A stretch of DNA of 64,000 nt from a virus. The notes beneath the pieces are model-generated. The model made no database searches and was not told where the DNA came from. It was given only the letters and a program-made list of their open reading frames with translations. Both the position numbers and the translations under genes were made by a program. The stretch spans positions 1 through 64,000 of IMG/VR virus record IMGVR_UViG_3300008267_000013, one strand, 5' to 3'. Below, one piece after another: positions 1 through 64,000 of this stretch; the stretch's first letter is position 1; each line of letters begins with the position of its first letter.

Positions 1-573
1 GGTTATGTTAACTTAAAGTTTGATGGACTACCACTACAACAAAAATCTGTAAAGTTGCATGTAACACAATTTTCTTATGAAATAAACAAAGAAATGGGAT
101 ATTTACAAATTCCTGAAAAAGAGCTAAAACATAATAAAAATCCAAAAAAATTTGTAGATGGTGAACCAAAATTAATACCAATTGCCTATAAGATAGACAT
201 AGAAGGTAAAATATTACAAACATTTGGTGAAACTGCAAAAGTGACAGGAAATTTTTATACGACTCCTAATATTACATTCAGAGATGTTATCGAATCTATA
301 TCAGACATAAGAGGTTCACGTGAGGATTATATACAAGATTTATATAAAATAATTAAAAATATAACAGGTAAAAATCCCGAACAATTCGCTCCTGCAATAC
401 TTAAATACTGTCTTTCTTATGCTAAACTTATGAAAGATTGGTATGTAGTGGATATAAATACAGGTCAATTTGCAGAAAAAAGTTACGATCCCGGGAGAGA
501 CAAACTCTCAGAAGAAGATAGATTATTCTACTATAATAGATGGCATGATTTGATTTTAAATAAAAGTCGGTAA
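1..573 (+). CDS. 5'-truncated hypothetical protein, probably tail/baseplate region
   Basis: Frame open from base 1 (GYVNLKFDG...) into ORF 55..573; lies directly upstream of a LysM/gp53-like gene. Confidence 0.45.
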   Translation, partial: GYVNLKFDGLPLQQKSVKLHVTQFSYEINKEMGYLQIPEKELKHNKNPKKFVDGEPKLIPIAYKIDIEGKILQTFGETAKVTGNFYTTPNITFRDVIESISDIRGSREDYIQDLYKIIKNITGKNPEQFAPAILKYCLSYAKLMKDWYVVDINTGQFAEKSYDPGRDKLSEEDRLFYYNRWHDLILNKSR

Positions 574-594
574 ATTTAATAACGGAATAAGCAT

Positions 595-939
595 ATGAAT
601 AGATATTATAACACACAAAAAATCATAAATAATACCGACAGGGATAAAGCCCTGATGGATAAAAAAAATATTAAAAACATATTACAATATTCTATATATG
701 ATTTTGGTACACTAGGAAGTGATAATAAATTAAATTTAGATATAACTTACCACACTTTCCAAAGAAACGATAAATTGTATAATATAGCGCAAAAATATTA
801 TAATGATGCAAGTTTGGGATGGCTTATCTGTTATACAAATAATATTTCTAATGAATTACAGATTTTAGAAGGTCAAATGTTATCTATTTACTTACCATTA
901 GAAAATTTATTGGAGTTATTAAATGGCATCTCTAGATGA
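595..939 (+). CDS. LysM/gp53-like baseplate wedge protein
   Basis: YHTFQRNDKLYNIAQKYYNDASLGWLICYTNNI...GQMLSIYLP matches the LysM/tail-X pattern. Confidence 0.7.
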   Translation: MNRYYNTQKIINNTDRDKALMDKKNIKNILQYSIYDFGTLGSDNKLNLDITYHTFQRNDKLYNIAQKYYNDASLGWLICYTNNISNELQILEGQMLSIYLPLENLLELLNGISR

Positions 940-3709
940 GGGTATAGTACAAAGATATCTATATGCGATATCAGACGTTATAGCTGATGATATTGCAAAT
1001 TTTCAAAAAGATGATTTAAAAAATATATTACAATTAACAACCGATACAGCTGCCAGCAGAAAACCTCCCAGTAATAATAAAATAAATTATCTAGAAGACG
1101 AAGAAGAAGTTAAATGTCTTTCTAACCAGGCAAAGATATTAACCGAAGGCTTTTTAACTGACCCAGAATTAGCGCATGTTATGTATGGAGATCGTAACAA
1201 AGATAGTATCGATAAATACGGTCCACTAGACACCAGATACATGATATCAAGTAATTTTGTTATTTTTTATGATGGTATTCCATATATTTTTAATATAGAT
1301 ACTGCGAACAGAACAAATGATAAAGTTTTTTTCTCAAGCGTAGTTATTAAAAATGAATCAAAAAGTATATTAACTCTAAAATCAAATTATAAAATATCTT
1401 TAAAAGTTAATTTTACGTATTTTGAAGATTTATTAGAAGAATCTATTACAGCAGTAAATATATATAACACATATTCTATAAAAATTGCTCCAATCTATAT
1501 TTTATATCAATATTACAACCAAAACACAAGCCAGTTTGGAAAAGGCTTATCGGATGGTAATGGTATTTATTTAAATCAAAAATTAATCTTTAAAGATGAT
1601 ACCATCCAAGGCGCATCTTTAAGAGAAAAATTAAAAACTACAACAATAAATAAAAATTATCATTTAACTTATTTTAAGCACCACTTTGATGTTTTTAAAA
1701 CAGAAGAGCCTGTAGGCAATTATTATGATAATGAATTGCTTATAGAATATGTTGCTTATGAAACTGATGGTGTGGCAAATAGTTTAAATACTAGCATTAG
1801 TGGAAACACTAACAACTTTGTTCCACTGACAAACGGTAATTTGTACAAATTAATAAATAAAAATAATATTTCCCTCAGTTCGGTAGGTGTGTATGGCAAT
1901 GAGCTTGAAACCCTAGAAAAGGCACAGGATTATATAAAACAAGCTCAAATTGATTTAGCTAATTTAAGCGAGCCTTGTGTTTTACCAAATTCAAAAACAG
2001 CACAAATATCAGCGGCAAATCAACAAAGAATAAATAACATAAATACAAACCTGCAGAAATTAAGAAAAAATGCTGATAAGGTATTGAAAGCAACTATAAT
2101 TGAAAAATGTAGGATTTTTTCTATAGAAATACCAAATAGTTATTGGCCTTACTATCAAGTTGGTAATTTTTGGGAAACATTTACACAATCTTTTTCATTA
2201 GGAGAACTTTTGCAATTTACACTGAGTGGTGCTGGAGTTGGAGCGACGTTTGGTGCTCTTCCTGGCGCTGCTATTGGTGCTGGCGTTGGTGCCGGTATAT
2301 ATCTTGGGGCTCACGTTATAAGAAGTATAATGTCAAAGAAAATTTTGACTAGAAATATAGCTATACCAACCATAAGAAAACAGCAATATACGGTAAAAGA
2401 TTATGGTTTTAAACAACTTGCAAATCAGAAAACTATTTCTTATAACAAGCAGTCACAATGGACTGAAACTAATAATAAAGATGCAGATATATTTATGCGA
2501 ATGTTAGAAAATTTAAATATTTTAGACGCACCTGAGCAGGTTGACATGGGGAGCCAAGAGTTGTATTTTACAACTCTTGGTCAATTACTAAATATCCTTT
2601 ATTCATTTCCCGATATTGCTCCTAATTTATCTACAATTGTTGGTGGATATTTTATAGATGCATCACTAACGGGCAATGGCATGCCTTCATATAATAATTT
2701 ATGTAATCTTCCAATTTCATTATCTTATTTGGGAAAATTTCTCACCGCAACAACATTCGATACGGGTAAAGTGCTACATTATGATACTGATACTTATTTT
2801 AATAATATTTTTCAAAATTTAATAAAAAAAGTAACAAGAGAAGGGGAAATGTTAATACCAAGTACTACATTATCTAGTCCAAAACACTTAAGGGCAGCTA
2901 TTGAAGTATCTAGCGGTGATATAAATCCAGCTGATTACCTAGGACACCGCAAATCAGATTTATTAGAAGATAATGATATAAATAATTTAATATTAGATAT
3001 GTTTACTAGAAGAAATAAAATTTTTGATAATAGTCAAAACCAAAACAAAAAAATAAGAAAAATATATAAAATAATTTCTATAGAGGAAATGCAATTTTAT
3101 GATTTCTACAATGAATTTACAAAAGAAATGGATAAAATTGGACAAGCGCATAAAAAGTTTTTGTATAACTCAATAGAATTCCAAGAGTTTATAAATAAAA
3201 AACATTACATGCCGTGTATTATGCTACATAGAATAGCTGATACTGAGAGTTTATTAAAAACAAAAAATGTTAAATTTAGTAGAATAGATAATGCAAATTT
3301 AGATACTGGCAATTGGTTAAATGATGGAGATAATAGAAGATTTCCTTATCAAGCCAGCATGGATTTAAAAGCTATGATGAGTTTTTTTATAGATTTAGGT
3401 TCCTATGTGTTTGTGTGCCCCCCGATGGCTAAAAGTACTTCTATGTCTGTTAAGAATTTATTTGGCTTTGGAGGCTTGTATATGATCGATCAAGCTACCT
3501 TTGAATACAACTTTCAAAGATTAGAAAATGGAAATATAACAATACCTAATTTTGATTCAAGATTATCCGTTAGAGGATATATGATAAGCCATGGCGATAG
3601 AGTGATACCAAAACCAAAGCCTGTTCAAGAAAAAGCACCTGTACCTTGCCCACCGCCTCCAATACAACCGTGGGAAATCCAATATCTTTTTATTAGCCCC
3701 CCCTCTTGA
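923..3709 (+). CDS. Large virion protein, possibly baseplate hub-like
   Basis: 928 aa, follows the LysM baseplate gene; C-terminal GFGGLYMIDQATFEY segment; internal glycine zipper. Confidence 0.4.
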   Translation: MASLDEGIVQRYLYAISDVIADDIANFQKDDLKNILQLTTDTAASRKPPSNNKINYLEDEEEVKCLSNQAKILTEGFLTDPELAHVMYGDRNKDSIDKYGPLDTRYMISSNFVIFYDGIPYIFNIDTANRTNDKVFFSSVVIKNESKSILTLKSNYKISLKVNFTYFEDLLEESITAVNIYNTYSIKIAPIYILYQYYNQNTSQFGKGLSDGNGIYLNQKLIFKDDTIQGASLREKLKTTTINKNYHLTYFKHHFDVFKTEEPVGNYYDNELLIEYVAYETDGVANSLNTSISGNTNNFVPLTNGNLYKLINKNNISLSSVGVYGNELETLEKAQDYIKQAQIDLANLSEPCVLPNSKTAQISAANQQRINNINTNLQKLRKNADKVLKATIIEKCRIFSIEIPNSYWPYYQVGNFWETFTQSFSLGELLQFTLSGAGVGATFGALPGAAIGAGVGAGIYLGAHVIRSIMSKKILTRNIAIPTIRKQQYTVKDYGFKQLANQKTISYNKQSQWTETNNKDADIFMRMLENLNILDAPEQVDMGSQELYFTTLGQLLNILYSFPDIAPNLSTIVGGYFIDASLTGNGMPSYNNLCNLPISLSYLGKFLTATTFDTGKVLHYDTDTYFNNIFQNLIKKVTREGEMLIPSTTLSSPKHLRAAIEVSSGDINPADYLGHRKSDLLEDNDINNLILDMFTRRNKIFDNSQNQNKKIRKIYKIISIEEMQFYDFYNEFTKEMDKIGQAHKKFLYNSIEFQEFINKKHYMPCIMLHRIADTESLLKTKNVKFSRIDNANLDTGNWLNDGDNRRFPYQASMDLKAMMSFFIDLGSYVFVCPPMAKSTSMSVKNLFGFGGLYMIDQATFEYNFQRLENGNITIPNFDSRLSVRGYMISHGDRVIPKPKPVQEKAPVPCPPPPIQPWEIQYLFISPPS

Positions 3710-3768
3710 TCTGCTTAGAACAATAGGTTTACAGTAAGTTAGATAAACAACCGGTTTAATATAATAAT

Positions 3769-5025
3769 ATGAAAACTATAATACCTAATAATTTATTTGA
3801 TGATTCTACAACAATTGGAAAATATGATTTAATGTCGTTTTACGATAATTACGTCTTACAAAAACAATATTATCCATATCAATTTAATGGCTGGGATGAT
3901 AAAAAATTTTATGGTATACTTGATCTAAATAAAACTCCAATTTATCCTAAGCAATCAGGATTATCGAATTATTTTAATAACGATGGAATGACACAAACAA
4001 ATATTAAATTTGTTGTTGATGCTTTTAAAGATATGAAAGCCTTTCAAGAAAGATTATTAAAAAAAGGAAGATCCGCGAACTCTTCAATATATTCTGTATT
4101 AAATGTTAAAGAGTCTACAATAGATTTTTCTTCTAAATACCACACCTTTTTAGGTAAAATATATAATATATTTATTAATGATTATATGACCGATATCATA
4201 AGGCAAGATACAAAAAATATATTTGATTTTTTTAAACATTTTATAATATTTGCCAAAATAATGTGTAAAATTACTGTACTCAACCGAAGTGCTTTTTTAA
4301 AAAGTAAACATACGCCACAATCAGTAAATGGCCTAAGAATTTCTCTAGAAAATCCAGATCCCAATACAAGCGTATTTATAAAAGGAAATAACTTTATAGG
4401 TAATCCCGAATTCGACTTATTTATAGAAACTGCATCAAAATTTGGATTTCTTATAGATAAGAATTATCCATGGGTTTTAGTAGCAGATATAGAATCCGTA
4501 TCTATGAAAAAATATATAAGAAAATATAATATAACTGATACCGAAAATTTGTTTGACACATTCTATCATAAAGCATATACTGCTGATCTTGAATCTTTAA
4601 AACATGTACTTATAGGTTTTTGGAATGGTTATGCGGCTAGTTTTGCTTCAACTGCTATATTAAAAGAGAACTTAGATTGTAAAAAATATTTTTATGAGCC
4701 CAATCATGCTAAACAGATAGACTCAAACATGTTTGATGTTATACTTGGCGCTAATTGGTTAATAAGAATGTATGCTCTAATAAGAGTTTTAGAAGAAAAA
4801 CTAAATATTACACAAAACCAATTTGAAATAATATTTCAAGAAGCCTGTAAAATAAATAAAATATCAACTGAAGAAAAAGCACTATTATACATTAATAAAA
4901 AATTACTAGAATATAGTGTTTCCGAGCAAGCAATTATAAGTGATAATTTGACAAACCCAGACATCATTGTTAGACTTATGAAGGAACAGTCTGCTACGGT
5001 TATCAATGAAACTATAAATTTTTAG
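3769..5025 (+). CDS. Hypothetical protein
   Basis: 418 aa ORF, no recognised motif. Confidence 0.6.
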   Translation: MKTIIPNNLFDDSTTIGKYDLMSFYDNYVLQKQYYPYQFNGWDDKKFYGILDLNKTPIYPKQSGLSNYFNNDGMTQTNIKFVVDAFKDMKAFQERLLKKGRSANSSIYSVLNVKESTIDFSSKYHTFLGKIYNIFINDYMTDIIRQDTKNIFDFFKHFIIFAKIMCKITVLNRSAFLKSKHTPQSVNGLRISLENPDPNTSVFIKGNNFIGNPEFDLFIETASKFGFLIDKNYPWVLVADIESVSMKKYIRKYNITDTENLFDTFYHKAYTADLESLKHVLIGFWNGYAASFASTAILKENLDCKKYFYEPNHAKQIDSNMFDVILGANWLIRMYALIRVLEEKLNITQNQFEIIFQEACKINKISTEEKALLYINKKLLEYSVSEQAIISDNLTNPDIIVRLMKEQSATVINETINF

Positions 5026-5032
5026 AGGTCAT

Positions 5033-6241
5033 ATGTTTCAAACACTCGATGAAAAAGGTTCTTGTGTTGGCGTCTATTGCAATGGTGAATTAAGATTTAA
5101 AAATTATAAAGATACCATTTTTGATAAAACATGGAATTACGTACCTTTTTTAGAAGACATGGACATACAGTACGGTAATATTTACAGTGGTGGAAAATCA
5201 CTTGAAGAATGTTGCCCTGATAATTTAAAATTACAATGGCTACAAATTAATAAAAAACTTAAAGCTTTCGTTACATCTTTTGTTGAGTCAAAAGTAGAAC
5301 TAAGCGAGAATTGTTTTTTTGATCTAACCCCCGAAAGATTTTTAAAAGAATATTGTGAATTAAAAAACAGGATAACAGAGCATGTTTTCGAGACCCATTC
5401 TAAACCAGAAGAATATGAATTCTTTAAAGACTTTACTCAACTTATCAACCGCATTAGCCGTAGGAACCTTAGGATTGACAAAGATAGGATTGCAGATCGC
5501 TTATGGAGCATGGAAGGTAAGAAATTGTGGGAAAAGGTAAACAGCGGTCACACTTCAATAAAATTTAATTTATTCGGGTCTGTTACTGGTCGCTTGACAA
5601 TGACAGACAGAAGTTTCCCTATCCAGACGCTTAGTAAGAACCTGAGGGATATTATAAAGCCACAAAACGATTGGCTTGTGGAGATCGATCTAAACGCAGC
5701 TGAAATGCGTATTGCTCTTGCTCTAGCTGGCCAAAAACAACCTGAAGGTGACTTACACGAACAATGTGCCAAAGAAGTATTTAGAGGAGAAGTAACAAGA
5801 GCAGAAGCTAAAAATATAGCAACTAAATGGCTCTATAATTCCTCATCAACAGATGTTAAAAAATATAATTTAGAATTATCAAATTATTACAACAAAGAAA
5901 AACTATTATCTGAATACTGGAGAGATGGATACATCTACACACCTTATTCCAGAAAGATAGACTCTGACTATCATCATGCGATCTCATATCTAAACCAAAG
6001 CACTCTTATTGATATGTGGCACAGACAAATACTAAAGGTTGATAAATTGTTAAAAAATATGGATAGTTTTGTAGCGTTTCCTGTTCACGATTCTGTGGTA
6101 ATAGATCTAAAGGATTCTGAAAAGAAATTACTACCAGACCTAATTAGACAAATATCTGATACGCCATATGGTACGTTCCCGGTACGAGTAAAGATTGGTT
6201 CAGATTACGGAAATATGAAGAAAGTTAATATTAAGGTATAA
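5033..6241 (+). CDS. Short family A DNA polymerase-like protein
   Basis: VTGRLT, motif A (EIDLNAAEMRIAL), DLH, motif B (RAEAKNI...LY), motif C (VHDS); no recognisable exonuclease domain. Confidence 0.75.
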   Translation: MFQTLDEKGSCVGVYCNGELRFKNYKDTIFDKTWNYVPFLEDMDIQYGNIYSGGKSLEECCPDNLKLQWLQINKKLKAFVTSFVESKVELSENCFFDLTPERFLKEYCELKNRITEHVFETHSKPEEYEFFKDFTQLINRISRRNLRIDKDRIADRLWSMEGKKLWEKVNSGHTSIKFNLFGSVTGRLTMTDRSFPIQTLSKNLRDIIKPQNDWLVEIDLNAAEMRIALALAGQKQPEGDLHEQCAKEVFRGEVTRAEAKNIATKWLYNSSSTDVKKYNLELSNYYNKEKLLSEYWRDGYIYTPYSRKIDSDYHHAISYLNQSTLIDMWHRQILKVDKLLKNMDSFVAFPVHDSVVIDLKDSEKKLLPDLIRQISDTPYGTFPVRVKIGSDYGNMKKVNIKV

Positions 6242-6242
6242 G

Positions 6243-7064
6243 ATGGATACTGTTATAGGTTTAGGAGCTGCAGGATGTAATATAGCTGACTGTTTTAAAA
6301 AGTATCCCCAATATACCATCTACAAAATAGACACAGACCTGGAAGAAGATGAAAATAATTACACAACTAAAGAACATAATACCCCAGAAGATTATGAAAA
6401 ATATTCACCTGATCTTTCAAACTTCTTACAACATATTAATGGTGATGTTTTATTTGTTGTTGCTGGTGGTGGGTTCATTTCAGGCATGTCGCTACAGGTA
6501 TTAAAACATATTAAACACTGCAATATAAATGTTTTATATATAAAACCTAACGATAATGATCTAAGCAGAGTGGGATTTCTACAAGAAAAACTAACAAGAA
6601 ACGTATTTCAAGAGTATGCTAGATCTGGTCTATTTAATATGCTGTATATTATTTCAAACGAGGATCTAGAAAACGTATTAGGCGAAGTGCCGATTTTAGA
6701 GTATAATAATAAGTTAAATGAATATCTTGCTGGAATGATACATTGGATAAATGTTTTTAAGAACACCGACCCAGTGCTTGACAACTTTTCAGAGCCAAGG
6801 CATAATTCTCGTATCGCAACTTTCGGAGTCCTTGATATCATTAAAGGTGAAGAAAGTTTGTTGTACGAACTTGACAATCTAACAGACAAGTGCTACTATT
6901 TTGCCATCAACGAAACATCATTAAAAACTGATGGCAAACTTCTTAGAAATATTAGAGAATTAACTTCCATAAACGAAATACGTGCTTCTTATGAGGTACA
7001 CTCAACAAAATATCCACAATCTTTTTGCTACTTTATAGCTTATACAAACGTATCGGGTAACTAA
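6243..7064 (+). CDS. Tubulin/FtsZ-family (PhuZ/TubZ-like) protein
   Basis: VIGLGAAGCNIA T1 loop, IDTD, and AGGGFISG resembling the GGGTGSG signature. Confidence 0.7.
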   Translation: MDTVIGLGAAGCNIADCFKKYPQYTIYKIDTDLEEDENNYTTKEHNTPEDYEKYSPDLSNFLQHINGDVLFVVAGGGFISGMSLQVLKHIKHCNINVLYIKPNDNDLSRVGFLQEKLTRNVFQEYARSGLFNMLYIISNEDLENVLGEVPILEYNNKLNEYLAGMIHWINVFKNTDPVLDNFSEPRHNSRIATFGVLDIIKGEESLLYELDNLTDKCYYFAINETSLKTDGKLLRNIRELTSINEIRASYEVHSTKYPQSFCYFIAYTNVSGN

Positions 7065-7067
7065 AAC

Positions 7068-7310
7068 ATGATTGCATACAAAGGGACATTTAAAAAGAAA
7101 AACGGTAGTGAGCGTACAATGCGTTTTGTGCGTATCCCAGACCTACCAGCAGAGTTTATTGCAGCAAAAATTAAAGGCGGTAATAAAAGTCACATCTTAT
7201 CCGAAGGGATGGAACTAGTATGGGACATTGACGAAAGTGATTTTAGAATTTTTAACCGCAAGAATGTAGTTGACAAGATCGAAGAGTTCGAATATACTTT
7301 TAACCAGTAG
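7068..7310 (+). CDS. Small conserved phage protein (SH3-like beta barrel)
   Basis: TFKKKNGSERTM...VWDIDESDFRIFN pattern. Confidence 0.5.
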   Translation: MIAYKGTFKKKNGSERTMRFVRIPDLPAEFIAAKIKGGNKSHILSEGMELVWDIDESDFRIFNRKNVVDKIEEFEYTFNQ

Positions 7311-7350
7311 GTTGGGAGATTTACCAACCTACCAACGAGGAGAAACACAC

Positions 7351-8118
7351 ATGGCGATTGACATTAGCAAGATGAAGGCGAAGCTAGCGGCTCTACAAGG
7401 CAAGGGTGGTGGCAAGACTGCGTTTTGGCGACCAGAAGAAGGTACTACGTATTCTGTACGTATTGTAAACACGCCAGATGGCGATCCATTCAAGGAAGCA
7501 TGGTTCCACTACGAAATTGGCAAGGGCTCACTACTTTGTCCAAAAAAGAATCATGGTAAGGATTGTGCTATCTGCAACTTTGCTAGCAAGCTGTTCAAAG
7601 AGAACACAGAACAAAGCAATGCGATGGCTAAAAAGTTTCTACCACGCCAACGCTTCTTCTCACCAGTAGTTGTACGTGGCGAAGAGAAAGAGGGCGTTAA
7701 GATCTGGGGTTATGGTAAGACTGTTTACCAGGATCTAATTAACCTAGTTCTAAATCCAGACTACGGAGATATTACTGATCCAGACAATGGTACAGATCTA
7801 TCACTAAAGTCTGACAAGGTGCCGGGTGCTTCATTCCCAACCACCAAGCTAACCCCAGCTCGTAAAACCAGCAAACTCTGCAATGGATCTACACAGGAAT
7901 GCAGCGAACTTCTATCTACAATTCCAAATTTCGATGAAATCCATGAAGTTAAATCATCAGAAGAGATTGCACGTATTCTAGACGAGCATCTTGCTACAGA
8001 TTCAGATACAGAAGCTGAATCTGACTCAAAGCAAACCACTAAATATGGTGGCGCTACGCCAGCTAAGAAGAAAGCAACAAATGATATTGATGCCGCGTTT
8101 TCAGATCTTCTTGGTTAA
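7351..8118 (+). CDS. Single-stranded DNA-binding protein (T4 gp32-like)
   Basis: GAGGAG RBS before ATG 7351; FWRP, H..C-x8-CAIC Zn site, DITDPDNGTD, acidic tail DIDAAFSDLLG. Confidence 0.85.
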   Translation: MAIDISKMKAKLAALQGKGGGKTAFWRPEEGTTYSVRIVNTPDGDPFKEAWFHYEIGKGSLLCPKKNHGKDCAICNFASKLFKENTEQSNAMAKKFLPRQRFFSPVVVRGEEKEGVKIWGYGKTVYQDLINLVLNPDYGDITDPDNGTDLSLKSDKVPGASFPTTKLTPARKTSKLCNGSTQECSELLSTIPNFDEIHEVKSSEEIARILDEHLATDSDTEAESDSKQTTKYGGATPAKKKATNDIDAAFSDLLG

Positions 8119-8139
8119 TAGTAGTACATAATATGGTAT

Positions 8140-8181
8140 ACTGGGAAGGTAGGAGAAAACTCTTATCTTCCCAGTTTTTTT
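8140..8181 (+). terminator. Intrinsic terminator after SSB
   Basis: ACTGGGAAG...CTTCCCAGT stem followed by a T run. Confidence 0.7.
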
Positions 8182-8194
8182 ATGGAGAATATAC

Positions 8195-9136
8195 ATGGCT
8201 AAAGGTTTTGATCTAGAAAATTATAAAAAAAGTATTGAAGTAAATAATGTTGAAAAAAAGAAAGATAAATTTGTTATTCTTGACGAATGCATTCAAGAAG
8301 TTGTTGGTATTCCCGGTATTCCGCTTGGACATGTCACCATGGTATATGGCAAGTCAGATACTGGCAAAACATCGCTTCTATTCCACGCGGCTGCAAAAGC
8401 TCAACAACAGGGCGTCCTTCCAATTTTTATCATGACAGAGGGTAAGGTAGATTGGACACGCGCCGAGAAGATGGGCGTTAACATGGACCAAGCTATCAAA
8501 AATGAAGAATGTATGTACCTTGAAGAGGCATTTACTTTTATTGATAAAATTGTTAGCGATGTTACAATGGGTGAACTACCACACGACGTATTAATCCTGT
8601 GGGATTCAGTCGGAAGCCTACCATCTAAGGATGAAGTTAAAGACAATGAAGATGGTACAACTGAAAAGAAAGCTAGCATGATGCGTGCAGCAAAAGCAAT
8701 TCGTGAAAACATGCGAATTGTGCAGCGTAAAATTAATGCTACACGTAACTATAGCTATCCTAAATACGTTGGTCTTATGATTTTAAACCAAGCCTATATT
8801 CAGCCACCATCTTTTGTTGGCGGTATGTCAAAACTTGTCCCATACGGCGGAGATGCAATTTGGTATGCAGCAAGTGCTGTATGGAAAATGGCGGGCAAAG
8901 GCAAGCTATCGGCCACAAAAGATGGCAAAGACTTTGATTTCGGATTGATATCAAAAATTAGTGTTGAAAAAAATCATATTAGTGATTTAGCCATGGCAGG
9001 TGATTTCGTAGTCACACCAGATGCTTTCCTACCAAATGAAAAAGGTGCTATTAAGAAATACAAGGATGATCACCGTGACCAATGGGGGAGTGCTACCATT
9101 ATGTCAGCCGAGACAGGTGAAATTTTAGACGAATAG
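8195..9136 (+). CDS. recA: RecA/UvsX-like recombinase
   Basis: GIPLGHVTMVYGKSDTGKT Walker A, ILWDSVG Walker B, LNQ, PYGGDAIWYAAS. Confidence 0.85.
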   Translation: MAKGFDLENYKKSIEVNNVEKKKDKFVILDECIQEVVGIPGIPLGHVTMVYGKSDTGKTSLLFHAAAKAQQQGVLPIFIMTEGKVDWTRAEKMGVNMDQAIKNEECMYLEEAFTFIDKIVSDVTMGELPHDVLILWDSVGSLPSKDEVKDNEDGTTEKKASMMRAAKAIRENMRIVQRKINATRNYSYPKYVGLMILNQAYIQPPSFVGGMSKLVPYGGDAIWYAASAVWKMAGKGKLSATKDGKDFDFGLISKISVEKNHISDLAMAGDFVVTPDAFLPNEKGAIKKYKDDHRDQWGSATIMSAETGEILDE

Positions 9137-9143
9137 ATTCCAC

Positions 9144-9194
9144 TTGACAAGTAAAAGCCGCTGTTGTAGACTAACCTCTGCAATGGCGGTTTTT
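9144..9194 (+). promoter_or_regulatory. Sigma70-type promoter overlapping a long hairpin/terminator
   Basis: TTGACA-17-TAGACT; AAAGCCGCTGTTGTAGA/TCTGCAATGGCGGTTTT inverted repeat. Confidence 0.6.
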
Positions 9195-9212
9195 CCTATA
9201 AGGGGACTATAT

Positions 9213-10142
9213 ATGAGTCTAGGCTTGATGTGCCAGTATCTAGAGGTTCGTAAGAAGCGAAATGGCGAAGAAGTCTATGAAAATTCTATAAACGAACAAT
9301 CGTTGCAATTAGGAGCATACAAAAATGGAAAATACACTACAGAAAGAATTCTTAACACATATAGAAACAATGTCGAAGAACACTTGCGAGTACTTCCTAA
9401 GCTCGTTGAAGGACGTATCAAGTCTTTCAGACTGTCAAGCTCTCTTTTCCCACTTTTTGAATTCAGTGGTGAGCTTGCAAAACGAGACAACCAGATTCTC
9501 AGAAGCCTTGAACTACTTGGAGAAGGTTTCAAGCGAAACGGAATCAGGGTAACTACACATCCAGGCCAGTTTACTGTCCTAAGCAGCGACAGTGATAAGG
9601 TTGTTGAGAACAGTATCAAGGAGCTTGAATATCATGCATGGGTGTTTGACCAGATGGGTCTAGAAAAAACACCTTTTTATGCAATAAATATTCATGGTGG
9701 TAAGTCTAATAGATCTGAGCGACTAATTAATGTAATCCAATCTCTTCCAACGTCTGTAAGAAACAGACTTACTCTGGAAAACGATGAAAAATGTTACAAT
9801 GTTAAACAGCTCTCTCGTATTAGTAGCGTTTGCAATATTCCTATTGTTCTCGATTCTCATCACTATAGGTTTAATAGTGGCGATATTGATTTCAACTCTG
9901 CGTTTGCTCTTTGCAATAGTAGTTGGAACGGTATCAAACCTCTACAACATCTATCAAACACTGAGATCGGCATGGAGAATGCGCCGTTCAATCAAAAGCG
10001 TGCGCATTCACAGCTGATCCACAGCGTTCCTGATTTGCAATTGAATGCAATTAGAGAAAATACTATTGACCTTGACATCGAAGCCAAGGCGAAGAATATT
10101 GCTGTTTTCAAAATGCGAAAGGATTTCAATATTGAATCATAA
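9213..10142 (+). CDS. uvsE: UV damage endonuclease
   Basis: FRLSSSLFP, THPGQFTVLSS, NIHGG, LTLENDE, VLDSHH, QHLS, AHS, DIEAKAKN. Confidence 0.92.
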   Translation: MSLGLMCQYLEVRKKRNGEEVYENSINEQSLQLGAYKNGKYTTERILNTYRNNVEEHLRVLPKLVEGRIKSFRLSSSLFPLFEFSGELAKRDNQILRSLELLGEGFKRNGIRVTTHPGQFTVLSSDSDKVVENSIKELEYHAWVFDQMGLEKTPFYAINIHGGKSNRSERLINVIQSLPTSVRNRLTLENDEKCYNVKQLSRISSVCNIPIVLDSHHYRFNSGDIDFNSAFALCNSSWNGIKPLQHLSNTEIGMENAPFNQKRAHSQLIHSVPDLQLNAIRENTIDLDIEAKAKNIAVFKMRKDFNIES

Positions 10143-10476
10143 AATGGTAATAGTTATGCGTAGATTTCCAAGTATACGTAACGGAAAATATATTGCTCAA
10201 GCATGTCACGCAGCGTTAGGTGCAGCCGACCTGTCTTCAAAAGAGGATATTAGAGAATGGGCAAAAAACGGTAATACAAAAATAGTTGTTTATGTTGAAA
10301 ATGATCAATCTCTTTATGATTTAAAAGAAGCTTGCCGAAATGCTGGCCTTGTATCATATCTTGTGATAGATGCTGGCCGTACAGAATTTAACGGTCCAAC
10401 AGTAACAGCACTTGGTATAGGTCCACACGATTCTAGTATTTTAGATCCCATAACTAAACACTTACCACTTTTTTAG
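10132..10476 (+). CDS. pth2: Peptidyl-tRNA hydrolase, Pth2 type
   Basis: KMVIVMR, GKYIAQACHA, KIVV, DAGRTE, TALGIGP; start TTG 10132 or ATG 10144. Confidence 0.9.
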   Translation: MNHKMVIVMRRFPSIRNGKYIAQACHAALGAADLSSKEDIREWAKNGNTKIVVYVENDQSLYDLKEACRNAGLVSYLVIDAGRTEFNGPTVTALGIGPHDSSILDPITKHLPLF

Positions 10477-10487
10477 AAAGGATTTCA

Positions 10488-10808
10488 ATGTCGAAGTCTA
10501 ATAATAAAAATTCAAAGAAAATTATAAGTCTTCTTCTGGAAGCGTTTAACCGCTCAGAGGGAGAATATTCAGCGATACCGCAATGTTGTATAGAAGGTTA
10601 CATCTCTGGCAGAACTTATATGAACGTGCGTAACTGTTTAAGCGAGAAAGATCAGAAAAAACTAGAAAAATGGAATTATGTTCCATGCGAAAAATGTTTT
10701 AAACAGGGCAAAGTAGTTAAAATTAAAGATAATGGTACATCAGCGCAAGGCAAGGTTATGTTAGCTATTGCTGACTTCTATAGGAGTCAAGCGGAGATAA
10801 ATAAATGA
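10488..10808 (+). CDS. Hypothetical protein
   Basis: AAGGA RBS; IPQCC...YVPCEKC Cys motif. Confidence 0.55.
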   Translation: MSKSNNKNSKKIISLLLEAFNRSEGEYSAIPQCCIEGYISGRTYMNVRNCLSEKDQKKLEKWNYVPCEKCFKQGKVVKIKDNGTSAQGKVMLAIADFYRSQAEINK

Positions 10809-11272
10809 CAGAGCAATATACTAAAAGTCTATGCGAAAAGTATCCAATTATCTTTGGTAATAATTTTTATTTTGAATGTGGTGATGGATGGTATAATTTA
10901 ATTGATAATCTTTGTAAGATGATTTCGAATCACGATGAATGGATTAATTATAAGATCGATTTAGAAAAAAAGAATGGAATAACCAGCGAAGATTATGAAC
11001 ATGTCAACGTAGAAGCTGCACAAGTAAAAGAGAAATTTGGTGGTCTAAGATTCTATGTGCTTGGTGGTGATGAATATGTCCGTGGTTTAATTGATATGGC
11101 AGAAAAAATGTCTTATTCGATTTGTGAAGTTTGCGGACATAAAGGTGAAGAAAGAGATACAAGCTGGATTCGCACTCTTTGCGATATACATTACACAGAA
11201 TCAACAAAGAAAAAATTATCGTCAGATAACGACTTGACGATAGATATGTTTGATGTTACAGTAGCTCCATAA
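10805..11272 (+). CDS. Conserved phage protein (KEKFGGLRFY family, CxxC motif)
   Basis: GDGW, QVKEKFGGLRFY, CEVCG...TLC; paralog of 47130..47534. Confidence 0.65.
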   Translation: MTEQYTKSLCEKYPIIFGNNFYFECGDGWYNLIDNLCKMISNHDEWINYKIDLEKKNGITSEDYEHVNVEAAQVKEKFGGLRFYVLGGDEYVRGLIDMAEKMSYSICEVCGHKGEERDTSWIRTLCDIHYTESTKKKLSSDNDLTIDMFDVTVAP

Positions 11273-11289
11273 CCAACAAGGAGCAACAA

Positions 11290-11740
11290 ATGGATATCGA
11301 CGGCCCGCAGATCGAGGAAGTTATCATCAAGAAGACTGATGCTAGCAAGAAGACACGGAGGTATCTTCCAGCTAGCTAAAAAGTTAGCATCAACCTCTAC
11401 TTATGGTAACTTCCGCCACGGTGCAGTATTAATTGGTAGCGGTAATTCTATACTTGGTGTAGGTGTAAACAACGATAAATATAGTTCTGTCGGCGCTAAG
11501 TTTCGATCTGAGAATAAGGGAAATAGTACCTATCATGCAGAAATTGCAAGTATTATGAATATTTCACGTAATGTTACAAAAGGCTCAACTATCTTCGTTG
11601 CGAGAGCTGCTAAAGGTAGCAATGAAGATAGAATGAGCAAGCCTTGCCATATGTGTCACGAAGTGCTTAAAGCACAGGGCGTTAAAAAGGTATATTATAC
11701 AATCGATAATGATCATATAGGATTTTATAAAATTTCCTAA
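11290..11740 (+). CDS. Zn-dependent (d)CMP/cytidine deaminase-like protein with +1 frameshift near 11365
   Basis: RHGAV, HAE, PCHMC in frame 11339; the strong RBS (AAGGAG) serves ATG 11290 in another frame that stops at 11377. Confidence 0.75.
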
Positions 11741-11790
11741 ACCTGGTATAATTGTTGATATTGACCTAATTATATTAGGAGGTATTAACA

Positions 11791-12804
11791 ATGTCTATTG
11801 GGGTATATATAATACGTAATTTAGAAGCAAATAAATGCTATATCGGAAGCTCGATAAATATTGAGTATAGATTTAGAAGACACATATTGGCTCTACAAAA
11901 AAACAAACATCATTCTGTAAAATTACAGAGGTCATGGAATCTTCACAAAGAAGATAATTTTGTTTTTGAAATATTAGAAATTACTGATAAAAAAGATCTC
12001 TTAATAAGAGAACAATATTATATTGATTTATATAAATCTTATGAAGATGATAAAGGTTACAATATATGTCCTTTAGCTGGAAATACAATAGGTAGAAAAA
12101 CTTCTCAGACAACAATAGAAAAACTAAAGATTAGTTCGAGTGGACGAAAACACACCGAAGAAACAAAAAAAATAATCTCAAAAAAATTAAAAAACAGAGT
12201 TGTCTCCGAAGAAACAAAAGAAAAATTAAGTACAATATTTAAAGAAAAATTTAAAAACCCAGAAAACCATCCTTTTTATGGTAAAACACACATACAAGAG
12301 ACAATAGATAAGATAAAACAGACATTGAGCGAAAAAATGTCTGGCGAGAATAATCCATTTTATGGTAAAACTCACTCTATGGAAACAAGAAAGTTTTTAT
12401 CAGACATAAACACAGGTAAACCACTTTCAGAAGAGTGTAAAAAAAATATGTCTAAAGCACATATGAAGAATTTATATTCTGTTGAAGAAATAGACGAGAA
12501 AACCCGTAAAGATATTTATGACGATTACACTTCTGGTATGCGCATTATTGATTTAAAACTAAAATATAAATTTAGCACTTATGTTATTAAAAAATATTTA
12601 AATGAAATGGGAATCAACACAGGCGATAAAACGGGCTCAAGAAACCCATCAGCAAAAATGTCTTTTCAGACTGCCGAAGAAATAAGAAAAAAACACTTTG
12701 AAGAAAAAATATCAGTCTACAAGCTGAGTAAAAATTATAATGTATGTTATATGACAATTAAAAATATTATCTTGAATAAAACATGGATAAATCAAAATGA
12801 TTAA
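11791..12804 (+). CDS. Free-standing GIY-YIG homing endonuclease with NUMOD3 repeats
   Basis: GVYIIRN...CYIGSS, R-x-x-x-H, REQYY, GYN; repeated HTEETKKKIS and NPFYGKTH. Confidence 0.9.
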   Translation: MSIGVYIIRNLEANKCYIGSSINIEYRFRRHILALQKNKHHSVKLQRSWNLHKEDNFVFEILEITDKKDLLIREQYYIDLYKSYEDDKGYNICPLAGNTIGRKTSQTTIEKLKISSSGRKHTEETKKIISKKLKNRVVSEETKEKLSTIFKEKFKNPENHPFYGKTHIQETIDKIKQTLSEKMSGENNPFYGKTHSMETRKFLSDINTGKPLSEECKKNMSKAHMKNLYSVEEIDEKTRKDIYDDYTSGMRIIDLKLKYKFSTYVIKKYLNEMGINTGDKTGSRNPSAKMSFQTAEEIRKKHFEEKISVYKLSKNYNVCYMTIKNIILNKTWINQND

Positions 12805-12922
12805 GTATATTTTTATTATTACACTACTTGCTTCCTGCAATATGCCACTTGACACCAGACCAGCAGTTTGCAATAATACTCTACAGCATGATATTCATAG
12901 AGATCTATGCGGTGATAAATAA
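12797..12922 (+). CDS. 41-aa putative lipoprotein (absent from ORF track)
   Basis: MIKYIFIITLLAS-C lipobox; overlaps both flanking genes. Confidence 0.55.
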   Translation: MIKYIFIITLLASCNMPLDTRPAVCNNTLQHDIHRDLCGDK

Positions 12923-13893
12923 TGAAACGTATTCTAATAGTAGATTTCTTAAACGCGTTTCTACGGGCGCTTATGAGCGATCCACATAGAACTCAAAATG
13001 AAACCGCAGCAGGAGGGATTAGAGGATTCTTAAAGATCCTACAGAAAATGACACGTATCAGTAATCCTGATCGTGTCTTTATTTGTTATGATGGCGAAGG
13101 CGGTAGCAAGAAGCGTAAGCGTATGTTCAAGGAATATAAGGATGGACGTTCGCCTATATTTTTAAATCCCAATATAAAGAATAATAATCAAGAAGACGAA
13201 TTACAAAATCGTATATGGCAAGAAACAAGAACAGTAGAATATCTAAACCAATTACCAGTCGTACAATTAATGGTAGATGGTGTAGAAGCAGATGATATTA
13301 TTGCATATATTTGTAAAGATAAGAAGTTTGAAGATTATCAAAAAGTAATCTGTTCTAACGACAAAGACTTCATCCAGCTTTGTGACGATAAAACGGTGCT
13401 TTATAGACCAGTTAAAGATATAGCGTTAAACAAAAAAACTGTTTTAGAAGAGTACGGCATTCACCCCATTAATTTTGCACTTGCTAGGGCTATTTGTGGT
13501 GATAGTTCAGATAACCTAGAAGGAGTAAAAGGTGCTGGCTTGACAACAGTATCAAAAAGGTTTACATTTCTATCTGACGAGCACGAATACACACTTGAAG
13601 ATATCCTAAAACATTGCCGTGAACATGCCGGTGAAATTAAATTATATAAAAGTATTCTTCAAGCGCAGAAAAAAATCAAGCTAAATCAACGTGTTATGCA
13701 GTTGTCTTATAGACCTGTAACGGCCGAAACAAAAAAGAAAATTAATTCGGACATTAAGGGGGCAGAGTGTATACTTAATAAACCAGTTTTTGATAGCCTG
13801 GCCGTTGAAGATAGGATAGAAGATATAGATTTCACTATATTATTTACTAATATGTATAAATTAGTAAAAGAAAACTGCAAGGAGATTTCATAA
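12922..13893 (+). CDS. 5'-3' exonuclease / flap endonuclease (T4 RNase H, PolI N-terminal-like)
   Basis: LIVD, YDG, YKDGR, EADDII, SNDKDFIQL, GDSSDNLEGVKGAG. Confidence 0.92.
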   Translation: MKRILIVDFLNAFLRALMSDPHRTQNETAAGGIRGFLKILQKMTRISNPDRVFICYDGEGGSKKRKRMFKEYKDGRSPIFLNPNIKNNNQEDELQNRIWQETRTVEYLNQLPVVQLMVDGVEADDIIAYICKDKKFEDYQKVICSNDKDFIQLCDDKTVLYRPVKDIALNKKTVLEEYGIHPINFALARAICGDSSDNLEGVKGAGLTTVSKRFTFLSDEHEYTLEDILKHCREHAGEIKLYKSILQAQKKIKLNQRVMQLSYRPVTAETKKKINSDIKGAECILNKPVFDSLAVEDRIEDIDFTILFTNMYKLVKENCKEIS

Positions 13894-13921
13894 AATGCTA
13901 GCTTTTACTGGAGTTCAGAAA

Positions 13922-16318
13922 ATGGAAGAGCGTACTAGTACGATTGAAAGTCCTACTTTTGCCGTACAAGGAACAAGATTTCAAGAAGCACTAGCGCAAC
14001 TAATTCTAGATGACTCTGTATTCTCAGCACAAATTGGTGAAGTACTAGATGTTAATTTCTTCGAACTTAAGTATTTAAGGCTATTTACGCAAAAAATTTA
14101 TGATTATCGCAAGAAATATAGCGTGCATCCATCGCGTGAAACAATCGGTACTATCCTAAGGGCTGAAATTAATACAGAATCAGAAGTACTACAGAAACAA
14201 GTACGTGAATATTACGCTCGTATTATTTCAACAGATAATGTCGATGGGGCCGAACACATCAAAGATGTATCTCTTGATTTCTGTAAGAAGCAGAAATTAA
14301 AAGAGGCAATGATTAAGAGCGTTGAGCTTATTAAATCTTCTTCTTTTGATGAAGTTTCAAAGGTAATCAATGACGCACTTAAACTGGGTACAGACAATAA
14401 TCATGGTTATGATTATTTGGCTGATTTTGAAAGCCGCTTCGTCCTTAAAGCACGTAATCCTATTAGTACTGGTTGGGATTATATTGACTCTATCACCCGT
14501 GGTGGCCTTGGGCGAGGTGAATTGGGGGTTGTTATCGCTCCTACTGGCTGTCATAGCCGTGGCACTAGAGTTTTAATGTCTGATGGTGCATTTAAAAACG
14601 TTGAAGACATTGTTGTTGGTGACAAACTACTCGGCCCAGACTCTAACAACAGAAATGTTCTACAGCTACATCGCGGAACACAGATGATGTATAGGGTGGT
14701 CCCCGTTAAAGGCGATTCGTTTGTAGTGAATGCTGGTCATATTTTATCTCTGCGAAACACACAGAACAATAAAATTGTAAACATTAGCGTGTCTGAGTAT
14801 CTCTCTAAGAACAAAAATTTTAAGCACTTGCACAAACTTTATAGAAGCGGCGCTGTTAGTTTTCAGAACTCTCAAAAAATGAATAATGCGTATTTTCTAG
14901 GAATTATGCTTGGAGATGGGTCTGTTACGTCTAAACAAATCTCATTCACGACTGAAGATGAAACCTTGATTAACGAAATTAAAGCAAGCGGAATGATAGA
15001 TGATGCTTTTCAAATTAAAAGTTGGGCCAAGGCTAATTCTTCCTGTAGATCTTATGCCTTAAATTATTCTAAAAATTCTAAGATTTTTAATTTCTTTAAT
15101 GATCTTAAATTGATCGGCACTAATTCTGGCAACAAGTTTATTCCACATAGTTACAAAACAGCCAGTATTTCTGATAGACTAGAGTTGCTTGCTGGGTTAT
15201 TAGATACTGATGGATCTTTAAACGACAAATGTTTTGATTATATTTCTAAATCAAAACAATTATCGGAAGATGTAGCATTTATCGCTAGAAGTGTTGGACT
15301 TGCTGCTTATGTAAATGAATGTGTAAAAACTTGTCAAAACGATTTTTCGGGAACATATCACCGCGTTTCTATTAGTGGTAACTGCTCTATTATTCCAACA
15401 AGGCTTAATAGAAAGAAGGCGGCGGCACGCAAGCAAATTAAAAACGTGCTAAACACTGGTTTTGCCGTTATCGAAGAAGGTGAAGATGATTATTATGGAT
15501 TCGAGGTAGATGGCGATAATCTATACCTTATGGGTGACTTTACTGTTACCCATAATAGTGGTAAATCAATGTGTCTTGTGCATATTGGAGCAGCAGCACT
15601 AAAAGCTGGCAAAAACGTTGTATACTATACCTTAGAGCTCCAAGATAAAGTAATCGGAGCTAGATTTGATAGTTGTTTGACTGGCATAAATCTATCAGAA
15701 GTGATAAACTACAAAGAACAAGTCCTAGACATGGTAAAGGATTTACCAGGAAAGCTCATTATTAAAGAATATCCCACTAAAAGCGCAAGCACTAATACAA
15801 TTAGATCGCACTTAGATAAACTTAAAATGCATGGTCATAACGTTGATATGATTATTGTTGATTATGCGGATCTACTCCGACCAGTTACGCGAGAAAAAGA
15901 GAAACGAGTAGAGCTTGAGAGCATCTATGAAGAGCTTCGCGGCCTAGCGCAGATGAATAATTGTACTCTATGGACGGCTTCGCAAACTAATCGTGGCGGA
16001 CTAAATGCAGAAGTGGTAACAATGGAAAGCATCAGCGAAGCGTTTAACAAGTGTTTCGTAGCAGATTTTATTTGCACAGTTAGTAGAACAATCAAAGACA
16101 AAGCTTCAAACGAAGGACGCATGTTTATTGCCAAGAATCGTAATGGACCAGATGGCATGGTTTATCCAATATTTATGGACACTAAGAACGTAAAAATCAA
16201 GGTCTTGCAAGAAAGCACAGAAAGTGCATCAGAAATCATAGCTAATTCTGCTAAAGATCAACAGAAAGCTCTGAAAGATAAATATCGTGCATTTAAAAAG
16301 GAACAAGGATCTACTTAG
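13922..16318 (+). CDS. DnaB/gp41-like replicative helicase containing an intein
   Basis: STGW...GGLGRGELGVVIAPTG|SGKS split Walker A, YYTLE, IIVDYADLL, TASQTNR, AKNRNG. Confidence 0.92.
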   Translation: MEERTSTIESPTFAVQGTRFQEALAQLILDDSVFSAQIGEVLDVNFFELKYLRLFTQKIYDYRKKYSVHPSRETIGTILRAEINTESEVLQKQVREYYARIISTDNVDGAEHIKDVSLDFCKKQKLKEAMIKSVELIKSSSFDEVSKVINDALKLGTDNNHGYDYLADFESRFVLKARNPISTGWDYIDSITRGGLGRGELGVVIAPTGCHSRGTRVLMSDGAFKNVEDIVVGDKLLGPDSNNRNVLQLHRGTQMMYRVVPVKGDSFVVNAGHILSLRNTQNNKIVNISVSEYLSKNKNFKHLHKLYRSGAVSFQNSQKMNNAYFLGIMLGDGSVTSKQISFTTEDETLINEIKASGMIDDAFQIKSWAKANSSCRSYALNYSKNSKIFNFFNDLKLIGTNSGNKFIPHSYKTASISDRLELLAGLLDTDGSLNDKCFDYISKSKQLSEDVAFIARSVGLAAYVNECVKTCQNDFSGTYHRVSISGNCSIIPTRLNRKKAAARKQIKNVLNTGFAVIEEGEDDYYGFEVDGDNLYLMGDFTVTHNSGKSMCLVHIGAAALKAGKNVVYYTLELQDKVIGARFDSCLTGINLSEVINYKEQVLDMVKDLPGKLIIKEYPTKSASTNTIRSHLDKLKMHGHNVDMIIVDYADLLRPVTREKEKRVELESIYEELRGLAQMNNCTLWTASQTNRGGLNAEVVTMESISEAFNKCFVADFICTVSRTIKDKASNEGRMFIAKNRNGPDGMVYPIFMDTKNVKIKVLQESTESASEIIANSAKDQQKALKDKYRAFKKEQGST
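14549..15556 (+). mobile_element. 336-aa intein with LAGLIDADG endonuclease in the helicase P-loop
   Basis: Starts CHSRGT, VNAGH block B, LGIMLGDG and LAGLLDTDG motifs, ends VTHN before Ser. Confidence 0.92.
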
Positions 16319-16344
16319 CTAACCATTCGAGAGAGAATATAGAA

Positions 16345-16431
16345 ATGTCAAACTTACTAACTCCAAGAGTCACATACGGTCCATTTGAATACGAAGCTGC
16401 TTATCAATTTTTTCAAAAAGAACAGTTATGA
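16345..16431 (+). pseudogene. Orphan 28-codon copy of the nrdB 5' end
   Basis: MSNLLTPRVTYGPFEYEAAYQFFQKEQL* versus NrdB MPNLLEPRVTYGPFEYQPAYDFFLKQQM; stop overlaps the HNH ATG. Confidence 0.8.
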
Positions 16432-17069
16432 GCACAAAAGTATGTAATAAATGTAATATAGAAAAAGATGTAAGTTTATTTGGCAAATCATCGAGAGAAA
16501 AAGATGGTTTTAAAAATAAATGTTTAGAATGTTACAGAATTTTTAGAATTGAAAATAGAGAAAAAATTAAAAATTATAAAAAAAAATATTATAAAAAAAA
16601 TCATGAAAAAATTTTAGTAGCTGGTAGGCAAAGATATAGTTTAAATACTGAGAAAGAACGTAAAAGAAAAAAAATTTATAGATCTAAACAAGATGTAAAA
16701 GATAGAAGAAATGCAAAAAGGAGAAAGTTATTAAAAGAAGATCCAAAATATAAACTAGAATTAAATATATCATCATCTATTAGAGATGACCTAAAAAATA
16801 GAAATGCAAGCAAAGCATTTATAAAATGGGAAATATATACTGGTTATTCGATAGATCAACTAAAGGAACATTTAGAAAAACATTTCAAGCCAGAGATGAA
16901 TTGGGAAAATCATGGTTCTTATTGGCACATAGATCATATTAGACCAAAAAGTTGGTTTAAATATACATCGCCTAATGATGAAGATTTTAAAAAATGTTGG
17001 TCATTAGAAAATTTACAGCCGTTAGAAGCTAAACTTAATATTATTAAAGGAAATAAATACGAGGGATAA
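16428..17069 (+). CDS. HNH homing endonuclease
   Basis: N-terminal CxxC...CxxC, basic linker, WHIDHIRP...NLQPL...N..KGN. Confidence 0.85.
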   Translation: MSTKVCNKCNIEKDVSLFGKSSREKDGFKNKCLECYRIFRIENREKIKNYKKKYYKKNHEKILVAGRQRYSLNTEKERKRKKIYRSKQDVKDRRNAKRRKLLKEDPKYKLELNISSSIRDDLKNRNASKAFIKWEIYTGYSIDQLKEHLEKHFKPEMNWENHGSYWHIDHIRPKSWFKYTSPNDEDFKKCWSLENLQPLEAKLNIIKGNKYEG

Positions 17070-17071
17070 AA

Positions 17072-18031
17072 ATGCCAAATCTACTAGAGCCAAGAGTAAC
17101 ATACGGACCTTTCGAGTACCAACCTGCATATGATTTTTTTTTAAAACAACAAATGGCTCATTGGCTCTTTATAGAAGTACAGATGGGTGGCGACGTTAAT
17201 GATTGGAAGTTAAACCTATCTGAAACAGATAGACACGTGATTGGAAGCATTCTCAAAGGATTTACACAGACAGAAATCTTTGTTGAGGATTATTGGTCCA
17301 ACAAAGTTGGTAATTGGTTCAAGAAACCTGAAATTCAAATGATGGCAAATACATTTGCCGGATTTGAAAGTATCCATGCTGCTGGATACTCATATCTTGA
17401 AGAATCACTTGGTATTCAAAATTACGAGTCATTTCTACATGACCCAGCCTCAAAAGCTAAGATCGACAGATTGATGAACACCAAGGGCAAAACCAAAAGA
17501 GAGATTGGTCTATCATTAGCAATATTCTCAGGCTTCAACGAAGGCGTAAATCTTTTTAGTTCATTTGCTGTTCTTATGTCATTTTCACAACGCAATATGC
17601 TTAAAGGACTTGGTCAAATTGTTAGCTGGTCCATCAAAGATGAATCATTACATAGTGAAGCTGGATGCTGGTTATTTCGTACATTTATGTCAGAACACCC
17701 AGAACTATGGACAGATGACTTTAAAAAAGAAATTTATGATGCTGCTCGCCTAACAGTTGAACTTGAAGATCAATTTATTGAAACTGCTTTTGCTAAAGGT
17801 GATCTACCAAATCTTTCCAAGCATGACTTAAAAAATTATATTCGTTATCGTGCAAATACTAAACTTCACGATCTTGGACTAAAACAAAATTGGAAGAACA
17901 TTGACAAAACCTCCCTTGAGAGGTTAGAATGGTTTGACGTTCTCTCCAGTGGTGTTGAAATGCAGGACTTTTTTGCACAGAAGGTTTCGGCGTACTCCAA
18001 AGGAATGGCTGATTTTGAGAATGTTTGGTAA
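17072..18031 (+). CDS. nrdB: Ribonucleotide reductase class I beta subunit
   Basis: FESIHAAGY, EGVNLFSSF, KDESLH iron ligands, DFF...AY C-terminus. Confidence 0.95.
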   Translation: MPNLLEPRVTYGPFEYQPAYDFFLKQQMAHWLFIEVQMGGDVNDWKLNLSETDRHVIGSILKGFTQTEIFVEDYWSNKVGNWFKKPEIQMMANTFAGFESIHAAGYSYLEESLGIQNYESFLHDPASKAKIDRLMNTKGKTKREIGLSLAIFSGFNEGVNLFSSFAVLMSFSQRNMLKGLGQIVSWSIKDESLHSEAGCWLFRTFMSEHPELWTDDFKKEIYDAARLTVELEDQFIETAFAKGDLPNLSKHDLKNYIRYRANTKLHDLGLKQNWKNIDKTSLERLEWFDVLSSGVEMQDFFAQKVSAYSKGMADFENVW

Positions 18032-18042
18032 AGGATAAAAAT

Positions 18043-19161
18043 ATGACTCTTGAGGAACTAAAAGAAAAAGGCGAAGCTGGAGAATGGTTAAACTCTGAAG
18101 GGTTTCAAACTTTGTCCAGTGGCTATCTATTAAAAGGGGAAACCCCATTAGATATGTACAAACGTGTAGCTAAATCAGCTGCATCATATTATGATGAACC
18201 ATTACGTTCTCAATTAGAGAAAAGGTTCCTATCATATATTAAAAATAATTGGCTATGCTTGGCTACGCCTGTTGCCTCAAACTGCGGCAGCGACCGTGGA
18301 CTACCTATTTCATGCTATGGAAATTATATGCCAGATAGTATTTCTGGTATTTTTAAAACATATCATGAAGCTGCCATGTTAACAAAAAATGGTGGCGGTG
18401 TTGGAACATATATTGGTGGTATTCGTGCTAGAGGAGCTTCTATTAACGGTAATGGTCAAAGTGAAGGTGTAATACCTTGGTTAAGAGTATTGGAACAAAC
18501 ATTCCAGAGTGTTGGTCAGGGTGGAGTTAGACGAGGAGCTGTAGCAACTTATCTAGATGCTGACCATGGCGATATTGATGAGTTTATTGATATCCGCCGA
18601 CCAACTGGGGATATTTCGAGGCGTTGTCTCTCTAATAATTTCCATCATGCAGTCGTATATTCAGACGATTTTATGAATCGTGCATTAACTGGTGATAAGC
18701 ATGCTCGCGAGGTATGGGAAAAAGGTCTAAAAGCTCGTCTTGAGACTGGAGAACATTATATGATGTTCGGTGATAACGCTAATCGTAACTTACCGGACGG
18801 ATATATTAAAAATGATTTAAAAGTTAAAACAAGCCAGCTTTGCGTAGCTGGTGAGACTTTAATTACTGTATCAAGCAAAGATTTTGGTATAGTGGATTTA
18901 GAAATTAAAGACCTAAAACCATATATGGATAAACATAAAGATCTTTCTGTTTTATCTAACAATCTGGAAAATAGAAAAAATGAATTTAAAAAAGTTAAGG
19001 CATTTGCTCAGACTTCGCCAAAAGCAAAAGTATTAAAAATTACTGACGACAAAACAGGTAAATGTATTAAAGTAACGCCAGAACACAAAGTCTATACCAA
19101 AAATAGAGGATATGTTATGGCTAAAGATCTTAAAGCAGATGATGAATTAGTTTTTGAATAG
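18043..19161 (+). CDS. nrdA: RNR alpha N-terminal part fused to N-intein
   Basis: LATPV, PISC, GGGVG, QGGVRRGA, ends TSQL|CVAGETL...LKADDELVFE*. Confidence 0.9.
   Translation: MTLEELKEKGEAGEWLNSEGFQTLSSGYLLKGETPLDMYKRVAKSAASYYDEPLRSQLEKRFLSYIKNNWLCLATPVASNCGSDRGLPISCYGNYMPDSISGIFKTYHEAAMLTKNGGGVGTYIGGIRARGASINGNGQSEGVIPWLRVLEQTFQSVGQGGVRRGAVATYLDADHGDIDEFIDIRRPTGDISRRCLSNNFHHAVVYSDDFMNRALTGDKHAREVWEKGLKARLETGEHYMMFGDNANRNLPDGYIKNDLKVKTSQLCVAGETLITVSSKDFGIVDLEIKDLKPYMDKHKDLSVLSNNLENRKNEFKKVKAFAQTSPKAKVLKITDDKTGKCIKVTPEHKVYTKNRGYVMAKDLKADDELVFE
18841..19158 (+). mobile_element. Split intein, N-half (106 aa)
   Basis: Cys1, VTPEHKVYT block B, RGYVMAKDLKADDEL, then stop. Confidence 0.88.
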
Positions 19162-19168
19162 ATAAAAA

Positions 19169-19227
19169 TCCAGTAGAGTAATCTCGTTTAGTAACTAATT
19201 ATATTATCGAGATTACTCTACTGGAGG
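19169..19227 (+). promoter_or_regulatory. 18-bp hairpin occluding the endonuclease RBS, with ACTAATTA in the loop
   Basis: TCCAGTAGAGTAATCTCG / CGAGATTACTCTACTGGA perfect inverted repeat covering GGA of GGAGG. Confidence 0.75.
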
Positions 19228-19234
19228 TTATACA

Positions 19235-20212
19235 ATGGAATGGAAAATCTATAAAATAACAAATTTGATAAATAATAAAATTTATATAGGTCAGACAAAA
19301 AACTCTATAAATGAAAGATTTAAAGGACATTGTACAGCTGCCAGACAAGGTATAAAATATAGATTTTATTATGCAATAAGAAAACATGGCGAAGAAAATT
19401 TTAAAATAGAACTTCTAGAAATAGCAAATTCAATAGAGGAAGCCTGTGAACTAGAAAAGAACTACATTAAAAAATATCAATCAACTCATCCGAGCATTGG
19501 ATATAACGCTACCAGTGGAGGCACAGGTGGTTGGATGATCGGAAGACTATCTGAAGAAGAACAAAATTTATGGAAAGATAAAGTTTCTAAAGCTAATACA
19601 GGCGAGAACAATTCTACATATTGCGGTACAACTGATGAAGAATTAATAAATTTATTAGTAAAATTTACTGAAAAATACAAATATATATGTGGTTTGCTAC
19701 CGCTGGTAGGGTTTGGGATAGAAAATGGTATAGATGTTCCCAAATCATTTACAAAGTTTAGATTTGATGGGAACTATGAAAATTTAGTTAAAGAAGTTGA
19801 ATTAAGAACTGGTATTAAGGCTGATGCGTATCCAAGAGGTGAAGAAAGAAAAATATCATCATATTATAAAAAACTTTCTTATCAAAAATCGTACAAAAGA
19901 AAACCAAAAATTAAAATAAAATACGAAGACATGATCAAAAACATTAGTAATTCTAAAAAATATGATAAAAATCCGCAATTTTGTGGAACAACCAATGAAA
20001 CACTAATAGAATTAGTAGAAAAATTCTATAAAGAATTTAATAAATTTCCAACACACAAAGAATTAATACTTTATGGGAAACATGAAAATATAAATGTTCC
20101 AACCGGGTTTACAGAAAGTAGATTTGGAGGAAAATTTATAAATTTAATTAAAATTGTAAATTTAAAGTATAATTTAAGCAAACCGGAGGCCGATAATGGC
20201 ACTGATAATTGA
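19235..20212 (+). CDS. GIY-YIG homing endonuclease between the nrdA halves
   Basis: KIYKITNLINNKIYIGQT, RF.GH, LEKNYI, GYN; two C-terminal repeats (CGTT.E.LI...VP..FT..RF.G). Confidence 0.88.
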   Translation: MEWKIYKITNLINNKIYIGQTKNSINERFKGHCTAARQGIKYRFYYAIRKHGEENFKIELLEIANSIEEACELEKNYIKKYQSTHPSIGYNATSGGTGGWMIGRLSEEEQNLWKDKVSKANTGENNSTYCGTTDEELINLLVKFTEKYKYICGLLPLVGFGIENGIDVPKSFTKFRFDGNYENLVKEVELRTGIKADAYPRGEERKISSYYKKLSYQKSYKRKPKIKIKYEDMIKNISNSKKYDKNPQFCGTTNETLIELVEKFYKEFNKFPTHKELILYGKHENINVPTGFTESRFGGKFINLIKIVNLKYNLSKPEADNGTDN

Positions 20213-21230
20213 AGAAATGGAAGAAGAAATTCCAGTATACGATATAACGGTGGAAGATAATCACAATTTTTATGCAAATGGCATTCTAGTACATAACTGT
20301 TCGGAAATCTTTCTCTTCAACGATCAAGATCATACATTTGTTTGTTGCTTATCAAGCGTAAATCTTGCACGATACGATGAGTGGAAAAATGATCCACTAT
20401 TCCTAAAAGACTGTATCTATTTTCTAGATGGAATCATGGAAGAATTTATTCGCAAAGCACGTAAGATTGAAGGATTTGAGAAGGCTGTAAGATTCTCAGA
20501 AAAAAGTCGCGCACTTGGTCTTGGCGCTCTTGGATGGCACACCCTGTTGCAATCAAAACTAATTCCATTTGATTCATATCAAGCAATGATGCTGAATGCA
20601 GAAATCTTCCGCAAGATGGATCGTCTAACACTAGAAGCTTCAAAAGAATTAGCAGTATTAAAAGGGGTACCAGAATGGTGCATGGATACACGTAACAGTC
20701 ACCGATTAGCAATTGCACCAACTGTGTCTAATTCATTAATCTCAGGCGGTGTAAGCCAAGGGGTTGAACCTATTATTGCTAATTATTACGCTCAAAAAAC
20801 TGCAAAAGGTTCTTTTATCAGAAAAAATCCTGCACTTGAAGTACTACTTAAATCAAAAGGTCTAGATAGTTTTGATACATGGCAACAAATAAATGCAGAT
20901 GGCGGCAGTGTAAGAAATGTTAAAGGCTTGAGTGATCTTGAGAAAGAAGTGTTCTTGACCGCAAGAGAGATCAACCAACATACTATTATCAAGCAGGCTG
21001 CACAACGTCAAAAGTTTATTGATCAAGGACAAAGTATCAATCTATTCTTTACAACCCCAGCATCACTAAATTCTGATGACAAGAAGAAACTAGGCAAGTA
21101 CATTCACGAAGTGCATCTAGAGGCCTGGAAACAGGGTCTAAAGAGCCTATACTACCTACGTGGTGAGTCAGTCCTTAAATCAGATAGTGTCTATCGTAGT
21201 AGCGGTGAATGTAAGGCTTGTGAAGGATAA
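20196..21230 (+). CDS. nrdA: C-intein (34 aa, 20196-20297) fused to RNR alpha C-terminal part
   Basis: GGAGG RBS; VYDITVEDNHNFYANGILVHN|CSEI, CCLSS, AIAPT, DQGQS, KSLYY, CKACEG. Confidence 0.92.
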   Translation: MALIIEEMEEEIPVYDITVEDNHNFYANGILVHNCSEIFLFNDQDHTFVCCLSSVNLARYDEWKNDPLFLKDCIYFLDGIMEEFIRKARKIEGFEKAVRFSEKSRALGLGALGWHTLLQSKLIPFDSYQAMMLNAEIFRKMDRLTLEASKELAVLKGVPEWCMDTRNSHRLAIAPTVSNSLISGGVSQGVEPIIANYYAQKTAKGSFIRKNPALEVLLKSKGLDSFDTWQQINADGGSVRNVKGLSDLEKEVFLTAREINQHTIIKQAAQRQKFIDQGQSINLFFTTPASLNSDDKKKLGKYIHEVHLEAWKQGLKSLYYLRGESVLKSDSVYRSSGECKACEG

Positions 21231-21295
21231 ATTATGCTATAAAGCCATGATGATACTATTTATGTATTATTGGGTCTTTATTTTTGGAGAGTTAA

Positions 21296-21841
21296 GTGAA
21301 AATAACAAAAAGTGAATTAAAAATTATAATTCTAGAAGAACTTAAAAAAACCCTAGAAGAAGAAGAATTAGAAGAAATAGGGAAATTAGGTAGATATGTT
21401 GCTGGTGCGTTAGGAGGCGCAGCGATGCTTGCCACACCAGTATCTGCAATGGCTGATGCGGGCAGCTCAGAAAAGTTTAGCATTGGTAGTAGAATAAGTC
21501 CAAAACAAGATACACCAAATTTAGGTGATCTTGGTATTCGTGGTGCTGGTGCGAAGGCGCCAGCAGTATATGATATATATGGATACGATGGACAAATAAA
21601 AGATAATCAAAATGGTAAAGCTCTACGGTTTAAAGAGTTGGGAGGTGGCAGAGTACAACTTTATGATAAAGGTAAACCAATAGAAATTATAAAAAATAAT
21701 GAAATTGGTAAACAGGGTGATAAAAATAAGCGCTATACTGTAACCACAGATCTCAAATTAAGAGAACCATCTACGTTGGGAACGAGCGTCAGTAGAGGGG
21801 AGACTCCCAAAGGTAAAATAGTAAAACTTAAAAAGAAATAA
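21296..21841 (+). CDS. Hypothetical protein with MKITK..L..II.EE leader (putative internal virion protein)
   Basis: ACTATTTA at 21255; Glu-rich leader shared with 31837 and 43515. Confidence 0.5.
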   Translation: MKITKSELKIIILEELKKTLEEEELEEIGKLGRYVAGALGGAAMLATPVSAMADAGSSEKFSIGSRISPKQDTPNLGDLGIRGAGAKAPAVYDIYGYDGQIKDNQNGKALRFKELGGGRVQLYDKGKPIEIIKNNEIGKQGDKNKRYTVTTDLKLREPSTLGTSVSRGETPKGKIVKLKKK

Positions 21842-21852
21842 AGATATACAGC

Positions 21853-21892
21853 TTGACTCTTACAACACCCTGGCTTATACTAGCAGGGTGTT
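21853..21892 (+). promoter_or_regulatory. Sigma70-type promoter inside a hairpin (near copy at 47081-47110)
   Basis: TTGACT-17-TATACT; AACACCCTG...CAGGGTGTT stem then T-rich tract. Confidence 0.6.
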
Positions 21893-21911
21893 TTCTTTTT
21901 AGGAGAGATAT

Positions 21912-22640
21912 ATGATTTATATGTTTGACATTGATGGTACATTGACTGATCCAAGACAAAAAATGACAGAAGGTTTTGCAGATATTTTTTACAGATGGAT
22001 GAAAGATAAGAAAGTATTTCTAGTAACCGGAAGTGATCCCGATAAGGTACAGGAACAAGTTCCTACTGAGGTCTTGAGTAAATGCGTAGGAATATTCACT
22101 TGTATGGGCAATCAGTTACATATAAAAGATAAACTAATCTACTCAAATAGAATAGAAATCCCAGAAGATCTCATAGTGTGGTTACAACAACAGGTTGATT
22201 TTTCAGATTGCCCAGAAAAAACTTCAAATCATTTAGAACACCGTCCAGGAATGTTAAACTTCTCTGTAGTTGGAAGAAACGCTACACAACAACAACGACT
22301 TGAATATTATGATTGGGATAAAAAGTCTGGAGAACGTAAGAGAATATGTAATTACATAAATCACAAATACCCAGAATTAGAAGCATGTGTTGGGGGACAA
22401 ATATCAATAGATATACAAGCTAGAGGAAAAAACAAATCTCAAGCATATGAATGGGTAAAAGAAAATTATGACGAACCAGTATATTTTTTTGGAGACCATT
22501 GCGAAGAAGGTGGTAATGATCATGCAATAGCAAAAGAGATTGACAAACCACACTCTAATGATTACTATATGAATGTATCAGGTCCATCAGACGTACTTGA
22601 TTTTATAACAACCTTGGAGGAAGAATGCTTAGACATTTAG
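21912..22640 (+). CDS. HAD-IIB, eukaryote-type phosphomannomutase-like protein
   Basis: FDIDGTLT, EHRPGMLNFSVVGRNA, GGQISIDI, FFGD...GGND. Confidence 0.85.
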   Translation: MIYMFDIDGTLTDPRQKMTEGFADIFYRWMKDKKVFLVTGSDPDKVQEQVPTEVLSKCVGIFTCMGNQLHIKDKLIYSNRIEIPEDLIVWLQQQVDFSDCPEKTSNHLEHRPGMLNFSVVGRNATQQQRLEYYDWDKKSGERKRICNYINHKYPELEACVGGQISIDIQARGKNKSQAYEWVKENYDEPVYFFGDHCEEGGNDHAIAKEIDKPHSNDYYMNVSGPSDVLDFITTLEEECLDI

Positions 22641-22864
22641 TAGAGAGATTTGAAAGAGAGGCTAGCGAATTTACAAAACGTAATATCACCCTATCCCACG
22701 ACTCATTTTATTCCGGGGAACAGAGGTCTTATTATAAAAAGCTTGTTGTTGATGGACGAGAAACAAGACATCACATAGATATCATGGAGTTGCAGGAAAC
22801 TGTAAGTCGTGGTAGAATGGCTGACAAAGTTCGTGCTGTAGCTGGTTTAATCCTACTAGGATAA
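22625..22864 (+). CDS. Hypothetical protein
   Basis: GGAGG RBS; coupled ORF. Confidence 0.5.
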   Translation: MLRHLVERFEREASEFTKRNITLSHDSFYSGEQRSYYKKLVVDGRETRHHIDIMELQETVSRGRMADKVRAVAGLILLG

Positions 22865-22876
22865 GGAGAATATAAA

Positions 22877-23179
22877 ATGAGCAGCGATCTAAAGACTGTT
22901 ATCACTGGTATCGACACTTACAAGGCCCCAGAAAAGACTAAGGAGGAGCGTCTTAAGGACTTCATTAAAAGTATGGCTACAATTGATGAGTCTATCCTTC
23001 CGTTTAAAGAACAAAAGACTGATCTAAAGAAGAGCTACGCTGATAATAATTATCTAAGCCGCGCAGAGCAAAAGATTGCTCTTAAAGCGTATCGCCTTAT
23101 TAAGGATAAAACGGATTTTGCACAACTTGATCAATTCTTTGAGAAAATCAAGGAGATGAAAGTTGTAAGTGAGGAGTGA
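22877..23179 (+). CDS. Small helical DNA-binding protein (T4 DsbA/GapR-like)
   Basis: AAGGAG RBS; helical pattern LKDFIKSM..IDE.I...KEQKTDLKK. Confidence 0.45.
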   Translation: MSSDLKTVITGIDTYKAPEKTKEERLKDFIKSMATIDESILPFKEQKTDLKKSYADNNYLSRAEQKIALKAYRLIKDKTDFAQLDQFFEKIKEMKVVSEE

Positions 23180-23180
23180 T

Positions 23181-23471
23181 ATGCCTACCAAACTAACACC
23201 AGTTAATAAAATGCTTGTTGTTGAAAAAGAAAACAGTATCAGCAAACAAGAAGAACTAGGATTTGTGCTACCTGAACGTGTAGTAATCACACGTCACACT
23301 AACGCTGTTCTAAAGAGCGCATCAGAAGGATCGCTATTTGAACGTTATGTAGGACAAAAATTAGTTATTGTAACTTCTATGATGGAAGACATAGAAGTCA
23401 AAGGTACGAAACACACTATCATACCAGAAAATGGTGTTGTTGCAGTTATTGCAGAAAGTGATTTGTTTTAA
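23181..23471 (+). CDS. groES: GroES-like co-chaperonin
   Basis: KLTPVNKMLVVE...GFVLPE...IEVKGTKHTIIPENGVVAVI fits the cpn10 pattern. Confidence 0.65.
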   Translation: MPTKLTPVNKMLVVEKENSISKQEELGFVLPERVVITRHTNAVLKSASEGSLFERYVGQKLVIVTSMMEDIEVKGTKHTIIPENGVVAVIAESDLF

Positions 23472-24196
23472 TGGATAATAGTATTTATATATATGATGAC
23501 GGAATCGGACGGGTAGAGCTCGTAGATCATATGGGCGATCAGAAAAAGATCGTAAATGCAGCCCGTGTATCGTTTGGCAAAGATAACCATGCGCCACTCG
23601 ATGATCGTGACAAGAAACTAATTAAGTATCTTATTGAACATAAACATACAAGCGTGCTAGAACATAATATGGTAACATTTAAGTTTGTTGTTCCATTATA
23701 TGTTCGTTCACAACATCATCGTCACCGTACATGGAGTTACAATGAAATCAGTCGTCGCTATACAGCAGAAAATCTTATGTTTTACTCCCCTAAAACATTT
23801 AGAACTCAACATAGAAATAACCGACAAGCAAGTAATAACGACGAGCAAATTAACCCAAGACTTTTCGAAGCAAGAGTTATTGGTGTTGGAGAGCCGCTTA
23901 GTGCATCAGATGCAGTAAGGCAACATCATCTTGCTTCAGTTTCGTTATATGAAAATCTAATGCAGAAAGGCATATGTCGTGAGCAAGCCCGTGGTGTATT
24001 ACCACAGAATCTATATACAGAATATTATGGAACCTGTTCACTATCCAATCTACTTAAATTCATCGATTTAAGAACACATGAAGGCGCTCAATGGGAAATT
24101 CAGGTATTAGCTAAAGCTTGTTTAACGTTTGCAGAACGATTATGGCCTGATGTTATCAAAGCTTATTATGAGGTTAAAAATGCCAAGAACAGTTAA
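23471..24196 (+). CDS. thyX: Flavin-dependent thymidylate synthase
   Basis: AARVSF, HTSVLEH, RHRTWSYNEISRRY, EQARGVLP, AQWEI. Confidence 0.95.
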   Translation: MDNSIYIYDDGIGRVELVDHMGDQKKIVNAARVSFGKDNHAPLDDRDKKLIKYLIEHKHTSVLEHNMVTFKFVVPLYVRSQHHRHRTWSYNEISRRYTAENLMFYSPKTFRTQHRNNRQASNNDEQINPRLFEARVIGVGEPLSASDAVRQHHLASVSLYENLMQKGICREQARGVLPQNLYTEYYGTCSLSNLLKFIDLRTHEGAQWEIQVLAKACLTFAERLWPDVIKAYYEVKNAKNS

Positions 24197-24449
24197 AACA
24201 ATAAAAGATAATGATGGAAACGATTTAGAAGTATATACAGATAATTGCACTGTATGTTCTGTAGAGATGGTTTTTCCAAAAAGAGAAGCGGATGATCTTG
24301 AAAGCATGTTTCCTTTCCTAAGACAAAAAATTGAGGAATATAATCCTTGTATTAATTGTGCCATAGAGCAAGATAAAAAAGATAAAAAACCCTTTTTAAG
24401 CCCAGAAGAGTTTGAAATTATTAGAAAATCTCTAACAAACAATCAATAA
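24180..24449 (+). CDS. Hypothetical protein with two CxxC pairs
   Basis: GAGG RBS; CTVC...CINC. Confidence 0.5.
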   Translation: MPRTVKTIKDNDGNDLEVYTDNCTVCSVEMVFPKREADDLESMFPFLRQKIEEYNPCINCAIEQDKKDKKPFLSPEEFEIIRKSLTNNQ

Positions 24450-24452
24450 AAC

Positions 24453-25229
24453 GTGAATAAAATAATAACTTTAGATAGAATAGTTATTGGTTCTTCACTT
24501 GAAGCAGTATTATGCGCATTCTATAATAAATTAAAACTTATCTATACGCGTAATCTCCAACCAGACGTACACGATACAATTGAAGATTATGGATTGGGAA
24601 CTAGCAAGCATGACGCATGGAATAAACATACGTTCCAGCTATCTCTTGCCGGCTATACGCCTTTTGGTGATAAGATAAAACATATAAGATATGTTGATAA
24701 GAATACAATAAAAGTTATCACGAAAGAAGAAGGTGTATATACTGTTATTTTTCAAGAACTATATGTGTTTGATGACCATGAATTCTTAGACATACCGCCC
24801 CATCTTTCTTCCGATAAAGATGAAGTACGCATACTAGATTGGTTTAAAGTTGTAGAAGGTGATATATCATCACACGAATCAATACAGAACAAAAATAGAT
24901 TTATAAATCAAATTATATTTTATAAAGATAAAAAAGAAGTTTGTGTTGTATCATATGTAAAAACAGAAGAGTTAGACTCTAAGCAGGAACATCTTGTTAG
25001 AGTTAAAACAGAGAGTATATTAAGTAATCCAGGAAATGATATAATCCTTGATCATAGAGATAGACAGATATTTGATCTAGGAAAAAATATATATGAAGAT
25101 TTTGATAACGTAACATTTTCTTATGCTGATCATAAGATCATGTATGATTTAAGAAGAGTACGTGCTAAAATCGATTATATGAAATATTTACGCATCAAGC
25201 TTGGGATAGCAAATGATAGAGACGAATAA
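24453..25229 (+). CDS. Hypothetical protein with Rossmann-like N-terminus
   Basis: IVIGSSLEAVLCA resembles a degenerate dinucleotide-binding loop. Confidence 0.45.
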   Translation: MNKIITLDRIVIGSSLEAVLCAFYNKLKLIYTRNLQPDVHDTIEDYGLGTSKHDAWNKHTFQLSLAGYTPFGDKIKHIRYVDKNTIKVITKEEGVYTVIFQELYVFDDHEFLDIPPHLSSDKDEVRILDWFKVVEGDISSHESIQNKNRFINQIIFYKDKKEVCVVSYVKTEELDSKQEHLVRVKTESILSNPGNDIILDHRDRQIFDLGKNIYEDFDNVTFSYADHKIMYDLRRVRAKIDYMKYLRIKLGIANDRDE

Positions 25230-26028
25230 AGATGTAGACCATCTAGCTGGTATTATACCAATAGCCGGCCAACCATTAGGCTTTAATATGCCATGGCATG
25301 ATTCACTTATGCCAATACATGAAAACTATCATGCTGTCGAGAGAGCAGTAAATACAGCTGCAGTTGCTGGCTGTAATACAATATGGATCGTTATGTATCG
25401 TGAAAGCCAACCAATTATAAGAAAGAAGCTTGGCGAATGGGTATATGATCCAGAATCAACTTGGAAAAATCCTTGGCCATGGCTACAATTAAAGCGTGTA
25501 CCAGTATATTATGTATCTATTAATGCTGTAGATAGAAAACGCCGTGATTCAATAGCGTGGAGTTGTCTATATGGAGCCAAGGTAGCATCTCAAACTTGTA
25601 AAAAAATAAGTAAATGGATACTACCAAAAAGATTTCTAGTAGTTAATCCGTATGGGGTAATTTCAGAAGAACAGATGAAAAATTGCCGTAGAGACTTAAG
25701 AGGCTCACAAGAAATTGTGTTTAACTGGGAGGGGAATAACTTTAAAGAGAATCTCTATACACCATTTACTTTTTCTCAAAAGCAATATGAAGAATGCCGC
25801 ATATATTTCAGAGATAGATATTCTGGTGACGAGACAATGCGTCACTTTAAAGAAATATTTAAACCGTTATCATTAGAAAAATATAAATCAATAGATGCAG
25901 AGTGGTTTTATAATATAGATGATTGGAATAGTTACTCTAATTTTATTAGATCCGAGCATAATAAATTATGTGAAAGACCAAAATATTTGGTAACCCATAA
26001 ATGGTGGGGACTTATAAAGGATACTTAA
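25213..26028 (+). CDS. Degenerate sugar-phosphate nucleotidyltransferase-like protein
   Basis: AGIIPIAG...SLMPI...AVAGCNTIWIV and C-terminal WFYNIDDW. Confidence 0.5.
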   Translation: MIETNKDVDHLAGIIPIAGQPLGFNMPWHDSLMPIHENYHAVERAVNTAAVAGCNTIWIVMYRESQPIIRKKLGEWVYDPESTWKNPWPWLQLKRVPVYYVSINAVDRKRRDSIAWSCLYGAKVASQTCKKISKWILPKRFLVVNPYGVISEEQMKNCRRDLRGSQEIVFNWEGNNFKENLYTPFTFSQKQYEECRIYFRDRYSGDETMRHFKEIFKPLSLEKYKSIDAEWFYNIDDWNSYSNFIRSEHNKLCERPKYLVTHKWWGLIKDT

Positions 26029-26420
26029 TGTGAGTAACGAAGAAGAAGAACTATACAATAAACTTAAGAATATGAAAAGAGAGAATGAGCTTCTTATGGT
26101 TATCTATGAAGAACTTGACGAACTTATATCCAGTGGATACAATGGAAAGTTGCAAGATGAATCTACGGAAGGATTATTCTATTCCATAAATGAATATAAG
26201 AAATGGAAATCATCATGAGAACACGACACGATGATGTATGTTTGTGGTGGAAAGATTGGCATAGTTGTTCATGTGGATACCTAGAAGAGGAAGTTAGAGC
26301 AGAAAGAGTGCGAGAATGCCTAGAGATAATTCCTAATACTTTTGCTGCTTGCGGCGAACTATATGGAGATCAACCACAATATTGTTCCACATATTGTCTA
26401 GAGAAAGCTAGAGGTCACAA

Positions 26421-26687
26421 ATGAGCGGCGGACATTTTAACAATAATGATTATATTTATTACCGCGTATATGAATTTGCAGATCAGCTAGAAAACCACAT
26501 TCAGAACAACGACAAAGAAAATGATTATGGATATTGTCCAAACTATAGTCAAGAAGTCATAGAATTTCTAAAACCAAAAGTTGAAGAGATTCGCAAGATT
26601 GCCAAACTGATGAAAGAGATTGATTATCTTTATTCTGGTGACCATGGTGAAGATTCTTTCATGAAAATTGTCAAGGAGCAACAATGA
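26421..26687 (+). CDS. Hypothetical protein (MSGGHF...SGD.GE family)
   Basis: MSGGHF start, IDYLYSGDHGEDSF. Confidence 0.55.
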   Translation: MSGGHFNNNDYIYYRVYEFADQLENHIQNNDKENDYGYCPNYSQEVIEFLKPKVEEIRKIAKLMKEIDYLYSGDHGEDSFMKIVKEQQ

Positions 26688-27322
26688 AATACGGAGGCGG
26701 CAGACCACCATCCAATAACTGGTCAGACAGGTACTGGAATATTAAACCAGGCGATTATATTCACGTTAGTTACTATTATTACCGTAGTGCGGCATTTGAA
26801 TATGAACAACAACCAGATGAAAAAGATTATATTGTGTTAGATAAAAAGATTCAATATAATCACGATCAAGGTGTCTTATGGGATGTAAAAGAAGTTAAGA
26901 CTGGTAAAGTTATCAAAGATTACCATCTCAACGAAATGACATCTATACATGATGAATGGACTGGACAAAAGCGTGCACAAGCCCGTAAGCTAACAGAAGC
27001 AGAAGTAAGTCATATAACAAGCAATCCGTTTTACGTTGTTGAGCCTATTCCTCCACCAACACATCCAGATGATATTGTATTCCATGATCCCAAAGGTAAA
27101 TATCCCAAATCAGGGAAACCAATTAAATACGATGATCCAAGGCCGGGAGAAGTCTGGTGCAATGCGGGTTGCGGTATGGGTAACGATAAGATAATAATTA
27201 AAGATTATGAACTATGGGGAACATCACTTCCAAAAGCAGTGTCGTATACAAGACTAAATGATGATACTATTTATCGTAAGCCGTTAGAATGGTTCAAAAG
27301 ATGTTTTCATAAAAGTAGATAA
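26684..27322 (+). CDS. Hypothetical protein
   Basis: 212 aa coupled ORF. Confidence 0.55.
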   Translation: MKYGGGRPPSNNWSDRYWNIKPGDYIHVSYYYYRSAAFEYEQQPDEKDYIVLDKKIQYNHDQGVLWDVKEVKTGKVIKDYHLNEMTSIHDEWTGQKRAQARKLTEAEVSHITSNPFYVVEPIPPPTHPDDIVFHDPKGKYPKSGKPIKYDDPRPGEVWCNAGCGMGNDKIIIKDYELWGTSLPKAVSYTRLNDDTIYRKPLEWFKRCFHKSR

Positions 27323-27405
27323 CTGACGATACACAACTTGACAGTGATTTGGAGGTCTGGTAGAATCTTTAAATTCTACTGGGCCTTTTCAATATTGGAG
27401 ATATA

Positions 27406-30400
27406 ATGTCTGATCGTAAGAAGCCATCGATTCCGTTTTATAATAGCCACGGTCACAGTACTTTTAGCATTTTTGATGGAATGGGATATCCAGATGAGCA
27501 TGCAGATTTTGCTTTTCAGAATGGTCTTGAAGGTATGGCGTTTACTGAACACGGGAATATGAATTCGTTCTCTTATGCTTTTCAAAAATCCAAGAAGATG
27601 AAGGATGAAGGAAAAGATTTCCGTATTGTCTACGGTATCGAAGCATATGTTCATCCAGATATTAGCCAGTGGAAGCTTGATAAGGATAAGATTAAAGAAG
27701 ACGCTAAACTTGCAAAGCAGGTAGATGATGATGTTGGTCTTGTTGTAGAAAATGAGGCTGAAACAAAGAAAGGTATCCGTAATGTTCTCAATGAAAGAAG
27801 CCATCTCGTACTTACAGCACAAAATCAGGTGGGACTTAATAATCTTTTTAAGCTGGTTTCTACTAGTTATCGTGGAGACAACTTTTATCGCTTCCCACGT
27901 ATTGATTATGCTGCACTTAGCAAGTATAATGAAGGTATCATCGCATCTTCTGCTTGCATTGGCGGCGTCTTCGGGAATGACTATTGGCGTAATCGTGATA
28001 ACGGGGATGCAGCTGTCCTCGCAGCTATGGAAAAAACTGTTCAAAGCATGATGGATATCTTTGGTGACCGCTTCTACGGAGAGTTACAGTGGGCTAATTA
28101 TCGTGAGCAACATATTATTAATCAATTTATCATTCAATTAAGTAAAGTTCACGGATTCCAACTAGTTAGCACTTGCGATGCACACTTCCCTTCACCAGAT
28201 TTGTGGAAAGATCGTGAAATTTATAAGATGCTCGGCTGGATGAGTAAAAGTGAAGTCAACCTTGATACCCTACCTACAAAACTTGATGATATGGAATACC
28301 AGCTTTATCCAAAGAATGGTGACGAGCTGTTTGCATCATATAAGCAATTTTCAAATGCTCTTGGATTTTCTTACGATGATAAATTGGTAGAAGAGAGCAT
28401 TGCGCGCACCTCTGATATTCTAAAGAATCGTATTGAAAAGTATACGCCAGATACAAATATCAAGCTTCCTGATTTTGTAGTTCCGGCTGGTCAAACTGCT
28501 GACGCTACACTTGCCAAACTTGCTGTTGAGAACCTAAAAAGCACTGGTCTATATAAGAACAGCGAATATGTTGATCGCCTTAAAGAAGAATTACATACAA
28601 TTAAGGATCGTGGCTTCTCAAAGTATTTCCTTACTATGAAAACAATTTCAGACAAAGCATCTGAAATACAATTGGTTGGAAGCGGTCGTGGAAGTGGTGC
28701 GGGCTCGCTTCTTTCATATCTACTTGGTATTACACAAGTTGATCCAATTAAGTATAAACTACAGTTCTCACGGTTTATTCGAAAGGCTGATAATTCAGGG
28801 TATCCAGATATCGACTACGACTGTGCTGATCCAATGGAAATCAAGGATATGATGATAAAGGAATTCGGTGAAAATACCGTTGTTCCAATTAGCAACTATA
28901 ACACCCTACAGATTCGCTCCTTGGTTAAAGATATTTCTAAACTTTATGGTGTGGAATTTCAAAAGGTAAATGAAGTAACAAGTAAGATGTTAAACGAGGC
29001 TATTCCTACTGCAAAAAAAGATCATGGAATTACAGCCGGTGTATATAATCCAACATGGGAGGAGCTAAAGAAATATTCACCAACTCTTAATGCATACCTA
29101 CAGGAATACCCAGATGTAGCTACACACGTAGAGACTCTACAAGGTCAAATTCGTAGCATTTCAAGACATGCTGGTGGCGTTCTATTTGCTGATAACTTAG
29201 ATAAGCACATGCCACTAATTAATAGCGGTGGAGTAACACAAACTCCTTGGACGGAGGGACAAACAGTACGCCATCTTGAACCATTAGGATTTATTAAATT
29301 TGATATTCTTGGACTTGCTTCTCTACGCATGATTGAAACAGCAATCAAACATGTTTTAAAGAGAAAACTTGGTATTAATAATCCAACATTCGATGATGTT
29401 AAAAAGTTCTATAACGAGAATCTTCATCCGAACGTTATCGATTTAAATGACCAGTTCGTGTATGAGAATATTTTTCAAAAAGGAAAGTTTATTGGAACAT
29501 TCCAATTTACTCAAGAAGGAGCGCAAAAGTTCTGTATCGATGCAAAACCAAAAAACATCGTAGATATCGCCGCCATTACTTCTATTTATCGCCCCGGTCC
29601 ATTATCTGCCAACGTAGATAAAAAATATATTGAGGCTAAAAGCAATCCACAAAACATAAAATACATTCATCCTTTTGTGGAAGAAGTTACACGTGATACT
29701 TTTGGATTTATTATCTTCCAAGAGCAATTATCATTACTGGCGCACAAGCTAGGACGTGATATTTCACTAGACGAAGGTAATGAATTGCGTAAGGTTCTAA
29801 CAAAGAAGGGAACCGGCAAGGAAGCAGAAGTTAAGAATAAGCTATATAGCAAATTTATTGGCGGATGCTTAGACAAGGGTATCCATGAAGAAGATGCTAT
29901 TGAATTATGGAAGACAATGGAATTCTTCTCAGGTTACGGTTTTAATCTTTCGCACGCTATTTGTTATTCAATCCTTTCGTTCCAATGCGCTTGGTTATTA
30001 AGCTATTTCCCAAGTGAATGGATGTGTTCTTTCCTTGATAAAGAACCGGAGGATCGTAAAGAACAAGCTATTTCTCTTGTTAAGAGTTATAGTTATAAGA
30101 TCCGCAGCCTTGATATTAATAAATCAGGAACTGTATGGGAAGTTGACGCAGATAATGACACAACACTTGTTCAACCATTATCTTCAATCAAGGGTCTTGG
30201 CGATACTGCAATCGCTGAAATTATGAACAATCGACCTTTTAATACTGTTGAAGAGTTGCTATTCAATGAAAAGGTTGCGTATAATAAACTAAACAAACGT
30301 GGCCTTGATGCTTTGTGCCGTAGTGGTGCGCTGAATAACTTGATGGATGACCGTTTTACTGGTATGAAGCACTTCTGGAGCGTTGTAGCTGTTGATCGTC

Positions 30401-30834
30401 CAAAGTCACTCAAGAAACTAAAAGAAAACATTGAACTATATAAACCAGAAGGTGATTTTACAGATGAGGAAAAGATAGAACATATGACAGCACTCACAGG
30501 TGTTTATCCAATCAACCTTGTTCTTACGGAGGAAATAAGGGATAAATTAGCGAAGAAAAGCATTGCTCCACTTGGTGGAGTTGAAGAGTGTAAAGAATGT
30601 GGCCTTGTATGGTTTATACCTCGCAAAAAAGACATAAAGTCTACCAAGAATGGTAAACCATATTGGATTCTATCTGTAACAGACAGTACAAATACGATAA
30701 GCGAAGTTAAATGTTGGGGTATTAGAGAAACTGATGTTATACACATGAATAGACCTTATCTATGTAAAATCAATAAAGATTCATATGGTTATTCAATACG
30801 TAATTTTAAAGAACAAATACGGCTATTAGGATAG
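27406..30834 (+). CDS. dnaE: DNA polymerase III alpha subunit (family C)
   Basis: PHP domain (HGHSTFSIFDG, TEHGN), GRGSGAGS, PDIDYD, RHAGG, KFDILGL, GYGFNLSHA; TTGACA-17-TAGAAT at 27338. Confidence 0.96.
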   Translation: MSDRKKPSIPFYNSHGHSTFSIFDGMGYPDEHADFAFQNGLEGMAFTEHGNMNSFSYAFQKSKKMKDEGKDFRIVYGIEAYVHPDISQWKLDKDKIKEDAKLAKQVDDDVGLVVENEAETKKGIRNVLNERSHLVLTAQNQVGLNNLFKLVSTSYRGDNFYRFPRIDYAALSKYNEGIIASSACIGGVFGNDYWRNRDNGDAAVLAAMEKTVQSMMDIFGDRFYGELQWANYREQHIINQFIIQLSKVHGFQLVSTCDAHFPSPDLWKDREIYKMLGWMSKSEVNLDTLPTKLDDMEYQLYPKNGDELFASYKQFSNALGFSYDDKLVEESIARTSDILKNRIEKYTPDTNIKLPDFVVPAGQTADATLAKLAVENLKSTGLYKNSEYVDRLKEELHTIKDRGFSKYFLTMKTISDKASEIQLVGSGRGSGAGSLLSYLLGITQVDPIKYKLQFSRFIRKADNSGYPDIDYDCADPMEIKDMMIKEFGENTVVPISNYNTLQIRSLVKDISKLYGVEFQKVNEVTSKMLNEAIPTAKKDHGITAGVYNPTWEELKKYSPTLNAYLQEYPDVATHVETLQGQIRSISRHAGGVLFADNLDKHMPLINSGGVTQTPWTEGQTVRHLEPLGFIKFDILGLASLRMIETAIKHVLKRKLGINNPTFDDVKKFYNENLHPNVIDLNDQFVYENIFQKGKFIGTFQFTQEGAQKFCIDAKPKNIVDIAAITSIYRPGPLSANVDKKYIEAKSNPQNIKYIHPFVEEVTRDTFGFIIFQEQLSLLAHKLGRDISLDEGNELRKVLTKKGTGKEAEVKNKLYSKFIGGCLDKGIHEEDAIELWKTMEFFSGYGFNLSHAICYSILSFQCAWLLSYFPSEWMCSFLDKEPEDRKEQAISLVKSYSYKIRSLDINKSGTVWEVDADNDTTLVQPLSSIKGLGDTAIAEIMNNRPFNTVEELLFNEKVAYNKLNKRGLDALCRSGALNNLMDDRFTGMKHFWSVVAVDRPKSLKKLKENIELYKPEGDFTDEEKIEHMTALTGVYPINLVLTEEIRDKLAKKSIAPLGGVEECKECGLVWFIPRKKDIKSTKNGKPYWILSVTDSTNTISEVKCWGIRETDVIHMNRPYLCKINKDSYGYSIRNFKEQIRLLG

Positions 30835-30869
30835 ATTGGTTACTATTTAAAGTATTACGAGGAATAAAT

Positions 30870-31136
30870 ATGAAACTTGTCATCAAAAATAGATTAAATG
30901 AAAATATAACTCCACAAATGTTAGATAGTAGTAGTTTTAGAACTGCAATTACGAATAGTTTAAAACATATGAATAACAGCCAGGATGTTAAACAAACAGG
31001 TTTAAACATTTTAGATAGTGAGGGAAGACCAACTATTAAGGGATATTATTTGTTTAGAGATGGCGATAATTTTTCAGTTTATCACCTCAGCGATCCTTCA
31101 AAAAAGTTTCCAATACAAATAAGCGATTATATATAG
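30870..31136 (+). CDS. Hypothetical late protein
   Basis: ACTATTTA at 30842, GAGG RBS. Confidence 0.5.
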   Translation: MKLVIKNRLNENITPQMLDSSSFRTAITNSLKHMNNSQDVKQTGLNILDSEGRPTIKGYYLFRDGDNFSVYHLSDPSKKFPIQISDYI

Positions 31137-31144
31137 GATAGTTA

Positions 31145-31483
31145 ATGTTAGAAACTAGACCATGGGGTTATTTCGTTGTTCTGGAGGATAGAGAAACCCA
31201 CAAGCTTAAAAGAATAGTAGTCAATCCATCTGGTGCATTAAGCTATCAATCGCACAGCAAAAGGATGGAAGTTTGGACAATTATAAGCGGAGAGGGTACT
31301 TTTATATTAGATGGCATACCACAAATAGTTACAGCTGGTATGATCTGTAGGATTCCAAGAGGTTCTAAGCATAGAATGATAAACAAATCTGATGTTCCCT
31401 TGGAATTCATAGAAGTTCAACTTGGTGAATATTTTGGGGAAGATGATATCGTAAGATATCAGGACGAATATAATAGAGTATAA
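31145..31483 (+). CDS. Mannose-6-phosphate isomerase type II (cupin) domain protein
   Basis: RPWG, LSYQSH.KR.EVW, KHR, FIEVQLGEYFGEDDIVR. Confidence 0.88.
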   Translation: MLETRPWGYFVVLEDRETHKLKRIVVNPSGALSYQSHSKRMEVWTIISGEGTFILDGIPQIVTAGMICRIPRGSKHRMINKSDVPLEFIEVQLGEYFGEDDIVRYQDEYNRV

Positions 31484-31495
31484 CTATTTATAAAC

Positions 31496-31831
31496 ATGAA
31501 ACTAAAAATAAAAGAAAAAATTAAAGAAATCGATAATGAACAAGAAGAAGATGATCTAAAATCTCATCGTTTCGACAAACAACATTTAAAATCTGAGGCA
31601 ACTCGTCTAGATCGCATGATGCATGATTTAGCTGTACCGCTTCAAGAAAAAGTACCACTACAAATAGCTCAAGAGTATTTCTCTGTTTATGGTTCTGAGG
31701 GTGAGCGAATGAAAATAGCTGACCTTGTAGATAAAGAAGGTTTAGTTCGTATCGCTGATATATTTGTAATGGCTAAAATTCAAGATAATGTTGATTTAAG
31801 TTGGCACTTAGATAAATACAACAAGGAATAA
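31496..31831 (+). CDS. Hypothetical late protein
   Basis: ACTATTTA 5 nt before ATG; acidic leader. Confidence 0.5.
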   Translation: MKLKIKEKIKEIDNEQEEDDLKSHRFDKQHLKSEATRLDRMMHDLAVPLQEKVPLQIAQEYFSVYGSEGERMKIADLVDKEGLVRIADIFVMAKIQDNVDLSWHLDKYNKE

Positions 31832-31836
31832 ATAAT

Positions 31837-32190
31837 ATGAAGATGACAAAAAAAGATCTAAAAGCAATTATCATGGAAGAATTACAAAACATGCAAGAGC
31901 AACAAGACGGTTTTGAAATGGAAATTGACATGGGAGTTCTATTCCAAGGCAATATGGTTAGAGTTACAGTCTCTGAATCAGAGACTTCACGCGATAGAAT
32001 AGTTATAAAAAAAATAAATGGTGAAGATGCTAAACAATTTGTAGAAGCAGTTGTACAAGAAGTACCTTTTGAAGTAGAAATGAGCAAACTCAGCAGAGAT
32101 GAGCAAAATGCCTTAGCTACAGCAATGGAAAAAGAGAAAAAGGGCGAATGGTCAGACTGGGCAGCAGATCAAGCCGCTAATAGAAGATAG
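31837..32190 (+). CDS. Hypothetical protein with MKMTKKDLKAIIMEE leader
   Basis: Shared leader motif. Confidence 0.55.
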   Translation: MKMTKKDLKAIIMEELQNMQEQQDGFEMEIDMGVLFQGNMVRVTVSESETSRDRIVIKKINGEDAKQFVEAVVQEVPFEVEMSKLSRDEQNALATAMEKEKKGEWSDWAADQAANRR

Positions 32191-32723
32191 TTCGCTAGAC
32201 AAGCGCCACTTCGTGTGATATAGTTTCTTTAGCCTAATGGATAGGCAACAGGAGCAAATCATGAAGTGGCGCTTTAATCATTCTGACCTCTCAGTTAATC
32301 CAGAAACATCAAAAATTGAATCTACAACAGCTGTAAGGATTGAAAGTGGTGGCGTTGAAATGACGCTATATGTATCCGATGTGCCAGAAGAGCATATTGT
32401 TGGAACACGTAAGGCTCTAGTGGATTCCGGTAATTTATTGCGACGTATTGGTCTTGAAATGCTCAGAAAAGCAGAGAAGATCAACTAATGTCCACAAAAT
32501 TACAATTAAATGTCGCCTATCATAACAAAGGCGAACCATATCCACAACATGACTTCTCACATCTAAAAAATATAGACATAACAAAACTGTCTAAACATCC
32601 TTGTTATTCTAACGGGGATATCGTAGAGAAACTAGAATCTCAATATAATAAGAATTCTAAGTTGACAAAGGGTGAGTATTTCTATTATACTATCTTTGTA
32701 GAACATGATTTCGGGAGGAATTC

Positions 32724-33128
32724 ATGCGAATAGTAGCTGCAAGTGGATATTTTAATCCATTACATGTCGGACACGTAGAATATCTTGAAAAAGCTAAAGG
32801 CTTAGGAGATAAGCTTATTGTTATTGTTAATAATGATTTTCAAGTTAAGCTGAAGGGTTCTAAAGATTTTATGAGTGAACAGGAACGGTTAACGATTATT
32901 CGTTCACTAAGATGTGTTGATATGGCTATTCTAGCTGTTGACACAGATCCATCTGTCTGTAAATCTCTAGAGATCATCCGTCCTCATGTATTTGCCAAAG
33001 GTGGCGATAGATTCACGTACGAAATCCCAGAATCAAAGATCTGTAGGGAACTAGGAATTGCTATTGTTGACGGTCTAGGAAATAAAATTCAAAGCTCATC
33101 ATGGCTATTAAGCCGGAAGGATGGATAA
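32724..33128 (+). CDS. Cytidylyltransferase-family (HxGH) nucleotidyltransferase
   Basis: SGYFNPLHVGH, VIVNND, ER, AKGGD, SSS. Confidence 0.88.
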   Translation: MRIVAASGYFNPLHVGHVEYLEKAKGLGDKLIVIVNNDFQVKLKGSKDFMSEQERLTIIRSLRCVDMAILAVDTDPSVCKSLEIIRPHVFAKGGDRFTYEIPESKICRELGIAIVDGLGNKIQSSSWLLSRKDG

Positions 33129-33587
33129 ATGTCAGATGTAATACTGCAATGGAAGAAACTATCAGCAAGTGCAAAGGGTCCGCAAAAGGCGCATGGTGAA
33201 GATGCAGCTTGGGATTTGTTTGCGGACTGTTTCAATAGTCCTTCGAATACTGGCTACATTTCAATTCAACCAGGGGAAACAAAAATTGTGCCAACTGGTC
33301 TGGCTATTATGCCGGAACAGGGTTGGTCTTGCGATATTCGTGGCCGCAGTGGAATGAATAGCAAGGGTAAATTTGCTATTCTTGGACTCGTTGATTCTTA
33401 TTATACCGGTCCTTGGGGCATTGTAATACACAATGGTACAGATAAAGAAGTAACAATCCAACATCACGATAAGATCGCCCAGTTTACAGTGCAGCGTGTA
33501 TACGACACACGGCTTGTAGAAGTTGAAGACTTTGATGTAAGTGGCGACAAGCGCGGTTCTCATGGGTTCGGATCAACAGGTGGCTAA
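33129..33587 (+). CDS. dut: dUTPase
   Basis: AAWDL, GRSG, GLVDSYYTG, KIAQ, RGSHGFGSTG. Confidence 0.93.
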   Translation: MSDVILQWKKLSASAKGPQKAHGEDAAWDLFADCFNSPSNTGYISIQPGETKIVPTGLAIMPEQGWSCDIRGRSGMNSKGKFAILGLVDSYYTGPWGIVIHNGTDKEVTIQHHDKIAQFTVQRVYDTRLVEVEDFDVSGDKRGSHGFGSTGG

Positions 33588-33988
33588 TGGGTGCTGTCAA
33601 AAATAGAAGGAATAGGCACGCTAAAAAGCGAGCAGAGCAGCGTTACAATGTATTACTTAATCGTGAAGATCGTAGGGTTATAGCAGCTAAAATTCGTGAT
33701 AATAACTCTATTTTTATTGGCAGGACCACAAGTACAAAATCTATTCATCTAGTAAAATACAAAGATGAAGAGTATATAGCAGTATACAGTTCTTCTACCA
33801 ACTGTCTTGTTACGTTTTTACCAAAAGATTGTAGAATCTACAAGCAATACTTAGAATCTAAGGCGGCACAAAATGAATCGAAAACAACGCCGACAGCTGA
33901 AAAAGCTAGCAGGCGAAAAAGCAACATCGACAATAGATTTGATGTTGAATATGCCGAGCGAATGCTCAGTCTGCCAGAATCCATATGA
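33587..33988 (+). CDS. Hypothetical protein
   Basis: HAKKRAEQRY...LVTFLP; overlaps 33873 ORF. Confidence 0.5.
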   Translation: MGAVKNRRNRHAKKRAEQRYNVLLNREDRRVIAAKIRDNNSIFIGRTTSTKSIHLVKYKDEEYIAVYSSSTNCLVTFLPKDCRIYKQYLESKAAQNESKTTPTAEKASRRKSNIDNRFDVEYAERMLSLPESI

Positions 33989-34094
33989 TAAAACTAATCG
34001 AGAAATGGCAATGACATGGTTTGTTGAAGTCTATAACAGTCAAAAAATAGTTAAATTAACCTGCCCAGAATGCCACAATAAAAACAATGGATGA
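33873..34094 (+). CDS. Small Zn-ribbon protein
   Basis: MNRKQRR start, CSVC...CPEC. Confidence 0.55.
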   Translation: MNRKQRRQLKKLAGEKATSTIDLMLNMPSECSVCQNPYDKTNREMAMTWFVEVYNSQKIVKLTCPECHNKNNG

Positions 34095-34407
34095 ATACGG
34101 TACATCAAAAAAGAAATATGTATTCCATGACCATGACCATCTCCATGCGAAGTTGGTTGTTAAACTTATGGAAGATGGTATAAAGCAGGGCATTCTCTTT
34201 AGAGAGTTTTTAAAGGCTTATTCAGAGGATAACCCTGATATACGTAAGTGGGTTGAAAATAATCCAAATATGAAAATTAGCAATCGTTCGATGGCTAAAA
34301 GAAAGATGCAACAACGAAAGCTTGAGTTGATAAATAAAAAGTTTAACCTTGATCAAAAAGAGGTTGATGAAATATTTGACATCCTAGCGGATGAATTTGG
34401 TGATTAA
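34087..34407 (+). CDS. Hypothetical protein
   Basis: Coupled ORF. Confidence 0.55.
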   Translation: MDEYGTSKKKYVFHDHDHLHAKLVVKLMEDGIKQGILFREFLKAYSEDNPDIRKWVENNPNMKISNRSMAKRKMQQRKLELINKKFNLDQKEVDEIFDILADEFGD

Positions 34408-34655
34408 TGGACTATTTAGGATGTACGGATCAATGTCGAAAAGATAAATGCCCATGCAGCAGAGAAGCGTGCCGGCATTGGATGGATTACAAAGAAGATT
34501 TAAATTGTAGTGTTATAGCGGCTGAAGATCATGGACCTATGACACTTGAGGAAGTCAGTAAAAGAATTGGTTTAACTCTTGTACGCGTTAAACAAATTGA
34601 AGATGCGGCAATGAATAAGATGAAAAAAAGAATTTTGCCAATACTTCATGAATAA
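34407..34655 (+). CDS. Sigma70 region-4 HTH protein with Cys-rich N-terminus
   Basis: PMTLEEVSKRIGLTLVRVKQIEDAAMNKMK. Confidence 0.75.
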   Translation: MDYLGCTDQCRKDKCPCSREACRHWMDYKEDLNCSVIAAEDHGPMTLEEVSKRIGLTLVRVKQIEDAAMNKMKKRILPILHE

Positions 34656-34737
34656 TTTTTTACTTTTGAGGTAGTAGATACTATTTATTATGTATTTTGC
34701 CAATTTTTGGATATTATAAATCCCTAGGAGATAAATA

Positions 34738-35496
34738 ATGGCTGATAAGAAATTACTAGAAGAGGCAACTATTCGCAGATTCATGAAACTAGCGAATATT
34801 GCTCCAACTGAGAAAGGCGTACTAACTGAAGGTACCATGAAAGTTAAACTATCCGGTCAAGAACCAGCTGGTGGCCGTGCTGCGTTCCCAATGGCTAGCC
34901 AAGGTGTACGTGGTCCAGTACGCGAAGAAGCTGAAGAGGAAATGAAAAAAGAAGGTTGGATGAAAGAAGCCGACGAAGAAGAAGCCGCTCCAGAAGCTGA
35001 TGCAGCTGATATGGGCGACATGGCAGGCGACGATATGGGCGCCCCAGCGGAAGGGGGTGATCTAGAGTCTGCTGTTGCAAGCGTTGTTGATGCATTAAAT
35101 GGTCTACTAGCTGCTGCGGGTATGGAAGATAAAGAAGTAGAACTAGACTCTGGATCAGAAGAAGGTGGCGAAGAAGCTGCTGGTATGGAAGATGAAATGG
35201 CTGCTCCAATGGCCGAAGCCAAAGAAGAAGAAGAAAAAGAAGGTAAAAAAGAAGAAGAGGAAGAAGAACTAGAAGAAAGCATTGAACTAGTTGACGACAC
35301 TCTTATCGAGAAACTTGTACAACGCGTATCAGCTCGTCTAGTTGCTGAAGCTCGCAAACAAAAAGATGCTAAACTAGCCGAAGCTAAAAAAGGCGGCGCT
35401 GGTAACTGGCTAGCCAAGCCAAAACACTCCAAGCCACCAAAAGCCAAAGGTAACCCAACCAAAGGTGGCACTCCATTCAAGGGTGGAAAGAAATAG
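34738..35496 (+). CDS. Highly acidic late protein (scaffold/prohead core-like)
   Basis: ACTATTTA at 34680, AGGAG RBS, Glu-rich, RRFMKLANI, terminator at about 35515-35549. Confidence 0.5.
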   Translation: MADKKLLEEATIRRFMKLANIAPTEKGVLTEGTMKVKLSGQEPAGGRAAFPMASQGVRGPVREEAEEEMKKEGWMKEADEEEAAPEADAADMGDMAGDDMGAPAEGGDLESAVASVVDALNGLLAAAGMEDKEVELDSGSEEGGEEAAGMEDEMAAPMAEAKEEEEKEGKKEEEEEELEESIELVDDTLIEKLVQRVSARLVAEARKQKDAKLAEAKKGGAGNWLAKPKHSKPPKAKGNPTKGGTPFKGGKK

Positions 35497-36717
35497 TATT
35501 AAGCGGTAAATATTAAAAAGAGCGGCTGGGTGACCGGTCGCTCTTTTTGTTTGTTCTTTACAAGATATTTTGTAAGTGTTAAGATGTATCGGAGGTGAAA
35601 AAATGGTAGATGCTTTTATGTTTTTTGTACTTGGTGTTGTAACGATGAGAGTGTTGCAATTCCTGTTGGGTATAGTTCCAAATTATTATATATTTAAACA
35701 AGCTGAGTACTCAGCGTTTAGAATACTGGCTGATGTTCATTTACAAAAATTAACTGTTATGAAGATAATTGAGGCTTGTTATTTTGATACAGGCAGGGGA
35801 GATGAATTTTTAGCTATACAAAATGAAGTAAATAAACGCTACAATGATATAATTAGTAAGTGTATAGAACGTATCAAGACTTCACTACCATACAAAACTA
35901 CTTATAATAATCTACAAGAAGCAATAGAAACTCTGATAGAGGAGAAAAGAAATGAACATCAAAGATGAGGCAATGCTGGAAACAATTAGAAAAATGATCG
36001 TAGAAGCAAAGAAGGAAATGGGTAATAAGAAAATCCTAACAGAAGGTAAAACGGCAAAGGAAGTATTTAATCAACACGACAAGAATCTTAAAGAATATAT
36101 TCTTGAGAATGTTTTAAAGACCCTATCAGAAACACAAAAGTAATGACCGTAAAAGATCCTAAAAAAATCATTAGAAATCTTTTCGATAAATATGCCACCA
36201 AAGAAGAAAATGTGGTGTATGCAGAAAAACTATTTATTATAAATACAGTTATAAATTATTTATTTAAAGATAAACATTATACTTCCATAGACAAGGTAAA
36301 ATTAGTTGAATATGGTGAAATTATTAATAAATATTTAAAGGATGAAGTTGACATCTACTGGAAAGATGATACACTAATGGTTGAGGATGTTGAGGGTGTT
36401 AGAAAACCTAGCGGGGTATAAAATGAGGCCAACTGCTTGGAAGCTTTATGAATCTAATGATTGTGTTACCTACAGGATTCAATTTGATGAAGTACCTTGG
36501 AAGTTCAAGAAAGCATTGCATGAAGCTATGAAAGATTGGAAATCTGGTCCATATGGTTGGCATAAAACAACTGGTAACCAACTATATACGTTTAGTAAAG
36601 AATTTAAGAATCTGGAAGACTGGACGCAATGGGCCGAATCATTCCCTATCCAGATAACCGAGAAGCGTGTGTGGGGCGACCGGGAAAAAATCATTCTACA
36701 CGGAAAGAAGACAAAAA

Positions 36718-37386
36718 ATGGCTAGAATCACAAAGAAGAGCAAGATCTCAGGTGAACAAGAAATTGCTGTTGAAGAGGATGAATCCGGAAACCTAATTAT
36801 TATGCAGCCACCAGCTGCTCCAGAGGTTAAGTTTCGTAAAATTGGTTTAATTGGCGATGTTGACGAAGAGAAAAGCGCGGACATTATTCAGTCTCTATAT
36901 GCACTCAAAGAAATGGGTAGAATCGAAATCCCTCCTGCTACTAAGCGAAGCAAGCCAAAGATCTCCTATGATCCAATCGATTTTATCATCTCGACTCACG
37001 GTGGAAGTGCTAGTGATATGTTTGCGATGTACGATGTGATGCGTGATGTACGCTCAGATGGCTGCGAAATCCACACTTTTGGTGTTGGTAAGGTTATGAG
37101 TGCAGGTGTGTTGCTTCTAGCTGCTGGAACAAAAGGTGAGCGTAAAATTGGTAAGCATTGCCGTGTTATGATGCACTCAGTTATTGGTGGTAACAGCGGC
37201 CCAATCTTTAATCTTGAGAACGAGATGAAAGAAGTACGCGCAACTCAAGAACGTTATATTCAAGCTCTTAAATCAGAAACAAAAATGTCCATTAAACAGA
37301 TTAATAATTTCTTTAATCGCCATGTTGATATCTATTTATCGGCTGAAGAAGCAGTTAAATTAGGAATTGCTGACATTGTAGTTTAA
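36718..37386 (+). CDS. clpP: ClpP-family protease
   Basis: STHGGS, VMSAG (catalytic Ser), AAGTKGER, MMH, YLSAEEAVKLGIAD. Confidence 0.88.
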   Translation: MARITKKSKISGEQEIAVEEDESGNLIIMQPPAAPEVKFRKIGLIGDVDEEKSADIIQSLYALKEMGRIEIPPATKRSKPKISYDPIDFIISTHGGSASDMFAMYDVMRDVRSDGCEIHTFGVGKVMSAGVLLLAAGTKGERKIGKHCRVMMHSVIGGNSGPIFNLENEMKEVRATQERYIQALKSETKMSIKQINNFFNRHVDIYLSAEEAVKLGIADIVV

Positions 37387-37400
37387 GGAAGAACATTTAA

Positions 37401-39461
37401 ATGATAAAGAAGAAAGATATAGACCTAGGCTCTATTGTTAAGCAGAGTATCTTAGAATCCAAGAAAGATCTTGGAATTATAGCAGAACAAGAGAATTCCA
37501 AAACAAATAAGAAAAAATTTGTTTACAGGGAGTTTGATCCAATAAGAGACATAAAACTAGTTGACATGAACCCCGGTGCTTGGAGTCTTGCTGGAAATCC
37601 TGATGCTAATGATATTGATGCGGTTTTACAGAATTTAGTAGAAGCCGGCGAAGACCCAATACAGAAAATCAAAAGTTTATTTAAAAATTTAAATGAATTG
37701 ATGAAAGTTACCAAAACATCAGCAGGTTTAACAATAAGTAAAAGCGCTAGAGAATTTTCGTCACAGCAAGAAAAATTTTCTCATGCACAAATCATGAGAT
37801 TACTGTACACAATGTTTGTTGAAAGTAAACCAGGTGTTACAGGAACATGGTTTGAATCTTTTATAGCTAGAGCAGTTGGAGGTTACTCCACAAACAGAGA
37901 CGATATAACCATAGAAGATGTGAGAGTTGGTAATAACTTCCTAAGTTTGAAAGTTATCTCATCAGGAACTGATATAACTGGTTCCAAGTTCAATTTAGCA
38001 AGAGGTATATTATCTGCCGAAGAAGCTGGTGGCGCTGATTCGGGAATCATATATTTAGTGTGCGTAAAAGATACAAATAGTTTTCCTATGTATTTTGAAA
38101 CATTTTCATTTAAAATAAATAAAAATAACTTTTTCAAGTTTGTTTGCAGAAAACCAAACCCAACCGCAGATGAAATAAAAGCGCAAGCAGAGAGTATTCT
38201 TGGCCGTTTTATAGACGCTTTACCAGATAACTTAAAAACTAATCCTAACTTTAAAAAAACACTATCCGAGAATCTAATATTAGAAGGAAGACCAGTAACA
38301 TCAATAAAAATAAAACAATTAACTGCCGCAGCAGAAAATTATGCTACTGATAAGCTTGGTTGGAATAAGCAAGCAGGTGATTTGATTTCACACTTTTTCA
38401 CAAAATATTTTGAAGATTTAGTTGAAAATGTTTATAGTGTTTCTTTAAATATTAAAATAGGTGATAAAAGTCTTTACGAAGCATTAAGCGGCACTAAAGA
38501 AACTAAGGCATTATTTCCAGGATTCAATGAATTAAAAAAATTAATGAATCCAAATGATAAACCACAACAATCGTTTATAAATGACGTTCTTTATTCTAAA
38601 ATAATGCAAGGCTATTATAATCTCTCTGATAATCACAATGTGTGGTCGTTCGCGGAAACTATTGAGCCAGATAAAAATATTAGAAATCTAGCTGTAAGAG
38701 TAAATAATAGAGAAGTATTATCACCTGAAGAATATAAAATAATTGATGATCACTTAAAAAATAATAGTAGTAAATATGTAAACGCTTGGAAAACATTTGT
38801 AGAAAATGAAAAGGTTGTTAGTTTCTTTAAATTTCTTGATGAGTTTGCTTATTATGCACAAAAAGCACAAAAAGAAGCATCATCCAGCGCCAACCCAGAA
38901 CAACCTGCTTTAGCTCAACCAGAAATCCCTAGTCAGCCGCAGACAGGACTTCAAAACAAAACTTCATCGTATATTGATCTATTCTTTAAGTACGTTAAGA
39001 CAAACTCTGAAACATTCAAAATATTAAGTCAATCAGAAAATAGTAAGCAATTAGAGGAATCTAAAAAAGATACCGGCTCAAGATTCGAAATGTCTATCAG
39101 TTTAGCTAAAACTTTAGCTAATACTTCCGAGGCTGAACTTGATGATGCGTATGATACTGTGTACGTTGATACAAAATTTTTATTGAAAGAAGGAACACAA
39201 CTAGAAAATGAATTAAAAAATGATATATTTATGAAATTGTTTAAAGATAAACACGACTTAGAACAAAGATATTTACAATATTTCGCCTATGGAGAACTTG
39301 AGGGTGCTAAATTATTAACTAGTGTTGTTGATGATTTAAAGAAAGATTCTACAGATTTCTTACAGGGATTAGCTAATAAACAGCCCGTACAAGAAAATAA
39401 AAACAATAAACACTTGACAAAACAATGGGCAATGGATATATTCAATAAGTTGATCAAATAG
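37401..39461 (+). CDS. Large hypothetical protein
   Basis: 686 aa; FESFIA...IEDV...SLK loosely nuclease-like. Confidence 0.55.
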   Translation: MIKKKDIDLGSIVKQSILESKKDLGIIAEQENSKTNKKKFVYREFDPIRDIKLVDMNPGAWSLAGNPDANDIDAVLQNLVEAGEDPIQKIKSLFKNLNELMKVTKTSAGLTISKSAREFSSQQEKFSHAQIMRLLYTMFVESKPGVTGTWFESFIARAVGGYSTNRDDITIEDVRVGNNFLSLKVISSGTDITGSKFNLARGILSAEEAGGADSGIIYLVCVKDTNSFPMYFETFSFKINKNNFFKFVCRKPNPTADEIKAQAESILGRFIDALPDNLKTNPNFKKTLSENLILEGRPVTSIKIKQLTAAAENYATDKLGWNKQAGDLISHFFTKYFEDLVENVYSVSLNIKIGDKSLYEALSGTKETKALFPGFNELKKLMNPNDKPQQSFINDVLYSKIMQGYYNLSDNHNVWSFAETIEPDKNIRNLAVRVNNREVLSPEEYKIIDDHLKNNSSKYVNAWKTFVENEKVVSFFKFLDEFAYYAQKAQKEASSSANPEQPALAQPEIPSQPQTGLQNKTSSYIDLFFKYVKTNSETFKILSQSENSKQLEESKKDTGSRFEMSISLAKTLANTSEAELDDAYDTVYVDTKFLLKEGTQLENELKNDIFMKLFKDKHDLEQRYLQYFAYGELEGAKLLTSVVDDLKKDSTDFLQGLANKQPVQENKNNKHLTKQWAMDIFNKLIK

Positions 39462-39469
39462 GAGGAACC

Positions 39470-41035
39470 GTGAAGGTTTACAACAAAGAATCAGATTTAA
39501 ATCAAAAAATTGTATCAGGTGTTAAAAAGTTAGCCGAAGCTGTTGGAACAACATTGGGGCCAAAAGGCCGTAATGTTATAATTCAACAAAAAGGTAAGAC
39601 GCCATTCATAACAAAAGATGGAATTTCAGTCGCTTCTCATATTGAATTTGAAGATCCGTTTGAGAACGCTGGCGCTCAAGTTTTAAAGCAAGTATCGCAG
39701 AGGACAGTAGAGGATTGTGGTGATGGTACGACAACATCAACAATTCTTGCAGCTGCTGTATTAACTAAATCGCAGAAGTACATAACTGCTGGTTCTTCCC
39801 CGACAGATATTCGTCGCGGTATGGAGAAGGCTGTTGAAGGCATTGTTGCTAATTTAAAGGATCTTGCAAAGCCAATCTCAAGTGTAGAAGATATTGAACA
39901 TATAGCGACAATATCAGCAAACGGTGATAAAAAAATTGGTAAACTAATTGCGACAGCTGTTGATAAAGCAGGTGTCGATGGAGCCATTTCTATCGAAGAA
40001 GGCCGCGCTCTAGAAACAAAATTAGATATCGTAGAAGGATTTCAGTTTGACGCTGGTTACGCCTCTCCGCAATTTATTACCGATGAACGCAAGGGTTCTG
40101 TAAGATATGAAAACGCTCTTGTTCTCGTAACAGACCAAGATATGGAACATATTGATGATATGATCCCTGTTCTAGAGATTGCAGCACGTGATAAGCGCCC
40201 ACTTGTTATTGTTGCCGAATCTGTTGAAGGACAGGCTCTTGCAGCTCTTATCATGAACGCAGTACGTGGTACAATGCGTGTTATGGCTATTAAAGCCCCA
40301 CGATATGGTCAAGAACGCAAGAATCTATTAAAAGATCTCTCAATATCAGTTGGAGCTAAGTTTATTTCCAAAGAACACGGCATGTTGCTAAGAGATGTCA
40401 AATTGGTAGATCTAGGCTCAGTTAAGAGCGTAGAATCATTAAAGAATTGGTCAACATTTGTTGGCGGAAAGGGTGATCATGAAGAAATTGAAAAGCGCAT
40501 TGAATCACTTAAAAATGAAATTACTCAAACCGATGACCTATCTGAATGTAGCCGCATCCAGGATCGTATCACAAGACTCGCAGCAGGCGTGGCTATTATA
40601 TCTGTTGGGGGAGTTACAGAAGTAGATATGATTGAGCGTAAACACCGTATCGAAGATGCGTTATCCGCAGTTAAGAGCGCTCAAGAGGAGGGAATATTAC
40701 CTGGTGGTGGCGTAGCTCTGCTGCGTGCAATAGCAGGATTAAATGTTACAGGTGACAATCAAGATGAAGAATTTGGTATACAAATCATCAAAGACGCATG
40801 TGAAGCTCCTATCCGTAAGATAGCCGAAAACTGTAATGAAAAAGCGGATGTCATCATCAATAATTTAACTGGTCGCGATACTTGGATTGGTTATGATTTT
40901 AAAGATGGAATATATGTAAATTTCCAAACGGTTGGAGTGCTCGATCCTGCAAAAGTAACACGCTGCGCTCTTCAAAATGCTGTGTCAGCAGCCTCAACTT
41001 TATTGACAACAAATTACGCCATTATTGAAGTCTGA
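39470..41035 (+). CDS. groEL: Chaperonin GroEL
   Basis: TLGPKGRNV, ITKDG, GDGTTT, GILPGGG, LDPAKV; AGGAGG RBS. Confidence 0.96.
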   Translation: MKVYNKESDLNQKIVSGVKKLAEAVGTTLGPKGRNVIIQQKGKTPFITKDGISVASHIEFEDPFENAGAQVLKQVSQRTVEDCGDGTTTSTILAAAVLTKSQKYITAGSSPTDIRRGMEKAVEGIVANLKDLAKPISSVEDIEHIATISANGDKKIGKLIATAVDKAGVDGAISIEEGRALETKLDIVEGFQFDAGYASPQFITDERKGSVRYENALVLVTDQDMEHIDDMIPVLEIAARDKRPLVIVAESVEGQALAALIMNAVRGTMRVMAIKAPRYGQERKNLLKDLSISVGAKFISKEHGMLLRDVKLVDLGSVKSVESLKNWSTFVGGKGDHEEIEKRIESLKNEITQTDDLSECSRIQDRITRLAAGVAIISVGGVTEVDMIERKHRIEDALSAVKSAQEEGILPGGGVALLRAIAGLNVTGDNQDEEFGIQIIKDACEAPIRKIAENCNEKADVIINNLTGRDTWIGYDFKDGIYVNFQTVGVLDPAKVTRCALQNAVSAASTLLTTNYAIIEV

Positions 41036-41082
41036 TAACTATTTATTAGAGGCGGTATTTTTCATGAAAGGGGGGTAGCGAA

Positions 41083-41403
41083 ATGGACCAACAAAATAGC
41101 TTTAGAGATATAGAAGAAGTGATGATCGAAATTAAGATTGGAACTGAGAGAATAACCAGCAAATTAGAGCAGTTAGGCGATACCATCTCTAAGCTTGAGA
41201 GTTCCATTTCACGTATAGATAGTGCTATCTCCTCTCAAGAAAGAAGACTAATTGTTTTAGAGCAATCTGTTCCTAGAAATTTATTGGAAGACCTAGCACT
41301 TCTGAAGAATTCACAAGCTAATCAAACAAAGCTTATGTGGCTTATAGGTGGTGCTGCTGTTTCTGGTTGGTTAAAAACAATCTTTACCTTGATAACTCAG
41401 TAA
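41083..41403 (+). CDS. Coiled-coil protein with C-terminal TM helix (XhlA/holin-like)
   Basis: Heptad repeats, LMWLIGGAAVSGWL; ACTATTTA at 41038. Confidence 0.45.
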   Translation: MDQQNSFRDIEEVMIEIKIGTERITSKLEQLGDTISKLESSISRIDSAISSQERRLIVLEQSVPRNLLEDLALLKNSQANQTKLMWLIGGAAVSGWLKTIFTLITQ

Positions 41404-42235
41404 GAGTGTGTTACAATTACCGGGAAGTGGCTTATGCTGCTTCTCGGTTTTTTATTGGAGGATATATGAACGTTAAAATTAGTTTTACAATACCAATTGA
41501 AGAATTACCAAATAAGATTTATGGGATTCTTAAAGAAAATGTTAATAAATTAGAAGATGCAGGTGAAATGTTAAACCAAGTATCAATAAACCAGAGTAAC
41601 TTAATATCTTCTATTAAAAATATAGATTCTATAAGAAAGTTACTACTTACAGTTGATACGCAGCTTGGAGATTGCTATAATATCCTTCTTGGTTACAACA
41701 AAGCAGTAACAGAATCTTTGTATCCAAAAGAAGAAGGGGTAAATAATGCAGTCGATGTGGACAACGACTCTTCACAAGGGTGATATAGTAAAGATTCCTC
41801 AGAACACTCATCTTTTTAGGGGAACATCGTTTTTTGTACCAGATAAACCAATATACGGAATAATTACAGAAGAAATAGAAGGTTATTACGATATTATGGT
41901 AAATGGCGAGAATTGGCTAGCCTTTAAGTGTGAAGTATACCCAGGGAGATAACATGGTTAGATTTACAGAAGTTTATCAGAAACAAGGTACTAATCAATA
42001 TAGTATGAGAGAGATTACTATCAACCCACAACACGTTGTAGCCTTTAGGGAAGATCCAGGTGTTCAGTCTGCATTAAATGAAAATAGACTACCAGAAGGT
42101 CTTTCTAAGAATATTGGCTTTACTCGTATCTATTTAAATTCAGGGCAGTTTAGTCTAAATGTTGTTGTAGCTGGTTCGCCAGAGATGGTGGAACAAAAAA
42201 TGTCCACCTCTAAGAAGCTGCTCAAGGGCTAATCT

Positions 42236-42634
42236 ATGGCAGAAGATAATCAAGATGATGATGAACTAAAAGATTATTTTGTTGTTAAGTTTGAAAAATT
42301 CCTTCAGCTGATGGAAGAAATAGAACACAAATATCAAATACTTGCTGATTTAATTCATGAACAAGTATTAGCTACATTACCAGACTTTTGGGAAGGTACT
42401 CCTATAAAAGATCTAATGAGGTTTTTTGTAGATGTATCCGATTTAAGAGACTTTTTGGAAGATAAAATAAACAACGCTTCCGACGATGAAGTTAAGTTAG
42501 CTGCAAAATATAATATAAAAGATGTTTTGATGAAAACAGAAGAACTAGCAAGGATGAATGTCCTACTTGTTTCAGTAGAGGAGCTAGAAGCAAGAATTGA
42601 AATAGAACATAAAATTTCTATACAGACCCATTGA
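42236..42634 (+). CDS. Hypothetical acidic protein
   Basis: 132 aa ORF. Confidence 0.5.
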   Translation: MAEDNQDDDELKDYFVVKFEKFLQLMEEIEHKYQILADLIHEQVLATLPDFWEGTPIKDLMRFFVDVSDLRDFLEDKINNASDDEVKLAAKYNIKDVLMKTEELARMNVLLVSVEELEARIEIEHKISIQTH

Positions 42635-42704
42635 CAAGTTTAAAGTAGTGATTACACTATAGACATACCGCGCCACTGGCGCTTTTTCAAAAGGAGAAAA
42701 ACGT

Positions 42705-43067
42705 ATGTCAATACTAGTTCGTGAGTTCGACAATCTATTTAGCAGCACGGCTTCAACCACTTGGGCAGATAGCCCAAGTTATGGTGCATATCACCAACAT
42801 ACCCGGGAGGATGAGATCCTTATCGAAGTACCACTTGTTGGGATGACTAAAGAAAATGTATCTGTTGATGTAAGTGATAATGTTTTAGCAGTTATAGCTA
42901 AAACTGATAACACAACACGATATACTAGAAACTTTAGTCAGAAGTGGATCCTAACAAAGGATTCTGATGCCGAGAATATTTCTGCTAAACTTGAAAATGG
43001 TTTACTTTCTGTACGTATTCCACGCACCAAACCAGCAAAGAAAGTTATTAATGTATCTGTTATTTAA
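42705..43067 (+). CDS. Small heat-shock protein (Hsp20)
   Basis: VPLVGMTKENVSV, ISAKLENGLLSVRIP; promoter at 42631, terminator at 43085. Confidence 0.88.
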   Translation: MSILVREFDNLFSSTASTTWADSPSYGAYHQHTREDEILIEVPLVGMTKENVSVDVSDNVLAVIAKTDNTTRYTRNFSQKWILTKDSDAENISAKLENGLLSVRIPRTKPAKKVINVSVI

Positions 43068-43149
43068 TAATAATTAAGTAATGGGCGAGCAGACTAAAAT
43101 CTGCTCGCTTTTTTATTGCTTTATATATATTATAAAGCTATTTATAGTC

Positions 43150-43473
43150 ATGAGATTAATATTATTAGACAAACGTGAATTAGAAATGGGTATTGAAAAA
43201 GAGAGTACCGAACACGGAATGTCATATGAAGAAGCTCGCAGAACAGCCATTGATCACCTAAAAGAACGACCTGATTATTATTCTGTAGCTGAAAAGGCTG
43301 GCCTTGAAGAAGAGGGTCTTGAAGAATGGACTGATTCTATTTTCACTAAAGAAAAAACAGGCGGCAGAACTGGTCGTTTAAAGAAACATTGGAACAAACA
43401 AAAGAGAAGTGGTAAGAAACAATTCGCGGATATTCCAGTTGGGGCTAGCGGCGGAATGTTTACAGACGAATAG
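43150..43473 (+). CDS. DUF5661-like phage protein
   Basis: ELEMGIEKE.EH...A..TAIDHLKE.PDYYS. Confidence 0.6.
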   Translation: MRLILLDKRELEMGIEKESTEHGMSYEEARRTAIDHLKERPDYYSVAEKAGLEEEGLEEWTDSIFTKEKTGGRTGRLKKHWNKQKRSGKKQFADIPVGASGGMFTDE

Positions 43474-43514
43474 TTCTGTGATACACTATATAAGTTTTAT
43501 AGAAGGATAATAAC

Positions 43515-43925
43515 ATGAAGATTACAAAAGAAAGACTAGAACAACTAATCCAGGAAGAACTAGCTGTTGGTGTTATAAGCCCAGAAGAGATGAAAGGTGG
43601 CGAAGAACCACGCGATCCAGATGGCTATGAGGGCCGTATGGCAAAGCAAAATCTATGGAAAATCTGCGAATACGCCAGAACTCTACATGATCTCATAGGC
43701 GACGATGAAAATCTAGAACCATGGGTAGAAGAGAAAATTGCGGTAGCAGCATTTATGATGGATTCAGTTGGACACTATATGGAATATGAGAAACACCGCT
43801 CACACGAAGGCTCAGAAGGTGAGATGGACCATGCTGATTTTGATGGTGGTCACGAAGAAGAGGGTGATGAGGAATATGAATTTGAATTCGAACCCGAAGA
43901 AGGCGAAGAAGAAGAGGAACTATAA
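43515..43925 (+). CDS. Hypothetical protein with MKITKERLEQLIQEE leader
   Basis: Leader motif; EGRMAK...LEPWVEEKI. Confidence 0.6.
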   Translation: MKITKERLEQLIQEELAVGVISPEEMKGGEEPRDPDGYEGRMAKQNLWKICEYARTLHDLIGDDENLEPWVEEKIAVAAFMMDSVGHYMEYEKHRSHEGSEGEMDHADFDGGHEEEGDEEYEFEFEPEEGEEEEEL

Positions 43926-45010
43926 TGTTAACAAGAAAAGAAACTCGTAAAGTTCTTGTTGAATGGAAAAACTTTCTTCAAGAAGGTGAAGGTAAGAAAA
44001 TAGCAGTTGTTGATTTAGACGGAACTGTTTTCGAGAAGGGATTAAACCTAGCAAATATCCCAGAGGGAACAGTTGCTGGTCCAATTAAATACTTCGCCTT
44101 ATCGTCTGTTGAATCATTAACTCCAAACGCTAAATCAAGCAATGGTATTTTTAATGGTAATGATGAAATATTTACTGATGTTATCAAGCAAGTTAATGAT
44201 TTAAAGAAGCAAGGTCACAAGGTTGTTATGTTAACAGCTAGATCCGTTCCAAACTTCGCTGATTATAAGGCCAAAAATGATCCTAATCTTAATTTTGTAG
44301 ATTCAGGTGTTACCTTAATTGAAACTAACGGTGAGTTATTAAACAAACTAAGCCAACTTGTAAGAGATATTGGTTTAGAAGTTGATGAAATTTATCCACT
44401 AAACGCTCCCGAAGAAGGCAAAAAACATGCCAAGAAAGCAGAATCATACAAGAAAGATGCAATAATCAACATTGTCAGAGATGCCTCAGAAGTAATCATT
44501 TTCGAAGATGATAGAGAAATAAAAGTAGCTCTACAAAATAAGCTACATAAAGAGTTACCAGATGTTCTTGTTAATTTTGCAAATGTTGGCCCAGCGATAA
44601 CAGATACCGCACGCGAAGAAGATGCTGCTGCCAAAGAACAGGTTAAAACTACAGCTTTAAAGGTAGTAGAAGCAATCTTTGGTGAAGGTACTTATGTAAG
44701 ACCACAGGGTAGACCATCAGACACAATAGTTAAAATGCGCGATATTCTATATCCTGCACAAATTAGCAGCGAAGAAGACGACATTCTGCAATCAGTTATT
44801 AAAATTTATACAAATGCTACAAAGAAGCTAACCTTCAAAGATTTTGAAATTGTCAGTAATCTAAAAGATAATAAAGCGCTATTAAAGAAGTTTAAAGCAG
44901 CCTATAAAGAAGCTAGTAAAGAGCAAGGGTTCACACCAGAACCTGATGAGATGGGTGATCAACTTAAAGAATCCTTAAATAAATTGAGAGTTATATTAAA
45001 AAATAAGTAG
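43925..45010 (+). CDS. HAD-superfamily phosphatase domain protein
   Basis: VVDLDGTVF, MLTAR, K, IFEDD. Confidence 0.6.
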   Translation: MLTRKETRKVLVEWKNFLQEGEGKKIAVVDLDGTVFEKGLNLANIPEGTVAGPIKYFALSSVESLTPNAKSSNGIFNGNDEIFTDVIKQVNDLKKQGHKVVMLTARSVPNFADYKAKNDPNLNFVDSGVTLIETNGELLNKLSQLVRDIGLEVDEIYPLNAPEEGKKHAKKAESYKKDAIINIVRDASEVIIFEDDREIKVALQNKLHKELPDVLVNFANVGPAITDTAREEDAAAKEQVKTTALKVVEAIFGEGTYVRPQGRPSDTIVKMRDILYPAQISSEEDDILQSVIKIYTNATKKLTFKDFEIVSNLKDNKALLKKFKAAYKEASKEQGFTPEPDEMGDQLKESLNKLRVILKNK

Positions 45011-45087
45011 TTTTCAGAACTAATTATATATGTAGGGAAAGGAGAATATAATTTTAACGGGCTTGATACGCCAAGGATAAACCCAGA

Positions 45088-45360
45088 ATGTGTACCATTT
45101 GTAAAAAGTTTAAAAAGGGAACGATTGATACCGACGAAGCAAGAGATTTGTTAGAGGAGTCACTAGAGTTCCTGAGTGAAGAACACATCGAAGAAGTAGA
45201 ACAGATGATCTTTGAAGCAGAAGATACATATGAATACATGATGGAACGCCACCTTGATAAGCTAGAATTAGACGGTGGCCCTGGCTATGAAGATGACGAA
45301 GATTATATTATCGAAGAAGATCTTCACGAAGAAGAAATCCCAGAAGATGATGACGAATAA
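45088..45360 (+). CDS. Small acidic protein
   Basis: MCTIC start; ACTAATTA at 45019. Confidence 0.5.
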   Translation: MCTICKKFKKGTIDTDEARDLLEESLEFLSEEHIEEVEQMIFEAEDTYEYMMERHLDKLELDGGPGYEDDEDYIIEEDLHEEEIPEDDDE

Positions 45361-45423
45361 TTTATAAGGATAGAAATACAGCCACCGCATAGAAATGTGC
45401 GGTGGTTTTCTATTTATTACAGC

Positions 45424-46119
45424 ATGAAATTATATTTCAATCACGAAATGGGTTTTGGTAAGATGATGCATGAAACAATGCTTTATTATCCATTTGGTGC
45501 AACATTTGAACCACATGAGCGTTCACACGCATTGGAAACAGGTTGGTTCCCCATTAATAATGTTATGTGGTTTCAAAGCCGCTCAACAAGAATAAACTTA
45601 AAAAAGTATTCACCATCGGAGAAAGTGTTAAAGCTTTCAAAGAGCATAAAATATTATCCAGATGTCAATATGACACCTGTTAAAAAAGCGCGTCTCCAGG
45701 AGATATATGATAAATATGTCCAACATAAAGGTTTCCGCGATTTATCATTAACAGTTGATGATATGATTGCAAACTCAAGCGGACATGTGTATTATGTACA
45801 CAATAACAAGATAATAGGTTTTACATTCTATAAGATAATCGGCAAGAATTATCTCTCAATAGAGTTTGCTTGGGATTATGAATTACCAAAGTTATCACTT
45901 GGACATGTTAGTATATATTTTGAAAGTCTGTTTGCAAAAACGCAGCGTTGCGAGTATATGTATCTCTCTGCTGGTTATGAGTCATGCTCGCTTTATAAAG
46001 CAGACTATAAAGGGTTTGAGTGGTGGAAAGGGTATGAGTGGTCAGATGATGTTGACAAGTTCAAGAGCCTATGCTACATTGATGAGCAAGTGAAGATCTT
46101 GAACTTTGAGAGCACATGA
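45424..46119 (+). CDS. Ate1/Bpt-like aminoacyl-tRNA--protein transferase
   Basis: LETGW, STRINL, AWDYELPKLSLG...E...YMYL..GY..C..YKADY matches the ATE_C pattern (D-P...SLG, YxYLGY, YK). Confidence 0.7.
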   Translation: MKLYFNHEMGFGKMMHETMLYYPFGATFEPHERSHALETGWFPINNVMWFQSRSTRINLKKYSPSEKVLKLSKSIKYYPDVNMTPVKKARLQEIYDKYVQHKGFRDLSLTVDDMIANSSGHVYYVHNNKIIGFTFYKIIGKNYLSIEFAWDYELPKLSLGHVSIYFESLFAKTQRCEYMYLSAGYESCSLYKADYKGFEWWKGYEWSDDVDKFKSLCYIDEQVKILNFEST

Positions 46120-46803
46120 AGCTCCATACAATAGAAATTGGTGATCTTGTTTCACACTGCGGCATACCAAAAACGCTTGGTGTAGCATACGAACAAGTTG
46201 ATTGTCCATCAAGTGCTTTTTATGCGGTACACTGGATTGTGCATCCTGACATTGACATGTACGGCGACTATGGTATAATCGACATCAAGTGGTTGAGGCC
46301 ATTCAAACCTTGGCGTGGATTCTATAAGCGAGAAGATTAAGATGGGATGAACGTGGAATAACCACGATCAATATCGATGAAGAAGGATGGGAGTTTGTAT
46401 AATGATTAAAAAACTTAAACAACTTTATTACAGATGGCTTAGAAGAGGAATGGTACCAGAAGATGAAGTTTATATTGTGTTGCGAAGACCAGATGCAGAA
46501 ATAGGGCTTGTTAATATAGAAAGTGTACATAAGACTCTAAAAAGTGCTATCTCTGGCCGCAATAGACTAATCCGCAATAGTGGCGATATTGATGGTTACC
46601 AAATTGAAAGATATGGAATGTGGAGATCCTAAATGTCTCAAGGCACAAGCCTCTTCGTAACTTTCCTGTTCGTGTTCATTAATGGTATCATAGCAGGAAT
46701 AGCAATAGCTGGCGCAGGAAAGTAGAAGAAGTTACTTGACAAGAAACAAGAAGTGAAGTATAGTAAGTCTACAACAACCGCCCTGCGGGGCAAGGAGAAA
46801 ACA

Positions 46804-47046
46804 ATGGCTCGCTCAACTCGTAACACCCGTTCTACGGCTACTGCTTCAACCACCGGCAACGTACGCCGCAGCGCCAAGCGTAGCATCACCAACTACACCT
46901 TCACCTATCAACGTGATCGTGTAAGCCGCCGTGCTGGCTCATCCTATCTAAACATTGCTCCACGGGGCGATGGGTCACCAGTTACGATGACTCTACAGGA
47001 GGCCCGCAGCCTATATAACTTCCTAGAGGCGGCACTAGGTCAGTAA
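46804..47046 (+). CDS. Small Arg/Ser/Thr-rich basic protein
   Basis: TTGACA-17-TATAGT at 46736, AAGGAG RBS. Confidence 0.6.
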   Translation: MARSTRNTRSTATASTTGNVRRSAKRSITNYTFTYQRDRVSRRAGSSYLNIAPRGDGSPVTMTLQEARSLYNFLEAALGQ

Positions 47047-47129
47047 TCCTTAACCCGTAGTATAAAAGGAATATGAAGCGACACCCTGCTACTTATACTA
47101 GCAGGGTGTTTGCTTAGGAGGACAGATGT

Positions 47130-47534
47130 ATGCAGGACACAGAAGAAAGTATAGCTCTTGCTAAAAAGCTATATGATAGATACCGTAGAATATTCAAGAA
47201 ACAAATTCATATAGATCACCACCCTGGCTGGTATCCTATAATAGAAGATCTAACACACGATTTATATGAGCTGTCGCTAGAATATTCAGAAGGCTCTATA
47301 AATGTGGAATGTGTACGCGATAAGATGGGTGGTTTAAGATATTATGTTGAGTATCATCTACCAGATGAAGAAATAATGGAGATTGAGAAACTTATAAGAA
47401 AGTATGAGAAACAGTCTCTAAAGACTTGCGAAGAGTGTGGCGAATCTGGTAGTATGTGTTCACCGAAGATCTTTTGGTTTGTAACACTTTGTGCTAAATG
47501 TAGAGAAAGATATGGGGATATAAATGGAAGCTAA
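47130..47534 (+). CDS. Paralog of 10805..11272
   Basis: PGW, DKMGGLRYYV, CEECG...TLC. Confidence 0.6.
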   Translation: MQDTEESIALAKKLYDRYRRIFKKQIHIDHHPGWYPIIEDLTHDLYELSLEYSEGSINVECVRDKMGGLRYYVEYHLPDEEIMEIEKLIRKYEKQSLKTCEECGESGSMCSPKIFWFVTLCAKCRERYGDINGS

Positions 47535-47762
47535 GAACTATTTACTAATAGCTAGAAGCGGTGATGGTTTTATGCATGAGAAGGTTAATCTCATGTGTGA
47601 CGTAGAAACAGCAAAGTTAGTTTTGAAACTAATGATGCAGACCTCCCCTCGTCTAGTTAGAGGTGAGATTATCGATGGTAATAGGACTCATATTGGCGAT
47701 TTCTCTGTTAAGCCATCTGTATTTATATACCGTGATGGCGAAACATTTTCAGAAGAAATGAG

Positions 47763-47984
47763 TTGGCGATGATCAAGTTTAAGTATGAGAAGGGTGATAT
47801 CGTTACTTTTACATTTGTGGAAGGCGCAACAACCTATAATAATGGTGTTGTAATCAACCGCTGGCAAACTGATGCAAAGCGCAAAGGTGGAAAGCGAGCA
47901 ATTTATGAGATTGCAAGCATGAATCACTGCATGAACAGTTTCTCTATTGGAGAAAGCTGTATCTTAAAGAAGATTAGTGAATGA
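47763..47984 (+). CDS. KOW/SH3-like small protein (GD family outlier)
   Basis: KYEKGDIV. Confidence 0.5.
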   Translation: MAMIKFKYEKGDIVTFTFVEGATTYNNGVVINRWQTDAKRKGGKRAIYEIASMNHCMNSFSIGESCILKKISE

Positions 47985-48241
47985 AATATAAGTGGTCGGC
48001 AGGCGATCTAGTAGAATTTATACCAGGAAATTATCTCTTTAGGGGTTATAATACCTCTTTCTGGCTTGAAGGGGCTGGTATAATATATGGTATTGAGGAT
48101 GATCATTACATTATAAGAGTGTACAATCTACGTAGAACATCTACTAAAAACCTTGCTACTTATGACATTGGTGAAACAATGATGAAACTACCTGCTAAAG
48201 ATTGCGATATGCAGGAGTGTTTTAGATCTCTAGAGGACTAA
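47981..48241 (+). CDS. KOW/SH3-like small protein (GD family outlier)
   Basis: KWSAGDLV. Confidence 0.5.
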   Translation: MKYKWSAGDLVEFIPGNYLFRGYNTSFWLEGAGIIYGIEDDHYIIRVYNLRRTSTKNLATYDIGETMMKLPAKDCDMQECFRSLED

Positions 48242-48260
48242 TTATAGCAGGAGGTCTGCT

Positions 48261-48857
48261 ATGTCCTTGATTTCTGAAGAACAGCTAAAAAAGATTTTTA
48301 AAAATTGCAAAGACGATAAAATTAAATTTTATTGTGATGCTTTCAATAAAGTATTTCCAATATATGAAATTAATACACCAAACCGTATTGCTGGTTTCCT
48401 TGGACAAGTTGCTGTTGAATCAGGTGAACTTAAATACGACGTAGAACTTCCATCTAAATGGAACAAAAAGAACCCTAAAGATCCTAAGGAGCCAATTGGT
48501 ACGCTATATGAGGGCCGCGCCAACCTAGGCAATAAAACGCTTGGTGATGGCCCTAAGTTTATTGGCAGAGGTATATTACAGTTAACTGGTAGAGCAAACT
48601 ACGAAACAATGTCTAAAAAACTAGGTTTAGATCTAGTTAATAGTCCAGAATTGGCAGCAACACCAGAAGTCTCTACTAAGATTGCATGCCAATACTTCAA
48701 AGATAGGGGTTTATTATCTCTATGCGATGTATGGAACCTGGATGAAGTGACACGCCGCGTCAACGGTAATGCCAAGCTTCACCTAAAAGAAAGGATAGAA
48801 TATTCAGAGCGGGCATTAAAAGTGTTAAAGGATAAGAAGGAGTATGCGAACTGTTAA
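48261..48857 (+). CDS. Glycoside hydrolase 19 endolysin
   Basis: FLGQVAVES, LGN...GDG..FIGRGILQLTGRANY, TRRVNG; ACTAATTA at 48237. Confidence 0.9.
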   Translation: MSLISEEQLKKIFKNCKDDKIKFYCDAFNKVFPIYEINTPNRIAGFLGQVAVESGELKYDVELPSKWNKKNPKDPKEPIGTLYEGRANLGNKTLGDGPKFIGRGILQLTGRANYETMSKKLGLDLVNSPELAATPEVSTKIACQYFKDRGLLSLCDVWNLDEVTRRVNGNAKLHLKERIEYSERALKVLKDKKEYANC

Positions 48858-49065
48858 AGGAAGAGCGACTGTTGCTGATGTAGTTGTGATGCTATTTGTA
48901 GTAATATTTGCATTAATTGTATTACTCGGAATACAATGTAAGAAGGTTGAGCGCACTGATCACCTATCTAATTGTTTAAAGGTATGCTATCCTAAAGACG
49001 TAGACGAAGATAGTTCTAGAATATATTGTCATTGTAAGGAGAATGTTGATGAGAGCGCAAAATAA
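48844..49065 (+). CDS. Membrane-anchored Cys-rich protein
   Basis: TM helix then C-x3-CYP...YCHCK. Confidence 0.55.
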   Translation: MRTVKGRATVADVVVMLFVVIFALIVLLGIQCKKVERTDHLSNCLKVCYPKDVDEDSSRIYCHCKENVDESAK

Positions 49066-49285
49066 AACGAAAACGAACCCTAAAGTAAATTACTTAGGTA
49101 TGCTCGTTATAACGTGGATTCTTATATTTATGACAATCCCATTCTTTTATCAGACTTGGAAAGAGCGAGCTGAGGCAAAGGCCCAGTTGACAGAATGTGA
49201 AAGAATGTGTTATCCTAGCCAAATCTTGGAAGACGGTGAAAATTATTGTTACTGTAAGCCATACGTGAAATCAAATCTTCCTTAG
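49043..49285 (+). CDS. Membrane-anchored Cys-rich protein (paralog of 48844)
   Basis: TM helix then C-x3-CYP...YCYCK. Confidence 0.55.
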   Translation: MLMRAQNKTKTNPKVNYLGMLVITWILIFMTIPFFYQTWKERAEAKAQLTECERMCYPSQILEDGENYCYCKPYVKSNLP

Positions 49286-49900
49286 AGGAATAATAATGAA
49301 TCCCAGGCAATTCTATCTTATCGTGGACAAGTGGGGTAATATAATTGCATATAGGGATTTTTCTTGGTCACCAAGTGATGTGTCACCATATAAAGTTATG
49401 CACTGGACAGGAATAGTATTTGTGGAGTGGAAGAAATAATGGTTCTTAAATATTTTTATCGTGTCTACGACACAGAAAGTGAGATACCGATGATTCTTAA
49501 TCCGTGTTATGTTGTTGTTGACAAAGATGGTGATTTTGTTGACGCCTCAAGCGCCAAACTGCCACCATCTGCTCTTGATCACGTTTTGGAACGAGTCAAT
49601 AGACAATTTCCAGAGAACAAACCATTTCGAGTTGTTAAATGGACAGGTAAAAGTTTTGTAGAACTAACTCCTGTAACTTAAAGGATTTAATATAAATGTG
49701 GAATATTGCAGTTGTAAGTAAAACTAACAAAGATGATATTAAATGGTTTGTAAATGGATATGATGGCCGTCCGTTAAGATTTATAGAGTATGGTACAGCT
49801 GAACGTGAAGCTCTATATATGAATAACGGAACTGCTGGTGCAATATTTCTTGAAGATGATCTAGAATATCGTGTTATACTAGAACAGAAAGAAGCATGGT

Positions 49901-50101
49901 ATGACAATTAGGAATAGCGCTATATGTTTAGAATGCAATACAGAAGTGGAGAGTAAACACCGCCATGACTACGTTAGATGCCCTTGTGGTAATGTTGCTG
50001 TTGATGGCGGTAAGGATTACTTTAAACGTTCTGTACGAAACGTTGCAATGTTTAAAGACACAAGTATCTGTGAAGCCAGAGGGGACAATGGAACTAACTG
50101 A
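49901..50101 (+). CDS. Small Zn-finger phage protein
   Basis: CLEC...ESKHRHDYVRCPCGNVAVDGG. Confidence 0.65.
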   Translation: MTIRNSAICLECNTEVESKHRHDYVRCPCGNVAVDGGKDYFKRSVRNVAMFKDTSICEARGDNGTN

Positions 50102-50334
50102 TAAACAATATTTTTGTTTTACAAACTATACATATGATAAAGAATTTTATGTTATGACCACAAATGCTTCCGAGACAGGTGAATGGGAAACATGCGTATT
50201 TTGTAACGACCCAGTCACAGGTGTCAGGGACTTTGAAAGTTTGGTTGAGCAAATAAGATTCAATTCACAAGATGAAGCAAAACAAATGCATTCTGATGTT
50301 CTTTACAAGTGGAATACACTTGGAGTAGTTTAAA

Positions 50335-50658
50335 AATATAAATGGTAGTTGGCTTAATGGTAGCCATCTTTAATCAGTGAGACAAAATCCCGAGGCGTAT
50401 GCTAGCAATCCAAATACTGGACAGAATGCGAAAGCCCCGAAAAATACTTCTTACGAACCCCGATAGAGTAAGAGGTTATTGTAACAACGGTGTTGTACGT
50501 TTAGTAGGGTAACTGTGGCTAGCTGAGAGGAGGCCCGGGTTGGGGAATGGGACAAATGGACTGACTGAACTAACCACTTCGTTTTAATTAACAGGTGGAG
50601 CCGATAAAAAGGCCGATACAAGTCCATCTCTTAGGTGTAACAACAGGCCATTTATATT
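50335..50658 (+). ncRNA. Candidate ~325-nt structured RNA of unknown class
   Basis: ORF-free, GC-richer gap; 11-bp closing stem AATATAAATGG/CCATTTATATT; several internal helices; terminator follows immediately. Confidence 0.65.
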
Positions 50659-50659
50659 G

Positions 50660-50685
50660 CCCTCCTCGTAAGGGGAGGGTTTTTT
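50660..50685 (+). terminator. Intrinsic terminator
   Basis: CCCTCCTC-GTAA-GGGGAGGG-TTTTTT. Confidence 0.8.
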
Positions 50686-50730
50686 ATTGGTAGCTTGACT
50701 TGATATAGACTACCATGTAGAATGTACCCT

Positions 50731-51351
50731 ATGGAAAACAACATCGTTAACGATCCACAAATTAATGATCGACTCCAGCAGCTTCTACAGAAACCATTAA
50801 CTCCCAAGCATTTAAATGTAATAAAATCATTTAGTGATTTCTGGAGTAAGTATCAATATTTAACTATCAAGCAAGTTTCTTTTCTGGACAATATAGAATC
50901 AAGTTATAATGATGACTATAACTCTTGGAGAGCAAACTTCGGAGATGATAAAAAAGAACTACTAAAGATGGCGGTTAACTATTACCAAAATAGTCAGTAT
51001 TTTATGGAGATTGTAAATAATTATTACATGGACAAAAATTACATTCCAACTCGTAGACAATACGAAAGAATGTGTGAGAATAAGTATGTAAAGCGAGCCA
51101 TAGGATATTACAAGTCTAATCCATTATATGAATTGGGCGACATAATTACTCCTAGAGCTCGTTATCTTTATAAAATAAGCGATACTTTAACCGTAGGTAT
51201 AATCAATAAAATTGGTGAACCTTCGTTTCTAAACGGAACCAGATTGTACGATGTAATGTGGTTAGGCGGAACAAAATTTTCTAAAATGTTTGAGAGAGAA
51301 ATAAAAATTTACAGACACCCCAAAAAGGAGAAGAAAGATGGCACAACGTAA
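50731..51351 (+). CDS. Hypothetical protein with C-terminal GD/KOW-like domain
   Basis: TTGACT-17-TAGAAT 7 nt before ATG 50731; YELGDII. Confidence 0.6.
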   Translation: MENNIVNDPQINDRLQQLLQKPLTPKHLNVIKSFSDFWSKYQYLTIKQVSFLDNIESSYNDDYNSWRANFGDDKKELLKMAVNYYQNSQYFMEIVNNYYMDKNYIPTRRQYERMCENKYVKRAIGYYKSNPLYELGDIITPRARYLYKISDTLTVGIINKIGEPSFLNGTRLYDVMWLGGTKFSKMFEREIKIYRHPKKEKKDGTT

Positions 51352-51583
51352 CATTACAGAAGATGGCAAATACTATGTTTCAACTTCTAGTTCTCAGCAA
51401 AACTGGGAGACCAAGGTGTTTATGATTGATAAGGATGGCAAGATGCTCTTTGATGTTGCTCTTGAGGAAAAGAATTATTCCAACGAACACGAGGCTGATG
51501 TTGGTCACAAGAAGGTTCTTGCAAAATGGTGTGGCAGAATCGACGCCGAGGAAGAGTTGGGTATAGGGGAAGGCGGTTATTGA
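51338..51583 (+). CDS. Hypothetical protein (WET.VF family, paralog of 50088..50333)
   Basis: WETKVF...EA..GH..VL.KW. Confidence 0.55.
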   Translation: MAQRNITEDGKYYVSTSSSQQNWETKVFMIDKDGKMLFDVALEEKNYSNEHEADVGHKKVLAKWCGRIDAEEELGIGEGGY

Positions 51584-51774
51584 TTTTGTTTGTTCCCGGT
51601 GATATTGTAGAGAAAAAATATAAACCATTTCGTCTTATAAGGCACTTTATGGTTGTCGAAGGTGAACATCCTTATTATAACTGTTATGATATTGATAGTG
51701 AAAACTTCGTAAAAAATATCCTTCTTTCTAATACATTGTTGTGGAAAGTTGAAAAATTAGCCTAGGTTTATAAT

Positions 51775-52002
51775 ATGTATAATACAGGTGATATTCTAGA
51801 AAGAATTATAATAAGTAACATAGATAGAATGAATCCTATATTTAGAGATGACAATATACATTTCTTGATAGTTGATAAAAGAGAATATTTTCTAGAAGTA
51901 TCTGGCAAGTGTGCAGTTATTTACACACTTATGTCACTAAAGACCAATCAACATCACACAATCAGTTTGAGAGATACACGTAATTGGAAAAAAGTAGCAT
52001 AA
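51775..52002 (+). CDS. GD...KVA microprotein
   Basis: YNTGDIL...HFLIV...WKKVA. Confidence 0.65.
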   Translation: MYNTGDILERIIISNIDRMNPIFRDDNIHFLIVDKREYFLEVSGKCAVIYTLMSLKTNQHHTISLRDTRNWKKVA

Positions 52003-52795
52003 TAGGTGACACCATGAGATGGAGCAGGAAGAAAAGATAAACGGAGTTGGCGATATAATAGTAGAATGTTATATGAATAGCGTTCGCGGCGAGCAACATT
52101 ATATTATAATAGATCAAAACTATTATCAATATGAATTACTGCCACTAAATGCAGCCAATAAAGATTATCAATCATCGTTCCTGTTATTAAAAAGTACGGT
52201 TGTCATGTATTATATAAGAGTCGCTTAATGAGATATAACATAGGAGATGTTATAGAAGCAGATTATGTATCGCATAAGCAAATATATTACATTAAAGATA
52301 TAATAGCAGATGAATACATACTAAGAACAATAGATGGTGATTTACAAAGAGATCTTCATTGTCTGCTAACAAATGTTAGCAATATAACGTACAAAAAGGT
52401 TGATATGTCGCTTACTAAAGATATGATGATATCAGTAGATTCAGAAATTCAATATTATAGCAACCAAGAACTAATTACTTATAATATATCATATACTGAA
52501 TTAAACAATAAATATCCTAATTCTTATTTTAAATACAGAGTAGATCGTAGTACAGAAGAGCTATTAACCAGAGGATTAGAACCATCTGATGCCAGTAAAA
52601 GCAGAGGTGATAGTTAATGTAGGTGATATTATTAAAGTAAAGAGTGCTGAAACAGAATTCAGTGGCCTCTACCTAGTATTAGAAATAAAATCAACTCAAG
52701 GAATAAAAATATATAATCTGCAGGATCTAAGATTCCCAGACACATTCTGGACTTTTTTTAGCGATGATGATATATTGGAAATACTGGCGTAAAAA

Positions 52796-53032
52796 ATGAT
52801 GCCTTCACACGATAGATTAAGAGAAGTAAGATACGATGTGGGCGATCTTGTCAAACGTTATAATATGCTTGACTCGGATAAAGAGGCCACATCATGCGTA
52901 TATTTAATACTAGCTGTAAATATCGATGAAGAAGGTTGGGTCTGGTACTACTGCTACAGTTTCGGATCAGGTACATATCGTGAATTTTTGATGGATGATA
53001 ATTCCGCTCGTAAATATGTTAAATTAGCGTAG
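52796..53032 (+). CDS. GD...KLA microprotein
   Basis: YDVGDLV...YLIL...YVKLA. Confidence 0.65.
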   Translation: MMPSHDRLREVRYDVGDLVKRYNMLDSDKEATSCVYLILAVNIDEEGWVWYYCYSFGSGTYREFLMDDNSARKYVKLA

Positions 53033-53261
53033 AAAAGAGGACATATGCGTAAATTTAAAGATGGTGATAAGGTATCTGTTAAATCGTGTGAAGAATTAGA
53101 GATGCCATGCAGCGTTGAGGGTCTTGATGATTGGATTCCAAAATTAACCTCTTTGGATGGTCGTACTATTTATATGTATAAAGTAACTGGTCGTCACGCA
53201 AAGCGCGGTAATGCAGTATCGGTTCGCGTATCAGAAAGTCAATTAGAACTTTGGAGTTAAT

Positions 53262-53447
53262 ATGAAAAGTTTTGAGTTGGGTGATATTGTACATGATTTT
53301 GAATATGACCAATATTATCTAATCACACACATTAAACAATCAGATACATATAAGTACCTGTATTCATTGATGGATTTAGAAGATTCATCAAGAGTTATAG
53401 GGGCATCACTAGCAAATCTTAAAAAATTATACAAGAAGGTAGCATAA
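53262..53447 (+). CDS. GD...KVA microprotein
   Basis: FELGDIV...YYLI...YKKVA. Confidence 0.65.
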   Translation: MKSFELGDIVHDFEYDQYYLITHIKQSDTYKYLYSLMDLEDSSRVIGASLANLKKLYKKVA

Positions 53448-54046
53448 AATGAGCTCCGAAAGATGGATAAGATTGATATTATCATCCATAGTTGGAGCAA
53501 CTGCTTATGTAATTATAGCAGTTATATACACGCATTATAAAACTCACGATAAATATACGGTCTATAATAAGTCGCCGCTAACAATAGGGCCGTATAAAAA
53601 ATGAGCAACGAGCGAATATTTAAGCCGGGGGATATAATAAAGTATATACCAGACAAAGATAGCAAGATAAAAGAAGCCTTTGAACAGGAACTATATATAG
53701 TTATATCAGCTGGTCCTTATATATTTGAAGAGGGTTTCCAAATGGTTGAAAAAATGCATCTGATATCTGGTGTTATACAGATGCGTCCCATAATGATTAA
53801 TAGATGGGAAATATTGGCTTGAAGTTTAGAGTAGGTGATATAATAAGAGCAATCAATAAATCAACTGGTATATATGTTCACTTCCTAATTTATAGGATTG
53901 AAAAGTGGCACTATGTAGCTTACTGTATTGAAGATGGTATGCCAAGCGTATCAATCAGTCCAATATACGATAATGATTTTGAAAAGGTTGCTTAGATCAG
54001 TAAGTTGTGCTATAGTATTTAAACTAACTAACTCAAGGAGGAAAAT

Positions 54047-54271
54047 ATGAGCAAAGTTAGCATCGTACTAAGTATTGCCGTTGGATTGTGGTCAGCGACT
54101 GCTCTTGGAGTCGGTACCGCATGGTTGTTCAGTAGAACTAGACCAGTACAAGTTGTAAGACTCGACAATAACTGTGTAACTGTTCAGCAGGGTATGTTTC
54201 ACCGACTAGAATGTTATAACAGCAATGTTCCACCTCATGATCCCGTGGAACAGATTGGTTATGCAGAGTAA
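54047..54271 (+). CDS. Small membrane/secreted protein interrupting the array
   Basis: AGGAGG RBS, N-terminal hydrophobic helix, terminator at about 54297-54325. Confidence 0.6.
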   Translation: MSKVSIVLSIAVGLWSATALGVGTAWLFSRTRPVQVVRLDNNCVTVQQGMFHRLECYNSNVPPHDPVEQIGYAE

Positions 54272-54780
54272 TAATAAATAGATATAGCCAATTCAGCGGC
54301 TGGTGTGTGAACACCAGCCGTTTTTATTATCTGCTTGACAACAAACATACGTTGACCTATACTATCAACACGATGGATACACCACAGGTTGGCGACATAT
54401 GGAAGAACAACTGGTCAAGTAACCTCAACACACATAATTGCGGCGAAACTCACTACCTATTGATAAAGAAGGTAGAGCCCGACAACTCCAAGGATACAAA
54501 GTGGGTAGCATTTTCTTATAAGAGATATAAGGAAGTACTCATCTATATTGATAACTATTCAAATGAGATAGTTACAAATAGTTTCACAAGGGTATCTTGA
54601 TATGCTATCATCAACTATAGAACCTGGTGACATCTGGAAGAATGATAACTCACAATTCCATAATATCATTATTGAACCCGACATCGTAAACCCTTGGTGG
54701 ATTACATGGGTTATTGAATTGGGCGAATATAATCTCTATCATAAAGATGATTTTGATATGCGTTGGTGGAGGAAAGTAGC

Positions 54781-54984
54781 ATGAGTAGCAGAGACGCAAA
54801 GTGGGATGTTGGCGATATTATCAGAGAAGAATGGGGTGACGAATCAAGGCATTTCCTAATAATGAGTGTATGTTTGTGGGAAACAAGTATTGATACTTAT
54901 GAGTGTCGTGTTTTAGAGACAGGACAAACCATGAACATAACTCCACATTATAGTCCACCAAACATGTTGAGAAAAGTCGCATGA
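54781..54984 (+). CDS. GD...KVA microprotein
   Basis: WDVGDII...HFLI...LETG...LRKVA. Confidence 0.65.
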   Translation: MSSRDAKWDVGDIIREEWGDESRHFLIMSVCLWETSIDTYECRVLETGQTMNITPHYSPPNMLRKVA

Positions 54985-55204
54985 GGACTCTTAAATTCAG
55001 CATCGGAGATATCATAACACGCGGCAAGCCACACCATGATATGTTCAAAGATAATTGGCGTAAGTTCTATCTTATACATGATATAATCTATGAAGAAGAG
55101 CAAAAAGAATATAGATATTGTTTATACAGTTTCCAAACAGGTTCTTGGAGCGGCTATTTCCCAGCAGGTGAACTTGTAGAACCTTTTCTATTCAAGGTAG
55201 CCTA

Positions 55205-55384
55205 ATGAATCCACAAGTTGGTGACATATGGAAGATAGGAGATCACTATCATTATCTTGTCTTAGAAGAGAGACTTGACTACTGGGGGGAGAAGCAGTAT
55301 TATATGTACATCCTTGAGAGAGACATGTACGACTGCCTCTCATTAGATTTAATAGAGTGATGGAATGGTACAAAAGTGGTGTAA
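55205..55384 (+). pseudogene. GD microprotein with in-frame TGA at 55358
   Basis: MNPQVGDIWK...HYLVL...LIE*WNGTKVV*. Confidence 0.55.
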
Positions 55385-56409
55385 ATGTCTAAACCTCATC
55401 AAGTTGGTGATGTTGTCATGGTTGAAAATGACTGGATTGCTTATGAGAATGGTAGTTTGGTTTACGAAACAGGACAAAATCATTATCTTATACTTGAACG
55501 CTGCGATTATACCTGTACCTATACAACGATTCATCTGCAAAGCGGCAAGCATATCCTTACAAGTATGTTAGATAACGCAACAAAGGTCGCCTAATGGAAC
55601 TCAAGAATATCCTACTTCTCGATAAAAACAAGAAAGTGTATTATACACATTATGAAGTTGGAGATATTCTTAGACACGAAGCAGAAATTAGTGCTCATTA
55701 TCTGGTAGAAGATATACGCGTAGAAGATAATCTTGGAGTTTACTCGCTTAGAGTTCTTGAAAATAACGATATCTTTTCATGGGACGTAGAAATAGTAGAT
55801 AAAGCCCGCAAAATCAAGAGGGTCGCATGATGGAACACCAATACGAGCCCGGTGATATTCTTGCAGTTGATGAACCTTGGTCCAATGAAACATTTTATTA
55901 CTTGATAGAGGGTGAGCTTGATTCTGTTCATGCGTACATGGAATTAATGTATCCTTACCGCTGTCTAAGTGATGGCAAGACAGGATGGGGTAAATTCAAT
56001 GCGCCTTCAACAAGGAAAGTCGCATGATGAATATGTTCCAAATAGGTGATATAGTAAAATGTACAACTACTAACATGATAGAACACATGCTCATACTTGA
56101 CACACAACCAGACTACTGGTATATTGTCCTGTGTCTAGAATCCGGCTTTACAAAAACACATAAGATGTGGCCGAATCAAATCCCAAGAGTATATATGAAG
56201 GTCGCATGATGTTTAAAACCAAGTATCAGATTGGCGACATTATCGAGGGTAGTCACATACCTGGCGCAAAAATACACCTGCTAATTGAAAACATTACCTA
56301 TATGGGCAAGAAGCCATTTGAGTATTGTGTACGGAATCTTGAAGAAGATTTGATATATGAAAAGTCAGTAGAAAGAACCGATAAAAGTCTTTATTACAAC
56401 AAGGTTGGC

Positions 56410-56934
56410 TAGCTTGACAACCCTAACCTCTTGCGCTACTATACAACCATGACGCCACGATACGAACCCGGCGATATCCTTCACCATTCAGGTATGGAAG
56501 GTATTGAGTTTTATTGTTTGGTGATGGACGTTGAGACCGTATCAAACTGTATTATAAACGGTAACTACGAACATCGTAGAATTTATACTCTTCTTTGTAT
56601 GGATGACGGAGAAGTGTATAGATTCAATACAGCAAACATTGATTGTAGTGTTTATTATAGGAAGGTTGCGTAGCTTGACAACCATCACTTCTTGAGGCAC
56701 TATACAACCATGAAGCCCCGATACGAACCCGGTGACATCCTTTATCATCAAGGCAGCGGCTTTGGTGAATTTTATTGTTTAGTTATGGATATCGAACACA
56801 AGACAAGACCAGATCCAAGAGGTAGAAAGTGGCCTTTTGATGTCTACGTTCTTCTTGGTATGGATGACGGCGAGACTTATACAATAAGTACTCAAAATAT
56901 TGACTGTAGTGTATACTATAAAAAGGTTGCATGA
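56410..56934 (+). repeat. Tandem duplication (~261 bp unit) of promoter plus GD...KVA gene
   Basis: TAGCTTGACAACC...ACTATACAACCATGA.GCC.CGATACGAACCCGG in both units; CDS 56449..56673 and 56710..56934. Confidence 0.85.
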
Positions 56935-57331
56935 CAAAGTATCAGATAGGCGATATCATCCGTGTTGAAGTTTCTCACAGAGAAGAACCACTCATCTTCT
57001 TGATTGAAGATATTATAAATGAAAATCGGCGCGATGCCGCCCTATATTGTGTTAGAGATTTAGAATCAAACGAGACAAAGAAAGTGTTTAGCAACACCCT
57101 AGATAAACGCGATCTAACCGTTTGGAAGGTGACCTAATGGAACCTCAAACTGGGGACATATGGGAATACAATTTCGACACACCAGATTATCACTTAACAT
57201 ATAACCTGTTGGTGCTAGGGAGCGGCATCATGTTCAGCAATTATTATCTGTGTCTTATACTAGAAACAGGTAGCATACAAGAGGCAAGTTTCATGCCAAC
57301 ACCCAAAGAAACATACGAGAAGGTTGCATGA

Positions 57332-58685
57332 TTTAAAAAACGAATAGGTAGAAGAAGTAGGAGGACGGGGGGGTCACAAAACCAAAGAAGGTACTATTTA
57401 TATATAGAAAACAAAGATAGGTTCCATGCTGAGAAGACGCACGGTGATCACCACAAAAGAAAAGGTGATCCACAGCCAAGCGGACGCATGGACTGTGTCC
57501 ATCTTCAAAGTGCAAACGAACCAGTTGATGGACGCCGGAAGCAGGATCTGAACCCTGAACCGGCTAAAAAGAGAATGAAAAACCCCACAGTCCACAGGGC
57601 GTGGAACCCCTGATAGTTTTCAAGAGGCGGCAATCACCAGGGACAAAAGATTGCTGACCACTTGGTTGGACAGATCAACTGGGGGTTTTGTTATTAAACT
57701 AAAAGCTGGTTAGGCCCATGGTGCTGATGATGGAGCCGCAAACTAACAAACAAAAAAAGATCCAGCCACCAGTAGAGGTAGGAGGACCAGTCCCAGTCAT
57801 AGAAGTAGAAGATCCTGGAGAGAGGTGAGGTATAGCACTACAAGTAGAGTAGGATAAGCACTAGTGCCAGTAGAGGTAGGAGTATACCAGGAGGGGAGGG
57901 AGTAGAGGGGAAACAAATAGATCCCATACCCACCCATCCATAAGGTAGAGGGAGTAGGGGGAGGGGTATGACTAGGTAAAGTTCTATAGCAAACCCAGTA
58001 TAATAAAAAGTGGACGAGATGGACCGGCGAAGCGGTCCTGCTCTCCCAGTTGAGGAAGAGGAAAGAATCAGATGCTAGTAAATAAGCATACTGCCCTTAT
58101 ACAATAGGTTGTGGTAATTGAAAAAAAGGTATACAATTGCTTATTATAAGTTATTATCTACTGGTTAAATGTGGCAATTGGTGTCAAAGCGGGGCAAGAA
58201 GTGGCATCGAGTGCCAACACAGCTTTAGCCCTTATTTTATAGGGTTTTCGAACAAGCCCATCCGGAAACCCCTTATTTTAAGCTAGATTGTGATAAATTT
58301 TATTTTTATAACATGGATCCCCTATAGATTAAGACATAATAGAATAGCCCCTTCACCATTAAGCCTAAAATAAGGCAAAACGTGATTTCACAAAATGCCT
58401 TAAAATAAGGCACTTCCGAATATTAGACGTATATGTTGAATATATGATAAATATATATTATATGCGGCACCCCTACTCTAATAAATTTAGTATACCACCG
58501 ATGTTGGCAGGTGTCCAGTAGCGTCTATTCAATAGATATGGAAAAAGGGTAAAGGGTGGGGGCTAGCCGGGTCAGTAGTCCTTTTTTTTGTTAGATAGGG
58601 CAGGAAGAAAAAAGGATATAGCAGGGGCCTAGCCCCCTCCGCTCCCCCCTTTATTAACAGGGGAGGGAAGGCTTGACTCGCGGTG
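57332..58685. other. Non-coding convergence region with purine tracts and a 4-box dyad (possible origin or packaging terminus)
   Basis: No credible long ORF; strand switch; TAAAATAAGG boxes x4. Confidence 0.5.
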
Positions 58686-59747
58686 CTACTCCTTCTTCTT
58701 GACACCCGCCAGCATGGAGGTGATGAACGGCTTGACACCCTCCTGCTTGTGGAACTTGAGAACAAACGGAAGCAGTCCCTTGCTGCTGTTCATGTTGGTG
58801 TAGAACTTCATAGCTGCCTCAGAGGGCAGGGAGAGGAAGTACTTGCGGAGGTTTTCCATATGGTCAGCCTCCATACTGTCACCCAGCTTGCCGCTGTCGA
58901 TGATCTTGTCAACCATCGCAACGTGATCGTTCAGCTTCCAGCCCTTCGTCTTTGCCTTGCCCTCCAGAATATCCTCAACCGTCACCTGAGACTCATACTT
59001 ATCGGCAAAGTCTCGGAAAGAAACAGCCGCCTCGAAACCAACGAAACCCGTGGAGATATTGAAAACAGTTGAAAGGTTACGCTTGAAATCACCCTCCATC
59101 AGCTTGCCAGCCTCAATTGTGCGGCTCAATCGCTCCCAGCTACGACGGGAGGGATAAACCTTGCCCGGTTCAAACTCCTTTGTATGCTCAAGGTGCGCCT
59201 TATTGTGTCGGATAAAATCAACAAGGATGGGGTTGCAGCGATCCTTTGCATAATCAATCCAATCCTCAACAGACGGCTCAACATCAAAAACAGTCCAGCG
59301 GTCCAGTTCGGCAGGGTCCATATCGTTGACCTGATACTGAGCAGCGTGGATTCCACCGTTGACAGCAGCAAACAGCAGGGTATCGGGATGCAGCCTGTGA
59401 CCATTAAGCTGTCGGCTGTCCGCAAGCTGGAAGAAGCCCTGCCGCACCTCAGTTGTCGCACGGTCAATCTCGTCCATGAACAGGACAACAGCCTCGCTGC
59501 ACGCACGCTTGTACCAATCGGGGGGATTCCAAGCGGTCGAATCGCCGTCAATAACAGGCAAGCCAACAAGATCGCCCTCGCTCATCTGCGAGGCTCGACG
59601 TTCCACTACCGGCAAACCCTTCTTCTCGGCAAACTGGTACACCAGTTCACTCTTGCCGACACCGTGACGACCCCGGATCATAACAGGGTAACGGCTATCA
59701 GCGATCATGTGGACAAAAGAATTAAACGTCTTGAAATCAACAGCCAT
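58686..59747 (-). CDS. MoxR-like AAA+ ATPase
   Basis: GRHGVGKS Walker A, DLVGLP, LFMDEIDRA, AAVN, DPAELDRW, PSRRSW. Confidence 0.88.
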   Translation of the reverse strand: MAVDFKTFNSFVHMIADSRYPVMIRGRHGVGKSELVYQFAEKKGLPVVERRASQMSEGDLVGLPVIDGDSTAWNPPDWYKRACSEAVVLFMDEIDRATTEVRQGFFQLADSRQLNGHRLHPDTLLFAAVNGGIHAAQYQVNDMDPAELDRWTVFDVEPSVEDWIDYAKDRCNPILVDFIRHNKAHLEHTKEFEPGKVYPSRRSWERLSRTIEAGKLMEGDFKRNLSTVFNISTGFVGFEAAVSFRDFADKYESQVTVEDILEGKAKTKGWKLNDHVAMVDKIIDSGKLGDSMEADHMENLRKYFLSLPSEAAMKFYTNMNSSKGLLPFVLKFHKQEGVKPFITSMLAGVKKKE

Positions 59748-59966
59748 TGTCGGACCTCGTTGACGGCTCCATGCCGTCCATGTGGGAGAAGTTACAACGT
59801 GCAGATGGGGTTGTCAAGCAGTTGGTGGGTGGTGCATCAGCCGCGAACAGGTACACAATATTGCATGGGGGGGTTGGTGTCAAGTTGAGCGATCATATAA
59901 AAAGGGATGGGCTGCGGGGCTAGCCCCCCTTCAAGCACCTTTTATCGGTGCCATCGGGGGTACACT

Positions 59967-61139
59967 TTAACCCTTCTTGCTATTCTTCACTTCAACAACA
60001 ATCTCGTTTGTCTGGAAGTATGGACTCTCCTTACCGGCACGGTCAGTCATCCACATACGTCGGACACGGCAAGGAACAGGCGCAGGAGCCTGCATATCGG
60101 TTAAAACAATAAGCCCATCAATTTCGGGGTGCTTGTTGACCCACTTGGTTGGTGCATCGAAGTCGGTGCCGCCGCACATAACACGCTCAGTCCTGTGCTT
60201 CTGTCCTTTCTTCCATTCATACACCAGCTTATCGCCTACCTCAGTATCAAAAGGTACAACGGTGAAAGTTACCAGCTTCGACAGACCATTCAATTCAGCA
60301 AAGAACATGGAAAGCATCTCGTCGCTAACAGAACCGCTCTGGTCAATAGCAATTGCAATATGTGCAGAATGGTTTGTCTTGCGACCGGGATGGATATATG
60401 GGAACCGCTTGTTGATACGCTTGATTGTGTTGGAACGATTCGCCCGCTGTGCGTTGCCAATAAAGTTGCGGAGGATTGCACGCCAATCAACCGATCCGTT
60501 GACGAATTGCAGGATCGCCCGCTTAACGTCCTCGTGCATATTGCCGAATCCACGGCTAGACTTGGAGGCTTCCTCGACGCCCTTCTTCATAGCCTCACGC
60601 AGACGCTCCCGTGCAATAGCCTTGCTGTCACCGTTCGCCTCGTTCTCTCCCCATCCATCGTGATCGTCAAAGGAATCCTGACCATCACCAAAGTTGGGAT
60701 CATTCTCTGCCTTCTCCTCCAACAGCTTCATATATTGTTCAGCCGAGAGGTAATCATCGAAACCAAACTTGGACGGGAAAACACCAAACTCTGGAATCTC
60801 GTCCTTGATATGGCAGTTGATCGACATATCAGTTGCCATGTTCCACATACGGCTCACTTGCTTGCCATCAGGGTTGCGGCTCAATACGTGTTCAAAGATC
60901 AAGTGGTAGAACTCATGCTTGAGAACACCCGTTCGCTGCTTGTCGGGCAATCCATCAAAGAACGCTTGGTTGTATGCCATATCAAAGAAGCCGTCATCGG
61001 TGATACGAACACCAGCAGTAGGAATATTATTGTTAGGGTGCTTGTTGACAGACCGGCTCATAGCAGCAAAGAATGGCTCCTCACGCAGAAGCCGGAAAAC
61101 ATCATGCTCAAGGTTGTAGTCGCTCAAGGTTGTCTCCAT
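59967..61139 (-). CDS. DUF2201-like metallopeptidase/VWA protein
   Basis: PTAGV, KHEFYH, WNMATDMSIN, DDHDGW, IDQSGS MIDAS, GGTDF, LTD. Confidence 0.88.
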   Translation of the reverse strand: METTLSDYNLEHDVFRLLREEPFFAAMSRSVNKHPNNNIPTAGVRITDDGFFDMAYNQAFFDGLPDKQRTGVLKHEFYHLIFEHVLSRNPDGKQVSRMWNMATDMSINCHIKDEIPEFGVFPSKFGFDDYLSAEQYMKLLEEKAENDPNFGDGQDSFDDHDGWGENEANGDSKAIARERLREAMKKGVEEASKSSRGFGNMHEDVKRAILQFVNGSVDWRAILRNFIGNAQRANRSNTIKRINKRFPYIHPGRKTNHSAHIAIAIDQSGSVSDEMLSMFFAELNGLSKLVTFTVVPFDTEVGDKLVYEWKKGQKHRTERVMCGGTDFDAPTKWVNKHPEIDGLIVLTDMQAPAPVPCRVRRMWMTDRAGKESPYFQTNEIVVEVKNSKKG

Positions 61140-61270
61140 GCCGCTCTGTGCGGCGTCCAGTCAATCTATGGCAAGCATCGGCACTTGTCAAGCTGGGCTG
61201 GTGGAAAAAAGATGGGTCAGAGGGGGCTGGTCCCCCTTCACCACCGTTTATTGGTGGCTCGGGGCGGCAG

Positions 61271-61900
61271 CTAGGCGATGGGCTTCCAACCGTAGACCTT
61301 TTTGTCGAGCCGATCATGGCCTTGGAAGTCTCGGAGAACTCTACCCATATCGGGCTGTCCATCGTTTGAGGGTGATAACAGCTTTGGGGGGTGGTCCCAA
61401 CTATAGAGCGGACGGCTGTAGTCCTTTAGAGTGGGATGGAGCAGGCTGCGATCAAGGGTTGTGATGCAGATTGGTGCGGTGATGTTACGGCTCATATCAT
61501 GGAGCGGCATAACGTTGATGTTGATATGAGCAACGTGTTGGTAGCGGATCAAATCATCACAACCATTGGGAGTTTCGGGATAGTACCCACTAGCAGACTT
61601 TAAGATGGTACGAACAGTTTTCTTGTACTTTACATTACGGTACTCAAGGTAGTTACCAAAATAGCCGTGTACGCACTCATTGGGATCAGAGATGATGCAG
61701 TTAACATAATCGCCAGCATGATAATCATATGCTTCAATGATGGCACCTGATCCATATCCGCTGGCAATCAGGAGCTGCACTTGACGCAACCGCTCGCCTC
61801 CAACATGACGCCTAACAGCTTCAATCTGTGACAGGCGAACTCGGCAGACAGACTGGTTGTGATTGTACTCGCGGCAGTATCCACATTGACGATCACCCAT
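61271..61900 (-). CDS. Hypothetical protein with CCHC zinc knuckle
   Basis: CGYCREYNHNQSVC; GGAGG RBS. Confidence 0.6.
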   Translation of the reverse strand: MGDRQCGYCREYNHNQSVCRVRLSQIEAVRRHVGGERLRQVQLLIASGYGSGAIIEAYDYHAGDYVNCIISDPNECVHGYFGNYLEYRNVKYKKTVRTILKSASGYYPETPNGCDDLIRYQHVAHININVMPLHDMSRNITAPICITTLDRSLLHPTLKDYSRPLYSWDHPPKLLSPSNDGQPDMGRVLRDFQGHDRLDKKVYGWKPIA

Positions 61901-61910
61901 GATTGGCCTC

Positions 61911-62102
61911 CTAAGCAGCTATATAGAACGGATTGTCGGGTAGGTCAAGTCCAAAAGGGCTTGTGTAGGTTGAATACGTCCCATCGTTCAATACATAGAT
62001 ATGTAGCTGGTGGACATCGTTTGGATATACCTTATCCTCATAGATTAACCAGTATGTCCCATCATGCTTTCTACATAGGATATCACCAACTTGGACCATC
62101 AT
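61911..62102 (-). CDS. GD microprotein
   Basis: VQVGDIL...YWLI...LNDG...YIAA. Confidence 0.6.
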   Translation of the reverse strand: MMVQVGDILCRKHDGTYWLIYEDKVYPNDVHQLHIYVLNDGTYSTYTSPFGLDLPDNPFYIAA

Positions 62103-62434
62103 GCCTTGCCCTTGTGGTTAGCTACACCAGAAAAGGTTGCCACAGTTTCGAACTTGATACCAGTTTCCTTGGCACGATATGCCAATTGACAGTTCTTACC
62201 TGTATTCAGGCCGCTATTAGCCGCCCAATAACGGAGGTAGTCTTTTCTATCATCCTGTGATTGGAACCGCAAGATCTGGACTTGGGCCTGCTTACCCTCT
62301 CCAGAAGAGATACCAGCATAACGAACAGTAGACTCCTCAGAACAAATTTCACAATGGGTGGAGAGGCCACCAGCACGACGCTTGGCAGGCGAACGATGAT
62401 CAAACTGTTCGCCGCACACTTGACAGGTTCTCAT
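62099..62434 (-). CDS. Hypothetical Zn-ribbon protein
   Basis: CQVC...CEIC; ATGA-coupled to upstream gene. Confidence 0.6.
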   Translation of the reverse strand: MRTCQVCGEQFDHRSPAKRRAGGLSTHCEICSEESTVRYAGISSGEGKQAQVQILRFQSQDDRKDYLRYWAANSGLNTGKNCQLAYRAKETGIKFETVATFSGVANHKGKA

Positions 62435-62622
62435 GCTAACTTCCTCCACTTAATTCTTTCAAACTGATTATCCAAGTCCATGAACCAATCCCCAACCTCA
62501 CCATCTTCAAGTTTCAAGCACAGATGGTAATCGAGATCATCGATATAGTCAAGCACAAGCAGGGTGGCAGTTCCATACTGGGGATAACTATATTCCCAGA
62601 TGTCACCAATGTTGACAGTCAT
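62431..62622 (-). CDS. GD...KLA microprotein
   Basis: VNIGDIWEY...LLVL...LEDG...WRKLA; close to 57137 copy. Confidence 0.65.
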   Translation of the reverse strand: MTVNIGDIWEYSYPQYGTATLLVLDYIDDLDYHLCLKLEDGEVGDWFMDLDNQFERIKWRKLA

Positions 62623-62807
62623 GCCAGCACCTTAAACTCTGCCATGCCAAACTGGTATCTAACGTTTCTACCATTAGTCAGCGAGATAGTATCGTAAATA
62701 TATCCATCTACATCCTTATCAAGCCTGACAATAAGAAAAATATTATCGTCTCTATCCCAATCGTACTGGACAATATCCCCGACATGGCACAGCGGTTCGT
62801 TGCTCAT
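62619..62807 (-). CDS. GD...VLA microprotein
   Basis: HVGDIV...FLIV...LTNG...FKVLA; TTGACA-17-TAGGTT just upstream. Confidence 0.65.
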   Translation of the reverse strand: MSNEPLCHVGDIVQYDWDRDDNIFLIVRLDKDVDGYIYDTISLTNGRNVRYQFGMAEFKVLA

Positions 62808-62907
62808 GAGAGAAACCTACAGCGGGGCAGTTGGGTTGTCAAGCGGCAGAAAACGATAAAAGGGTAGGAGAGGGGGACTAGCCCCTCTCGTAGCGGGTAT
62901 TTCTAGA

Positions 62908-62982
62908 TGGTGCTTTCGGGAAGAGTTGCACTTCCATCACGAACTTTACAAGAGTTGTATTTTGCTATTAAACTACGAAAGC
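62908..62982 (-). tRNA. tRNA-Thr(UGU)
   Basis: GCTTTCG/CGAAAGC acceptor, loop CTTGTAA, T arm GGAAG/CTTCC, ACCA end. Confidence 0.8.
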
Positions 62983-63054
62983 TAGGAGTAATAAGCACTA
63001 ATTACATTATATAGTATACCACAAATAGAATAGTATTTAAATGTTTTTTGTTGT

Positions 63055-63126
63055 TGGAGGCCCGTGAGCGAGTTGAACGCTCTTAGCAGATTTAGAAGAT
63101 CCGCCGCTGAATCCGTCAGACGGGCC
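63055..63126 (-). tRNA. Atypical tRNA-Arg(UCU)
   Basis: GGCCCGT/ACGGGCC acceptor, loop CTTCTAA, TTCAACT T loop, TCCA end; shortened D arm. Confidence 0.7.
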
Positions 63127-63131
63127 ATAAA

Positions 63132-63647
63132 CTATCTTTTCTTGCTCAGACGTTCTTTTTTCTTTTTTTCATTATTGGCAGATTTGCATAATTCACACCT
63201 ACATTTTCTATATTGATAGGTATTAGGTGTTCCGTGAACCCAAGTAGAGGGATCACTTGTTGTACCACCTCTGGTGGTTACTTGTTTTGTCTGTCCGTAT
63301 TTTCCGGCACACTCTCTAGAACAGAATGGACCAGCTTTGCCCTTCTTAATGTTTCCTCTTACATCACGCGCTTCTCTTATAAATTCTTTTTCACAAAGTG
63401 GACAAATATGTTTACTAAGTTCAGCAATAGGAGCGTGCATCCTACTATGTTCTTCTCTTGATAGTATCTCTAGGTTCTCTATCCTATTATCTAGTTTGTT
63501 TTCATTTAGATGATGCACAACTTCATCAGTAGTCAGTCTCCTACCAATATGTTGTTCCATAATCCAACGATGTTCTAGATAATATCTAGATTTACCATCT
63601 ATCTTAACGCAAATATACTTGTAACCTTCTTTAGAAACGTGTGGCAT
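63132..63647 (-). CDS. HNH endonuclease within the tRNA cluster
   Basis: EHR..ME..IGR.L...EVVHHLNENKLDNRIENL...H...H; Zn ribbons. Confidence 0.88.
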   Translation of the reverse strand: MPHVSKEGYKYICVKIDGKSRYYLEHRWIMEQHIGRRLTTDEVVHHLNENKLDNRIENLEILSREEHSRMHAPIAELSKHICPLCEKEFIREARDVRGNIKKGKAGPFCSRECAGKYGQTKQVTTRGGTTSDPSTWVHGTPNTYQYRKCRCELCKSANNEKKKKERLSKKR

Positions 63648-63716
63648 AATTACCTCCTATTAGCCCCTCTACCATAATTAGTTAGTTGTGGCGGAAAAGG
63701 CTAACAGGAGGTGTCA

Positions 63717-64000
63717 TGGTCCCAGCTGAGCGAGTCGAACGCTCAATCCCGTAAGGGCGGTTGATTTTCTTACCACTTCAGCTTTCGCTGCCATCTTTCG
63801 ATGTTTGTGGTCTGGACTATGCCTTCACCTTTTAATCTTTCGATCAGTCAGGTGGGTGCCGTCTAGTCTCTACACGTTCTAGATATTTCTATCTAGCTTC
63901 GCTCGGCGTTGCCAGTTAAGGGTTCACCGAATTTGACACCATTCAGATAGAGGATTTCGCCTCTACTGCTCAATTAAATAAGTCAACTGTGTATGCCATT
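63717..64000 (-). tRNA. tRNA-Leu(UAA), intron-split, 5' end outside window
   Basis: 5' exon ...GTTGACTT, 3' exon AAAATCAAC, long variable arm, GTTCGACTC, ACCA. Confidence 0.85.
63769..63979 (-). mobile_element. 211-nt group I intron (IC3-like) in the anticodon
   Basis: AAATTCGGTGAA, GGCAACGCCGAG, AGAGACTAGACGGCACCCACC, GAAGGCATAGTCC, terminal G; exon CUU pairs with IGS GAG. Confidence 0.9.

What the first reader, a model, noticed from the sequence alone, without database searches (positions are those of the whole stretch)
50335..50685. Large unknown structured RNA with a closed terminal stem
Seen: an 11-bp stem joins 50335-45 to 50648-58, followed directly by a terminator. Internal pairings: GGCT/AGCC, CCCGAGGC/GCCCGGG, GCTAGC/GCTAGC, GC-GAAA-GC, TCTTAC/GTAAGA, ACAAC/GTTGT, ATGGACT/AGTCCAT, CCACT/GGTGG, and a possible pseudoknot TCAGT(50374)/ACTGA(50564). 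ACAGAA, GTAAGAG, GGTAAC, CCCGGGT and GACAAATG occur in the same order as in bacterial RNase P RNA, but the P4 signatures are missing. Inference: a new large phage ncRNA or ribozyme, or a very diverged RNase P-like RNA.
Basis: partly seen in the sequence, partly recalled or inferred. Interest (0 to 1): 0.75.

Follow-up and report, generated by a model that had tools for sequence, protein, structure and literature searches.

The report
Phage copy of ribosome's uL11-binding RNA
This freshwater phage encodes a stand-alone RNA of about 325 nt whose two ends rebuild the piece of 23S ribosomal RNA that binds protein uL11 and docks the translation GTPases, split by an ornate 245-nt insert; it belongs to a large, apparently undescribed phage RNA family that probably imitates that ribosomal site off the ribosome.

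Summary
Window 50335-50658 is a real, non-coding, highly structured RNA, closed by an 11-bp stem and followed by an intrinsic terminator. It is not RNase P-like: no Rfam family matches at E<=10.

I found homologues in related phage contigs, metagenomes and cultured phages (Aeromonas 4_4572, Ralstonia RSP15, Acinetobacter ME3, Pseudomonas Milchi). They share two near-invariant blocks. These blocks are a copy of the 23S rRNA GTPase-associated centre (H42-H44, E. coli 1051-1108), the uL11/thiostrepton domain.

- A member's 5' block hits only 23S rRNA in all 5,426 E. coli genomes, at 94% identity.
- The rRNA base triple 1072.(1092-1099) covaries perfectly across 48 members (U/U-A in 29, C/C-G in 18).
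- The window carries a compensatory C-G at pair 1087-1102.
- A variable arm is inserted between 1090 and 1091. Here it is 245 nt, with covarying helices and a pseudoknot.

The fold identity is shown. The function is inferred: most likely an off-ribosome decoy for uL11, or for factors or toxins aimed at this centre.

I found no description in Rfam 15 or the searchable literature. This scan has already noted the same family many times on other DNA (91 notes, at least 75 genomes). I reached the reading before looking those notes up.

The parts
50302..50331 (+). Weak promoter-like site: TTTACA (50302-07), an 18-nt spacer, then TAGTTT (50326-31). It overlaps the stop codon of the upstream ORF.
   Evidence: Read from the sequence. 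It falls below the threshold of the consensus scan, so this is inference only. Relatives L040 and L041 have a clear TTGACA-17-CATACT before their copy.
50335..50345 (+). P1 5' strand, the analogue of H42. It pairs with 50648-50658.
   Evidence: P1 sequences are unrelated among homologues but always complementary: mean cognate score 24.8 against 13.3 for non-cognate. All 9 P1 pairs show double changes.
50347..50369 (+). H43-like hairpin (E. coli 1058-1080). A1067 is at 50356 and position 1072 (U) is at 50361.
   Evidence: Alignment with E. coli 23S. Pairs 1058-1080 and 1064-1074 covary. Coordinates.
50370..50378 (+). Junction equivalent to 1081-1090 (UUAAUCAGU). Position 1087 is C at 50375.
   Evidence: C50375 pairs with G50646, a compensatory version of the G1087-C1102 pair seen in 46 of 48 members.
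50379..50382 (+). P3 5' strand (GAGA), the base of the inserted arm. It pairs with 50627-50630 (UCUC).
   Evidence: Covaries across the family: GAGA/UCUC, GCGG/CCGC, AGGA/UCCU, GGGA/UCCC, GGCC/GGCC and others.
50389..50539 (+). Domain 1 of the insert:
- P4: 50389-96 with 50533-39.
- P5: 50401-06 with 50518-23.
- Hairpin a: 50410-20.
- P6: 50421-24 with 50513-16.
- GNRA hairpin b: 50428-35.
- P7: 50436-38 with 50507-09.
- Hairpin c: 50448-74.
- Hairpin d: 50481-98.
   Evidence: P4 covariation. P5 is found in all 19 clade members with about 12 different sequences. P6 has about 12 different complementary sequences. Independent MFE folds of the homologues converge on the same layout.
50458..50461 (+). 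Pseudoknot 5' strand (CCCC in the loop of hairpin c). It pairs with GGGG at 50542-50545.
   Evidence: 4 of 4 pairs in the 17 clade members where the loop was located. Compensatory variants are CCCU/AGGG, CUCU/GGAG and ACCC/GGGU. Pairing between molecules cannot be excluded.
50540..50555 (+). Conserved junction UUGGGGAAUGGGACAA after P4. It includes the 3' strand of the pseudoknot.
   Evidence: Nearly invariant in the clade. A natural variant at 50549 (G>A) restores the clade consensus AAUAGGA.
50556..50627 (+). Domain 2 of the insert:
- P9: 50556-62 with 50621-27.
- P10 hairpin: 50574-98.
- P11 hairpin: 50600-13, with conserved loop GAUAAAAA.
   Evidence: The P11 stem covaries (GCC/GGC, GCG/CGU, ACU/AGU). 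P10 covaries (CCA/UGG against GCA/UGC), read from the sequences printed. Domain 2 is replaced or missing in some subclades.
50627..50634 (+). P3 3' strand (UCUC, 50627-30) and linker UUAG (50631-34).
50635..50647 (+). H44-like hairpin (1091-1100) plus positions 1101-1103. U1092 is at 50636, A1095 at 50639, A1099 at 50643 and G1102 at 50646.
   Evidence: The 1092-1099 pair is U-A in 29, C-G in 18 and U.G in 1 of the 48 members, always matching position 1072.
50648..50658 (+). P1 3' strand.
50659..50685 (+). Intrinsic terminator: a 9-bp stem, loop GUAA and a T run.
   Evidence: Natural variants 50666 T>C (U.G becomes C-G) and 50669 T>A (loop GUAA becomes GAAA) keep or strengthen the hairpin.

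Best explanation
Window 50335-50658 encodes a stand-alone RNA of the phage 'GAC-mimic' family.

**Fold.**
- Its 5' part (P1 strand, H43-like hairpin, junction) and its 3' part (H44-like hairpin, P1 strand) together rebuild the GTPase-associated centre of 23S rRNA (E. coli 1051-1108). This is the compact domain that binds ribosomal protein uL11 and meets EF-G and EF-Tu.
- A 245-nt arm is inserted between positions 1090 and 1091. The arm is lineage-specific and highly structured, and it is braced by a pseudoknot.

**Most likely mechanism.** The RNA is made during infection and folds like the rRNA domain. Away from the ribosome it captures what normally recognises that domain.
- The prime candidate is free or exchanging host uL11, whose complete binding site the RNA reproduces. 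Loss of uL11 from ribosomes would blunt uL11-dependent responses such as RelA activation.
- The inserted arm stabilises the fold or carries a second, lineage-specific binding function.

**Shown:** homology to the GAC, conservation of its secondary and tertiary pairings, non-coding status, and wide occurrence in phages.

**Inferred:** expression, uL11 binding, and the consequence for the host.
For: **A real family.** Homologues occur in 5 of 16 related phage records, including both records that are at least 90% complete. They also occur in IMG/VR and metagenome contigs and in cultured phages of Aeromonas, Ralstonia, Acinetobacter and Pseudomonas, always in unannotated gaps. I tabulated 48 distinct cores of 90-354 nt.

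**Identity with the GAC.**
- A member's 5' block hits only features annotated '23S ribosomal RNA' in 5,426 of 5,426 E. coli genomes. Identity is 94% over 36 nt, with a median of 7 places per genome.
- The E. coli sequence was read from L168.
- Members share 32-44 of 49 core positions with E. coli. The window shares 32.

**Tertiary-fold signature.** Position 1072 and the pair 1092-1099 occur only as U/U-A (29), C/C-G (18) or U/U.G (1), never mixed. This matches the base triple known for the rRNA domain (from my own knowledge of Conn, Gutell and Draper, 1998).

**Pairs kept by compensatory change.**
- 1058-1080: A-U in 35 and G-C in 5. E. coli has U-A.
- 1064-1074: C-G in 43 and A-U in 5.
- 1087-1102: G-C in 46, C-G in the window and A-U in L100.

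**Overall covariation.** 87.2% of cells are paired against 68.0% in shuffles. The covariation score is 0.515 against 0.173 (0 of 500 shuffles as high), and slid controls give 0.10-0.18.

**uL11 contact sites.** 12 of the 17 nucleotides listed as the uL11 C-domain interface (1058-1060, 1062-1065, 1075-1083, 1088; PMC1802607) are invariant in all 48 members. A1067 is kept in all 48 tabulated cores, and A1095 in all but four.

**No phage uL11 or bL12.** None is encoded in G000, G012, G016, RSP15 or ME3, so any uL11 partner would be the host's.

**An RNA gene.** 25 of 48 members lie within 100 nt of a same-strand tRNA or tmRNA, and 41 of 48 lie within 3 kb.
Against: - No binding or expression data exist. 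No RNA-seq run holding the sequence was listed.
- The 58-nt domain is interrupted by the arm between 1090 and 1091. Whether uL11 still binds was not tested.
- The window copy is the most diverged from rRNA of the 48 (32 of 49 positions). Its H43 loop differs at 1068-1070, and it lacks one junction nucleotide.
- uL11 already assembled in ribosomes may not be titratable within one infection cycle.
- The large, elaborately conserved insert suggests more than a passive sponge.
- Unlike most members, the window copy has no tRNA within 3 kb.
Confidence: 0.55

Rival explanations
1. The fold is the same, but the target differs. The RNA is a decoy substrate or competitor for an enzyme, toxin or antibiotic that attacks the GAC on ribosomes. 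It would protect translation in the infected cell from an abortive-infection or competitor effector, for example an ADP-ribosyltransferase.
For: A toxin with this target exists. Tre23 ADP-ribosylates H44 (bases 1095-1098) of the GAC and blocks the EF-G GTPase (PMC8661411). The H44 loop and A1095 are kept in nearly all members. Decoy logic is common in phage counter-defence (my own knowledge).
Against: No anti-phage defence system is known to target the GAC; Tre23 is an interbacterial T6SS effector. Ribosomes greatly outnumber any decoy unless the RNA is very abundant. Conservation is strongest at the uL11 C-domain interface, not only at the H44 loop.
Confidence: 0.2
2. The RNA is an off-ribosome platform for translation factors or tRNA. 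With or without uL11 and the uL10-bL12 stalk, the mimic would bind EF-G, EF-Tu-tRNA, RelA or tRNA elbows. This would sequester or redirect them, with the insert tethering a second partner.
For: On the ribosome the GAC contacts the translational GTPases (PMC8661411; PMC1802607). The genes sit among tRNA and tmRNA genes. The insert is large, conserved within the clade and pseudoknotted. Isolated GAC oligonucleotides were reported to bind EF-G (my own knowledge; not checked here).
Against: Factor binding normally also needs the sarcin-ricin loop. No SRL-like motif (up to 3 mismatches) occurs in any of the 48 cores examined here. Gene clustering with tRNAs may only reflect shared transcription and processing.
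Confidence: 0.15
3. The RNA is a cis-acting leader or attenuator. It would sense uL11 or another ligand and control the downstream gene through the terminator at 50659-50685, as ribosomal-protein leaders that mimic rRNA do.
For: A terminator directly follows P1 in the window. rRNA mimicry by autoregulatory leaders is an established principle.
Against: The terminator does not overlap or compete with the RNA fold. Homologues have no terminator and no common downstream gene, and many are flanked on both sides by tRNA genes. The downstream gene in the window has its own promoter-like site at 50695-50723.
Confidence: 0.04
4. One reading: a diverged RNase P RNA or another ribozyme.
For: Its size, complexity, closed terminal stem and position near tRNA genes in relatives.
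Against: RF00010 finds no match at E<=10 in the whole record, while controls ring. No Rfam ribozyme family matches. The supposed RNase P motifs lie in ordinary covarying helices. The invariant nucleotides are fully explained by the GAC copy.
Confidence: 0.02
5. The RNA is a functionless scrap of host 23S rDNA picked up by the phage.
For: Sequence identity to 23S rRNA.
Against: Only about 50 nt are rRNA-like. The flanks and the insert match nothing in E. coli genomes. H42 is replaced by unrelated but complementary P1 sequences. Compensatory changes and the three-way covariation show purifying selection on the fold in dozens of phage lineages.
Confidence: 0.01

Closest known systems
GTPase-associated centre of bacterial 23S rRNA (top of H42, H43, H44; E. 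coli 1051-1108; the 58-nt uL11/thiostrepton-binding domain)
   Same: - H43 hairpin with a 9-nt loop carrying A1067.
- The junction sequence.
- H44 hairpin with A1095.
- Pairs 1058-1080, 1064-1074, 1087-1102, 1091-1100 and 1092-1099.
- The 1072.(1092-1099) three-way covariation.
- A closing helix in place of H42.
- Members share 32-44 of 49 core positions with E. coli.
   Different: - It is free-standing in a phage genome, not part of a 23S gene.
- The H42 sequence is replaced by arbitrary complementary strands.
- An arm of about 35 to 300 nt is inserted between 1090 and 1091 (245 nt here).
- U1101 is replaced by A.
- The window copy has a changed H43 loop (1068-1070) and one junction nucleotide fewer.
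Ribosomal-protein autoregulatory leaders that mimic rRNA sites (e.g. the L10 leader, RF00557)
   Same: An RNA outside the ribosome imitates an rRNA protein-binding site.
   Different: The leaders are cis-acting mRNA segments of bacterial r-protein operons and usually loose mimics. This RNA is a trans-encoded phage gene, a near-exact copy that includes tertiary pairs. It has no r-protein gene downstream.
Large ornate phage ncRNAs found near tRNA genes (GOLLD, ROOL)
   Same: Phage-borne and large, with multiple helices and pseudoknots, often beside tRNA genes, and of unknown function.
   Different: It matches no Rfam model of these families. Its conserved core is explained by rRNA mimicry, which is not the case for GOLLD or ROOL.
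Bacterial RNase P RNA (RF00010/RF00011)
   Same: Similar size, 5' and 3' ends paired in a terminal helix, and a link with tRNA genes.
   Different: No covariance-model match, no P4 pseudoknot signatures, and a different helix topology.

Membership tests
23S rRNA GTPase-associated centre fold (uL11-binding domain) | H43 hairpin with a UUAGAAGCA-type 9-nt loop carrying A1067, on the stem 1058-1064/1074-1080 | tested here: met
   Window 50347-50369, with A1067 at 50356. The stem pairs are conserved or covary. The loop differs from E. coli at 1068-1070 in the window and is identical in many other members.
23S rRNA GTPase-associated centre fold (uL11-binding domain) | H44 hairpin (1091-1100) with A1095 | tested here: met
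   Window 50635-50644, with A1095 at 50639. G1091-C1100 is invariant, and 1092-1099 is U-A or C-G.
23S rRNA GTPase-associated centre fold (uL11-binding domain) | Tertiary base triple 1072.(1092-1099), seen as three-way covariation | tested here: met
   U/U-A in 29, C/C-G in 18 and U/U.G in 1 of 48, with no mixed state. The window has U50361 with U50636-A50643.
23S rRNA GTPase-associated centre fold (uL11-binding domain) | Lower H44 pair 1087-1102 and a closing helix (H42) | tested here: met
   1087-1102 is G-C in 46, C-G in the window (50375-50646) and A-U in one. P1 is complementary in every member.
23S rRNA GTPase-associated centre fold (uL11-binding domain) | A contiguous 58-nt domain inside a 23S rRNA gene | tested here: not met
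   A 245-nt insert lies between 1090 and 1091. There is no rRNA flank and no LSU rRNA match in the window. The insert has no match in E. coli genomes. It is therefore a mimic, not an rRNA gene.
23S rRNA GTPase-associated centre fold (uL11-binding domain) | Binds uL11 (and thiostrepton) | not testable with these tools
   Indirect only: 12 of 17 uL11 C-domain interface nucleotides are invariant in 48 members.
Phage GAC-mimic RNA family (no published name found) | The 5' block (A/G)GUNGGCUUANNNG(Y)AGCCAUC..UAANNAGU and the 3' block UUURG(Y)GUANNA(R)CAC, joined by P1 and split by an arm that starts with a 4-bp helix | tested here: met
   The window matches both blocks and the arm helix GAGA/UCUC.
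Phage GAC-mimic RNA family (no published name found) | Lies beside same-strand tRNA or tmRNA genes | tested here: not met
   25 of 48 members lie within 100 nt of such a gene, but the window copy has none within 3 kb. It has its own terminator and a weak promoter-like site instead. This is a usual trait of the family, not a defining one.
RNase P RNA (RF00010) | Covariance-model match, and the P4 helix with CR-I/CR-V sequences | tested here: not met
   No match at E<=10 in the whole record, while 11 of 14 controls ring. No RNase P match in the E<=10 scan of 50200-50800.
tmRNA, group I intron, GOLLD, ROOL and other Rfam families | Covariance-model match | tested here: not met
   Relatives carry a separate canonical tmRNA next to the RNA.

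The most novel reading that the evidence does not exclude
The RNA is a two-part adaptor rather than a passive sponge. In this reading, the GAC module recruits host uL11 (perhaps with the uL10-bL12 stalk) into a free 'mini factor-binding site'. That site traps translational GTPases or RelA. The ornate, lineage-specific insert binds a second partner or joins copies into an oligomer; its loop-c/GGGG pairing could be intermolecular, as in ROOL and GOLLD cages. Phages would thereby reprogramme translation or silence the stringent response with a piece of imitation ribosome.
Probability: 0.15. Interest if true: 0.95.

Novelty: categorically new. Interest (0 to 1): 0.85.

Why it matters
**What is new.** Phages are known to carry tRNAs, tmRNAs and a few ribosomal proteins. 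I could not find a free-standing phage copy of a functional centre of ribosomal RNA in Rfam 15 or in the searchable literature.

**Why it is likely to be important.** The family is widespread in large phages, including cultured phages of Acinetobacter, Aeromonas, Pseudomonas, Ralstonia and probably Xanthomonas. It is under strong selection for the rRNA tertiary fold.

**What would follow if it binds uL11 or GAC-directed factors.**
- It would reveal a new way for viruses to manipulate translation or the stringent response.
- It would give a natural set of circularly closed, insertion-tolerant GAC variants for structural work.
- It would explain many unannotated gaps in phage tRNA regions.

**What this member adds.** It shows how far the core can drift (32 of 49 positions) while keeping every tested pairing. 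It also carries one of the largest inserts.

Tried and rejected
**Known RNA families.**
- The Rfam gathering scan of the window, and E-value scans of the locus and of seven homologous loci, gave no family on the RNA.
- ARAGORN found no tRNA or tmRNA here.
- RF00010 gave nothing on the whole record.

**Finding homologues.**
- blastn of the window RNA against GenBank phages found no match. The family was only reached with a less diverged member.
- Searches with the flanking proteins gave only one distant locus without the RNA.
- A motif scan of 185,579 bacterial and archaeal species genomes gave 14 hits, all chance matches lacking the other blocks. The pattern was specific to the window clade, so absence of the wider family from cellular genomes was not tested.
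- The two 'Staphylococcus phage SA ... Kay' hits turned out to be true 23S rRNA fragments, not mimics.

**Partners and related motifs.**
- uL11 and bL12 genes were absent from five carrier phages.
- No SRL-like motif was found in the 48 cores.
- The insert has no match in E. coli genomes, rRNA included.

**Expression and papers.**
- In the sequencing-run search no RNA holder was listed, so there is no evidence on expression either way.
- Literature searches for a phage GAC or rRNA mimic, and for the sequence itself, found nothing.

**Ideas considered and dropped.**
- A tRNA with an intron: there is no T arm, and the stem is 11 bp.
- A second tmRNA: relatives have a canonical one next door.
- A Y RNA or SRP Alu domain: the resemblance was only from memory.
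- A pseudoknot between the junction UCUUUUAA and the P11 loop GAUAAAAA. It has one compensatory case (L029/L099), but L065 contradicts it and short forms lack P11. It is left open.

**Not attempted.** A covariance model of the full RNA, because 330 positions would exceed the calibration limit. Complex prediction takes no RNA chains, so it was not used.
Full report
**1. The observation**

Positions 50334-50721 form the only sizeable gap in a run of tightly packed + strand genes. The 11-bp stem 50335-45/50648-58 and the terminator 50659-85 are present. On its own the sequence folds only modestly better than shuffles (z = -2.2 on the + strand and -1.7 on the - strand). A single-sequence fold therefore could not settle the matter.

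Rfam 15 gives nothing here, either at gathering thresholds or at E<=10. ARAGORN finds nothing. RF00010 (RNase P) finds nothing in the whole 87.8-kb virus record, while it rings in 11 of 14 control genomes.

**2. Homologues**

The phage has a DnaE-type polymerase, GroEL, a primase-helicase and a GH19 endolysin. Twenty-four related IMG/VR contigs were found through the polymerase.

- blastn of the RNA against 16 of those records gave colinear matches in five, including both records that are at least 90% complete.
- Motif scans of IMG/VR and of metagenome contigs added more.
- Together these gave 19 distinct sequences of the window's clade, 276-389 nt as extracted, flanks included.
- No frame stays open across them, and their lengths differ by non-multiples of three.

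In relatives the gene sits inside tRNA arrays or directly after a tmRNA. The surrounding order is syntenic: GH19 endolysin, then a tmRNA or tRNA, then the RNA, then small ORFs, then the prohead protease.

**3. The decisive step**

A less diverged clade member (L028) was searched against GenBank phages. It matched, over its 5' block only (86-94% identity over 36-45 nt), in cultured phages of unrelated hosts:

- Aeromonas phage 4_4572
- Ralstonia phage RSP15
- Acinetobacter phage ME3
- Pseudomonas phages Milchi and Astolliot

Xanthomonas phage XaC1 matched later over the 5' block alone, at 80% identity, and was not examined further. In the four loci I fetched (4_4572, RSP15, ME3, Milchi) the match lies in an unannotated gap near tRNA genes, and the 3' block and a closing stem are also present.

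An exact 18-mer of the 5' block occurs in 48 IMG/VR stretches, all carrying the full motif. Conservation of this kind across phages of unrelated hosts pointed to a universal cellular partner.

I then recognised the blocks as the uL11-binding GTPase-associated centre (GAC) of 23S rRNA and tested that idea with tool-provided sequence:

- The 5' block of the Aeromonas phage member hits only features annotated '23S ribosomal RNA' in 5,426 of 5,426 E. coli genomes, at 94% identity over 36 nt and a median of 7 places per genome.
- The E. coli segment read from L168 aligns base for base with the family's two blocks.
- Members share 32-44 of 49 core positions with E. coli. The window shares 32, the lowest.

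The E. coli numbering used here is the standard one, taken from established knowledge (A1067 and A1095; cf. PMC1802607). The coordinates of the RefSeq annotation are offset by four.

**4. Does the family keep the GAC fold?**

I tabulated 48 distinct cores and aligned them as A3.

| Feature | Observation |
|---|---|
| Pair 1058-1080 | A-U in 35, G-C in 5 (E. coli has U-A) |
| Pair 1064-1074 | C-G in 43, A-U in 5 |
| Pair 1091-1100 | invariant G-C |
| Pair 1092-1099 | U-A in 29, C-G in 18, U.G in 1 |
| Pair 1087-1102 | G-C in 46, C-G in the window (C50375-G50646), A-U in L100 |
| 1072 with 1092-1099 | U/U-A in 29, C/C-G in 18, U/U.G in 1, never mixed |

- The three-way link of 1072 with 1092-1099 is the behaviour expected of the rRNA base triple (my own knowledge of Conn, Gutell and Draper, 1998). 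A secondary-structure accident would not produce it.
- On A3 the named structure (P1, H43, 1087-1102, arm helix, H44) has 87.2% of cells paired against 68.0% in shuffles. The covariation score is 0.515 against 0.173 (0 of 500 shuffles as high), and slid controls give 0.10-0.18.
- Twelve of the 17 nucleotides listed as the uL11 C-domain interface (PMC1802607) are invariant in all 48 members, although only 23 alignment columns are invariant in total.
- The family differs from rRNA in three ways. H42 is replaced by arbitrary complementary strands (P1). U1101 is A. An arm is inserted between 1090 and 1091 behind a 4-bp helix that covaries freely. With this arm, cores range from 90 to 354 nt.

**5. 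Anatomy of the window copy** (coordinates)

*GAC-like core*
- P1: 50335-45 with 50648-58.
- H43-like hairpin: 50347-69, with A1067 at 50356 and U1072 at 50361.
- Junction: 50370-78.
- H44-like hairpin: 50635-44, with A1095 at 50639.

*Inserted arm*
- Arm helix P3: 50379-82 with 50627-30.
- P4: 50389-96 with 50533-39.
- P5: 50401-06 with 50518-23.
- Hairpin a: 50410-20.
- P6: 50421-24 with 50513-16.
- GNRA hairpin b: 50428-35.
- P7: 50436-38 with 50507-09.
- Hairpin c: 50448-74.
- Optional hairpin d: 50481-98.
- Pseudoknot: CCCC 50458-61 with GGGG 50542-45.
- Domain 2: P9 50556-62 with 50621-27, P10 50574-98, P11 50600-13.

*After the RNA*
- Terminator: 50659-85.

Support within the clade:
- P4 covaries.
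- P5 is present in all 19 sequences with about a dozen different sequences.
- P6 likewise.
- The pseudoknot forms 4 of 4 pairs in the 17 clade members where the loop was located, with compensatory variants.
- The P11 stem covaries.
- MFE folds of the separate homologues converge on the same layout.
- Short forms (L045, L062) lack P10 and P11, so domain 2 is dispensable.

The insert has no similarity to E. coli rRNA. No SRL-like motif occurs in the 48 cores.

Contigs of near-identical strains in freshwater metagenomes carry few changes. Those in the terminator (50666 T>C, 50669 T>A) keep or strengthen it. 50577 C>T turns a C-G pair into U.G. 50549 G>A restores the clade consensus. Depth rises several-fold over 50344-50390 only, because other family members or rRNA in the same samples match the conserved block.

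**6. What it does**

*Shown:* it is an RNA gene that copies the GAC, including its tertiary pairs. It is phage-borne, widespread and under selection.

*Inferred:* it acts off the ribosome on something that recognises the GAC.

- I rank host uL11 first (about 0.45-0.55). The 58-nt domain is the complete uL11 site, the interface nucleotides are the invariant ones, and carrier phages encode no uL11 or bL12 of their own. A plausible pay-off is loss of uL11-dependent signalling such as RelA activation (established knowledge). This step is speculative.
- Rival: a decoy for GAC-directed toxins. Tre23 shows such enzymes exist (PMC8661411).
- Rival: a platform for translation GTPases, RelA or tRNA.
- Rival: a cis-acting attenuator. 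This is contradicted by the contexts of homologues.
- The RNase P or ribozyme reading and the 'dead rDNA scrap' reading are contradicted by the data.

**7. Novelty**

No Rfam 15 family matches. No paper was found for a phage GAC or rRNA mimic, or for the sequence itself. Subscription journals are not covered by those searches.

After reaching this reading I looked up this scan's own notes. The same family has been reported on other DNA many times: 91 notes in at least 75 genomes, with the same interpretation. These are unchecked AI notes and not independent evidence, but they agree with what I tested here.

**8. Verdict**

The thing is a diverged, large-insert member of an apparently undescribed family of phage RNAs that imitate the ribosome's uL11-binding GTPase-associated centre.

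Noticed in passing
window 63789-63990 (-) and 62911-62982 (-): A group I intron (Rfam 51.4 bits, just above the gathering score of 50) and a tRNA-Thr(UGU) lie on the minus strand near the window's end. Earlier notes of this scan describe group I introns inside several tRNAs of this phage.
   Followed up: no
window 49901-50101 (+): The small ORF two genes upstream of the RNA is a DUF7695 protein (Pfam E = 3e-20) with CxxC...CxC motifs. A similar small Cys-rich ORF lies upstream of the RNA in relative L027.
   Followed up: partly
L169 (OR845016.1, 'UNVERIFIED_ORG: Staphylococcus phage SA 1306 Kay', a 2,991-nt record): This GenBank 'phage' record reads as genuine Staphylococcus-type 23S rRNA around the GAC, continuous with flanking rRNA sequence. 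It looks like host rRNA contamination rather than phage DNA, and it is not a member of the mimic family.
   Followed up: partly
L170 929-1060 (Pseudomonas phage Milchi, PQ464597.1 79028-79159, minus strand): An annotated 'hypothetical protein' CDS lies antisense over that phage's GAC-mimic RNA, directly before tRNA-Met. It is probably a spurious gene call.
   Followed up: no
L121 about 1830-2045 (Ralstonia phage RSP15): Directly after the RSP15 mimic lies an RNA of about 215 nt with paired ends and a canonical T arm. Rfam gives only a partial tmRNA match (E = 3.8e-5) and nothing is annotated there. It may be a small or unusual tmRNA or tRNA-like gene.
   Followed up: no
L054 4728-5283, with homologues in L045, L047, L052, L053 and L062: In one subclade the RNA is followed by one or two paralogous small proteins of about 90-100 aa with a conserved WNYR(V/I) motif (phrog_21321, function unknown). 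Next come an 80-95-aa protein with a W.NE..F..(F/Y)E(E/N)A motif and the prohead protease. The window has none of these directly downstream.
   Followed up: partly
window 50344-50390: In freshwater metagenome contigs laid on the locus, summed depth rises from about 4-7 to 20-35 over this block alone. Several other family members (or rRNA) coexist in the same samples.
   Followed up: partly
window 50695-50723: A good sigma-70-like promoter (TTGACT, 17 nt, TAGAAT; 10 of 12 matches) lies right after the RNA's terminator. It serves the 209-aa gene at 50722-51351, which has no family assignment.
   Followed up: no
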